A stretch of DNA of 64,000 nucleotides from Camelus dromedarius (Eukaryota): assembly GCF_036321535.1 (NCBI RefSeq), contig NC_087440.1:91264001-91328000 (forward strand), in the 5' to 3' direction. Positions within the stretch are counted from its first letter, which is position 1. Each line of letters begins with the position of its first letter. Positions 1 to 64,000 of the stretch are shown here, in pieces. Both the position numbers and the translations under genes were made by a program. The notes under the pieces were generated by a model. That model saw nothing but the letters and a program-made list of their open reading frames with translations. It was not told the origin of the DNA and made no database searches.

Positions 1-614
1 CCTGGGGTGGGGAGTGTATCTCCCTGGGTGTCAGGGTCACGGTCTGACTGCTTGGACAAGTAGCTGTTGTAACACTAAAAATCCAGGCCCAGCTCATTCC
101 TGTGTCACAACGGCTTAAGCTACAGTCATTTCAGTGTCAAGTTCATCGTTGCAGTGAGTATTTTAGGTAACAAGATGCCATCTCGCCCCCTCCTGCGTTT
201 TACTCCTTGAGCAGAGAGGCTGCTGAGGCACATGCGGGTTAATGTGTCCCTGGTGCTTGGTTTCGCAGCGTATTTTCTGTAGTGAGGACTCAAGCACTTA
301 CACTAAAGAGGTTTTACTGTCTTGAAAATTCCTTCCAAGCTAGAGTGTAACTATTGTCTGGTCATTGCATCATAAATGAACATTAGAGTGCTACCAGTCA
401 GTGCTTAGATTTCTAAGTTGCTTGTCATTTTATCTTTACTAAGAACAGAAAGGCTGCTGTAGCCCAGATTTACGAAGTCGGCCGTGTCAGGTGCCGGGTG
501 AAGCGCTGAATGCGCTCTCTGTTAACAGCTTTCGTGAGATGTGCCTTACGTGCCACGTAACACACCCACTTAACACGTACCACTGCGTGGCTTTGGGTGT
601 ATCATGCTGCTGCT

Positions 615-1400
615 TAAATGTGGTGAAATATCCTGTGTAACGTAAGCTTTACTGTTTTAAGTGTACGATTCATCAGCATTAATTACATTCATAACATGCA
701 GCTGTCCCCACTGTTTCTAAGACTTGGTCATTGCCCCGAACAGCAACTCTGTCTCTGTTAAGTTCTAGCCCCCCCTGCCCCCCTGCCTGCCCACCAGTGG
801 CCTCTCAGGTCCTTTCTGTCTCTGAATCTTACCGGGGACCTACGTGAGTGGGATCTACACGATCTGTCCTTTTTGTGACTGGCTCATTTCACTCAGCACA
901 ACGTCCTCAGGGTCCACGCGTTTCGCCCCGTGTGCCGGAACGTCGTTTCTTGCTATGACTGAACAGTATCCCATCGTGCGGGGCCCCATTTGGGCTGTCC
1001 TGAGTGGTACTGTATGAGCACGTGTGTGCAGATGTTCCTTTATGTCCCTGCTCTCCGTTCCTTTGGGTGTGTACCCAGGAGTGGGACTGCCGAGTCGTGT
1101 GTGTGGTAGCTCTGTGCTAGCTTTTCGAGGAAGTGCGGACGGGTTCCCGCAGCAGCCGCAGCACCTCGCACCCGCAGCCGCGGTGCACAGGGCTTCCAGC
1201 GCCCCCACCCTCGCCGGCACTTGCTGTTTTCCATGTGTCTGGCGACGGCTGTGCTAGTGAGTGTGGAGTGGCCACTCCCTGTGGGTTTTGACTTGCAGTT
1301 CCCCAGTCACTGGTGGTGTTGGGCATCTGTACATGTGTGTGTCAGCCATTTGTGTTTCTTCTTTGGAGAAATATCTTTAAATTCATTTTTTAATTGAGTT
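615..1400 (-). mobile_element. Old L1 (L1MB-like) 3' UTR/ORF2-end fragment, GC-shifted
   Basis: Antisense L1 landmarks: gactggctcatttcactcagcacaacgtcctcagggtcca; tttgggtgtgtacccaggagtgggactgc; gccatttgtgtttcttctttggagaaatatct. Confidence 0.8.
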
Positions 1401-2880
1401 TTCTTTAATCAAGTAAAAACAGAGCCAGTAACAAAGCAAAAAGTATTAGGTGCCAGTTTAAATGTTTGAACACTCTTTTAAAAGTCGTTGTTGGACTAGA
1501 AAAGGTAAATACTGTTAATTCCTGAGTCTTCCCTCCCCTTCATAGTTTTTCACAGTTTTCTTGTGAGATGGTAATTTTTATAGTAAAAAAAAAAGAAATT
1601 CTTAATATTGTATTCTTGAATTAAACTGCTTCTGATCTCTGCTTTCTTTTGAGCTTTTAAATTCTCCATGTGGGTCTCCCCATCTCACCCACAAATTCAG
1701 GGAAAGCCTGAAAGCCCCTGGTCCCATCCCTCAGCTACTGCCATGGAGGTGACCGGGGCTGCCCTGCACCCTCCCTGGGGTCTCCTCCTGTCCAGCATTC
1801 TGGAATCCCCCAAGGAGATGCACCACGTCTTCAGACCTCAGGGTCACACACAGTGTTTACTCCAGCCTGGGGTGAGGGTATGTTATTTTATCCTCCTTGA
1901 CTAAACTGAAGACACATTCAGATAGGGAAAGAAAAATGACGTGGCACGGATAAGAAACAAAAAGCCTTTTGAGCATCTCTCCAGTGGTGACATGTCCTGA
2001 GTCCTATCTGTATTTGAAGGCCTTCTCCAAGCGGAAGGGTGAGAGTTTTCACTGGAGAAAGTACCATGTGAAGAAATCCTAACACGCACGCCGCCCTTTT
2101 CCTGCTTCAATAATAAAAAGGGGGAGAAAAATACAGAAAGAGGAGTGTGCGGTTTTCTTCCACGATTTTTCTCTGTGCGTATTTCTCATACTCTCCAGAG
2201 GCTGGAGAGTTCGCCGAGCATCACTCTGCCTTCGCCACAGACTAGGGCTCCTCCCGCCGGCCACCCCTGCGCGTCCCTGTCCCCGCCGTGTCCTTGGGAG
2301 CCTCGTCCTAGTGCCGCTCCGGCCTGGCCCAGGAGCGAGCCCAGCTCCTCTCTTTCAGCTGAAAGTGGCCTGAAGGCTGATAAAGCATATGAATCCGCAT
2401 TCATGCAGCTAATACAGCTTTGCAGGAGCGAGAGCCTCTAACTGCAGTTGTCTGAAAGAAGGCAGGAGACGGTGTACTGGCTTTGCTTGGGCCCTTCTGG
2501 CTGAAATAGTAGGCAGAGGTCTCTGACTTCGCACGAGCAAAAAGCTGCTTCAAGCCCCCACACACCCATCCTCAGTATTTCCACCCAGAACCGCTTCGTT
2601 TCTTAGTTTCCTGTAACCCAGATAATACACTAGGACTCTTGACCACAGGAGGATTTCATTTTCTGTGCATTAAAAATATTCAGACCCTGGCCTCAGTAAA
2701 TCCCTTCCTTTGAAATTCACGTACCATGAAAATTCAACGGCCAGTTTGTCTCACTTGGGCGTAGAGCACATGTCGCGTGAGACAGTGGTGTAAACACCAG
2801 GGAGGGAGCTCAGCGTCCGCGTGTGTCCCGCAGCTCTGCACCCATGGCGCCCCCGAGTCAGTGCGTGTTTGGCTCTGGAG

Positions 2881-2991
2881 TTTTTGTTTTATTTATGTAT
2901 TTTTTTTTCTTAATGGAGGTACTGGGGGTTGAACCCAAGACCTGGAGCATGCTGAGCCCACGCTCTACCGTGGAGCTATATCCTTCCCTCA
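2881..2991 (-). mobile_element. Camelid tRNA-Ala-derived SINE (vic-1-like)
   Basis: taatggaggtactgggggttgaacccaagacc...gctctaccgtggagctata with T-rich tail. TSD ggctctggag (2871-2880) / ggctcaggag (2992-3001). Confidence 0.85.
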
Positions 2992-5043
2992 GGCTCAGGA
3001 GATTTTAAAGTCTGCTCCATTTAAGAGACGTTTGTTGCTCCCATTTATAATCTGTGATTAATATTTTTATTTGAAACCTGTACAGTGCTTTCTGGTCATG
3101 GGGAGCATGTGCACTGTTGTTATAAGAGGGTCAGAAGCTCATCAAAGAGCAGAGGGAGGTAAAATCATCTTCCGCTCCGGCCCACCTGTCTTGTTAAGGG
3201 GACGGAGTTTCACCCGTGGCCTGGTGGGAGCTCTTTTCCCTGGTATTCCAAGACCTCCAGGATGGAGCGGGGCTCCCCAGGGTGCCTGGCGGGGCTGCCT
3301 GCCCTCCCCAGCCCTCTCCAGGGGGCGGGCAGCCCATTGAGTTCCCCCAGGAAAGCTCAGGGTCGTGCCCCCAGCAGCCAGCAACGTGGTTGGCTCAGAT
3401 GAGCACCCCCAGCAGACACCCACTTGTGCAAAATGCCTCTGTCACCCACAGAAGCCTGAGACGGTTGGGGATTGGTCATAGGTCACTCCAGACAGCATGC
3501 AGAGTTAGCCCAGCACGTGACACCGATACCGGAAGTAATCCCTTTCCAGAGACACGAACAGCTGCATCAGTTGGTCCTGTAGCTCACAAGTTAACGTATT
3601 TCTTCTAATAAAACTCCATTTGCCAAATGACAAGGAATGAGAGACCTGTGAAGCGATTTGCCTCTGCTCTCTCTTAGCAGTGGTTTCAGAACGCAGAGTA
3701 TAGTAGACACTCGTGTCTGTTACATGATTTTAGCAAAAAGTAGGAGGAAAATCATTAAATGATGCATTTTTTAAAATAATTCCTTTTTAAAGACATTTGT
3801 GTTTTAAATTTTTACATCATACTTCCAAACTCAGAGCACTTTTTAAATAAATTTTGGAGTTTTATAAAGTGTAATAATATCATAAAAGATTATCCAGGAG
3901 CCTAAAGACCAAAAGCATCAAAAGCAGTTTGCTATAAACAGATATTGTTCAAAAGCCCCTTGTTTTTAACCACGTGAGGGCTAACAGGCCGGCCTGTAAG
4001 CAGAGTGGTGTGATCTGCGGGGCTGGAGGCGACCACCGAGTGGGGACCACCAGCCCACCCAAGAGTCGGGAGTTCGCGGTGACGTGTGCCGCAGTCCTGC
4101 TGCTTGGCCGGTGGTGGTTCCAGACATCGCTGCGACAAGGCTCAGCGGCTGCTCTGAGTGCCAGGTGGCCGTTGTGGTTACGTGTGCAAGTGTGTGTGTG
4201 CTTTACGTACCCGCACAGAAGTGTTTGGATCGTTGTGCTGGCTTAGACTTAAGGTAGCTCCAGTCTAGGAGAAGTTCTAATCTGCATTCCAAATCTGGTG
4301 TTTGGGGTGAACAGCCTTTACTGATTTGGTTGTGGGAGGAAGTCTGGGGGCTGCAGGAACATGGTAAAGAAAGGCAGAGACTCATGGTCTGCGGTGTGAC
4401 GGGCCAGGAACAGGACGCCCGGCGCTCACCCCTAGGAGCTGTGGCCGCCCGGCTGGACGTGCCTCACAGGGATGGGGGGTCCTAGCTGGGGCCGGGCTGC
4501 CACCCACTCACTGCCGGCTGGCTCTCCTCAGGCCCCTGCATGGGTTTAGTAACAGTGTCTTCTCGGCAGCCCCTCTTTGAGGAGGGCTCGGGGGCACCAG
4601 CCACGCCACGCACAGGGGGTTTGCCACCAACATCAGTTGGCTTTACGTCTCTCTTTTGGGTGTGTTTTAGCACAATTGAAAGCACTGTGTGCACACACAC
4701 TCTGTGTGTGTGGGTGTGTGAACACACCTGAGCGGCCGGTTAGCCTGAGAGAGAAGCAGAGTGTGCGGTGCGCGTGTGCCGCCAGCCCGCGCCGCAGAGC
4801 CAGCCCGCGCCGGGGCGCATGTGGACCCTCACCTCTGTGTCTCTCCGCTCGTCCTGTTCTCTCCGAGCTCGCCTAGCTGCCTTTTTCCTGTCTTTTTTTT
4901 TTTTTTTTAAAGAAACTGACTCTCACTGAAATTGTGGTTCGTCAGAGGGGATCACGTAAATTAAAATTGTGGTTCTGAAGCACACAGTATTAGGCCTACC
5001 TCTCTAATTAAAAAAAAACCCAAACCCACGTCCTAATTACTGA

Positions 5044-5403
<360 letters not shown>

Positions 5404-5504
5404 TAACCTGGCGGCCTCCGCTGCCCCCGGGTTACTCACTCTGCTGTCATCTCACGCCCCTCCCCGGGGACCCTCTGCGCAGACATGCTCCACCACCACT
5501 GACT

Positions 5505-5601
5505 ATTTTGTTTTATTATTATCATTATTAATGGCAGTGCTAGGGATGGAACCCAGGACCTCCTGCATGCTAAGCATGTGCTCTACCACTGAGCTATCCC
5601 C
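5505..5601 (-). mobile_element. vic-1-like SINE
   Basis: taatggcagtgctagggatggaacccaggacctcctgcatgctaagcatgtgctctaccactgagctatccc with (tta)n tail. Confidence 0.85.
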
Positions 5602-6023
5602 TCCCCGTACCACCAGTTTTAAATCAAAGCCACGTTTCCACACACTCCCTCCCTACCCTGCTGCTGTTCGCCACAGGACTTAGCACTTACAAGTCAAACA
5701 GCCCGCCCATCACTTGGGTAGCCATGGAGTGTAAGCTCCACAGAGACATGGAGGTCTGCCTCTCCTGGTTCACTGCGGAACCCTCGGCCAGGCGGCACTG
5801 CCTGTGGTGTAGACACCTAACAGGCAGGTGGGGGATGGTTGGGGAGGATAGCTTGCGGCAGGGGCGGGTGAGCTCATCTGGCTTGTCCCTCGGCATCCAG
5901 CCCACGTCCAGCAGAGATGTTTGCTGGAGTCGTGGATAAATGAGTGATCGTGATCTTGACACACAAGAGGTCATCTGCCTCTTTGCTGAAGACCCTTCAA
6001 GGTTACAGTCTAGGGTACTTTGA

Positions 6024-6272
<249 letters not shown>

Positions 6273-6823
6273 TAAGGCCCAGCAGCCGCGTCGGGCTGTG
6301 CACTCAGGGGCTTGCCATGTTCTGCTGGTGCGCCGGTTAGGGCTGAGTGTGAGTCTGGATGTCAGTTAGAGCACTGACTTCTCCGTGGGCTGCAGTCAGG
6401 CAGGAGTGTGCATTGTGTCTTGGCCTCTTGTTTGCCTCCTCACCTGGGTCAGGCCGCTCTGGGCATGTTGCCTCACTCCCAAATCCTGGCCCCGGCCCCT
6501 CTTAAGTTCCCTCCAGAGTCGTGGAAGGTCACCGCACGTCCTCGGGGCTCAGTGAGGAAGAGTGAGAGGAAGCTGACATTTGTAGGAAGAAAAGGTTTCC
6601 GTTGTTGTCCGCTATGTAATCAAGTTTGCCTTAACCGTGTTCATTCGAGTCTCAGCATTTTTTATTCGTTTTCTGAGTAGGGTGGCTTTGGGCTGCCACA
6701 GCCAGCCCGCCAGCGCTGGGCTCGGCGGACGGTGTGGCCGTCTCTAGGAAAACGAACGAGTCAGAAGTAACAGGCGTTACCTCTAAGGCTCGGGAGGCTC
6801 GCGAGGTGCAGGCAGGCTGTTGA

Positions 6824-7015
<192 letters not shown>

Positions 7016-7689
7016 TGAGTCGCTCCTTTCAGAAGTTATTCTTTCAAGGATTTTTTCCCCCTGAGTCCTGAATAAAGCTCTCCCATCGGTTTGCCCTAAA
7101 AACTAATTCTTCACTTTAAAGCAAAATCAGCCCTTCCATACTTGGAAAGCCAATGGAACCTTTGTGACGAGAACTTATTTTCAAAGAGCACGTGTTCCAA
7201 GTCAGCGCTTCTCTCCATGGTGCTGCTGGCTTCGTCAGCGCTGCAGAAGGCGCATGTGTTGTCAGGAATTGAACTTTCAGGCTTTTTGCACCTCAGGATA
7301 CTTAAAGGCAATAATGTGTAGTCATGTTTCATGTCGATAAGGCAGGAATTTGGATTTGTCCTGTAAGGTTCCTATGAGAGAGCAGGAGTCTCCATCCAGC
7401 GTGGCTTCACTGTTCTCATTTGTCCATCTCCATGAAGACAGGCCTCCTCCAGAGTCTGGCACCCGAGTCCTGCACAAAATCAGGGCCCTGCTTTCAGGCT
7501 GTGCGGGATCCTTCTAGATGACTGACCCTGGGCTGTGCTGAGCCGTGTGACTCATTAATGATCAGAATCACGCCCTCAGGGTCCATATGGACTACACAGA
7601 GTCGATTCTGTGCTGGTCACTTGAAGCTGCCTGGGGTGGACGAGCCACACGATGTAGGTCAGGTCACAGCACATGTGTGACGAGGGCCA

Positions 7690-7860
7690 TGCCCATTCCT
7701 TACACAGCATGTGCTGACCTAGATGCCAGGCCCGTTTTAGGTTCTGGCAACACAACAAACAAACAGAAATCCTTGCACTCATGGGGCTGACATTCTAGGC
7801 AGCATGGAGAGCTGATACAGTGAAGCATGGGTGACAAGGAGAGTGTGAGAGACCACGGCA
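7690..7860 (-). mobile_element. L2 3' fragment
   Basis: Degenerate antisense L2 end (tgctgacctagatgccaggcc...ccttgcactcatggggctgacattctagg). Confidence 0.5.
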
Positions 7861-8439
7861 GGTCTAGAGCGGGGGCGTCGGAGCCGCTCGGTGACCTCAT
7901 TCCACCTGCCGGTGGCCTGGCCCGTTACCGCCCCCGCCAACTGCAGGGTTCAGACATGAGGCAGTGACCACCGGGCCTTTCTGATGGCAGGACCTCCCTC
8001 ATGGAACATCACACTCTGAAAGGGACCTTAAAGATCATTTGCACTTCTGGATTTTAAAAAAAAGAGTTGGGTCCATGATAAGTGAGTCACTGCAGGTCAC
8101 GTGCCTCACTGGCGAGGCTCTGACAGCCGGGCCCCGTGGGCTGCGCCTTGTCCAGATGCCAGCGCCGGGACTTCTGTTCCCCTGGTCCCTTCCCACTGCG
8201 GAGTCGGCTCACTTTCCCTGGACGCGCAGCCTTCCCGTCCAGGTGATGTGCGTCCTGTGACAAAGCAGGAAAACGAGGGAGGAGGGGACAGAGACGCACT
8301 CGTTCTGGTGCTCCTGAGAACAGATTCCTGGGCCGGCCGCAGTCTTGCCATCTTTATATTTTTAACTCTTTTCTCTAAGTCCTGGCTGCTTTTTTTCTTT
8401 TTTTTTTTCCTGTTACATACCTTGCTTTTTTGTTGTTTT

Positions 8440-8919
<480 letters not shown>

Positions 8920-9020
8920 ACACGTCTGGGGTGTGACTTGACTGGTTTATGAGACAGGATGTGGCCCCCTCGTGGCCGGGGAGGGTTGGCCTCACTGACG
9001 TTGTGAATGAAAACACCTGC

Positions 9021-9026
9021 AATAAA
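9021..9026 (+). terminator. PPP2R5C: Intronic poly(A) signal for the gamma1 isoform
   Basis: AATAAA ~100 nt after the gamma1 stop, followed by T/GT-rich sequence. Confidence 0.75.
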
Positions 9027-12000
9027 ACACTTCCCAGCTTTTGTACAAGTGCTTCCTTTGCCCCACACAGTTTTTACCAAGAATTGACATCGTTTTTCTG
9101 CTTTTTAAGTGAGATATGAACCTTACGAACGTGCTGTGGTAAAAAGACCGCCAGGACGCAGCCTCTGGTGTGGGCCAAGATGGTCGTTTGCTCTCTCACT
9201 CGCTCGCTCTCTGTCTCTGTCTCTCTCTCTCGAATGTCATAGCTGCTCTAGCTCAAACGATGTTTTCCTTTTTTTTCATATCAAATTACTTCTAAAAGGA
9301 AAGCAGTGAGATCTGGAATAGATTAAGGATGAAGTGGATGTCCTCTGTCCTAAAACGAGGACTCTGTGGGCCGCGCCTTTTGTCACTAAAAACTGACCCC
9401 TGCCCTGTTAGCACCTGACTTCCCCCCTACCCCATCCCGGGCCGCCCAGCAGGTGGGCGCGAGGCCGTGTCCCCTGGAGCTGCGAGCAGCGGGGTAGGGG
9501 GCCGCATAACAGGCGGCCAGGGCCCGGGGGCTTTGAGCTGCGGTCTCGCGGGGCTGCGTGGTTGGAGCCTAGTCCAGGCAGACGTTCTCTGGTGCTGTGG
9601 GCCCGTCTGAGCGTCGCTGAGAACCGTCTTTGTGAGTCTTTGCCACACTAAGAACTCTCAGGCTGTCCTCAGCTCCCCAGAAGAGATTTTACTCCCTGAG
9701 GTTGAGCAGCGCAAGCCAGATCACGAGCGGCTGTCGATTTCCCTCGCTGAGAGGTGTTGTGCGTCATCATCTCAGCTGCCCCACAGGCTTCCGGTCTCTC
9801 TGGCATTTAATAAAAACCGATCATGAGCACAGAGTTGAAAGTACGTGTTTCACCTGCATGATAACATATCGGTATGTGTTCCCTTTGATAAAACTACACT
9901 CGAGACAAAGTGTGGGAAACTGACATCCTTAAGTGTATGTCCTCAATTTCTCCTGAAACAAGTAACTGGCATTTCTCTAGTCCTTTTTATTCCACGCTCT
10001 TACATACAAGTGGTATTTTAAGATCACTGTGAAACTGTAGTAGTTAATTTACGTAGAGAGCTGTGGGTATATACTTTCAAGAACAGAATTCACGTTGAAA
10101 GTGAGGTGAAAATACAGACGTTTGTTGGAAAACGCAGTGAAACCGTCCATCTGGGGCGCTGTGGGCAGATGGGCTGCCTTGGGCCCAGGCTGTCTTGTTC
10201 TGTCCTGGTGGCCGTGCCAGGGGCCCCGTCACCCCCCCCCCCCCCCCCCGCAAAGTCAGCTCCCTTGAGAAGTCTGTAAAACATACCCAGACCAGAGGGC
10301 CTGATTTTATCTATTTTACTAGAACGTGGGAACAACGTTGTGGAACATGGCATCAAACTTTACACTGCAAACAAAGAAGGGCTGGCTGGTGGTTCTGGCA
10401 GGCGTGGCCTGGCCTCACTGCTGTGTGCTGCGCTGCAGCAGACGTTCCTTCCAGTACACATCGCCCTTGCCTCCCCTCTTCTGAACTTTTCCTGCACGTT
10501 CTTACATCCCGTCCTTGTTGCTTTGGCTGTTCTGTTTCCCGGGTCTCGAGTGGCGGCGCAGGTGGGTGGGTCCTGCCTGCGCGTGCCCCTGCGTTGTGTG
10601 CGCTGCTCGGGTCCCTCATGTCTGTGTCGAAACCACCTGTGACTCAACCCCAGCGGGTCCCGGCCGCCCGCCCGGCTGCGGTGCGCTGGCCGGGACAGAA
10701 AACACTTCCTGGGCTGCCGTCTTGGGGCTGGAACTTAGGGCCTTGGTACTTGCCGTCCGTTCTCTCCAGGGAAACTTTTCTGAATTCTAGTCACTGCTTG
10801 CCACTTACAGCAGCAAAAGGTGAATAATCCTGTGGGTGATACCGTTTGCTTCCTGTTTCTGTAACGAAAACACGCAGTTGGACTTTGGAGGCTTGGTTCT
10901 CCGCGTCAGATTCGCCTTCGTGAGAGATGATTAGGTAGCTTCCTTCTTTCAGGTGGGTTCCAGGGCCTCACTCCTGTTCACCGGCGTGTGGCTGGAGGCC
11001 CTCCTGCCGACAGCCCTCCGGCCCCACACCCCAGGGCTTTCGCCCTGGGGGACGGGAGGGTCGGCCCGCGCCGCCTGCTGGGGCCCGGCGCGCTCCGGCC
11101 CTTCAGGAGTCCGCGTGCGCACTTCAGCAGCTCTGGCCGCGACGGTTGGGCTTTTTTAATGTCAGGCATGATTTAGTGTTTCTAAGTCGTGAGACACTGA
11201 GGATTTCTAACGTAACTGTGTGTTTCCTGGTCCACCAAAGGAGCCATGTGACACTTCCACTCCCGTCTCCCTCCATGGGGACCACGTGAAGACTAGGCAC
11301 CACTGCGTACTTGACGTGTGGCCCTGGCTCAGCGTTTCTGTCCCCTTGCAGTGACGAGACAACACCGTAGGCGGCCCAGGGCACAGAGTCCGGCCACCAC
11401 CTCCCCCAGGAGGGGAGCCTCGCTGGGGAAGGAAGTGGGTGCTCCTTCACCTGCTGTGAACTCAGCCTCCAAGAAGGTTTTTACTCCTGGTCTGACTCCG
11501 CTGCCCGGGCTGTTGGCAACGTGATGTCCCGCAGACACTTTGTACCATCCTCGTTCGTGCTTCCTTTGCCCGGAGCCCCAGCAGGGACTAAAGCCCCGGC
11601 CACTCTCAGCCCGGTGGGTTCTATGGAGAGCTTGGTTTTCTCTTGGCGTGGCCAAAAGCTGGCAGGCTGGTTGAAGCCACCCCTGCACCACCTTATGAGA
11701 GCTGCGGTGATGGTGCCTCTGTCTGCCCCTCCCGACCCTGGCTGAGCCCCTGAGGACGAGGCGCCGTGCACGCCCCCAGCTCCCTGTGTTCAGCGGGCAG
11801 CCACGCCTCTGGGCAGATGGGTCCCGATCTTGGAACTTTCCCAGGATTCAGAGATGAGGCACAGCCCCCGGCCTCAGGGAGCTGGCCGTCCAGGAGGGGA
11901 GCCAGGTGGAGGCCAAGAGAATTCAATCCACACAGTCAGGTGACGGCACACACTCGAGGGATGTGCTGGCGGGAGGCCGGGTCCTGCCTTTAGAGTCACG

Positions 12001-13688
12001 GGAAGGAGCGCTGGGGCTGTGGGCTGGCCTTGGCGAGGTATCGCCACTCACCGGGACCTGTTGAGGGGCCGCCCCTGCAGTCTCCACTGTGGGGGGCTAA
12101 CCAGCCAGGGGGTTGGGGCAGAGAAGGGAGAAGGGAGGCCGGGCTGTTGGGGAGAGAGTCTCAGTCCTGGGGGCTGGGTGTGGTGTTAGAGGGAAGCTGG
12201 GGAGAGAGTGGAGACATGGACTTTACTCCCAAAACCATACGGGTGTACAGCATCACCCAGAGCAGTGGCCCCGTCGTGCATTTCGGGTAAGCTCTTCGGG
12301 GCCCGCCCGTTTCTTGTAGAAACATAGGGAAACCTGCTGCCAGGCAGGGCTGATGGAAAAGGTAGGCGGAGGGCGCCAGGGGAGCTGGGTGCCTATCCAT
12401 GCTGAGTCAGGGGTGCGGCTCCCGCAAGTGATCAGCCCATTTCTGAGGACGGTGAAGAGTCTGGGCTAGGGTCGGGGACCCACAGGAGAGGGTGGCAGAG
12501 GGGAGAGGAGCCAGGATGGCAGGAGGTGGGGGAGGAGCCAGGAGAGGCCAGCATCACAGAGGCTGGGGACGGTGCAGCTTGGGGACAGTTGTGTTCACTC
12601 CATGGTGCAGGAGAGGTCCAGGAGGATGAGACCCAAAACAGCTTAGCAACTGAGAGGTCATAGCCTGGTGCCCGCGGTCCCACATAGAGGCCAGAGCCCG
12701 AAGCAGGCGGTGACGAGCCAAGAGGTTGGGAGGAGACAGCTGCTCTTCCTGGACGCTTGCCTGGTGGAGGGGGTCACAGTGGACAGGACACCCTCCCACT
12801 GAGGCAGGAGGGTACCAGGGAGGCATGTGGGGTCAGTGGCGGTGGGGGAGGGGGGACGAGGCTGCCAGCTCTGAGTCCCATCTATCCCGTTCCTGGCCTG
12901 GGGCCTCGTCTGGGAGCCCATTAGGTGCCTGACCCGTCTGTGCCTCAGTCCTCCTGTTGGTCGAGTGCAGTCATAGCACACACTTTATAGGTTGGTTGCA
13001 AGATGTGTGGAGTACTTGGAATAGTGGCCGGCTGGTGGCAGGCATGGAGTGGATGCTGAGCACCGCAGGCTGTCAGGCCACCACGTGCACCTTAGCCCAT
13101 TTTAACCATCACAGCTGCCTCTGAAGTGATCTCCCGGTGTCACCTTGGGGAGAACAAAGCCAGAAATCTCTCCTGCTCACGCAGAACCTGACTGGCCCCG
13201 GGGAGTGGGGAGCAGAGGGGACCCCACCGACTTGTGGGCGCATCAGTTCCCCAGATGGGCCAGCAGTTTGGGATGTGAGCAGTTTGGGATGAGAGCAAAG
13301 AGAGTGTAGATGAAGGGTGTAATGGGTGATGCGGTTTAAGCAAGTCTCAAAGTGGAGAGCAGGAGCGAGTGGTGGAGTGGAGGAGAGGGAAAGGCTGTGC
13401 GCCAAGGTGGGAGGTGGCAGTTTCCACGGGGAGCAGACCCTGTGACCAAATCAAGGGCGGGGTGTTGCCTGCTGAGAGGCCAGCCCTGCTGTCCCTGCCC
13501 GAGGGCCCAGGGCTCTGGTTGTCTGGAGACCACAGGGCCCACGATGTAGGCCAGCACCTTTCCCATCACAGGCTTTCTTCAGGAGGGGCCCCGGGGAGGG
13601 CGTTGGTGGGGACCCCTGCCGGCCAGGACAAGCCCTGGAGCTGAGCCCCGGGCGCTGACCAAGAGTGACTCCGCGCTTTGCATTGCAG

Positions 13689-13805
13689 TACGCGGTGTAT
13701 AGCCAGGCCAGCACCGTGAGCGTGCCCGTGGCAATGGACACAGATGGGCCTTTGTTTGAAGATGTGCAGATGCTGAGAAAGACAGTGAACGAAGAGTCTC
13801 GCCAG
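13689..13805 (+). CDS. PPP2R5C: PPP2R5C gamma3-specific cassette exon ([39 protein letters not shown])
   Basis: cattgcag| acceptor and |gtaacc donor; 117 bp = 39 aa, matching the known gamma3-versus-gamma2 difference. Confidence 0.95.
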
Positions 13806-14663
13806 GTAACCGTGCACACAGCCCCTTGGGGCCCACGGGGCCCCATAGAGGTTTGCTTAAGACATGCGTGTGGCTCCAGTGATGACAGACACCATGCCTC
13901 CGTGTCAGCCACAGCGAAGACGTACGGTCACCTGCCAGGAAGTGCTATCCATGCATCTTAGGGACCACATCAGTAGGAACAGGTTTTAAGGATGAAGTGT
14001 GTGCCTGCAGGTGTCTCTTCGGTTATTTTCACAGCAGCGGCCCCAGGTCTTAACTGTTCCTGACATGTTAGCCAGAGCAAAAACTCAGGTTTGCAGCTGC
14101 GTCTTCCCTCTGGGCCCCTCTGCACCCCTCTGACTTCTGCTCTGGCCCTTCTACTCCACAGGGTGACTGACTGCCAGTCCCAGGCCCCAGGACCCCAGGC
14201 AGAGCCCTGGCCCTGCCCACAGCTGGGTCGCGCAGCCTCTCGCACTGTGGTAGGGCCAGGGCTCTGTCAGGACCCTCCTTGTTTCCCCTTTGTGGAAATA
14301 CACATTAGGATCACCACTGATCTAAAGAAAGTCTCCTGTCACTAAACTGGGAATGTATTCGATTTAGGCTTCACAGAGGGTAGTGTACGGAGCTCTGCCC
14401 AAGGGAGGACCCTTGTGCTGTGCGCCCCTGAGCGCACCCGTTCTCAGTCCACGCAGACTGTGTAGTGCTGGCTGGATTTGGGGACGTGGCCCTTTCTGAC
14501 TCTGAAACTTTAATCCCCTTTGAGCTGTGGAAAGGTTCTGAAAGACGTCCAGCGCTACAGCCCCGAAATGTAACAGGTTAGAGAGGCCAGAGTCCTGCTG
14601 CAGGTTGAGTGCAGAGGGGTCATAGATGGTCGCGTCGTTCTGAGCTCAGTTAAACAGAGAGAG

Positions 14664-14720
14664 GTGGCAGTGGACACAGATGGGCCTTTGTTTGAAGATG
14701 TGCAGATGCTGAGAAAGACA
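14664..14720 (+). repeat. 57-bp dispersed copy of part of the gamma3 exon (13728-13784)
   Basis: 56/57 identical; the single difference is gcaAtgg versus gcaGtgg. Confidence 0.97.
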
Positions 14721-15969
14721 TTTGTCTTGTCTGTTTTTAATTCAAGTAAACTGTATCCCCCACCTGATCAGACAGGTTCAGGCGTTGCCAAGAGCCCGTG
14801 GTCTAGACCATGCAGACGGCGTTGCCCAGGGCACACGGGACACAGCCCAGCCTGTGTGAGGAGGAGACCCCGGGAACGCCTCCTGCGTGCTCTTCTGCTC
14901 GTGATAATGTGTCAGTGCTGTTTTGGATATGCCAGGTTGAATGAAAAACATTCTTAAAGTAAATTTCTCCTGTTGCTTTTCACTCTTTTAACGTGGCTGA
15001 CTAGAAAGTTTAGAATCACACCCCCTGCTGGCCTTGTTTTCCAGCCGGACCGCACTGGTCCAGGCACCCTTCGTGCAGGAGAGGCTGCCCGGACTCATCC
15101 GTGGCTGTCCCCACCCAGCTAGTTCTTGGTCTTAAGTTAAAGCAGAGACAGGTGGATGCAAACACTAAAAATGCAGTGGGAAAACATCAGTGTCTCGCTT
15201 CTTACTTAATCCAGTTGATTCCGTAATGTCCTCACAACTAATAGTCTTAGCAATGAACTGATTGGATCAAAAACATGACAATCTTTGTTTTTCATTCTTC
15301 TGCTTATAGGGGTGTTACTGTTCCCACTTCTTGATTTTTATTTAACTTGGGAAAGAATTTGAGGTCACCTCTTTGATTAACATTTTGATTTTATGGCTTC
15401 AAATGTGCTGGACATGAACGCCAGCCTCATTACTGCAGACAGAGGAGCTCAAAACCAGTGTCCCTCCTCCCAGCAGGTCTGCCTGTGAGCTTGTAACCAC
15501 ACGTCAGTCTTTAAGTCGCTCAGGCCATACGGAGAAGAAAAGGAAATCGGTGGTTTTCAAGCCAGTCCTTACACAGTAAATAATTCAGTGCTGAAGGATT
15601 TTCTTTTTGGTACAGACTTTGACTTGATCATTAAAGACAGGAAAAGAATAAACTATGCCCAAAAGGGCAATGAAAATATTACACAATTACGTGGTCTGTG
15701 GACGTGTCAGTGATTCAGGACCTGCTCTGGGGCACCGAGAGCACAAGTCCAAACAGTGTTCTCGTCTTAAGTAGAACTGCCTTTGAAAGTCGGCTCTAGT
15801 GTGCACGTGGTGGCCACTGCCGGGGAGCCTCCAGCAGCCCGTGGAGGAGGGGGGGAACGTGTGACGAAGGAAGCAGTCTCTGTGGTCACCTCCTCGCTGG
15901 TTCTGAGCCACGACATGCAGACAGGATGTTTCTGGAGAACTCTTACAGCTTGCTGGTTTGTTCTCATGA

Positions 15970-16100
15970 CTTTTTTTTAACAGCTTTATTGTGGTATGGT
16001 TTCTGCACAGTAAACTACGCATGTGTCAAATGTGCGATTGGATGAGTTGTGATAGATGTACACACCTATGAAACCACCTCCACAGTGTTTCCATGACCCT
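15970..16100 (-). mobile_element. Old L1 3' fragment
   Basis: ttttttaacagctttattgtggtat...gatgtacacacctatgaaaccacc. Confidence 0.55.
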
Positions 16101-16279
16101 TGAAATTAGATCCTCTAACTGAGTTTTCTGTGTCCCTGACATTCTCACAACAGTTGTTCCCCCAGACTTACCTTTGGATTTCTGCGGCCGACGTTTCTGG
16201 GTCGGAAGACCACCACACTGTTAAGATACCACTTCTCCTCGAGATTAACTCAATCCAGTCAGAATCCCCAGCAGGCTTT

Positions 16280-16375
16280 TTCTTTTTTTAATAAGTTAGC
16301 TGATCCTAAAACTCACATGGAAATGCAGAGGACCTAGAATAGCCGAAACAACTGAGAGAAAATAAAGTCAGGAGG
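16280..16375 (+). mobile_element. Old L1 ORF2 fragment
   Basis: gctgatcctaaaactcacatggaaatgcagaggacctagaatagcc. Confidence 0.55.
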
Positions 16376-19235
16376 CCAAGAGCCCCAAATATCCACCCCT
16401 CTAGACGAAGATATTTATAGCACAGTCTCTGAGGTACAATATTTGATATGACAGACTCTTCTTAACTTGAAGACATTTGGAGTCATTCCCTGAAACTCTC
16501 AAAAACACTGTTAAAGCAAAAAGAAGGTACTGAGATGCAGGGAAAATTTATGTGCATCATATGGAGACCAAATTGACATAAGTTATAGCTAAAAAGTGGG
16601 CTTTTCAGCTTTTATATTTAGTAATGTGAACATTTTCGATGCCCCTTTATTTTCAACTAATTTTATTTTTCAGAAATAATTCCACATTTCTTTGAAATGG
16701 TTCAAACATTGGCTCAGGACACATGTGAGGTAAATGACAGTCTTACAGGAGAAGCTGGCAGAGGAGACCCTAATTCTGGTAGAATGTCAGTGGTAGGAAT
16801 TTTGTGGAAGAAACTCAACTATGTATTTACCTGTCAGAACCATAATTTGGGTTTCTTTTGAGAACCATGTAACCTTACGTAGACCCTCCAAAAAAAAACT
16901 GTAGTGCATTTCATGTGAATGACATTTAAATCAGAGACACTGGAAGTGTTTGCATTCCTCATTTTTAACAGTCGTTCGGGGGAAACACCATCAGCCACGC
17001 AGATGAGGAAGGGGGAAGTGAAGGTATTCCTCACTCAATACGCAGGCATGTATTTAGGCTTTTATGTTTTGGGAAAGAGCTGACGGTGTTATGTACATGA
17101 AGCATTCTCCCTTTTTTCCCCTGTCACTCCAGCCTGTGGTGGTGAAGACAAAGACATCTGGCCCCTCAAGAGATGTTCATGAGTTCTGTCCTGAATTAAG
17201 CAGTGAAAGCGTGCGGTCTTACACACGCCCCAGCCCTGGTGGCGGTTTCCCGCTTGCCATGTGGATTCAGCCGTTGGGAGCTGCCACCGCGCTGCAGGCG
17301 GAGGCCGAGGCGCCCCTGCTCGCATCCCCGCCCAGACGTCTGGGGCATCGTTTCCGTCTGTCTTGTGTGCCCCACCGTCTACTGCTTGTCTGCCCGCACG
17401 GCCCTCCGCCAAGAGTCACTCACTCGGGGTGCCCCCTCACACCCGTCTCTCTCTCTCCTGCCTCCTGTTTTCCTGATCTCTCTTGTGGTCTGTGAAATTG
17501 CTCTCTGCTTTGCACACCGCTTTGAAACGGCTACACAGATGCTCAGGCGGGTTCATCACATTCTGCCCTTCGGAAGCTTCCGGGGTCACGTCTGCTTTCT
17601 CAATCTGTGTCTGTTGGTTCCAGCTCCTAGGTTGCTGCTTTTGCCTTTTTCTATCAGAATGTCTCTCTTTGGAGCACCTGTTGTGGCAGTGCTGAAATGC
17701 CTCGGGCACATGAAAGCCTTGGGTTTTTTTCTGCTTTGCTTTGCTTGTTCTAAAGCTCAGAATGGGGCAGACGTAAAACTCAGGGCAGATTTTCCCTCTG
17801 AGTTTCTCGTGGCTCGGAGATGAGAGGGCTCTTGCAGGGACTGTGACCCTGACAGCCTGCCCCTCAGGGTCGTCCTCCGCAGTCTCCCGTCGGGGCGGTT
17901 GTCCTGAAGCCATGTTATGCTGGTTCCCAGGGGGGAAAAATCAGAGAATTCCTGCCTTTACCAGGAGTGACCGTTAATGTTCAAGTAACATTTCTGGTAA
18001 TAATCCTCAAATGATGACACCCAAAATTCTTTCCAAACCTTGACATTGTTGCGGTTTTCTTAGATAAATCTGCAAAGGACCCTGAGAAATATTAACTCTG
18101 CGGAAGTGTGGGCTTTGTTGCGTAGGGCTTCTGCAGGTCCTTGGACTTTTCATTAAAGCAAAGAGAGGTGCGCTGTGCACATCACACCGAGGACGTCGGA
18201 CGCGCGGGGCAGTCGGTGGGGACGTGTTCTTATTGCCGAGCAATTGACTTAGTGCGAGTTCTTTCCAGTAGACGTTGGAGGACCACCAGGGAAGCCTTCC
18301 TCTCTTTGAACGTTGTCTCTCTTCTGCTGGAGACACCAAGCAGAAAGGAGGACGTGGTCTGGTTGCAGGTCCTCACGACCTGGCATCTTCTGGTCGCACG
18401 CTGTGTGTTGGTGGCTCAGAGGGCCTGTTGTTTTGTTTCAGGGATACTGGTGTTAATGTGGTGGTCCTACTTCAAAACTGAGCAGCTTGTTTCACAGTTA
18501 TTCATGGAAATGGGCACTTCCGGGGTATAAATGCCCCTTATCAGGCCCCTCCTTTCTTTGCAGACACAGTTCACTAAATCTTCATACAACAGGGGATTCA
18601 TTTAATTTTTTTTAAGTAAAACCAAAATGTCCAAACTTTAAGAAGAAAATGGGCTTGAGAGGGGAGTCTTTTATTTCTTACCCTTAATATTAGGAAATTT
18701 TATGTAAATAATCAAATATAGTTTTTCTGAGTTCCAGAGGGTTTATTTTCCTGCACGACCCATTTAATACTTTTCATTTTTAGTATCTTTTTTCAAATTT
18801 GATAGAAGTTTTAGGACTGTTATTGGCTTTGAACGCAGTTTAAATATGTTTGTCATTTATTCTTTTTTATTTACCTCCAAGGAAAATTTCAACTTCCTGA
18901 AATGCCTCCCTAATGGACATAGCCATACAGTGGCTTCGGTAACATTTTATGAAATAGGAAGGTTTTACTGTTTATGGGATTTATCAGAACTGGTGAATGT
19001 GCCAAGTAGAGGCAGCCAGTGCCCTGTACAAAGCTACACACTTTAGGAGAGCAAAATGCCAGTATTGTGCACACCACCCTTCCCACGAGTCAGCAGGTGG
19101 CTTCTCACGGACAAGACAAACTTGCCTGCTTGACGGGATGGTAAGAGGTACCGGGGCCGTGTGCACCGCGGGGCTCAGGCAGAGCGAGTGCGTGTCCCGA
19201 GGTCAGTAGCCAACACCGCTGCGTTTTCATTCCAG

Positions 19236-19367
19236 GCACACAAGGACCTGAAGAAGGACCGGCCCCTGGTGCGCCGCAAGTCCGAGCTGCCCGAGGACCT
19301 ACACACCAAGAGCGCCCTGGAGGCCCACAGCCGAGCCGAGGACCTGGTGCCCCAGGACGGGCGCTAG
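19236..19367 (+). CDS. PPP2R5C: PPP2R5C last coding exon of gamma2/gamma3 ([43 protein letters not shown])
   Basis: ttcattccag| acceptor; B56 RRKSELP motif; TAG at 19365-19367. Confidence 0.96.
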
Positions 19368-21002
19368 CCCCCGCCGCGGCTCCGGTTCCGTAGAACCCCA
19401 GGCTCTTCGTGCCATACCGATCAGTCACACTCAAAGTCCAGGCTTTCCCCGACCCTGTTCTGTGCGCAATAACGTCCCTCCGCCTCAGCTCGAGACTAGG
19501 AGTTCAAACAATGGTGACCTCCCGGGGCTGACCCAGGGCCCCGCGACCCTGCACGGCCCCAGATAAGATGTGTCCCCAAGGCAGAGCTAAGGAAAGTGCC
19601 CAGCTCAGCATCTTCCCAAACGGAATTGGTCATCATCCCAGACAGGCGGCCCTGTGCTGTAATACCCCTGTTCTTCGAATCAAAGGAACACTTTTAAAAA
19701 GTATTACGTGTTTTTAAAGACTTTACAGCCTTTGAGACTGCATCCCAGTGGTTGTCACGCCAGCCGTTTCTTTCTGGGTTTTGGGGGGGGGGGGAGTTTT
19801 GTTTGGGTTTGGGGCTTTTTTTGGTTTTTTTGGTTTTTTTCTTTTTTAATCTCATTGAAGTGGTTCTTTGCTGCCATGTTTCTGACACAGCTCACGGGGA
19901 CGGTGGCGCGGCCACCTCCGCCGCTGCTCCCTGGCTCGGGTCGCTCTGCACCACGTCCTCCTCCTGGTAGAGCTAAAGCCATATCCCCACGTCTGGGGTC
20001 CCGCGCCCGGACCCCAGGAGCAAGCTCACAGGAGAAATCTGCTTTAAAAAGAGCTTTCTCTTGCCTGGAATTGGAGTCTTTCAGTGATGTTTTCCTGGTT
20101 TTGCTTGCAGAATTTTTTTTTCTCTCCGCTCACATGTCATTGCCCTTGAACCAGGCTCTTGGATTAGTAAAAATTATCTTCTCTGAGAATCCCACACTTT
20201 GTAAAAGTTAGGAGGAGATCATTTTGAGCGAGGCCATTCCTGGTCCCAGTGGGCGGAAAGACGGAGAGACGGCACTGCCCCGACCCCTCGCCGCAGCCGG
20301 GCTCCCCAAGCTCAGAGGCGGCAGCCGCGGGGGTGGCTTCAAACGAGTCTCTTTCTGTTGAAAAGAGCACACGTTACAGACACCTCAGACAGGAAACACA
20401 GTGTCTGAGTTCTCACCAGTTTTCAGATGCTGCTGTGTATTTCAGACTTCCCTACATGTATGGAGTTTTTCGTTTTTGACGGGACAGCACTAGGAGAAGA
20501 ATCTCTAAACTCAGCGCTCGGTGTGTTCTGTATTTCTCTCAGGGTGGCCAATGTTTTGACTTCTTTCTCCTGCTTGGAAGCGAGCTGAGATGTGCACCAC
20601 TCCTCTAACCATGTGGGTCTAGTTCCCTCTGTCTCCGGCATAAGATGCTATAACTTCACGTTAAATGTCTTGATGCATCAAAGATAAAACGTGGCTTCTT
20701 TTAGGATCTGTTTTTCAGTCGAGGTCTCGGGAAGCCACTGAAACGTTGTGAAAAGCAGACGTGGTTCCCGGCGCAGCCATGGTGCCTGCCGCCCGGTGGT
20801 TTCACTGAAATCCGCTGACAATGTTTATTTCTTTGTGTCTTGGAGGAAAACCATTTTGGGCGGGAGGGGGTGGATTTCTTGTGTTAAGAGCAAGCAGTTG
20901 ACGAAAAGGCTGCCCCGGCAGAAAGCAGAGAAGCCCGCCAGGTGAGAAGCACTTCCTGAGAAACTTGACAAGCACCTGTCCACTTTACCATTATGAAATT
21001 TA

Positions 21003-21142
21003 NNNNNNNNNNNNNNNNNNNNNNNNNNNNNNNNNNNNNNNNNNNNNNNNNNNNNNNNNNNNNNNNNNNNNNNNNNNNNNNNNNNNNNNNNNNNNNNNNN
21101 NNNNNNNNNNNNNNNNNNNNNNNNNNNNNNNNNNNNNNNNNN
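21003..21142. other. Assembly gap (N)
   Basis: Run of N. Confidence 1.
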
Positions 21143-21671
21143 CTTGGATGCTCAGCGTATTTGGGAGCGAGGTTTCTGGGAAGCCTCTCCTTTGGCCCCG
21201 GGGAAAAAGCAAATTGTCGCTCTTTGGGTGATGTGTAAAGCTCAACGTATAAGAACATCTTTTTGTCTAGGTCTTACTTATGCTCTTTGTTGAAGACAAA
21301 CATTCACCAAAAAAGGAGGGGGAAAGTTTTGAGAGAAACTAATTTTCTTTGACAAGAGACACTGTTTACTATTTTGGCCTTTTACAGGCTCCCAGTCAGT
21401 ACTCGGAGTCCCTGCGCTAACTGTCCAACTTGCGTATTATTATATAGATACACTGTTTATTCTGCACCAAACTGATTTCAGAAGTACTACATGGAAAATA
21501 AACTGGTGACTGTTTTTCTTCATAAAGTTCTGCATTTGGCATCTTCACTCTTTCCGAAATGTATCTGTACATCAGAAACGTCACTATTCCGAGTGTCTTT
21601 TTAGTGCGGCTTCAGTATGGTTTCCTTTTAATATTGTACATACATTGTATCTTTGTTTTATGGTAATGAAT

Positions 21672-21724
21672 AATAAAAATGTAGACTTCATATTTTGTAC
21701 AAAATGTCCTATGTACAGAATAAA
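21672..21724 (+). terminator. PPP2R5C: Tandem poly(A) signals of PPP2R5C (AATAAA at 21672 and 21719; a further one at 21966)
   Basis: AATAAA hexamers with several TGTA motifs upstream. Confidence 0.8.
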
Positions 21725-22234
21725 AAAAAGTTCATAGAAACAGCAAAAATAGGTAAGTGGCATAATTATTTTTCTTTAGAAAATATCTGTAACCTGATGC
21801 TTTAGTGAAATGTTAAGTACCGACGTATTTTTTAACATTTTGTAATTCAGAACTTTTTGTTTTGACACATTGTTTATGAAGAGAAACTTCATACACTTGC
21901 CATTTAATATGCTCTTTTATCTAATTTAAAAAAAAATCTCTAAAGATGGTGTATTATACAGACTAAATAAAGAACCTGTGAATTTTATTGCGCATCATGA
22001 CACTAAATGTAGCCATGATGTCGGGCAAGCTGGTCCTGACCGTTAGCAGGTGACAGTCAGGGGCAGGGCAGCCACGCCAGGGGCACTGGCCGGGGGCACG
22101 CGTCCCTTACTTGACCCAGGCCGGGCGCCCACTGGGCTGCCCACTCCGGCGAGGTCTCTCCGGAGCCTCCCACAAGCTCCCTGTCCACTCCTCTGATGGG
22201 GACAGGAGAGGTGACTTGTTATCGACCACCTCTC

Positions 22235-22369
22235 TTTTTTTATTTACTTTTTTTTGGAGGGGGAATTAGGTTTTTTTTGTTTGTTTGTTTGTTTGTTTAT
22301 TTAATGGAGGTACTGGGGTGAACCCAGGACCCCGTGAATGCCAAGCACGCGCTCTACCGCTCCCCTCAG
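22235..22369 (-). mobile_element. vic-1-like SINE, long form
   Basis: ttttggagggggaattagg(tttg)n ttaatggaggtactggggtgaacccagg. TSD ccacctctc / ccgcctctc. Confidence 0.85.
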
Positions 22370-23849
22370 CCGCCTCTCGTTTTGCAAGTAGGCAAGTGTG
22401 AAGCAGAATACAGTACATAGAAGTGGAATTATTTGAGCCCTAACTGTGGTGCCTAAAATTGCTCTTGGAGAGACATTAAAGTCGTACGAACATGGGCTCT
22501 GAGAATAGGAGTTTGGAATCCTGGTTGATCCACCCCCTTACTGGGCAGCGTGCGATCCTCACCTACACTGTTAGCGCAGGGTCACTGAGAGCGGGCCCAG
22601 AATAAAGCCCCTCCGTCATCGCGAGGACACCCTCCCCACCCAGGTGCGTTTGGTTGGCTTTCCAGCAGGTGGGCTGTGATGGTGCCCCTCGCTTTCCTTG
22701 CTTGTCAGACGTCCCTGTGACTAGCCCCCCCCACCGTGGCAGAGGTGCAGAAGTTGTCCTTGGAGCTGGGGTGCAGTGGCGCGTGTCTGGTGACGGGGTT
22801 TGAGGAACCACACACACCCCATTCCCTGGGGGCATCAGGAGACACTTCAGCTCTGGTGCAGCCCAGAGTCTGCTGTGTCCTTAGCCGGGCCTCCCTTGTC
22901 TCCTGTCCTGAAACCGGGGAGAAGCTGCAGTGTCCAGCAACTTCTGACGGCGTGAGAGTTCTGGCGAGAACTTAGGGGACAGAGCAAGGCCAGCTTCATG
23001 CCTCTCTCGTTCCAGGGTGGCGAGAGGCCGCAAAGCAGAGAGGAGCGGGCCGGCGACTCCCTCCCGGGATCTGTCAGCCGCGAGCAGCAGTGACATGACA
23101 GCGACTGACTTCTTGCCCCATCTTCAAGCCGGGGCTGTCGTGGGGGCCTCGCTGGCCTGCGTCAGCCTCCTTCATTCTCACGACCCACCGCGGTCTTTGC
23201 CTCTGTCTTCCTCTCCGACAGAGGAGGGAACAGGCAAGGCTAAGTCGCTCGCCCGGGACACAGCAGGGACAAAACCAGGGCTGAGTGGAGCCAGATGTCA
23301 GTCCAAGTGGTGAGCCTGGGGTCCAAGCCAAGCCCCACCGCACTGCGCCGCAGAAACCCCGGGACGTGCTGGGGGCGGCCAGGAGCGCTAGCAGGGGCCC
23401 CGGGTCACTGGAGAACCACCAGGGCCTTCAAGGTCAGGCATGGGGCCCGAACACGACTCCAAGCTGGAAGAACCCCATGTGTGGTTTCACATGAGATTTC
23501 ACTGGAGGGGGAGTGGCTTCCAACTGCCACTGAGGTGAGCTCCTACAGGTGGAGGGACAGGGGTCCTCCCCGCTCCGTCTGGCCTGTGTGTCTCACGTCT
23601 TCCTGCTGTTTACTCAGACGGTAGGTAAATCCCCAGAACTCGGCGGGAAGGACCCAAAACTCCCCCCTCACCGTTTTTTCCATCCCAGGTCCACCTGATC
23701 ACTCCCCCAGCCTGGTTTGGTTTACCCCTCTGGTGCTTTCAGAGAAGTAACTATAAACGGGAGCTGAACTGGGCCTTACGACTTGTTGATTTTTGTAGCC
23801 TGAAGCGTTACTTCCCGTCCCTCACAAGGATTTTTTGACCCATCTTTTT

Positions 23850-23990
23850 TTTTTCCAGTTAGTGGGTACAGTGGACTCACAGCTCTGTACAAGTCTGTGT
23901 CCTGCGGTGATCTGCCACTTGTGAATAGTGAAGTGGTTCCTACAAGAAGTTTAGTTAACATTCAGCTCCTCCCATAGTTACAAAAAAACT
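23850..23990 (-). mobile_element. L1MA-like 3' fragment
   Basis: agtttagttaacattcagctcctcccatagttaca. Confidence 0.5.
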
Positions 23991-24030
23991 TAATCCCTGT
24001 AATAAAAGCAGCCAATAACAGACACTTTTT

Positions 24031-24428
24031 TTCACTTTATTTTTTATTGAGTTATAGTCTTTTTACAATGTGTCAAATTCCAGGGTAGAGCACAATTTTT
24101 CAGTTATACATGAGCATGCATACATTCATTGTCACATTCTCTTTCTCTGTGAGCCACCACAAGATCCTGTATATATTTCTCTATGCTACACAGTACAATC
24201 TTGTTTATCTATTCTACATTTTGAAATCCCAGTCCCTTCCCACCGCCTGTCCCCCTGGCAACCACAAGTTTGTATTCTGTGTCTATGAGTCTGTTTCTGT
24301 TTTGCATTTATGTTTTTTTTTTTAGATTCTGCATATAAGCGATCTCATATGGTATTTTTCTTTCTCTTTCTGGCTTCCTTCACTTAGAATGACGTTCTCC
24401 ACGAACATCCATGTTGCTGCAAATGGCG
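24031..24428 (-). mobile_element. Young 5'-truncated L1 with perfect 18-bp TSD
   Basis: L1 3' UTR flanked by caataacagacacttttt at 24013-24030 and 24429-24446. Confidence 0.92.
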
Positions 24429-25599
24429 CAATAACAGACACTTTTGTTGAACACTCAGCACGACTGGGACGGAGTGAGATTCCTGAGGCCAGGAAACCAG
24501 TTAAGCTTCAAGGGACCCCCCTGGAGTGATGTGTGTGGTCTGCTTTTATCACGTAGGGAAACAGCTTTTATCAAACAGGTCTGAGTCCCAGAAGTGTCCC
24601 CACACACACCTCACCCTGACACGCTCGCACTGGCTCCACACAGTCAGAATGTGGACACGACCGGGCACCAGGCCGGGGCAAGGTGGGGCAGCCCCAGCCC
24701 TGAAATGTAACACTGAGAAGTGGGTCCATGGCTGACCTCTCCGGGGTGGTGCCCTTATCAGTGCCTTCATTTCTGTCTCCGGATGCACCTTGTAGAAATC
24801 TGCCTCAAACTAGCTATAAGCGAAGGGGCCCCCGCGGGCCCGAGAGTGCGCAGTCTGGTCTCGGGCTGGGCGTCCTGCACGAGGCGGGGACAGAGCCCCA
24901 GGGAGCCTGCGTCCAGGCCTTCCTGAGGACAGGCTCCTCGTCAGAGGTCGCCCGCGGTGAGCGTCTCGGGCTTCGGGGCCACGAGGCCTGGCTGCCCAGC
25001 GCGGCCACGCTCACCGGCTGGTCCGGAGCCCAAGCTGATAGCACATGTGCTTCATGTTGCTCATGAACGAGTTGTTCCAGGCGTTCTTTTTTCCGGTGTC
25101 AGAGTCCAGGTGATTCCACAGGGAAAGTTTTGCTGGGGAGCCTAGGGGGCTGCCTCCAGGGCGGTTTCTTCCTGAGTTTGGATACAAAGCCCACAGCGGA
25201 GGATGAATTCCAGCAAAGCCCAGCGCCGGGCGGGCAGGCCATCAGTACGGCTGGTGGAGGAGAGACACCGGCTTCCTCGGCCGCTGTGCTCAGCCTGGCG
25301 CTTTGGAGACTGATGGTGGGAGGGTTGTGTCCCCTGGGCCTCCCTTGGGTCCGGCGGTTCCCTGGAAGGACTCACCGCAGGAAGCAGAGCTATTGTACTC
25401 GTGGTGACAAGTGACGTCCGCAAAAGGAGCCAGGTGGAAACCAGCAGCAGGAAGAGATGCTCACATGGGCGAAGCTCCCACTGCCCCTCCTCCCCGCCAC
25501 GGGGTGTCCATGACCTTTACGCGGCTGACCTGGCGCCCAGCCCCTCCAAAGGTGGAGCTGACACTGTGCGGCCCAAGCCCCCCACCCAACTCCCACTGG

Positions 25600-26900
25600 G
25601 GGCCCAGACTATCCAGCGAGGCCCCAGGCCCCCAGTTAAACACAGGCACCCTGATCAGGCAGGACATTCCGGGGCCTCGAGGCGACCCTCCGGGAGCTGG
25701 AAGCGAGGGGCAGACGTCTGTGCGGTGGCGCGAGGCCTCGGGGACACAGCGCCTCGCCCGGCCCGAGCTGGGAGCAGAGGGCTTCGTCGCCCGGCCGGCC
25801 GCGGTGGGCAAGCGGCCTCTGACTGCGAGCTGCTCGCACCGCACCACACGCCTCCAGTGAGAGGAGGGGGCTCCCGGCTGAATGGGAGGAGGCCTGCTTT
25901 CCGGGAGGCCTGCTTTCCATTTACCCTGCTTAGAAACAGGGGCCTCCAGACGCGAGACGGGGCAGCGCAGAACCTGTGGAACCGGGACCGGCCTCCGTCC
26001 CCCAGGAGCAGGCGGCTCCGGAGCTGGCCGTGGCTGAGAGGGGCGCGACTCAGGGTCGGAGCGCGCGGGCACCGTGTCCCTCGCTCCCGAGGCATCTGGA
26101 AGGGGCCGGCGCGTGAAGGGTGTGCTGCGGGGGAGCGAAGGTAACCGGCCGTCTTGGCTGCCGGCCTCGCAAAGCAGGGGCCGGGCAGCGCCTCCGGGGC
26201 GGGAGCCTCGCTCGCTCGTCCGGAGGCCGCTGAGCGCGCGGGCGCGCCGCCGCCCCGGGGCCCGTCCGCGGCGGGAGCGCAGGCCTCCTTGCCTCCCGGG
26301 GCCTTCTGCCCGGAGACGGACGCGACTTCACCCCCTCGCGAGCCGCTTCTGGGTGAGGAGACCCGGGTCCAGGGAGGCCCGCCGAGGTCCGGAGCGGAAG
26401 CCGCGCCTCCCGGTTCCTGGCCCCTTGCTCGGGCTGACCTGGTGCGGCGGCGAGGCCCCCAGTCTGCCCCACCTGAGCTGACGTTGTCGGGTGTCTGACG
26501 GCTACACACGGTCCCCGCTGCCAGCCTGCACGCCGGTGCTGGGTGTGACAAAGTGTGCACGACCCCGTCAAGATTAAAGGGCAACAGGGCCGGTTCCTGT
26601 CCAGGAAAACACTGTCCCTTACCTGACAGGCTCTTCCTCCACTCTTGGCATTAAACCTTCGTGAAACGGCAACACAAACGGCAGGGAGACAAAAATGTGT
26701 ACCCGCCCCGCCCCGGAAAAAAGTGGTAATACGGCCATCTGCCTCCCGACCTGTGGAATCTGCAGTTGTAGGAACCCCTGGTCTAATTCGAAATCCTTGT
26801 TTAAGGAAAATGGAATAGACCCAGAGAAGGGAGCGGACAGAACTAGCGGACGCTGGCGCCCGCACCCTCCACTGTGCGGATGTAATGAGGTCTCAGTTGG
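25600..26900. promoter_or_regulatory. Orphan CpG island
   Basis: Dense CG/GCGC, GC boxes (cccgccccgcccc), ETS-like cggaag; no recognisable protein exon. Confidence 0.7.
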
Positions 26901-27559
26901 GGGGGGGGGGGGGGTCCTCCTTTGTGGTACCGGCTACTTGAATTCTTTCTAGGTTGTCAAATTTTTTAATATCTCTGGGAAAATGCCCACATGAAATAGT
27001 TACTTGAGATAGGCAACAAGCTTCATGTGGAAATGTTTTTACTTTAACACGTAAAAATGTAGGTATTCCCTGAACAGGAAACAATTCCCCATATTAACGC
27101 CTAAGTTTCTCAGAACGTTTGGGAAGAGCTTTCTGGAATCATCTTCAGTCCGTTGTACAGGATGTACCAGAGATGCTCACTTATAACCATACATTTTCTA
27201 TTTTAAAAAAAAAAAAGACATATTTTTCACCAGTTGACTTTGCAAAACGTCGGTATTAAAAAAAATAATCCAGATCAAACCCAGGCCCCCAGTGAAGACT
27301 TGACCCAAGTGAACAGCGGGCAGAATTCTGAGGACAGGTGTCTGTGGGCGTGTGGGCGCCAGGGCCTCTGGGTGCCTGGGACGGTCCTGACACCCCCAAG
27401 CAGAGGGGCCACACCTGCCTGCCACCTCCCAGCCACGGTCCTGCAAGCGTCTTCATTTTGGCATAGGCACTGCTGCCGCCACCGGTCTAACCTGGGCCCC
27501 CCAGCGTGGATTCTTCCCTCCGCTAAGATCCGTGAATCCTAGAGAACACTCCTCCCAGA

Positions 27560-28140
27560 GGCATCTCTGTCCGTCCGCCTTGCCCCAGCCTCGCTCCCCA
27601 GCCAGCCCTCAGCTTCCATCATCCCCTGGACAGTGATGGCCTTCTCTCCAGAGCATCTTGAATCAGTGATCACGTCACCCTCTTGCTGAAAACCCTTGAG
27701 TGGCTTCACGTGGCACTTAGATAAAGCCTGAGCTCCTCGCCATGGACACAGGAGTCTCTCATCTGGCTCCTGCTGAACTCTGTGCTCCTCGTGGTCAATG
27801 TGTTCCATCGCTGGCGTCCCTCTCTCCCCTGACAGCCTCTTTCCCACCTCAGGGCCTTTGCACAGGCTGTCCTTGCCCACCCCATCCCCCACCCCCAAAG
27901 GACCTGGCCAACTTCTTTTTATCCTGTGGGTCTAAACTGCAGCGTTTTCTCCTGCAAGGGATCTTCTCTGATCACCGTCCAGGGGGGCACCCCGTGACTC
28001 TCTCAGCCTGACCCCCGGTTTCCTTCGGAGCCCTAATACAACCTCAGTTAAGACCCTCCACCATCAGACAGGGACCTCACCTGCTTTCTCATGCGTGTCC
28101 CTGGTGCAGACAGGACACTTGGCTCACTTTGTCAAGAGAA
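27560..28140 (+). mobile_element. L2 (L2a-like) 3' region
   Basis: gatcacgtcaccctcttgctgaaaacccttgagtggcttc...cctcagggcctttgcacaggctgt. Confidence 0.75.
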
Positions 28141-28539
28141 TGGAGGCACAGAGGGCTGCGATACAAGCGGGGCAGAGCCGTGGGGACAGGAAACCCGCTT
28201 ATCCCATCTCAGTGTTTACGGGATGTGCCCAACAGTGACGGAGGTGATACTCTACAGACACCCTGCTTCCACAGAACTGAGACGGTCCGCCAGGTAAGGA
28301 CCACGCCCGGGAGAGGGTGGGTGCCGCAGGGGGAGCTTCGCACTGGGCTTCCCCCTAGTGAGTGTGGAGAATGTCCTAAGCAAAGCAATGTGTACAAAGA
28401 CCCAGGGATGGGGGAGGCTGAAGTTTTGCTGGAGCTAAGCTGTCACTGGAGGGGCCGTGGAAAGTGGCCACAAAATGAGACTTTTGCCAGGCCAGCTCAC
28501 CGAAGAATTTGGTGAGACCACGGAAGGCACAAGCCAGCT

Positions 28540-28665
28540 TCTTTGGGGTGACGGGGAAACTCACTGACTTGTGATAGTGACTACCCAACTGTGTATGTCT
28601 GTCAAAACTCACAGAACAGTAAACTTTAAAAGTGAAAATTTATTTAACCCAATAAACTTGCCTTA
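28540..28665 (+). mobile_element. L1ME-like 3' end
   Basis: tgtgtatgtctgtcaaaactcacagaacagtaaactttaaaagtg. Confidence 0.6.
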
Positions 28666-28820
28666 AGTAAACAAGCAAAAACAATTTTACATTATAAAAA
28701 CATAAAATTGGGTCCAGTGACCTGATGGTAGAGCACGGGTTAGTCTAAAAAGAAAGCAGAGTGTCACCACAACAAGAAAATTCTCATCGTTCTGAAAGTC
28801 ATAATTTACTTGAAAATTTA

Positions 28821-28975
28821 ATTTTTTATTGAAGTGTAACTGACTTACAATATTATATTAGTTTCAGGTGTATGAGACAGTGATTCAGTACTTTTATACA
28901 TTACAGAAGGATCACCAGGGTCTGTCAGCATGCAGTGATTACAGTATTACTGATTATATTCCCCATGCTGCACAG
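28821..28975 (-). mobile_element. L1 3' fragment
   Basis: ttttttattgaagtgtaactgacttacaatattatattagtttcaggtgta. Confidence 0.7.
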
Positions 28976-29056
28976 AAATTAATTTTGAATAGAAGTTTTT
29001 AAAAGCCAAAAGTAGGAATTAAGAAATCTTTAAAAAGTAGAAATTAGTGAGTTAAG

Positions 29057-29286
29057 GGGGGGGAGGGATAAATTGGGAGTTTGGGATTTGCAGACACAAA
29101 CTACTAAAATAGATAAACAGCAAGGTCCTACTGTATATAGCACAGGGAACTACATTCGATACACTTGTAATAGCCTATAATGAAAATGAACATGAAAAGG
29201 AACATATTTGTGTATCACTGAATCACTATGCTGTGCACCAGAAATTAACACAACATTGTAAACTGACTATACTTCAATTAAAAAAA
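29057..29286 (+). mobile_element. Young L1 3' end
   Basis: gggagggataaattgggagtttgggatttgcag...aactgactatacttcaattaaaaaa. Imperfect TSD agaaattagt(gag)ttaag. Confidence 0.85.
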
Positions 29287-29647
29287 TTTTAGTAACATTT
29301 TAAAAAAGAAATTAGTTAAGTTTGAAACCAGAAAAAAAAGTGAAAGTGACAGATAACTTGTCTTAAAAATCAACAAATAAATGAATCACCAGCCAATCTA
29401 ACCTTTTAGAGTGAATCCCCAAATATCCAAAATAAAAAATGACAAAAGAATAACCATTTATACAGATGAAATGTTTTAAAGTCATAAGAGACTGCTTTGT
29501 AGGAAAGTCAATTTGAAACCTATTTTAAATGGATAATTATATAGGAGAATATACCCCAAACTGACCCCAGCTAAGATAGAAAATCAAAAGGGAATTATTG
29601 AAAAACAAATTTTTGAAGAAATTCCCCTTAATAAGAGAACCATGACA

Positions 29648-30200
29648 TGTTAATCAGGGTTCTCCAGAGATACAGAACCAGCAGGCTGTGCAGAGGGAGA
29701 CAGAGAGGCAGAGACAGTGGGAGAATGTGAGTGAGCGAGATGGATTTGGAGGAACTGGCTCATGTGAATACGGAATCTGGTAAATTCAGACCTGCAGGGG
29801 GAGCTGGCAGCCTAGAGACCCAAGGAAGAGCCAGGGTCACAGTGAAGCCTGAGAGCCACCTGCCAGCAGAATTCCCTCTTGCTTGGGGGAGGTCAGTCTT
29901 TGATTCTATTTAGACCTTACACTAGTTAGACACGGCCCACCAGCCTTATGGAGGGCAATCTGCTTTACTCAAAGTCTGCCATTTAAATGTTAATGTCATC
30001 TGAAAACACCCCAACTGCAACATCTGGAATCAGTTTTGATCACATACTGGGGCACCGTGACCCAGCCACATTGCATAAAATTCACCATCACTCCCTTCCC
30101 TGGCCAACTTGGCTCCCACGTTGTCTCCTTAACCCAAACTTTGTCTCCAAATTAGGACAATAAAAGTTTGTAATTCCACCAAACACAATACCACTCTCCT
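29648..30200 (-). mobile_element. ERVL MLT2-type LTR (29648-30091) plus adjoining internal 3' end/PPT
   Basis: tgttaatcagggttctccagaga...aaaattcaccatcac, followed by the reverse complement of an ERVL internal end (ggagacaaagtttgggttaaggag...ccaagttggccagggaaggga). Confidence 0.8.
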
Positions 30201-30224
30201 CCATGCAGTCTACCAGAAAGCAGG

Positions 30225-30560
30225 AAAGTGCTCAAAAAATGAGGGGGACATGTTAAAAGGACACCAGAGCCAACTTGAAGGGACTCTCACTGCTCAAATC
30301 CACGATAATCAGAGCACCAATGTAAATAGTGAGATATCAGATTACAACCCACTGAGTAGGATTCGTGAGTCCATACGAATGAAACGAATGGATGAACAGA
30401 AAACTCTCTCAGGGTGAAGGGAAAGCTCTTCCTGCAGTAGCATGCCACCTAGTAGGTGTGGAAGGGATGGTGGGAATAGATCACTCCTGTGAGGCAACCA
30501 CCATAGTGGTTTCTGATTCGCACAGAGGCATCAGTGGGCAGGAAGGCATGCGGGTGGGTG
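30225..30560 (+). mobile_element. L1MC-like 3' UTR fragment
   Basis: gggacatgttaaaaggacaccagagccaacttgaa...gtgagtccatac. Confidence 0.55.
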
Positions 30561-31045
30561 TTTGCTGGTGTAACAGTGGAATCTCTCCACAAAATGCTGT
30601 TCAGTATGAAGCAGGACATGGTGGCCTGGCTGGTGACTGAGCTTTCGTGGCCATCGGTGGACCAGGAGGACACCAGGAATGGCACCTGGAGAAAAACCCA
30701 CATCAGCTCTGTGGTCTCTCTGCCGAGAATGCAGGGCTGCATCTGGTCACAAGGAACCATCCACTGGGCCCGGGTGGAGGGTCGTCTTATGCAACAGAGG
30801 CTCGGCTTCTGCAAGACTGGTAAGGACCCAGAGGAACAGAAAGGCTGAGGAATGGCTCCAGACCCACGGGGGTTGGTGGGACGTGACTGCTAACTGCAGT
30901 GGGTGTTCCTGGACCAGGAAGGAGAGGCCTGAGAACAGGCTGGTGCCGTGTGGGTGGGCTCTGACTTCGGCTCAGTTGTTACCATTTTTAATTGCTGGTA
31001 CAGGTGAAGTGGGATGTGTTTTGTGCAGGCATCCTCAGTGAACTT

Positions 31046-31486
31046 GTCTATTTTTTAATGGAAGTATAGTCATTTTACAATGTTGTGTCAGTTTCTGGTG
31101 TTCAGCATAATGTTTCAGTCTTCCATATACACACGTATATTCCTCTTCATACTCTTTTTCATTATAGGCTATCACAAGCTATGGAATATAGTTCCCTGTG
31201 CTGTACAGTATAAACTTGCTGTTTGTTTTATATCTAGTAGTTAATCTCTGCAAATCTCAAACTCCCAATTTACCCCTCTACCCCCACTTTACCCCCTGGT
31301 AACCACAAGTTTGTTTTCTATGTCTGTGAGTCTGTTTCTGTTTTAATTTGTATCTTTTTTTTTTTTTTTAGATTCCAGATAAAAGTGGTATCATACTTTT
31401 TCTTTCTCTGTCTGATTTACTTCACTTAGTATGACAATCTCCAGGTCCATCCATGTTCTTGCAAATGGCATTATTTTATTCTTTTT
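31046..31486 (-). mobile_element. L1 3' end, 5'-truncated
   Basis: Typical antisense L1 3' UTR. Near-TSD catc(c)tcagtgaa on both sides. Confidence 0.88.
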
Positions 31487-31987
31487 CATCTCAGTGAATT
31501 TAGAAGTGTTGGGGCAGCATGTCAGGAAAAAATGATGCAGACCAACATCTGGAAGAGAGGGTGCATTAGCAGACGTGATACAGCGTCAGCATCGGGGGAA
31601 CCTGGCCCATGAGGTGGGAGGAAAACACAGAAGCCAGAAGCAGCGCGTGTTTCAGCTGAGAGAGGGAGGAGGTAGGCGTCCAGGGAAGGAGCACCCACCG
31701 TGGGGCCGGGCTGTCGGACGTGGCTGTGACGTCAGATAGAGACCCACGGGGTGTGGTAGAAGCAGAAGGGAAGGTGAGGACATGGAAAGGGAATGTCTCC
31801 ACAGAGACATTTTGATGTTTAGGAAACCAGGAAACAGGACCTGCCGCAGGTGTCTGGTCAATGGAGTTCTTACAAGTATGTTTGGGCACCGATGGACTAA
31901 GCCCATCCCAGTGTTTGTGGAGGAGACAGGGGCCTGGAATCCAGAGCACAAGCCGGGAGGTCTTAAACAGGAACAGGATAGATTATC

Positions 31988-32465
31988 CAAAGTAGTTGTC
32001 ATATATATACAGTGGACTACCATTCAGCCATAAAAAAGAATGAAATCATGCCATTTGTAGCAACATGGTTGGACCTGGAGATCGTCACTCTAAGTGAAGT
32101 AAGTCAGACAGAGAAAGAAAAATGCCATGTGCCATCACTTATACATGGAATCTCAAAAGTGAGACAAATGAACTTATTCACAAAACAGAAACAGACTCAC
32201 AGACATAGAAAACAAACTTATGGTTACCAGGGGGGAGAGAGGGAGGGAAGGGATAAGCTGGGAGTTAGCGATTAGCAGATACCCACTACTGTATATAAAA
32301 TAGATATGCACTACTACTGCGCAGCACAGGGAACTACATAATACCTTGTAACAGCCTATAATGGAAAAGAATATGGAAAGGAATGTATGTATGTATAAGT
32401 GAATCACCATGCTGCACACCAGAAACTAACACATTGTAAACTGACTATATGTCAATTTTAAAAAA
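31988..32465 (+). mobile_element. L1 ORF2 C-terminus and 3' UTR, 5'-truncated
   Basis: Encodes [32 protein letters not shown] (L1 ORF2 end). agattatc is repeated at both flanks. Confidence 0.9.
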
Positions 32466-33019
32466 GGCCAGATTATCTGTTTCAACAGAATGAGGGAAGG
32501 GAGGGAGAAAGAAGGCAGGGATACAGGTGTGTGGATTTGGGGTGGGTAGGTGGGGGGGTGGCCCTCTGCCTCTGTCAGTTTTCTCAGTGAATTTGCAATG
32601 TCCAGATGAAGCTGTGCTGGTGAACCTAGAGTGAAACCAATGCTGTGATTCTCTCTGGCCGCGCCTGGGTGCGGAGGCCCTGGGACCTCCCTTCACCTGC
32701 CTGCCCCCTCCTGGGTGTGGGGTGTGATTGGCCCCATTCTCCACGAAACCCACTCTCCCAAGGATGCTACAGGTGGTGACCCAGAATTCACAAGACGTAG
32801 CTGGACTTTCTGTCACTATAAAGGAGGAAAACAAATCTGTTTCCTCTAACAGGGCCTCCCTGGGATTGCATCCCTCTAAGTGGTGAAGAGACATCAAACA
32901 GGTCATGACCAAAATGCTCCACGGAGCTGCAGCTGGGATGGCCCACATCCACCTGTGGCAGCTTCCAGCTGTCCTGCAAAGGTGGGTTCTGGAGGTTTCC
33001 TGAAGCCTGCTGGGCTGGG

Positions 33020-33170
33020 CTGCAAGTCTGGCTCTATCCTCCTCCAAGCTCTCATCTGTGAAATGGAGATAGTGGTCTGGTCCTTGCAGATGTTTGGGAA
33101 GATGAAAGAAATGATCCTCTAAAGCAGGCAGAGAAAGCCCATCAGATGGCACCTGCTGTAATGATTGTAA
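33020..33170 (+). mobile_element. MIR fragment
   Basis: ctctcatctgtgaaatggagatagt. Confidence 0.55.
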
Positions 33171-33405
33171 GTGTCCCCACCCCATTTCACATCAAGAGAG
33201 GGAAGGGGGCTCGTCCACTGAGAGTTAGCCAGCCTGGTGGGATGAGCTCCACCCCACCGACCTAAGAAAGAAATTCAAATCGCAGTGGGGAGGCTGGGAG
33301 GAAACAGCACTTCCGTTGATTGTTGATGGCTATGCAAATTTGTATGACTCTTTGCAAGGGCAATGAGGTAATGTTTCAAATACTAAATATTAGAAACAGT
33401 TCAGT

Positions 33406-33555
33406 GGGTAGGGTATAGCTCAGTGGTAGAGCGCATGCTTAGCGTGGTCGAGGTCCTGGGTTCAATCCCCAATCTCTCCATTTAAAAAGAAAGGAAGGAA
33501 GGGAGAGAAAGAAAGAACTAAAACAAAAAAGAGCATTAAAAAAGAAGAAAAATGT
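33406..33555 (+). mobile_element. vic-1-like SINE with A/purine tail
   Basis: gggtatagctcagtggtagagcgcatgcttagcgtggtcgaggtcctgggttcaatccccaatctctccattt, with A and B boxes. Confidence 0.88.
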
Positions 33556-34004
33556 TTAAAAATTTTTTTCTCTCCATCGACACTGCGAATCTGCTCCCAG
33601 GAATTTAGGCAACAGTAACACTTGCTGGAGAGGATGAGGCTGCGAGCTGGAGCCTGCGAGCTGCAGCGTCATTCTCCACGGTGAAAAGTGGTAAAAGCCA
33701 CAGAGACATCACTAAATAAACAAAAGGGCATCCCGGGAACTGAGAGCTCCTGGCGGACACTTCTACAGCACCCTAAAATAGAATATGTGTACCATACACC
33801 ATATATAAGGTCAGTGTGTGCATAAACTAGATAAATATTCCAAGGGCTTATATATATCTGGAATATGTGCAATGATTTTACAAGTGTACAGTCTTTTTTT
33901 TTTTTTTTTTCTTAATCGTGAGTCACGCGGCAGTGCGACCTTTGGAATCAGCCATGTCCCGCTGGCCTCTCTCAGGCCGCCACGCCGGCCCGCAGTCTCC
34001 CGCC

Positions 34005-34023
34005 TCGCCACCAGAGGGCGCGC
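34005..34023 (+). promoter_or_regulatory. CTCF motif
   Basis: tcGCCACCAGAGGGCGCgc is a near-perfect core; gcagtctcc just upstream resembles the ZF9-11 upstream motif. Confidence 0.75.
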
Positions 34024-34319
34024 GGAGCCCCAGCAGCGACCTCACCACCACCTCCCGGCACAGGGGGTGCCAGCCTGGAGCCTCCGCAGGCTCAGCTGTT
34101 TTTTCAGTCCCTGGCCGGACTGTTCTGTAAACGGAACGCTCTGTGCTTCTTGACATGCTCTCCCAGCATGTACATTCTAAAAGCCTTTAAATGAAGTTAA
34201 CCTCTTGTGGGATGAGACACATAAACATGAACTGCGTTACATTTCCCCAGCCGACAGTCCTGGGTTCTTCAAAGCTAACGGAGGAGGAAGAACGGAAGTG
34301 ACACTTCCTGAGCCCCTTA

Positions 34320-34490
34320 CAGCACGCTGGCTGTCCCTTTGCACACAGCATCTCGTCGAATTCTCTACAATTAGGTCAGTGTGGTTAACTCCCATTTTTC
34401 AGATGAGAACACTGAGATTCTGAGGGACTAAATGATTTACCCAAGCTCATGACAGAGTCACTGATTGAATCAGAATCCAAATGCAGGCCA
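34320..34490 (-). mobile_element. MIR
   Basis: cccatttttcagatgagaacactgagattctgagggactaaatgatttacccaag. Confidence 0.7.
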
Positions 34491-34939
34491 GCAGGGTCCT
34501 AAGATTTTGCTTTGCCCTCTAGAGAGCCCGCACTTGTCCCCAAATTTATGGATGAAGAACATAAATCCAGTGTGTGTTGGTGGAGACCCTCCATCTGAAT
34601 TCAGTTGTCCAGGCACCCAGAACATGCCCTTGCTAATGCTCCTCTGCCTTCACATCTGGTAGGTGCCCGGCTGTGACCAGTGCAGAAACACCGAGGCCTG
34701 GCAGCTCTCTCTGACTTGCCATGTTGTTCAAAAAAAAAAAAAAAAGTTTAAAAAAAAAAGCTTCCTCCCAGTCCTGTGCCTTCCCTGCCCAAAACCATCC
34801 AACCACCCAGTTCCACTCCTCAGAGGCAAACTTGCTTACTTTTCCAGAGATTATTTTATATGTATGTAAATCAACGTTTTTTCAGAGTTGCCATTTCCTA
34901 CTATGGTGTCCCCTAAAACCCAAAGACAATGTCACCTAG

Positions 34940-35055
34940 CATTATTAGTACTACTATTACCCCCATGTCACAAAGACAAAACCTGAGACCTTGGGAGCTG
35001 GACTGAACTGCCGAAGGTCTCACAGCAGGACAGCCGAGGGTCTGTATCTAAGGAT
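34940..35055 (-). mobile_element. MIR fragment
   Basis: ctattaccccc...aaacctgagaccttgggagctggactgaactgccgaaggtctcacagc. Confidence 0.55.
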
Positions 35056-35379
35056 GGCTCTCTGACCTGGGCAGGCCCCTGGGTCGTGCTCTTCCCAGTG
35101 CCCCCTTAGTGTCTGTGTCACTCTCTCCTCAGTCTCCCCTGCCTCCCTTCTTTCCTGTTATCTTTCTCCTGGCTGTAATCACTTAGAAATCCTCACCTGC
35201 CTGGAGTGTTGCTAAATTTGAATCACAGGTGGGAGGACCTTAAAGACAGAGTCCAACCCCTACACTTCACAGACGGGCAAACTGATACCCAGAATAGCTC
35301 CTGCACATGGTCAGATTTCTACATCCAGCCTGGCTCAGCTTTCCGGCCTGTCTGCCCAACTCCCTCCCGCTCTTGCACT

Positions 35380-35830
35380 CTTCGCATAAACAGCCAGCCA
35401 GCTCTTCATGTGGGAGCATCGCTGGTTTTGCATCTTTCAAAAACACTCATCTCACAGGTCCGCACCTTCCTAGCAACACTCTTAAGGGTCAAAACGCTGG
35501 CCCTGCTCCCTTCTCTACTCTCCTCCTGCGACAGGCGGAATCTTTCCCACGCTGTTCCAACCTGCTGTTCCCCCTCTCACCCTGACTTGGTTATTAGTCT
35601 TTATCCTTCAGTCTCAGCCCTCCCTGGTGACCAATCCAGAGGTGCTCGCAGCTTTTCCCTCAGCTCCAACCTCACTGTCTCTCCCAGCTTCTATCCTGGG
35701 CTCTGTAGGAACAGTGCCTAGGCCTATCTTGTTCACCACTGTCTCCAGTGTCCAGCGCTGTGCTCCACCCCTCCACCCCTAGTATATAGGCTCAATCAAC
35801 GTTTGAGGAACAGATGAACGAATGAACGGT
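35380..35830 (+). mobile_element. L2 3' region
   Basis: cttgttcaccactgtctccagtgtccagc...aggctcaatcaacgtttgaggaacagatgaacgaatgaa. Confidence 0.65.
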
Positions 35831-36419
35831 CCGGCAGAGGGAAGTGCGTGATCCCAGGAGGGAGGTGTGCAATCAAAAGTTGTGTGCAGGTGATACCAAG
35901 CGTTCGTTCCTGTGGAAGTAGGTCGAGATGCCTGCGGGGGGTAATTGGGAGAAATAAAGTTTAGCTTTTCTCTTCCATCTAATAAGCGCCTTGGGACATC
36001 TGCACCAGGCCGTGTGCTGACAGAGAGCACCCAGACGGGACCAAGTGCCACCCCGTCAGTCCTGTGAGGAGTTCTCAGCACTTGAGTCCGATGAAAGCCC
36101 CCCCTCCACAGAAGCACCTGCACAGCCTGTTCTGCACATAGTCCGGCGGGGAGCACAGCTCTCACAAGTCCACTCAAGGACCACGGCTTAAGCACCCCTA
36201 GTCTAGGTGGAACCAGCAAAATCAAATGAGTGCTTGGAGCACGAGCCAGCCTGCGACAGAAGTGAGGCAGGAACCCAGGGCTTCAGAACACATCGCGGGG
36301 ACAAGGCCTCAGAGGCAAGGAAGGGACGGCGATGGGAGGCCCTCAGGTCCACACTGAGAAACTCGTCCCATTCTCCAGACGGAGACAAGGAAAACTTTCA
36401 GGCGAGGAGCACCCCAAAC

Positions 36420-36800
36420 TCCAGGCCGGCTCAGCAAGATGACGCAGGCGGCGCGCGAGGCCGCGCCTACACGCGCCTACCCCGCCCGCGCCCGGTGCAT
36501 TGTGGGGCTTACAGTCACCATCCGGGCACCGGTCTCGCGAGCGAGCGAGATTCACGCGGATGACAGAGATTGGGCGGGCAGGGGATGACAAGGCTTCCAC
36601 TCCTGGGAGCAAGAGTCCCGCCCCCCGACCGGGATGGACCAATCCCAAGGCCTCTCCTTCCGGGCCTCGGGGATTGGTCCGAGAGCGCACATGATCCAGC
36701 GCACGTGACCAAGGCGGCGGCGTCTTTGAGTCGAGTTAGTGTCCGCGGCGGAGAAGGGCCTTAGAGACCCAGACTCGAAACCAGGGTTCCGGACAGCGAA
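36420..36800. promoter_or_regulatory. Orphan CpG-island promoter (BANP-like, NF-Y x3, GC boxes, USF/TFE E-box, YY1-like)
   Basis: tctcgcgag 36533-36541; attgg 36569; ccaat 36639; attgg 36673; gcacgtgacc 36701-36710; caagatgacg 36435; caaggcggcgg 36710. Confidence 0.75.
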
Positions 36801-36834
36801 GCTCGCGGCCTGTCGGCCGAGTCTCGACCTCCAC

Positions 36835-37010
36835 ACGGGGCGACAGCAAGTCGGGTTCGAATAGTTGCTAAATTAAAAGCCCGCCTAAAACGTGAGCTGT
36901 ACCTCAGTTCCCTCGCCTGTGAAATGGGTACAGTGTTGGCAGAAGAACAAGGTTGCCGGAGGCCCATGTGAGGCTAGGGGCGTGGAAATGCACTGCCCAG
37001 TAGGAAGCGG
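36835..37010 (+). mobile_element. MIR
   Basis: gggttcgaat head and gtacctcagttccctcgcctgtgaaatggg core. Confidence 0.6.
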
Positions 37011-37729
37011 GCCGAGTGCCTGGCGGGACTCAGCGGCCCTGGGGAGCGGGCACGCGGTTGCATCTACCCAGAAAGGTGACCGTGGTTCGCGGGTTGAGCA
37101 GAGCAGAGACCCCTGCCTTGGCTGACTTCAGCGACCAGTCGTCCATGGTGGGTATGTGGCGGACCTGCGCCCTCTAGGTGCCGACCGCTTGACTTTTGTT
37201 GTCTTAACTAGATCTTTACAACAGCGGTGAGGGGGTCAGTGTCATAGAGGGCGAGACTTTGCTGAGGCTGCACAGCCTGAAAGTGAAGGAGCCACGCTTG
37301 GTTGTAGGCGTCAACCTGCTCAACCGCAGACCTTCCATGAGATGGCTCTTGCGCCCTGAGGGGGCGTATGCAGCACCTCCAGAAGGGGCTTGGCCCTAGT
37401 CCGTGGGACCCCCACCTGTCACTCCTGTTCCTAGCCTTGAAACGGGGTTCCGTTTTCCTGATCAGACCCAGTGTCTGGAAAACCTTAACGGGTTCGTGGC
37501 CTTATGGGACCATAATTAGGATGCTGGTACCGCGGGCCTAGAGATGCGGTTTTCACCGCCCAGGGAGGGGCTGCCCCTGAGCTGACTAGGCATGGCCGCC
37601 GCCTCAGAATGCTCCCCTCGCCCCCACCCCGAGTACCAGAGCCACCCACCGCCCCAGCAGGATGCCTGTTCCTCCAGGAGGAGGGGCTTTCCAATAGATG
37701 TCGTCACAACAACCCCAGCCTCACTTTCT

Positions 37730-37985
37730 TTTTTAATACTTTTTGGGGGTTGGAGAGTTTTGGATTTACAAAAAAAATGAGAGTACAAAGTATTCATACT
37801 CCCGGGGCACACACGCATACACAGTTTCCTTTATTATTAACATCTTACATCGGTGGCCCATTTGCTACAATTGATGAAACAATATCGATACGTTATTGTT
37901 AACTAGAGTCTCAGATTTTCTGTTTTTCCCTGGTGTGTTTCTTCTGTGTCAGGATACTGTCAGGGATACTGCATGACAAGTGATT
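37730..37985 (-). mobile_element. L1MC/L1MB-like 3' end
   Basis: cctttattattaacatcttacat...tttgctacaattgatgaaacaatatcgatacgttattgttaactagagtc. Confidence 0.7.
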
Positions 37986-39239
37986 TTCCACCTCACTTTT
38001 TTTTCATTCTGAAGGTGCAGTGCTGAGAGAGGAGGTTAAAGAAACACAGAATTGCTTAACATTTCCTTGGCTTTAAGTCTGAGTAAATGCTAGGGAGGGG
38101 GCTGCCGCTTGTGGCTGCATTTTGGTGGTGTGGCTGACAGGTGACAGCCCAGTGGGGCGCTGGGTCCTTGGACAAGGTGGGCCCCTAAGGAGGAGCTTCC
38201 CCCCAGAGTGCTCCTTCCCAGAGCTGCCCCTCAGGCTGGAGTCCTGGGAGTTAGTTTAGAGAGAGAATCTCTGTGTGGGGTGATGAAAACATTCTGGACG
38301 TGGATAGTGGTGATGGTTGCACAAATGTACTTAATGCCGCTGATGGGGGTACTGGCAGTTCCCCTGTGCTTGGTGCTACACTGGGGACTGAAAAAGGCAG
38401 CCCACGCCCTCCTGGTGGTTAAAAGGCTCTGGACACGGGCAGCATCTGAGTTTGAACTCCTCCTCTGCCTCTTGCTACCTGTGAGACCTTAAGCAAGTTA
38501 TTTCTGCTTTCAACTCTGTTACCCCATCGTCAGTCCACACCGCTCACTGCGGGCCCCCCGGCCCCATGGTGTTGTGCCGCTGCTCCCATCCTCAAGAGCC
38601 TTTCTGGCCAGCCTGCCTCGGGGACCCTGTCACCGAGGTGACATATACATACAGGGCTGCACCCCCTGTATTGCTCGCTGGGGCCTCACGGGCAGCTGGC
38701 CCGGGACCCCATCACCTGCCTCTCCACTCCAGCCCGGGGGTCTTCCTGTGGCCCAGGATGTCTCACCACACCCTGCTTCTCCAGGACACTTTGCCCCCAG
38801 GGGAGACTCCAGTCCTTTTTTCCTCCTTGTTTTCCCGAGGGCTTGGACTGTGGGGAAAAACTAAAGCCCAGAAGACCCACAGGCACCTTCTGCTCTCAGT
38901 CCTAGGGCAGCGGGCCTAGGCCAGCTCCTGCTTGCCGGGGGGCAGGAACAGGAAGACGGAGGGAAGATGTCAGTGCAGACGGTCCTGCTCTGCCCGGTTC
39001 CCGCAGGCAAGATTCTAGTTAAGTAACACCAATCCCCCAGCACAGGTCTGATCCCAGTGACCGCAGCGTGTTCACCTGAGTAACCGTGTCAAGTACCAAC
39101 TGCTGCGGGCTACTCAGCCCGCAGACCGATAGCAGACGCGCCAGAGCCACCTCCTGACGCGACGCTGCCTTCAAAGCCATTGGTCACCCCGCACCTGCTC
39201 CTCAGTTCCCAGGCAGCCGTGATCAACCCACTTTCCATG

Positions 39240-39690
39240 CTACGTAAAGGCATCACTGGCCAAAAGGTGAACGTGCAGGAGAGGCACAGAGCGCTAATAG
39301 CGCTGAGAGGGCCGCTCCGGGGGAGCAGTGACTGGGCCCTGGGAGGAAGCGCTGACAGAGAGGTCGCAGACTCTGCCGCGGCTCCAGAAATGGACACGCA
39401 TGGCCGGAGGAACCTGGTGACGCAGCGTGTGGACATGAGTGAGGACGGTGACGAGAAGGATGAATATGCCTCGAGGAGGTGGTCCCAGCAGAAAACTTCA
39501 CGGTAAAGGGCTCAGAGGTGTTTCAGTCACTGACAGTGCAAAGATCATGGTGGAGGCTGATCCAGACCTAGGAAGGAGAAGACCCTTCACCGCGGGGGAG
39601 GGAAGACATCGCCCCTGTCGTAAGTTACACAGTGAGCAGAAGGCGAGCTCTGTTCCAACTACTGTTGACAAGTTTTTTTTTTAATCATAA
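39240..39690 (+). mobile_element. TcMar-Tigger DNA transposon remnant (transposase 3' end)
   Basis: gaaaacttcacggtaaagg...ggaggctgatccagacctaggaagg...cgtaagttac...ctgttccaactactgttgacaagtttttt resembles Tigger transposase C-terminal sequence (recalled). Confidence 0.65.
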
Positions 39691-39902
39691 AATACTATTA
39701 TTGGAGCACCTGCACCCTTAAAGAATTTTATTTTAACTTAAAATATATAAAAGAAAAGTATGTTTATATATAAAACCTTATTCATGTATTTGCCAATTGT
39801 ACTAGATACATAGCTGCTTTCAACCCTCATTTAACCCCTTATCTATTTGCAGAGCTTGGAAAACTTAAGAAAAAAAATCTATGTTTCCCAGACTCTCTTG
39901 CA

Positions 39903-40515
39903 GTATAGTTGATTAAAATGTTTCTGGTGTACAGCACAGTGATTCAGTTGTATATTCCGTTCCGTATTCCTTTTCATTATAGGCCATTACAAGGTATTGA
40001 ATATAGTTCCCTGCGCTCTACAGTAGGTCCTTGTTGTTTGTCTATCTTATATATAGTAGTTAGTATCTGCAAATCCCAAACTCCCAATTTATTCCTCCCC
40101 ACCCCCCCATAACCATAAGTTTGTTTTCTATATCTGTGAATCTGTTTGTTTCATAAATAAGTTCACTTGTGTAATTTTTTTATTCCACGTATAAGTGACA
40201 TCATGTGGTATTTTTCTTTCTCTGTCTGATGTACTTCACTAGTATGATCATCTCTAGGTCCATCCATGTTGCTGCAAATGGCATTATTTTTCATGGCTGA
40301 GTAGTATTCCATTGTATAGATATACCACATCTTTATCCAGTCATCTCTCAATGGGCATTTCGGTTGCTTCCATGTCTTGGCCATTGTAAATAGTGCTGCT
40401 ATGAGCACTGGGGTGCATGTGTCTTTTTGAATTAGAGATCTCTCTGGATATATGCCCAGGAATGGGATTGCTGGAGCATGTGGTAAGTCTATTTTTAGTT
40501 TTTTAAGGAATCTCT
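39903..40515 (-). mobile_element. L1 3' end
   Basis: Antisense L1 3' UTR and ORF2 end (reverse frame MLIAALFTMAKTWKQPKCP...WIKMWYIYTMEYYSA). Confidence 0.9.
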
Positions 40516-41199
40516 GTACTGGCTATACCAAAGAGATTACATTTTGCCATTAAACACACCCATGCAAGCCTTGGGAGGTAATCGTTCCCAGGAGATTAGG
40601 AGAATGGGTGGCAAGGAGGCTCTGGCAGCAGCTGGAGCCACATCCCACTGCCTGGTCACCTGCTCTGGGCTGCAGGCAACCAGACAGGAGCAAGCCCCTG
40701 ACTTCTTATGACAACTGTGGCAGTGGAGCCTTAAGCACTGTTCCGAGGCAGCCCCTGATGTCTGTGCCTCTTTGCATCTGACTCCCTCTATGAAATCCCT
40801 TTCTACTTGAGATACCTGGAATCTTCTGGGCTGAATGCTGAATGAGCTAGTCAACCATGGCTTTTATATAAAGCCTGGAGCCTTCCGTTCAGGGAAGGGT
40901 CCCCTAATAGAAATGCCACGCGGTCTTTCCTGCACAGCCCGCACCCCCATCACAGATCGCGTACCATTTCCAGTCTCAGTTTCTTTACGTGGAGCGAGAA
41001 TAGAAAGGCACTATGGGAGCTGTGGGCACGCTAGATACTTACGGTCCTCCCCACGCCCCCGCCAGCGTCTCTGCTTGTCTGACTCAAGCGTAAATCAACA
41101 GTGCTTTTTAGTGACGGGCGTTTATCCAGCCTTCCCAAAGAATCCAACTTCGTTTTCATTGGAAGAGCAACTCCTTTTGCGTTCAGAGTTCACTGACCT

Positions 41200-41934
41200 G
41201 CTATAGTGGTTTCATCTCTCCTCCCTGTGAGTTCACACCTCTTTGTCCGCAGACGTCACACTTGGCCAAGTGACTTACTTCGGCCAATGAAATACGAGGG
41301 GAATTGACGTGTTATTTCGGAGCAGAAACCCACGAGCCAGCAGTGGTTCTCCACATAGCCCTTTCCTTCTGCCCTAAAGCAGGTGCCATGGGCTGGATGT
41401 TTGTGTCCCCCCAGAGCCACACGCCAAAGTCCTGATCCCCACTGTGACAGAATTTGGAGAGGGCGCCGTGGGGAGGGGATTAGTTCACAAGAATAAGCCC
41501 CCGTGATCGGGATTAGTGCCCTTACAGAAAGAAACGCTAGACAGACGGTTTCTCGCTCTGTCAAGTGACACAGCGGGAAGGCGGCCAGCTGTAAACCAGG
41601 AAGAGTCCCTGCCGAAACCTGCCATTCTGCTTCCCTGACCCTGGACTCCAGCCTCCAGAACTGTCAGAAATATGCTTTTGTTGTTTAAGCCCCCCCCCCC
41701 CCCCCGTGTACGGTATTCTGTTCTACAGCTTGAATTGACTCAAACAACAGGCCGTGCTCCAGACAGAGGCTGTTCCATGAGTCGGTCTTAGAATGAGATC
41801 ACACAGGGCAGAGTCACAGCCAGCCCCTGATGGATGCGTAGCTGGGGCAAGAAATGAACCTTTATTGTTTGAGCCACTGAGACTTGAGCGTCATTGGTCC
41901 CTGAGGTATAACCTAACCTCGCATGATTGATACA
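41200..41934 (+). mobile_element. MLT1J-like MaLR LTR interrupted by MLT1A0
   Basis: gtgacttacttcggccaatgaaat...; end gcaagaaatgaacctttattgtttgagccactgaga...gattgataca. Confidence 0.7.
41384..41746 (+). mobile_element. MLT1A0-like MaLR solo LTR (nested)
   Basis: tgccatgggctggatgtttgtgtccccc...gggattagtgcccttac...ccagcctccagaactgt...gactcaaaca; 5-bp TSD gcagg/acagg. Confidence 0.85.
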
Positions 41935-42550
41935 GTTACCCTGACTTTCTGTGAGGTTGTGTGTTGGAGTTTGCTCTACTGGCTTCTGTGACTGCAGCGC
42001 GAAGATCACTTCAAAAACCTTCACCTGGTTGTAACATTGATTGCTGGTACAAACCGATGGAACAGAAAGGGCACAGAGCAGACACGTGCGTCAGAGGAAG
42101 TCCCTGGAAACTGACGAAAGAGCTAGCCTGGTGCTTGCCATCCGTCAGCTCGGGGTCTGGCTGATTCTTCGAGAGGGGCAGAAAGGGAAATCTCACCAGT
42201 TTCTGCTGCAGGTGTCAGTGCCTGTAAAGGAAGCTCATTTTGCAGGTCCCTCACGTTTAATGACAAGACCACGTCATCGTGAAAGTGGATCACGTGATGC
42301 TGCACACAGGCGCTGAAACCAGCGTGTTGCGACCGTGCACATCAGGGATTTGTGCCACATCAGACACAGGGGTCTTTGGCCTGTTCTGCTTTGCAGAGGA
42401 TACAGTGACAGGCCTGCAGGGGAGTGATCGATCCCACATTCATAGGAAGTCCCTGACAACTTCACTTTCTGGCAGATGGAATCCTGTCCCCCTTCCATCA
42501 TGTAGTCTTGAAGTTTCCACAATGCAGGATCACGCTGTCTCTGGAACAGG

Positions 42551-43008
42551 GGCATGAATTCCCGAGGGCTGCTAGGGCAGATGACTGCCAGTTGGGTGGC
42601 TAGAACAATGGCAGTTTGCTCTCACACAGTTCTGAGGGCTAGACGTCGAAAAAGCAGGAGTTGGCTGGACTGGTTCCTTCTGGAGACTCCGAGGGGGTCT
42701 GAGCTGTCTCTCCCAGCTCCCGGTGGTGGCCGGCAACCCTCAGTGTTCCTGGCTTATGGTTACCTCCCTCTTACTCTGTCTCTGTCATCACGGTGTTCTT
42801 CCTGTGTGGGTCTGTGTGTCCGGGTCCAAGTTTCCCTCCTCTTCGAGGGACACCAGCATTGGACTTCGGGCCCATGCTAATCCGGAATGACCTCATCTTA
42901 GCTCAATGGCATCTGCAAAGACCTTATTTCCAAACAAGGTCACATTCACAGGTCCCAGGGGTTAGGACTCCAACACATCTTTCGGCGGACATAATTCAGC
43001 CCACAACA
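42551..43008 (-). mobile_element. MLT1D/C-like MaLR solo LTR
   Basis: gacctcatcttagctcaatggcatctgcaaagaccttatttccaaacaaggtcacattcacagg...cagcccacaaca. Confidence 0.85.
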
Positions 43009-43539
43009 AGTGGCCTCTCAAATCCCCAGACAGCCCTTCGAGATGCATGGAGAACTTTATATTTGTGTCACCTCTTCTCAAAGTCTTGAGGAAACGAAGA
43101 GATGACTTTAGAGCTGGGGTTGACTAGTGTATGCCTGGAGGGGTGCCTGGTGCAAAGCGTGACATCATAGAACCAAGCTGTGAGGGTTTCTTTACAACTC
43201 GGCTTTGACGTGTTTGTATGTAACAGTGGCTGAGGAATACTTTTTATTTTTTAACTAATATTTTTAGAATCGCCCTGTAATTCTCCTGGAGGGAACAGAA
43301 GCGCTCTGTGTCTTCGCTCAGGCCTCAGAGTTTCCTCCCCACTCACAGCAAGCAAGATGCAGTTCCAGCTACCCGGCCGCACTCAGATGCGCTGTTAACC
43401 AGAACGAGTCCTTGACCTGGTGGAATCACGTCCTAGTCTGGGGCAAGGACCACACACAGGAAGCCCAAGTATATGTCGTGCAGAGAAACATGCTCGGAAG
43501 GAAAATGAAGCAATAAATAAAGGGGTGAGCGGTGGCCTC

Positions 43540-44135
43540 TCTACAGGGTCACACTTGATCGGAGGTCTGGGAAGAGAAGGACCCTAGAGGAAGAACATTT
43601 TAGAAAGAGGGGAGGGCCCTCGGGCTGGGGCTGCCTGTGGCACGGGGACAACGGGAGGTCAGCGGGGCTGCGGGGCTGCGGGAGACGATCGGAGGTGAGT
43701 TTGAAGGGAGAGCCGAGGGCCAATCCCTCGGGGCCTGAGCCATCCAGTCACAGGGGCGCTGGGCAGAGAGCGACCACTCTGATCTCTGTTTACAAAGACT
43801 CCTCCCCTCATGCCTGGAGGAAGCCACAGGCAGCCCTTGCAGTAGCCCAGGTGAGGCCAGAGGGGTTGAACCAGGGCGGCAGTGCAGGTGCAGAAAGGAG
43901 ATCAGATTTTGCAGACATCCGTGGAGAGTGGCAGGGTTTGTTGTTGGACCAGATAGAGAGGTGAGTTGTCTGAGAGGCACCAGGGGAGCCTGGAGCACAG
44001 GGTGAGTGAGGCGGGGTGCACTGAGATGTGGAGTTCTGGAGGGGAGGGTGTGTGGGGACTCGGGACTTCTGGACAAAGAACAGGTGGGACCAATAGGAAA
44101 CAGATAGCAAGATGGTGACTAAACCCAGGCATATC
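43540..44135 (-). mobile_element. L2, first part (continues at ~46035)
   Basis: Purine-rich antisense L2 (gcagtagcccaggtgagg...ttgaaccagggcggcagtg). Confidence 0.65.
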
Positions 44136-44212
44136 GATAAACCCCATCCCCCCAGATAAAGCACAGAGATGGTCAGGATTTTTACAAAACAAGAGCCAAC
44201 TGACCTAAACCA

Positions 44213-44354
44213 NNNNNNNNNNNNNNNNNNNNNNNNNNNNNNNNNNNNNNNNNNNNNNNNNNNNNNNNNNNNNNNNNNNNNNNNNNNNNNNNNNNNNNNN
44301 NNNNNNNNNNNNNNNNNNNNNNNNNNNNNNNNNNNNNNNNNNNNNNNNNNNNNC
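44213..44354. other. Assembly gap (N)
   Basis: Run of N. Confidence 1.
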
Positions 44355-45127
44355 CACAAACAATAAATGCTAGAGAGGGTGTGGAGAAAAGGGAATCCTC
44401 CTACACTGTTGGTGGGAATGTAGTTTTGTGCAGCCATTATGGAAAACATACGGGTTTTCCTCAAAAAACTAAAAATAGACTCACCATATGACCCAGCAAT
44501 CTTGCTCCTGGGCATATACCTGGAGAAAACTCTAATTCAAAAAGGTGCATGCACCCCAAAGTTCACAGCAGCCCTGNNNNNNNNNNNNNNNNNNNNNNNN
44601 NNNNNNNNNNNNNNNNNNNNNNNNNNNNNNNNNNNNNNNNNNNNNNNNNNNNNNNNNNNNNNNNNNNNNNNNNNNNNNNNNNNNNNNNNNNNNNNNNNNN
44701 NNNNNNNNNNATGGACAGACCTGGTGATCATCATTCTAAGTGAAGTAAGCCAGAAAGAGAATACCATACCATACCACTTATATGTGGAGTCTTAAAAAAA
44801 AAAAGACAAATGAACTTATTTACAAAACAGAAACAGATTCACAGACATAGAAAACAAACTTACTGTTACCAGAGGGAAAGAGGGTGGGAAGGGATAAATT
44901 GGGAGTTCGAGATTTGCAGATACTAACTAATATGTATAAAATAGGTAAACAACAAGTTTATACATATAGCACAGGGAACTGTATTCAATGTCTGAGTATT
45001 GTGAAAAATAATACGAAAACGAATACATATATTTCATGTATGAATGAAGCATTATGCTGTACACCAGAAATTGACACAATATTGCAAACTGACTATACTT
45101 CAATAAAAATATATATATACAAAAAAA
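44355..45127 (+). mobile_element. Young L1 ORF2 end and 3' UTR (contains N gap 44577-44710)
   Basis: acaataaatgctagagagggtgtggagaaaagggaa...; encodes [21 protein letters not shown]; A-rich tail. Confidence 0.9.
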
Positions 45128-45138
45128 GTAAAGGATGG

Positions 45139-45641
45139 TCAACAGATGATTGGATAAATAAGGGGTGTGTGTGTATATATATATATACACACATACATAC
45201 AGTGAAATACCACTCAGCCATAAAAAGAATGAAATAATGCCAATTGCAGGAACATAGATGGACCTAGAGATTATCACACTAAGTGAAGTAAGTCAGAAAA
45301 AGACATGATATCACTTATATGTGGAATCTAAAAAAATGGCACAAATGAAGTTATTTACAAAACAGAAACAGACTCACAGACATAGAAAACAAATTTATGG
45401 TTACCAAAGGGGAAAGGGGGGAGGGATAAATTAGGAGTTTGGGATTAGCAGATGCAAACTACTATATAAAGAATAGATAAAGAATAAGGTCCTACTGTAT
45501 AGCACTGGGAACTACATTCAATATCACATAATAACCTATAATGAAAGAATATATATGTATGTAGATATAGCTGAATCACTGTGCTGTTACACCACACAAC
45601 ATTGTAATCAACCATACTTCAGTAAAAACAAGAGAAAAAAC
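45139..45641 (+). mobile_element. Second young L1 3' end with 9-bp TSD
   Basis: aaaggatgg at 45130-45138 and 45642-45650 flanks an L1 3' UTR. Confidence 0.85.
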
Positions 45642-46030
45642 AAAGGATGGAAAAGACATACCACACTAACACTGATCCCAAGAAAGCTGGAATGGCTATG
45701 CAACTGTCAGACAAAACACATTTCAGAGCACATGCTACTACTAGGAATAAAGAGGAACATGTCACAATGATAAATGGACAGATTTATATAAGGTATACAA
45801 CAGTGGTCCATGATCAGGTACCTAATAACAGCTTCAGGATGCAGGGAGCAAAGCCAGACTGAACTGCATGCAGAGAGACAAGTGCACAGTTATAAGCTGG
45901 AAGTTAACCACCTCTCTCCATAGACAGAACAAATAGATAGAAAATCAGCATGGATATAGAAGACTTAACACTTGCAGCCAAGTTGGCCTGATTGGCATTT
46001 TCCGAAACACCCAACAACAGCAGACGTACT
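45642..46030 (+). mobile_element. Old L1M ORF2 endonuclease fragment (its 5' part lies at ~44150-44212)
   Basis: aaaggatggaaaagacatacc...aagaaagctggaatggcta...tcagacaaa...aaaatcagcatggatatagaagactt. Confidence 0.75.
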
Positions 46031-46034
46031 GCCT

Positions 46035-46530
46035 AAGGTTAGGAATGGTCAGTGTGTAGAGGTGCTGAGTACCCAGGGGCTGGGGGAGCGGGCTGGGAGG
46101 GAGTGTTGATGGAACACAAAAGCCCCGCTGTGTCAACGACATCCCAGGGGCAAGAAAGACAAGGACTGAGAACTGGTCACTGGATCTGGCCACGCGGAGG
46201 CTGCTGGTGACCTTGACACCTGCAGCTGCCCAGGAGTGTGGGAGTGGGCTGGGTGAGAGATGGTCCCCACCTTTATGCATTTTCAAGGAGTTTTGGTGAA
46301 AAGACGTGAGAGGGGCTGGCGGGAAGGTGTGGCAGGGGGTTCTCTTTTTTAAAAGGATGCATTGGAGTAGATTGGACACAGGTGGAAAGAATCCGGGAGG
46401 GAGGAGAGAACATTTGAGAGCGAGGAGAGAATTTCAGAGGCATGTCCATGAAAGAGGGTAGGGTCCACCGTCCCCAGGGAGCTGTGGCCTTAGCTGGGGA
46501 CACAATTTTCAAGAAAAGGGAGCAGCCAGG
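46035..46530 (-). mobile_element. L2, second part
   Basis: aaggactgagaactggtcactggatctggccacgcggaggctgctggtgaccttgac. Confidence 0.7.
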
Positions 46531-46755
46531 GCCCCGGGCAGGATTGTCTACATTAGAAACCAACTTCTCTTACTTTACTAGTGGGCGGTGGGATGCAGGC
46601 TGGGCCACGGGCTGGCACTCCCTTCCTTATCACTGCTGTGTCTCGCTTTGTGACCCCGGACAAGTCACCTGGGTGACCTTGGGAAGGCCAGCCGGGCGGC
46701 ATCACCGAGATGGACCGGGCGGCGGGGGAAGGTTTGGGTGTGCGCCCTCTCCTCT

Positions 46756-46774
46756 ACAGCACTAGAGGGCGCCA
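46756..46774 (+). promoter_or_regulatory. CTCF motif ~3 kb upstream of DYNC1H1
   Basis: acaGCACTAGAGGGCGCca. Confidence 0.65.
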
Positions 46775-49472
46775 AGAGACCGCTCTGGTCCTTAGGGGTG
46801 CTTCCCCTCCCGTCCCCCAACCGCGCCCAGCGGGGGCTCAAGCCACCAGGATCTGGTTTGGGTTCCAGCCTCACCCCGAGGCTCACTAGACAAGGAACCG
46901 AGCTCGGATAGGGGCTGGATGCTGGGACGAGCTTCATCAGAAGGTGTCCTGTAGCCCCCTGAGCGATAGGTGGGTGGGGTCCCGCGCTGGCGACGGAATG
47001 ACACTGCCAGGTTAAAGCAGCTGGAAAGTCAGAATCCAAAATGTGCCCCGTGGACCAGCCACCGCCAGCACCCCGTTCCCGGGTGGAAGGCATTGGTTTC
47101 CAGCCGTTAACCAAGCACCTACGTTGGGCCAGGCCCTGCTGGTCTGGGAATGAGCCCATGGAATGAATGAATGAATGAATGGGCGAGCCCAGGGTGGCAT
47201 TTCCAAGAAGAAGAGGCAGATTCCAGGCACAGAGCCTGAAAGCGCTGGGCCAGCCGGGCTTCCGCCACGGGCTTGGTGCGGCCCACGGTTGGGAGTGGGA
47301 GAGGAAGAGAGAGGATGAGGGTGAGAATGAGCTCCTAACTCAGACGTGAGGGGTCCTCCAGGGCAGTACTTTAAAGAGAGGGGTGGGGAATGGACATGTA
47401 GACAGTTCATCACCAATTTCTCATAAAATATAGGTGGCCCAGCAGCCACTGTGATCCCCATCAACTTAGAACGAATCCTCCCTCCTGCACCCACAGCCCA
47501 CAGCCAAGTGAAAGCAGATTCTACTGTGGATGGGAGAAAGCTGATGCCAACCAAAGCAAGGGATGAGAGAGGCCAGGTGTGGGTGGAGGACCTCCGCCCC
47601 TACCAGATACAGCTTGGGGCATGATGGGAGGCAGGGGCAGGAAGCCAAGGGGACATCTCACAAAAATATCTCCTTCCCTTTCAGCCCTGGCGCAGTCCAG
47701 CCCCCAGAATAAGGAATTTAGAGTGCTTGGCACTCTGTGTACAGTAAGCACTCAATCAGCGTTGACTATTCTTCTATGTATTTATTAAACACAGCAAACA
47801 TCTTTAGAAAACAGAAATGCAAGCACTTTTGATCAATGTGTGGATCTTTGAGGACTGATTGTTCAAATTCTTCTGATTTCCATCCTCTCAGAAATAACAA
47901 GCACTTTACATTTTAAGCCTATAATACAGGGCTGCAAATCCAGAGCCTGCTGCTCTGTTGCTCTGGCTTGGGGCCAGGCTGCAGATGTCTGAGTCCCTTG
48001 GATGTCTGAGTGACTGCATCTCTGAACCAGTGCTGACTCACGGTGCAGGCTGCAAGCAGCCCTCTCCATCTGCCAGGTCGCTGCTGGGTTTCTGGGTTTC
48101 AAGCGGTGTGTGGTCAATTCAGAGTTCAGTAACCTGCACCTAGTTAGTGGAAGATGGATTTTCTCCCATTCCATACCGGTTCCTATGCTAAAGGACACAG
48201 CAAGGGGGCAGCCCTTAGCAGAGTGCCTGGTATAGAGCGAACTTTCAGTGTTAGTTGTTGTTGGCGTTACTATTATTCATTACCATTATGATCATAGTAC
48301 AAACGCATTGCAGTTGCTTTATATTTTTCCCAGAAGGTTATTTAGATCTGTAATGGGCATACAATATAAGAGTGGAGGGCAGGAGGTTGGGATATTAATC
48401 TACCCCCTCTGCCATGAGCTTCTTAAAGACAAGAATCATCTGATTAGTTTCCAGGTCCCAGCGGCTCCTGGGGGTTGGCACCAGGTAATTGAGCAAGAAT
48501 AGGCATACTGTATGTTTCGCAGTTTTCCAAAGATGATTTGGGGAAATCAAATCATCCCATCATAATTCCACCAATCAGGGCTCAGCTCTCTGTGTACTTT
48601 GATATAAAAATATCACGTTTGGCTTCCCTGCCTCCACTCAACTTAAGCAAGTTATGAGTTTGAACTTTTAAAGACAATTAATGCTACTTATAAGAAACTA
48701 CCATTTCTAAGTCAAGAATGTGGGCAACCTGGATTCTGGCCTTTATGTCATTGCTGTGTCAGGGAGGAGGTCCGGGCTGATGGGAGCTGGGGCAGACTCG
48801 GCGGGCAGGCATCCCAGTCCCTGCCTTGTGTGGACTCAGGTACTGAGGCCCCAGGGATGACAGCGCCAGCCCCGGCTGCTAGCGGAGCATCACTGTTCTA
48901 GTGGATGTGCTCACGTAGGTCTCCCTCTTGATCCTAACAGCATCCTGGCGGGAATTATTTTGCCATTTGCAGCCAGGACTCACAACAGCTTCACCCCACC
49001 GTTCAGGTGTCATCTCCTGGCTTCCTTTACATTGCTCCTGCCTCACTGCCTTTGTAGAATCTGGTTTCTCTGCTGGGAACGTTCCCTCCCCACCTCCCTC
49101 TCTCCAGCCTAGCAATGTGACACTGCCCCCATCTCCTCCCCCTCTGAAAAACATCCTCACTCTCCCTATGTATGCCTAATGACAAGCAAGACTGTATACA
49201 CACGTCGTAGTCATTCGTTCGTTCAAGGAAAGAACGCAGGTTAAGTGCTTAGAACGATGACAGACAAGCTAAGTGCTTAAAAAACCTTAGCTCTGGCCAT
49301 TAATAACACCATTCATTCAGTATTTACAGTGGCTCAGCCTCTGTGCTGTTTGCGAGGCCACAGCAGTGAGCAGGACAGACATAGTCCCTGACCACTCCTC
49401 ACCCACCCGCCCGCCAAGTCCATGTTCAGGGATAGAGGTGCTTGAGGCGCAAAGCCCACCTTCAGGGCTTGA

Positions 49473-50747
<1,275 letters not shown>

Positions 50748-52450
50748 TGACCATAAAGATGACCCAGTGATACCTGAGTCGGCCTTACGGATTTGAAAAG
50801 AAGAGAGATTCCGGTTAGGCACCTAGCGAAGGGAGGGGGCAAAAGGTTTACATATTCCAGTAGTCTCCTCAAATAGCGACCTCCAAAAAGCAAGGCTAGA
50901 TTCCTCTTGAGAGTGGAGCTTGCCTTCAGAGAGGGTTTCGCCTTGATGCTCTCAAACGTTTTGTAGCCGATGGTGAGCAAGTTTGACTGGGCATGAATGG
51001 GTGTGGCATCGTCCATCCGGGAACCCAAGGATGATGTCCAAGTAGATGCAGACTTAGTACCAAGGACTGGGCATTGCCTGAAAGTGTTCCCCAACCAGCT
51101 TCTTACAATCTCAAAAAGCTGTATGGTCTGTCAGTAAGAGAATTTCAGCTATATGTCTGTCCTGTCCCACGTCCCTCCCCCCCCCCCCCCCCCCCCGCCA
51201 TGTTTCAGGTACTTTGTTTCTTTCACAGGCTTTCCTTACTCAGGAGATGCTTCATTGCAGCACTGGTTTCTGCAGGAGGGGTGTAGGGTCAGAGAGTGTG
51301 AAAGTGTTTTTCCTAGACCCACATGGAATGTTCAAAGCAAATAAGCCATTCAGGCATATTTAGAGTATTAATGTTGTTTAGGGTTTTCTTTTATGTTGGG
51401 GTTGTTTTCACACATGGAAACCACTACTGTTTACAGAATTTTTTAACTCTTGCTTTTTTCCCAAAAAAGTATGTAGAAAATTATACAGATAAAATTAAAG
51501 TCACCTGGGATCCTTTGTCCCAGATATGACCACTGTCAGCGTTTTGGTGTCTGTCTCCTTGGTCATTTTCAATGAATATATGTTATTTTATTTAAAATAT
51601 ATTTTAATCTGCATTGTTACAGTGTTTCAAGTAGCTTGACCTTAGCTATTTCATGACCTCATTTTCACTGCAAGTTGGTGTTTTGAAATGAATGATTTCT
51701 ATCTTGAGTCTCAATTTCTTTCTGTGGAAAACACTAAGTTTTGTTCTTTGCTTCTAGAGCAAATTCACTTTTCTCCAACATCTTAAAATTGAACTTTGCT
51801 AAAATCATTGGAGGGGGATCCTGTTTCTGTCAAATGCTTTCTGGTGCAGGTCATCTCTTTTCCTGGTGGGTCCATTTTCTCCTTTCAGCACAGCGAATGC
51901 CTGGGCATCCAGATCTTGGCTCCATAATGACTTGCACTTTTGAACATTGACTAAGGAATGAGATTGTCTAAAATTGAAATCCTGTCTCATTCCTATATTT
52001 TTAAAAATCCTGGAAATATTTCTAGTAATTCAACCTGTCTGTAACTTATTTTTCGCTTACAAAAATCTGAGGAAAAGGTATATTATCCCATCAGTCTTAT
52101 TAGCATCCTGGCTACGCTAGTGTAATTCAGGTATACGCATAGACCCAGGTCACTTAGTAGGAGAGCTGTCTGTCTTCCAGGTGGTTTTTATGAATTAGCA
52201 TTGCCATTTGCACATGTAATCAAATATGAACATCCAGTAGTTATTTACAGTGGGAAAAATAGGCTCGCATTATAATATGGAAAACAAATCTGAACAGTTT
52301 AAACAGAATAAAGACCACCACCAAGAATGGAGTCATGTAATTTATCTAATGAAAAGGAAAAATTACTGTTACGTTATCTTCCCCATTTTTTATGTAAAGA
52401 ATTTTACAAACACATGTAATTGAATGTAAAAGCTTTTTTAAAAAAAAAAC

Positions 52451-52500
52451 TTGGGGTAATTAGATTTTTTTAAATAATAATAATAATAATAATAATAATA

Positions 52501-52545
<45 letters not shown>

Positions 52546-52619
52546 TTAATGGCAGTACTGAGGATTGAACCCAGGGTCTCACGCGTGCTAAGCATGCGCT
52601 CTACCACTGAGCTTACCCT
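52451..52619 (-). mobile_element. vic-1-like SINE with expanded internal microsatellite
   Basis: ttggggtaattag...taatggcagtactgaggattgaacccaggg...ctaccactgagcttaccc. Confidence 0.85.
52473..52545. repeat. (AAT)n-(ATT)n inverted microsatellite
   Basis: About 10 AAT units abut about 15 ATT units; perfect palindrome 52473-52530. Confidence 0.97.
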
Positions 52620-55600
52620 GCCCCCGAGAAACATTTTTTAATATGAAAGTCTGTCTATTTTATCTATTTTTAACTGCTCCAGCTAGCTATAAACTTTTTT
52701 TGTTTAAGTGCAGCATTCCTTAAAGTGTGGAATAAATGTTGTGAATTTAACAATTTATTTTGATAGCGAAGAATTGGAGAGTTGGTAGGAAAGGAAATGT
52801 TAAATCTCATTTTAAGAAGAGAATTCTCCTTTCTAAAATTCCTGGCGTGTAAAAAATTGTTTCCTCATAATACTTCTAAAAGTATGACCAGATGTGTGGT
52901 CATTACCTAATAGGCATTTTACAATGTTAGTGATGTTTTTGGAGCACTTTTAAGCCAAAATGCATTTTTGGTTGTGTTTCATCCCAGTGAGAAGTTGGGT
53001 GGTAAAGGTAGGAACAGGTAAGGATGCTCCGGTTTGCAGCTGGTGGAGCTGGCGGTTCCCGGGCTCGTCAGTGTCCAAGCTGGGAACAGGTGGTGTGGGG
53101 CTTGGGGGGGGGGTTCCACTCGGCTGTCTTATCCTTGGAACTTTGTCTGTAAGACCGAATATAGTGGCTTCTTTAGCCAATACTTATCCTAAACTAGGAA
53201 TTCTAGTCTTTCCCGAGGTGCATGATTTAGGAGTTTTACGTCTGTCCTCTTCATCAGTGCAGAGATGGCTTAGGACTGGAATGTGAAAGGTAGTGCTTAT
53301 AGGACTCAACTCCCAGAGGTGTAGCGGTGTAGAGAGCTTTATGAGGAATGTTTTTGTGGAGTTTTAAAAGTTATTTTTCTGAGGACTTAATTCCCCTAAA
53401 AGATGAAGACATGCAGTAGATTAATGACTAAGAAGTATTAATTTTGGGCCTATACTTAGATCTCAGACTGGTTAATGAAGTGATCAGTAAATTAACAGGA
53501 AGCATTTCCTGTGGCACCAGACTGTCTCAGAGCACTGGGCCAGGAGTCCATCAGCCTGGGTCCCTCCTGTCCTGTGCTGTCACGCTGTAGGCGGGGGCCC
53601 TTACACCCTTTGTGGGACAGGCCAGTGGGCAGCAAGATGAGTCTGATGCAGCAAGTGTAGTGTAGCGTAGTGAGCAAAGTGCACGTACTGGAAAGGGAAG
53701 ACAGTCATCACTTCTTTTTAAAAAGTTAAGATGGATGGACTTTTTGTCTGGCAACATTATAGGGAATCAGGCTGAGAGGGGTGGAAGAGATTTAGTCCGG
53801 CCTCCTCTGTCGTGAGTGAGGAAACTGAAACCCCAGGGTTTTAAGACCCACTTGGGAAAAAGATGTTTTAAGGAGCATCCTGGAACCCAGAAACTAATTT
53901 CTCTGTTCAGTTCCTTGGTATCCATTAAAACAGGCGTGTTTGTTTTCATTTACTTCATGTCAGTTATTTCCTTTGAATTAGTGTTAACCTTAAAAAGCAT
54001 TGTCTTTAGTCCCTTAGGCATTACTAACTTGCTAGTTTTTTCACTTCTTTATTTCTCTTTTTTTCTGGAAACTTCACAATGGAAGCATCACATGAGGTTT
54101 GACCCTCCTTTCATATTCCCATCAATGTTACAGATGGAAGTCTTCAGATTGAAGAGTAAACTAAAGACTTTCTCACCATGCTCTCAGCTTTGTGCCAGAG
54201 CAGGGAGGGGTGGTGGCAGAGAAGCCGCAGCCCCTCAGAAGCAGGACCAAAGGGTGGGTGGATGTCGAGGTGACGGGAGAAAGCACCAGAGATGGGAGAG
54301 GAGAAAAACTAAAGCAACCATGTGAGAAAAAAAGAGAAAGATGTGTGGTAGTGACCAGCCAAAATATTGTGGTATTAGTAGGTCTGGATTTTAAAAGGAA
54401 AAGAAGATGAAAGATAAAGAGAGCCAGGAACACATAACAAGTAATTTGGCCAAGAAAATGCCTGGATTGGTTGGTTTGCTAGCCCGAGAAGAGACTTGCC
54501 CTGTGTCAGAAGGTTAGGGGGAAGGTGAGTGACCCGGGGCGCAGGGAGCTGCAGCCTCGCCTGGCCCCCTTCCCATTGCCCGCCCCGCAGGCTCTGGAAA
54601 CCTGCCTGTCTGCCTGTTAAGGTAGTTGAATGTGCATCTGTTATTTCATAAAACGAGGCATATTGTTCTCAGAATTCACAGTGTAATGATACAAGTCACT
54701 CGTGGTTTGAAATACACTAAACTAGTCTTTCAACAGAAGTGCTCACAGACTAGTGCTAAATGACATTTTGAACATCTCTAGGAGTTCAGTAAACTCTGAG
54801 AAGTTAGCCCAGGAAACGTGCACAGAGGTGAGGTGTGGTAGTGCGGCTTGCAGCAGGGGAGCTGGCGAGGCGGGCGAGCTCTCCGTGCCGTTCTCTGAGT
54901 GCGTTAGCGAGCAGCATGGCACCTGCCTGCCGTGTGTTACTTGGTAACTTCAGCATCACTAGGGGACTGGTTCAGATTCTACTGCAGGGGGTCTCTATTA
55001 CCTGATAAAACATGCAGATTGTGTTTGTATATAAGCTTCTAACTATACCAGGATTAATACCCTCTCTGTTAACATTGGACTGTCAAGTGTCTTTCCTCCT
55101 TCGAACAATTTTTTGAAAATATTTCTGCAGAAGTAGAATTACTGTTATTTGAAAGATGTAACAACTTACAAAGAGGCAAGAAAGTTTAAATTATTTGGCA
55201 GTGTATAAAACAATGTCATAGTTTTTTCACAATGGGAATCAGATACGCAGACTTCATTTGATCTTTGTATTTGTGGAGAATAGCACTGAACAACTAACCT
55301 AAAATGTAGTCTATGGCTGATTAATAATGACTTCCATAAGTAATTGTCATTGAAAGAAGTTAAAATTTGCCAAAGCAGTTGCATCTGCCATTTGCGTCTC
55401 CCTGTGTGAGGATTATGTCACTGGGTGTGCCTCCCGAGCCGGCAGCGTTCTGCTGCATTGCGGTGCTGTTCCTCGTGCGGGCGGGGCATTCACAGCAGTC
55501 CCGGGTCGGCAGTGACTCATTGCTTGGCGTGGTGCCCTGTTCCTTTAACCCTGTTAGGACCTGCTGGTGTCCAGTCGGCATGTGTAATTTTATTTATACA

Positions 55601-56826
55601 GCTGATGACTCTTCATCCGGGAGGAAGAAGTGATTCAAAGTTAACATGCCACGTTCTTAGTTATGTCAGGACTTTCCTTTGGGGATTATAGAATGCTACT
55701 TTTATTTTCTATATGTTGTTTGGGTGTTATTTTAATGATGTATGTTTTATATAAATCATAAAACATTAGGGAACGTTCCAAAAATTGAAGGAAAAAATAC
55801 TTCATAATCCCACCGCCCCAACAGCTATTTTAGTTTGGCGGTATTTCCTTATACTCTTCGTCTTTGTGCTTGTATTTTACAGATTTCAATTATGTTTAGT
55901 TGGTTTCAGGCAGTATGGTTTATTCTCTCTTGTGGTGTATCCGCATTTCAGTAGTTGGAAAGCTCAATTGGTTGGGGATTTTCTGAGGCAGTTAGTAATT
56001 TTTTAAAAACAGCTAGGAAGTACCTGGCATACTAGAATGTTCTGCCACTCCTCTCCTTCCTAAAATTATACTGAAAACAATATTTTGGAGGAGTTACTGT
56101 CTTCTTCATAACTATACTAATATTTTATGCTCTTATAATCTTAGTGTGAATTTTGTATTTATCTCATCTTAAAACTAATGAAGCAAATCACTTTTGCTCA
56201 GACCCTGTACACCCAGATTTCATAGTTTTTAGCACTTACAGAATCCTGACAGACCACCTAATTTAAGATCCCACTCCCTCCTCTGCTGCCCGTTTTACAT
56301 TTTGTGAATTTGAACCCGGGAGAAATAAAAATGACTTTCCCAAGATCAGTTTGCTAAGTCTACCACCTTTGCTTTTGCACCACGACTGAGAAGTGCAGGT
56401 GCACCACACTTACCAGGTTGCTCATCCTTAAACAGTCCGTTTTGCTAATGCAGTTGTTTCATGCAGTATGTCATCACAAAGATAACGCAGCTGGAGCTTG
56501 TCAGTACAGATCTAGAGGTTTGGATTGCTTCCCATTTTTACAACTTTTTATATTAATCTTTGCATTTTGATTTTTAACTGTTAAGAAATTTCATTCACAT
56601 GCATCTTGAGCCGCCTTACTGCGAGGTTCCAGTCAGCTCTTCAAAATGCCTGCCGTGCATGTTTGTTGAGGGGAAGCCTTGCCCTGTGAGAGCTCATGGT
56701 CGGGGAGAAGGATGCATTCGTAAGTCAGCCGTGGAGCAGGCTCTGAAAAGTGCTGCAAGAGCAGAGGGAAGGCCAGGTGGATGCCTCTCAGGGACCGTGG
56801 GGATGTTTCTTGATAGCAGTTTTCTT

Positions 56827-57427
56827 TTTTTTAATTTTATTATTATTTTTTAAAATATATTTTTATTGACGTATAGACAGTTTATAGTGCTTTGTCAGTT
56901 TCTGGTGCACAGCACAATGCTCCAGTCATATAGGAACATGTGTGTATTCGTTTTCATATTCTCTTTTCATCATAAGTTACTACAAGATACTGAATATCGT
57001 TCCCTGTGCTATACAGGATGAACTTGTTGTTTATCTATTTTATACATATTAGTTATTATCTGCAAATCTCGAACTCCCAGTTTATCCCTTCCCACCCTCT
57101 TTCCCTCTGGTAACCATAAGTTTGTTTTCCATGTCTGTGAGTCTGTTTCTGTTTTGTAAATAAGTTCGTTTGTCTTTTTTTTTTTTTTTTTTTTTTTTAA
57201 GATTCCACATATGAGTGATACCANNNNNNNNNNNNNNNNNNNNNNNNNNNNNNNNNNNNNNNNNNNNNNNNNNNNNNNNNNNNNNNNNNNNNNNNNNNNN
57301 NNNNNNNNNNNNNNNNNNNNNNNNNNNNNNNNNNNNNNNNNNNNNNNNNNNNNNNNNNNNNNNNNNNCCAGTCATCTGTCGATAGACATTTAGGTTGTTT
57401 CCATGTCTTGGCTGTTGTAAATAGTGC
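56827..57427 (-). mobile_element. Young 5'-truncated L1 with perfect 16-bp TSD (contains N gap 57224-57367)
   Basis: tgatagcagttttctt at 56811-56826 and 57428-57443. Confidence 0.92.
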
Positions 57428-57489
57428 TGATAGCAGTTTTCTTGATGAGGGTTTTCTGAGGGATGGGGGGCCTAATGAGGGAAGAGGAC

Positions 57490-57705
57490 AGACTGTGTAC
57501 TGGTGAGGACCCTGGGTTTGGAATCAGACTTCTGCATTCTCCCTTGTCCCTTTCCAGCCACATGTCTGAGGACAGTTTACTTACATTCCTTGCTTGGGAA
57601 ACAAGGATAGTAATAGTCGTGCCGTCCCCCAGAGAGATGCTGTGAGGGTTGAATGTCTCATGCACCTAAAGGAATGCCCGTCACATAAAAAGTATTGAGT
57701 AAACA
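57490..57705 (+). mobile_element. MIR
   Basis: ggaatcagactt...gatagtaatagt...gctgtgagggttgaatg...aaagtattgagtaaac. Confidence 0.6.
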
Positions 57706-57809
57706 ACTGGGCAGGAGGCCCTGGGGTGTGGGGGTGGAAAGTGACTTCTGTGCTTGGAGCACTGAGGCTGAGACTGCTGGGATGGGGTGGGAAGAATTTG
57801 GCCATAGGG

Positions 57810-57975
57810 AACAGCACCTAGCACCACCTGGGGCCGGGCCGTGCTCTCCGCATCAGCTCAGTTCATCCTTCCAACAAGCGAGGCGTGCCAGTGCGTCCCC
57901 AGTATACAGACAGGGGACCAGAGGTGCAGAGAAGTTAACTGCCTTGCCCAGGATCACACAGCAAATAAGTGCCTG
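57810..57975 (-). mobile_element. MIR
   Basis: cagaggtgcagagaagttaactgccttgcccaggatcacacagcaaataagtg. Confidence 0.65.
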
Positions 57976-58137
57976 GGTCAGCAGTTGGGAAAACTGGATA
58001 GAAGGGAAGTGAGGTGGAGCCAAGTCATGGAGGGGTTTACACGTCGGGTTGGGGTGGGTGAGGCTAATCATGCTCTAAGCAGTTGATAGATTAAAAATTG
58101 GAATATTGACGTGAATTTGACAGAATATTTATTATGA

Positions 58138-58233
<96 letters not shown>

Positions 58234-58734
58234 TGAGTAGTATGAATATACCATTGTTTTGGGTTATAAACTTGTAAGAGTTAAGTGTGAATCCTGATCG
58301 ACTCAGACAAAGACACTAAGAAAACACTCAAAGGATTTCTGCTTTTTCAGTTCCTTATCTTTAATTTTACTTATTCAAATTAAGAGGATTTCCAAGTTAA
58401 TATAAAATCTAAAGTATTTTAATTTAATTGCCGTATCATGGCATCATCCATTTTAGGTTTGAGCCATAATATATTAAACATATCTAGTAATACTCCCAGA
58501 TCACGTCTGAATTTTCATGATGATAAATAGCTAGTCAGCCTTTGGGTGTAAGTTTGGTTCTCCTTAGGATGAATCCCTAAAGATAGTATTACTGGTTCAG
58601 ATGTGATGCACCGTTAAAGTCTTCAGTGCATGTTACCAGATTTCCCACCTTCTCAAATGGTGGTGCCAATTTATACTCCAGTAAACATATCTCAATTTAA
58701 ATATGTAAATGTTTAATTTATTCTGCGTTGGCTT

Positions 58735-59240
58735 TTTAAACTTTTTTATTTTGAGTAATTTCAAGCCTACAAGAGTTGCATGGGTAGCATGTAGAACTCC
58801 CAGACAACGGTTAACGTTCACCACGTTTGCATTGTTTTTTTCCTGAACCATCTGAGAGTTAGTTATGGACAACCTGCCGCTTTATCCCCAAATACTTCAC
58901 AGCATTTGCTGAGAACAAGGACATTCTCAGTACAGTTTTCAAATCCCAGGAACACTGCTGCAGGATTATGCTCTAGACACTGTACGTATTTGTATTTTCT
59001 CAGTAATGCCCCTTACAGTAATTCTCCCATGATGCAGAATCCAATTCTGTGCCTTTCTTTCTGTGTCTTTGATGACATTGACATTTTTGGTAAGTGCAGA
59101 CCAGTGGTTTGATGGAACACGCCTCCTCTGGGTCCAGCTGATGTTTCTCCCTGGTCACATTCAGGTTGTACCTTTTTGGCAGGAGTGCTGTTGTGACTGT
59201 GTTCCTTCTCAGCGTGTCTCATCAGGAAGCGTCATTGACT
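58735..59240 (-). mobile_element. L1MC4/5-like 3' UTR
   Basis: ttttttattttgagtaatttcaagcctacaagagttgca...cccaaatacttca...gagaacaaggacattctc. Confidence 0.7.
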
Positions 59241-59334
59241 TTTTAGAATAATATGAAGTATTATTTGTAAAATACACATACACAATGTGGGAACTGGAAA
59301 ATTCAAATGTTAATTCTCTTGAAGCTGTTAATTC

Positions 59335-59720
59335 AGCCACCTTTGAGCACCAGTTATGTATAAGATCCAGCAGTAGGTATGCAAAGAAATAAAACATAGT
59401 TCTTGTTCCCAAGAAAGATACGGTCTTTTGGGAGGAAGAATGGCAGATACACAACTAACTGTAACACTTGCAAAATCTTAGAGGTGCAAAAATACCAGGA
59501 AACACAGACTAGAGAGATTACTTCTGGTTCAGGAAGATCCTGGGGAAGACGTAATGCTGGAGCTGGGGTTTGAGGGTTACTTGGAATTTCAGCAGATGAG
59601 TAGAGGTTTCTTAAGCAACTACACAGAAGCACATGATGTTTATAGAATGACATGTGTAGTTTAAACGGTGAGGAAGGGGTGCATAGCAGGAGATGAAGCT
59701 GGAACGGTTGGTTTGGGTCA
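59335..59720 (-). mobile_element. L2 3' fragment
   Basis: tttgagcaccagttatgtataag...aaaacatagttcttgttcccaag. Confidence 0.55.
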
Positions 59721-60052
59721 GGCTCTAGGAACCTGGAGTGTTCTCTTGTCACTTTAACCTCTGGGTGACTTTAGTCAAGCCGATGTATGATTTAGTGCCA
59801 TAAATAAATGGGACAGATTAATATCAGATCAGATTTAGGTTCATCAGAGCTTGTAACTTGTAGCTGCTTAAAGGGGTTGGTTTTAGTGATGGCAGGATCA
59901 TGAACTCAACCCGCATATGAAACAGATGAACTTGGCTTGGTTTCACAGTCACATGCTATAACCTTAACTTTGATTCAGAAGTTCTCACACAAGTGAGTAA
60001 AGAAAGAGAAGCAATATTTTTCACCATTAGAAAAGCAATTTTGTCTATTCTT

Positions 60053-60188
60053 TATTTATTTTGTTTGTTTTTGGAGTGGGGTAGGTAATTAGGTTTATTT
60101 ATTTATTTTAATGGAGGTACTGGGGATTGAACCGAGGACCTATTGCATGCTGAGCACACACTACCACTGAGCTATACCCACCCGCCAA
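60053..60188 (-). mobile_element. vic-1-like SINE, long form, with 10-bp TSD
   Basis: TSD gtctattctt at 60043-60052 and 60189-60198, followed by AA (canonical L1-endonuclease TT/AA site). Confidence 0.9.
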
Positions 60189-60300
60189 GTCTATTCTTAA
60201 TGTGATTTTAAAATTAAAACATTCAGATGAATTTAATTTATAGGCAACACAGAGAAGGCTACAGTTATTAAGACTGATTAGGAATGAGACTCTGTTCTAA

Positions 60301-60498
<198 letters not shown>

Positions 60499-60709
60499 TA
60501 AAAACTGTTTTTCCTTCATTAGTTTGAATGTCATATTTTACTTACACAAGGCACTGTGGAAGATGATGTAAAATTCCAGAATTGGGAGTGCAGATCTCGT
60601 AAACCAAGAGGATATAAATCTGTTGCATTAATAAAACATGTATTATTAATACCTGACAGACCTGAAATAATGGAGTCTCTTTGGAGAACAATAGTGCACG
60701 GAAGTCTGA

Positions 60710-61030
<321 letters not shown>

Positions 61031-61332
61031 TAGTATCTGTGAGAAAACTGCTCCGAGTTTTATCAGCAAGGTGAATTCTGTGCCGACCGGTAGCAGTGCC
61101 TCCTGTCGGCCCTGGGAACGCACAGGGGAGGACTAACGCTGGCCCAGGTGGAGCAGCCAGCGGGCAGCATGTTTAACATCAACCCTGAGAGGGCGCTGAT
61201 CTCTGCTGTGGTCTCAGGCCTTTGATTTCAAATTAAACCGCTTACAATACAAGGAAGGAACTCTGCGTGAAATGTACAGCTAGATTGTAATGCATATGTT
61301 TAGTTAATGATGCTTTTTCTACTTTTGTTTAA

Positions 61333-61584
<252 letters not shown>

Positions 61585-62895
61585 TAGTTCTGGATCTGGG
61601 TTTTGTGAGGTCTTATTGATAACGTAGATGAAAATTAATAGTTGCACCCTCTTTCCTGACTATTTCCTCCCTCTCTTCTTTCCCCCAGCAATAGGCAATG
61701 AAAACGATGTTCCCACATACCTCCCACTTCCCTCCGGGGTTTGAGCACGTAAGCCCGTTTCTTGGCACGAGTGCAGGGAGCCCTGGGAGTTACCCTCCGT
61801 TTCTCATTTGCTTAGTTCCGTGAGCAGGCTGGGCTGTACTTTCTTAGTGTAAAGTCAGGTGTGCTTCTGACAACCCAGGCAGAAAGATGGTTTACATTAA
61901 GCAGAAGTTCCTTGCCCACAGGGCTGTGGATGGAGAGCTGGTCAGTACGTTCTCTTCCTCTGTTTACCTGCCCCTTCCTGTTCTCTGCTCTCCTCCCCGT
62001 TCTGAAGAGAGGGGAGACAAATTTATTTTTCTGAATGGGCAGCAGTGTGAGTGATGGTGAATGAGCACGTAACAGGGCCACAGATGTTGGAATGACTGAG
62101 CCTGGTAGACGCTCGTCCACAACTGTGTGCCCATGAGAGACCTGTTAGGATAGGCTGTTAGGACTGCAGTGGTTATCATGTCCTTTCCTTCCCTCCACAA
62201 AAGGTTGTGGTGCCACATTTTAAACATTAGAGGAAGTTCTGGGTAGAAATCTTCCACTTTGATCACACTACATACGTTCACTAAGATTTGGGCGTTCACT
62301 GATACTGAAATAGATACCTTGAATTTTTTTTAAAAAATACCTCTGAAACCTTTCTTTCTTTCCTAATACATTTTTATTTCAGTCTTATGCCAGAGGAAGT
62401 TAAAAAAAAAAAAGACTTGGATCCAGGTTCTTCATTGATTCCATGTCCATAACATACTACCCTAACTTGAGCCATGGGTATAGAATTTAAATTTCAGTGT
62501 TCTTAAGGATGATAAAATTCTAGTTTTTGAAACTTAATTGTTATTTCTAAGACATTTTAATAATATAAAATATATATAAAAATATAAAAGCAAAAAAAGA
62601 TGAAATCTATGGGGCTACCACTCACAACCTTATAGTGTAAATGTGGTGGCTGATAATTCTTAAAAAAGCAAAAATGAGACCACACTGGAATCATCTTGTT
62701 AACAATATATTTTTTTCAAGTAGCACAACTTGTGTCATGAAATCTTTTGCAACATCAAAGTGTTTCTTTGTGAGGATATATTTTAGCTTACTTCACCACC
62801 ATTAAGCTTATAAGGAATATTCTTTTCCTTTTTTTTTTTTTTAATTGAGGTATAACTGACATAACATAATATTATAGTTGTTTTACTTGATATGA

Positions 62896-63270
<375 letters not shown>

Positions 63271-63285
63271 TAAATTACATCCTAG

Positions 63286-63576
<291 letters not shown>

Positions 63577-63739
63577 TAGAAGTAACTGCTTGTTTCTATT
63601 TTAAACTGTTGAGTGCTTCTTTAGCTCCGTTTCCATCGTGCCACTGTCACCTTTAAGGTCTAGTGATTCTGTGTCATGGTGTTTCAGTCCAGATCGTCAA
63701 TATTCTTCATCCGTTCATCCCTACCCCAAATTGCCTGGA

Positions 63740-63890
63740 CCCTAGAGCCAGACTTCACGGCTTTAAATCCTAGTCCCACTGGTGAACTGGCTGTGTGACT
63801 GACCGGGGCACATTCTTTAACCTTTTCCCCGGACTCCTCGTCTGCAAAATGTGGGTAGTAATTGCGTACGCCTGAGATAAAAGAATTAAA
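63740..63890 (+). mobile_element. MIR
   Basis: ctagagccagac...ctgtgtgactg...ctcgtctgcaaaatg...aattaaatga. Confidence 0.6.
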
Positions 63891-64000
63891 TGACTCCTTT
63901 CTTTGTTCCTGATTTTTTTTCTCTTCTTAGTTCACCTCTCTTCTTCACCAGTGCTTTTCTTACTTTAAAAAATCCAGTCCAGAAATGGAAAGTGGCTTGA

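Follow-up and report, generated by a model that had tools for sequence, protein, structure and literature searches.

Here we describe a 64-kb stretch of camel DNA (the whole stretch analysed, hereafter the window) whose + strand carries the 3′ end of PPP2R5C, the gene for B56-gamma, a regulatory subunit of protein phosphatase 2A. The host gene is taken to be PPP2R5C because a short intronic copy of one of its exons, the subject of this report, translates into a peptide that matches residues 457-477 of the 524-aa B56-gamma chain 9mf5_B in a PDB search. Three exons of the gene are relevant here.

8823-8895, + strand: PPP2R5C exon 12 (human numbering, as in PMC3117819); ends ...ENLAKANPQ, with the phase-0 donor CAG/gtacta
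13689-13805, + strand: PPP2R5C exon 13, the gamma3-specific cassette exon of 117 nt or 39 codons; acceptor ttgcattgcag/, donor CAG/gtaacc, phase 0 at both ends
19236-19367, + strand: coding part of exon 14, the last exon; ends ...PQDGR and stop; acceptor ttttcattccag/, phase 0

Intron 13, the last intron of the gene, is 5430 nt long. In human RT-PCR, joining of exons 12, 13 and 14 (394 bp) yields gamma3 and joining of exons 12 and 14 (277 bp) yields gamma2, a difference of 117 bp, whereas gamma1 is made with a 12a extension (PMC3117819). The camel exon of 117 nt is thus assigned to human exon 13, as its length equals the difference between the gamma3 and gamma2 products. Read-through of the exon-12 donor (8896-8919) gives ANPQ/VLKKRVM and a stop, a gamma1-type 12a end as in human PPP2R5C, and the gamma1 isoform therefore looks encodable in the camel genome too.

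Several other features of the window are recorded here for completeness. Two segments of 168 nt, at 44794-44961 and 57018-57185, form an inverted pair with 95% complementarity, 12 kb apart, with family copies at 32155 and 45332; the pair probably represents young members of a single transposon family. A SINE-like element with a tRNA-like head (GGTTGAACCC...GCTCTACCACTGAGCTA) occurs in four copies (2898-3006, 5516-5624, 52534-52642 and 60096-60162), each preceded by T-rich or ATT simple repeats. Four runs of N, 559 N in all, are located at 21003-21142, 44213-44353, 44577-44710 and 57224-57367, none of them near the copy.

A 57-nt copy of part of exon 13 in intron 13

An internal segment of exon 13 is present a second time in the intron that follows it. 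The two segments form a direct repeat with a start-to-start spacing of 936, in which 56 of the 57 positions are identical.

13728-13784, + strand: source segment, internal to exon 13, which has 39 nt before it and 21 nt after it; comprises no splice site
14664-14720, + strand: intronic copy, oriented like its source; lies in intron 13, 858 nt past the exon-13 donor

The sole mismatch is A at 13734 versus G at 14670, so that ATG (Met) in the exon reads as GTG (Val) in the copy. The copy is 19 codons long and contains no CpG. The donor sequence stays in place, as exon 13 is intact at 13689-13805 beside the copy at 14664-14720. Such a repeat cannot be ascribed to chance, because its expectation is ~1e-23 in 64 kb (by simple arithmetic, about 2e9 position pairs x 172/4^57). 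It is also the only near-perfect two-copy repeat in the whole window; the other families are multi-copy interspersed repeats, alike at 60-92%. A first-pass annotation of this DNA had described a near-perfect 57-bp copy, 936 bp downstream, with one A>G change, and had named the alternatively spliced gamma3 exon as its source. The alignment agrees with the former statement in full, and the match of the 117-nt exon length to the human scheme bears out the latter.

The position of the mismatch relative to the human protein indicates the direction of the change. The human chain (AMETDG) reads Met-Glu at this point, against Met-Asp in the camel exon and Val-Asp in the copy, with Asp encoded by GAC. 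The copy thus derives from a camel-type exon, with which it shares Asp, and the A-to-G change took place on the copy, since Met is common to the exon and the human chain.

Presence of the copy in DNA data

The interval 14400-15000 (601 bp, including both junctions) was compared with DNA runs. About 0.95-1.00 of its sampled 31-mers were found in 20 runs from 12 studies and three organisms, the share in DNA runs of these three organisms being given as 0.98-1.00. Mis-joined reads can create short exact repeats, and an assembly or sequencing artefact had to be considered on that ground; with words across both junctions contained at this level under three organism labels, and with the upstream flank mapping once in the genome, we regard an artefact as extremely improbable. 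Misassembly is set aside for the same reason, that runs of 12 studies and three organisms contain both junctions; absence from raw reads, which the first-pass annotation had named as its mark, was not what we found. The copy is at least as old as the ancestor shared by the three organism labels under which it occurs.

Borders and flanks of the copy

Identity between source and copy ends abruptly at both borders. In a 400-nt alignment around each copy, it extends by 0 bp past the 57. Two short features lie at the junctions.

14656-14663, + strand: (AG)4 run at the left junction, ending in the AG that is the putative acceptor
14715-14732, + strand: right junction; AAGACA (the last 6 nt of the copy), tt and TGTCTT together make up an inverted repeat of 6 bp that spans the junction

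No target-site duplication or poly(A) was found at the copy: the flanks, ...AACAGAGAGAG on the left and TTTGTCTTGTCTG... on the right, share nothing and contain no A-run. No microhomology is apparent at either junction as read, where the insert borders could hide any. An uninterrupted target site would read ...ACAGAGAGAG/TGTCTG.... An L1-mediated retrocopy, or class 1 insertion, was rejected, as a target-site duplication of at least 5 bp, poly(A) and a TTTT/A target are all absent.

At the right junction, TGTCT is doubled in tandem (14723-14732) and the local hairpin has a predicted energy of -8.5 kcal/mol. Junction-straddling palindromes of this kind occur at 136 of 63,153 window positions (2 per 1000), a frequency to be read in the light of the fact that this one was spotted after the fact. 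The palindrome, the tt and the doubled TGTCT may together be a snap-back or fill-in scar. Simple microhomology annealing was tried as a source of the palindrome and the attempted fit fails.

The flanks of the copy are single-copy in the 2.3-Gb genome, the upstream one mapping once. Carriage by a transposon was rejected on this ground; only 14921-15020, 200 nt downstream, is an old dispersed repeat. For this repeat, many contigs of the genome carry dispersed matches (at least 16, identity 72-84%), and the repeat provides the last codons and the stop of the open frame described below.

The repeat could also be the last recognizable part of an older 936-bp tandem or exon duplication, kept close to the exon sequence by gene conversion or selection; that it is direct, local and in frame (57 nt being 19 codons) would suit this origin. 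However, the 879-nt remainders of such a unit (13785-14663 versus 14721-15599) have no homology (best blastn E 0.078, with scraps of 16-24 nt), and the upstream flanks of source and copy are likewise devoid of residual similarity. Both splice sites of the exon are missing from the copy. Moreover, 98% identity, synonymous sites included, beside 0% detectable flank homology would need a conversion tract that is razor-sharp at both ends. We therefore judge a decayed duplication to be very improbable. A tandem exon duplication in the strict sense, or a mutually exclusive exon pair, was rejected too, as the copy is exon-internal and its flanks are unrelated. The comparison of junctions and flanks is in keeping with the first-pass description of the copy as non-tandem and free of poly(A) and target-site duplication.

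Splice signals and open frame

The location of an exon fragment within an intron raises the question of whether the copy acts on splicing, be it as a cryptic or nascent exon that provides a new C terminus, as a decoy that stalls removal of intron 13, or as an intronic cluster of the enhancer motifs of the exon itself, which would compete for splicing factors and shift the gamma2/gamma3 ratio. Several features would allow this. An AG (14662-14663) directly precedes the copy, a better in-frame CAG lies 6 nt upstream of it (14655-7), a donor-like CAA/GTAAAC is found 82 nt in, and the copy brings along whatever exonic enhancers the exon-13 segment has. The reading frame of the copy stays open, and its phase matches that of the two upstream donors.

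14574-14957, + strand: open frame that includes the copy, from stop to stop; 127 codons, of which 97 lie from 14664 on; stop at 14955-14957

The signals themselves are poor. At the putative acceptor 14662-3, the pyrimidine content in -20..-5 is 0.375, which places it at the 14th percentile of the 377 AGs in intron 13; 86% of these AGs have a better pyrimidine tract. It has G at -3 and lies behind three further AGs within 14 nt upstream. G is the least favoured base at acceptor position -3. By comparison, both real acceptors have a pyrimidine content of 0.75 and C at -3, and neither has an AG upstream. The CAG at 14655-7 scores better, yet is average (55th percentile). The donor-like site at 14746 agrees with 6 of 9 consensus positions and has no G at -1 or +5, and its use would produce an 82-nt exon that shifts the frame; the only other donor-like site, AAA/GTAAAT, is located at 14959. 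All of these splice-site scores are heuristic rather than MaxEnt values.

The open frame is ordinary, as four forward-frame open frames of at least 97 codons occur in intron 13 over the three frames. A protein search, which leaves out longer annotated isoforms, returned no relatives for the 78-aa part of the frame outside the copy. Two neighbouring intronic ORFs are not on record by exact-product look-up, no Rfam family was detected in the intron sequence to the left or right of the copy, and a 25-mer from the right flank had no match in a metagenome scan. The one substitution in the copy is non-synonymous. The copy also lies 858 nt from the exon-13 donor, a distance that is far for position-dependent enhancer effects. 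In view of these observations, and despite the features that would allow it, we consider a role of the copy in splicing improbable.

These results concur with the first-pass annotation on the AG immediately before the copy, on the 97-codon frame that runs to 14957 in phase with the donors at 8895 and 13805 (both of them phase 0), and on the poor pyrimidine tract. It had listed three functional outcomes, of which neutrality is favoured here; the decoy and the nascent exon do not fare well, given the weak acceptor and donors, the ordinary frame and RNA that runs across the acceptor.

RNA from intron 13

In contigs from nine RNA-seq runs of three studies, 92-97% of the words sampled from 14560-14960 and from 14400-15000 are present. 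Words starting upstream of the putative acceptor make up 28% of the first interval and 46% of the second. The RNA is thus unspliced across the putative acceptor, since the contigs contain words from both sides of it. The libraries are small (0.2-1.0 billion letters, less than half the genome size), and at that size genomic DNA contamination could hardly have assembled the stretch. The signal suggests that intron 13 is a retained intron, or that a transcript ends at poly(A) signals inside it. Such signals are located at 15630 (ATTAAA) and at 15647 and 16361 (AATAAA); transcript ends there would account for the strong RNA signal with no part played by the copy.

Intron 13 may be unusually well retained, and nine small runs with 92-97% of the stretch would be in keeping with retention; decoy exons act in retained introns (PMC6097662, PMC7373989). 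Of all observations, the strong intronic RNA signal alone leaves room for the decoy idea. In its most specific form, enhancer motifs presumed to lie in the copy would engage splicing factors and permit low-level splicing at either the 14655-7 CAG or the 14662-3 AG; removal of intron 13 would be slowed or inclusion of exon 13 lowered, with a lineage-specific shift among gamma2, gamma3 and intron-retaining transcripts. Decoy activity needs working splice sites (PMC7373989), and those at the copy are poor; we regard this specific chain of events as highly improbable. Were it true, a decoy element would have been born in one step from a repair patch, in the gene of a tumour-suppressor phosphatase subunit.

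Origin and age of the copy

With a transposon, an L1-type retrocopy and a decayed tandem duplication excluded, one-step copying of a short template into a break remains. The best fit is a single templated patch made during break repair or template switching, and templated patches without target-site duplication or poly(A) are a described class (PMC5110952; PMC8421209). The first-pass annotation had likewise proposed a templated insertion from double-strand-break repair; the sharp borders, the lack of target-site duplication and poly(A), and the unrelated single-copy flanks all agree with that proposal. We consider with moderate confidence that the copy is a real, lineage-specific, non-tandem templated repair patch and is now a neutral passenger without effect on splicing.

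The sequence of events would be as follows. A break or stalled fork in intron 13, in the germline, would have been patched with 57 nt copied from the exon 936 bp upstream, the template being on the same molecule or on the sister chromatid. The copying would have come about through a template switch during end joining or break-induced replication, and a short snap-back fill-in was possibly added at the right junction. From then on the patch would have been a neutral passenger, transcribed in the pre-mRNA and removed with the intron, with no measurable effect on the gamma2/gamma3 choice, and it would have gained one substitution (A to G, Met to Val) that is not tolerated in the exon. The repair mechanism, a DNA rather than RNA template, and neutrality are the parts of this account that we infer.

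Some points run counter to it. No microhomology is seen as the junctions read, whereas most MMBIR-type junctions have it, and known MMBIR templated insertions were sought within 100 bp, whereas the template here is 936 bp away (PMC8421209). A random local template would seldom fall wholly inside the only exon within 5 kb, a rarity to be set against a survey that flags exonic cases only. Lastly, neutrality is deduced from weak signals, and RNA contigs contain nearly all of the intron stretch.

The patch might instead have been templated by RNA, a piece of PPP2R5C transcript having been reverse-transcribed or used directly, as in a class 2 templated sequence insertion. The copy is purely exonic and in sense orientation, with no target-site duplication, poly(A) or microhomology, all of which are listed for class 2; events of that class are reported as RNA-derived (PMC5110952), and transcripts of the gene are present at the locus. 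However, the 57 nt lie inside a 117-nt exon and cross no exon junction, so that nothing marks a spliced RNA. Were a mature mRNA of several kb the template, a random piece of it would seldom be from the exon nearest the break, and class 2 donors are described as distant regions, not as sequences 936 bp away (PMC5110952). An RNA template is thus conceivable but unlikely; a local DNA template is favoured because the donor is the nearest exon.

For the templated patch, one change in 57 nt fits drift over a time that we put very approximately at 15 million years (Poisson range about 0.4 to 80), at a rate that is our own assumption (1.2e-9 per site per year).

Significance

If neutral, as we think it is, the copy offers a clean case of a germline templated repair patch that can be dated and whose donor lies 936 bp away. 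It would then be a useful phylogenetic marker for camelids and a data point on the frequency with which exon pieces are scattered into introns. A change in PPP2R5C splicing would make it more important, since the C-terminal tail of this PP2A regulatory subunit depends on the gamma2/gamma3 choice; in that case a regulatory element would have arisen in a single repair event, and no finding points there.

Comparison with known systems

Decoy exons in retained introns (PMC6097662, PMC7373989) resemble the camel copy in being exon-like sequences deep in an intron of more than 1 kb of a regulated gene, and the camel intron is well represented in RNA libraries. By contrast, decoy exons need functional 3′ and 5′ splice sites (PMC7373989), whereas both sites are poor at the camel copy; by heuristic scores, functional flanking splice sites are lacking there.

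Class 2 TSI/TSIP (Onozawa and Aplan; PMC5110952) are closer. They too are short copies whose donor is kept, with no target-site duplication, poly(A) or L1 target motif, and they are heritable and read as patches on germline double-strand breaks. The donors described are distant and often RNA-derived, whereas the camel donor lies 936 bp away in the same gene. The camel copy thus displays the retained donor and the absence of target-site duplication and poly(A) listed for the class, and differs from it in the proximity of its template.

MMBIR and polymerase-theta insertions (PMC8421209; PMC4032859; PMC5068794) differ from the camel copy in two respects. The templates studied lie within about 100 bp, whereas the camel template, at 936 bp, exceeds the 100-bp radius of PMC8421209, and the junctions studied nearly always have 2-12 bp of microhomology, whereas identity at the camel copy extends by 0 bp. 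They resemble it in a possible second snap-back step, which would correspond to the 6-bp inverted repeat and the doubled TGTCT, and in the use of a nearby template in cis for an insert of at least 10 bp. Where these studies look for a cis template, an insert of at least 10 bp and an identity of at least 80%, the camel copy has 57 nt at 98% identity on the same strand.
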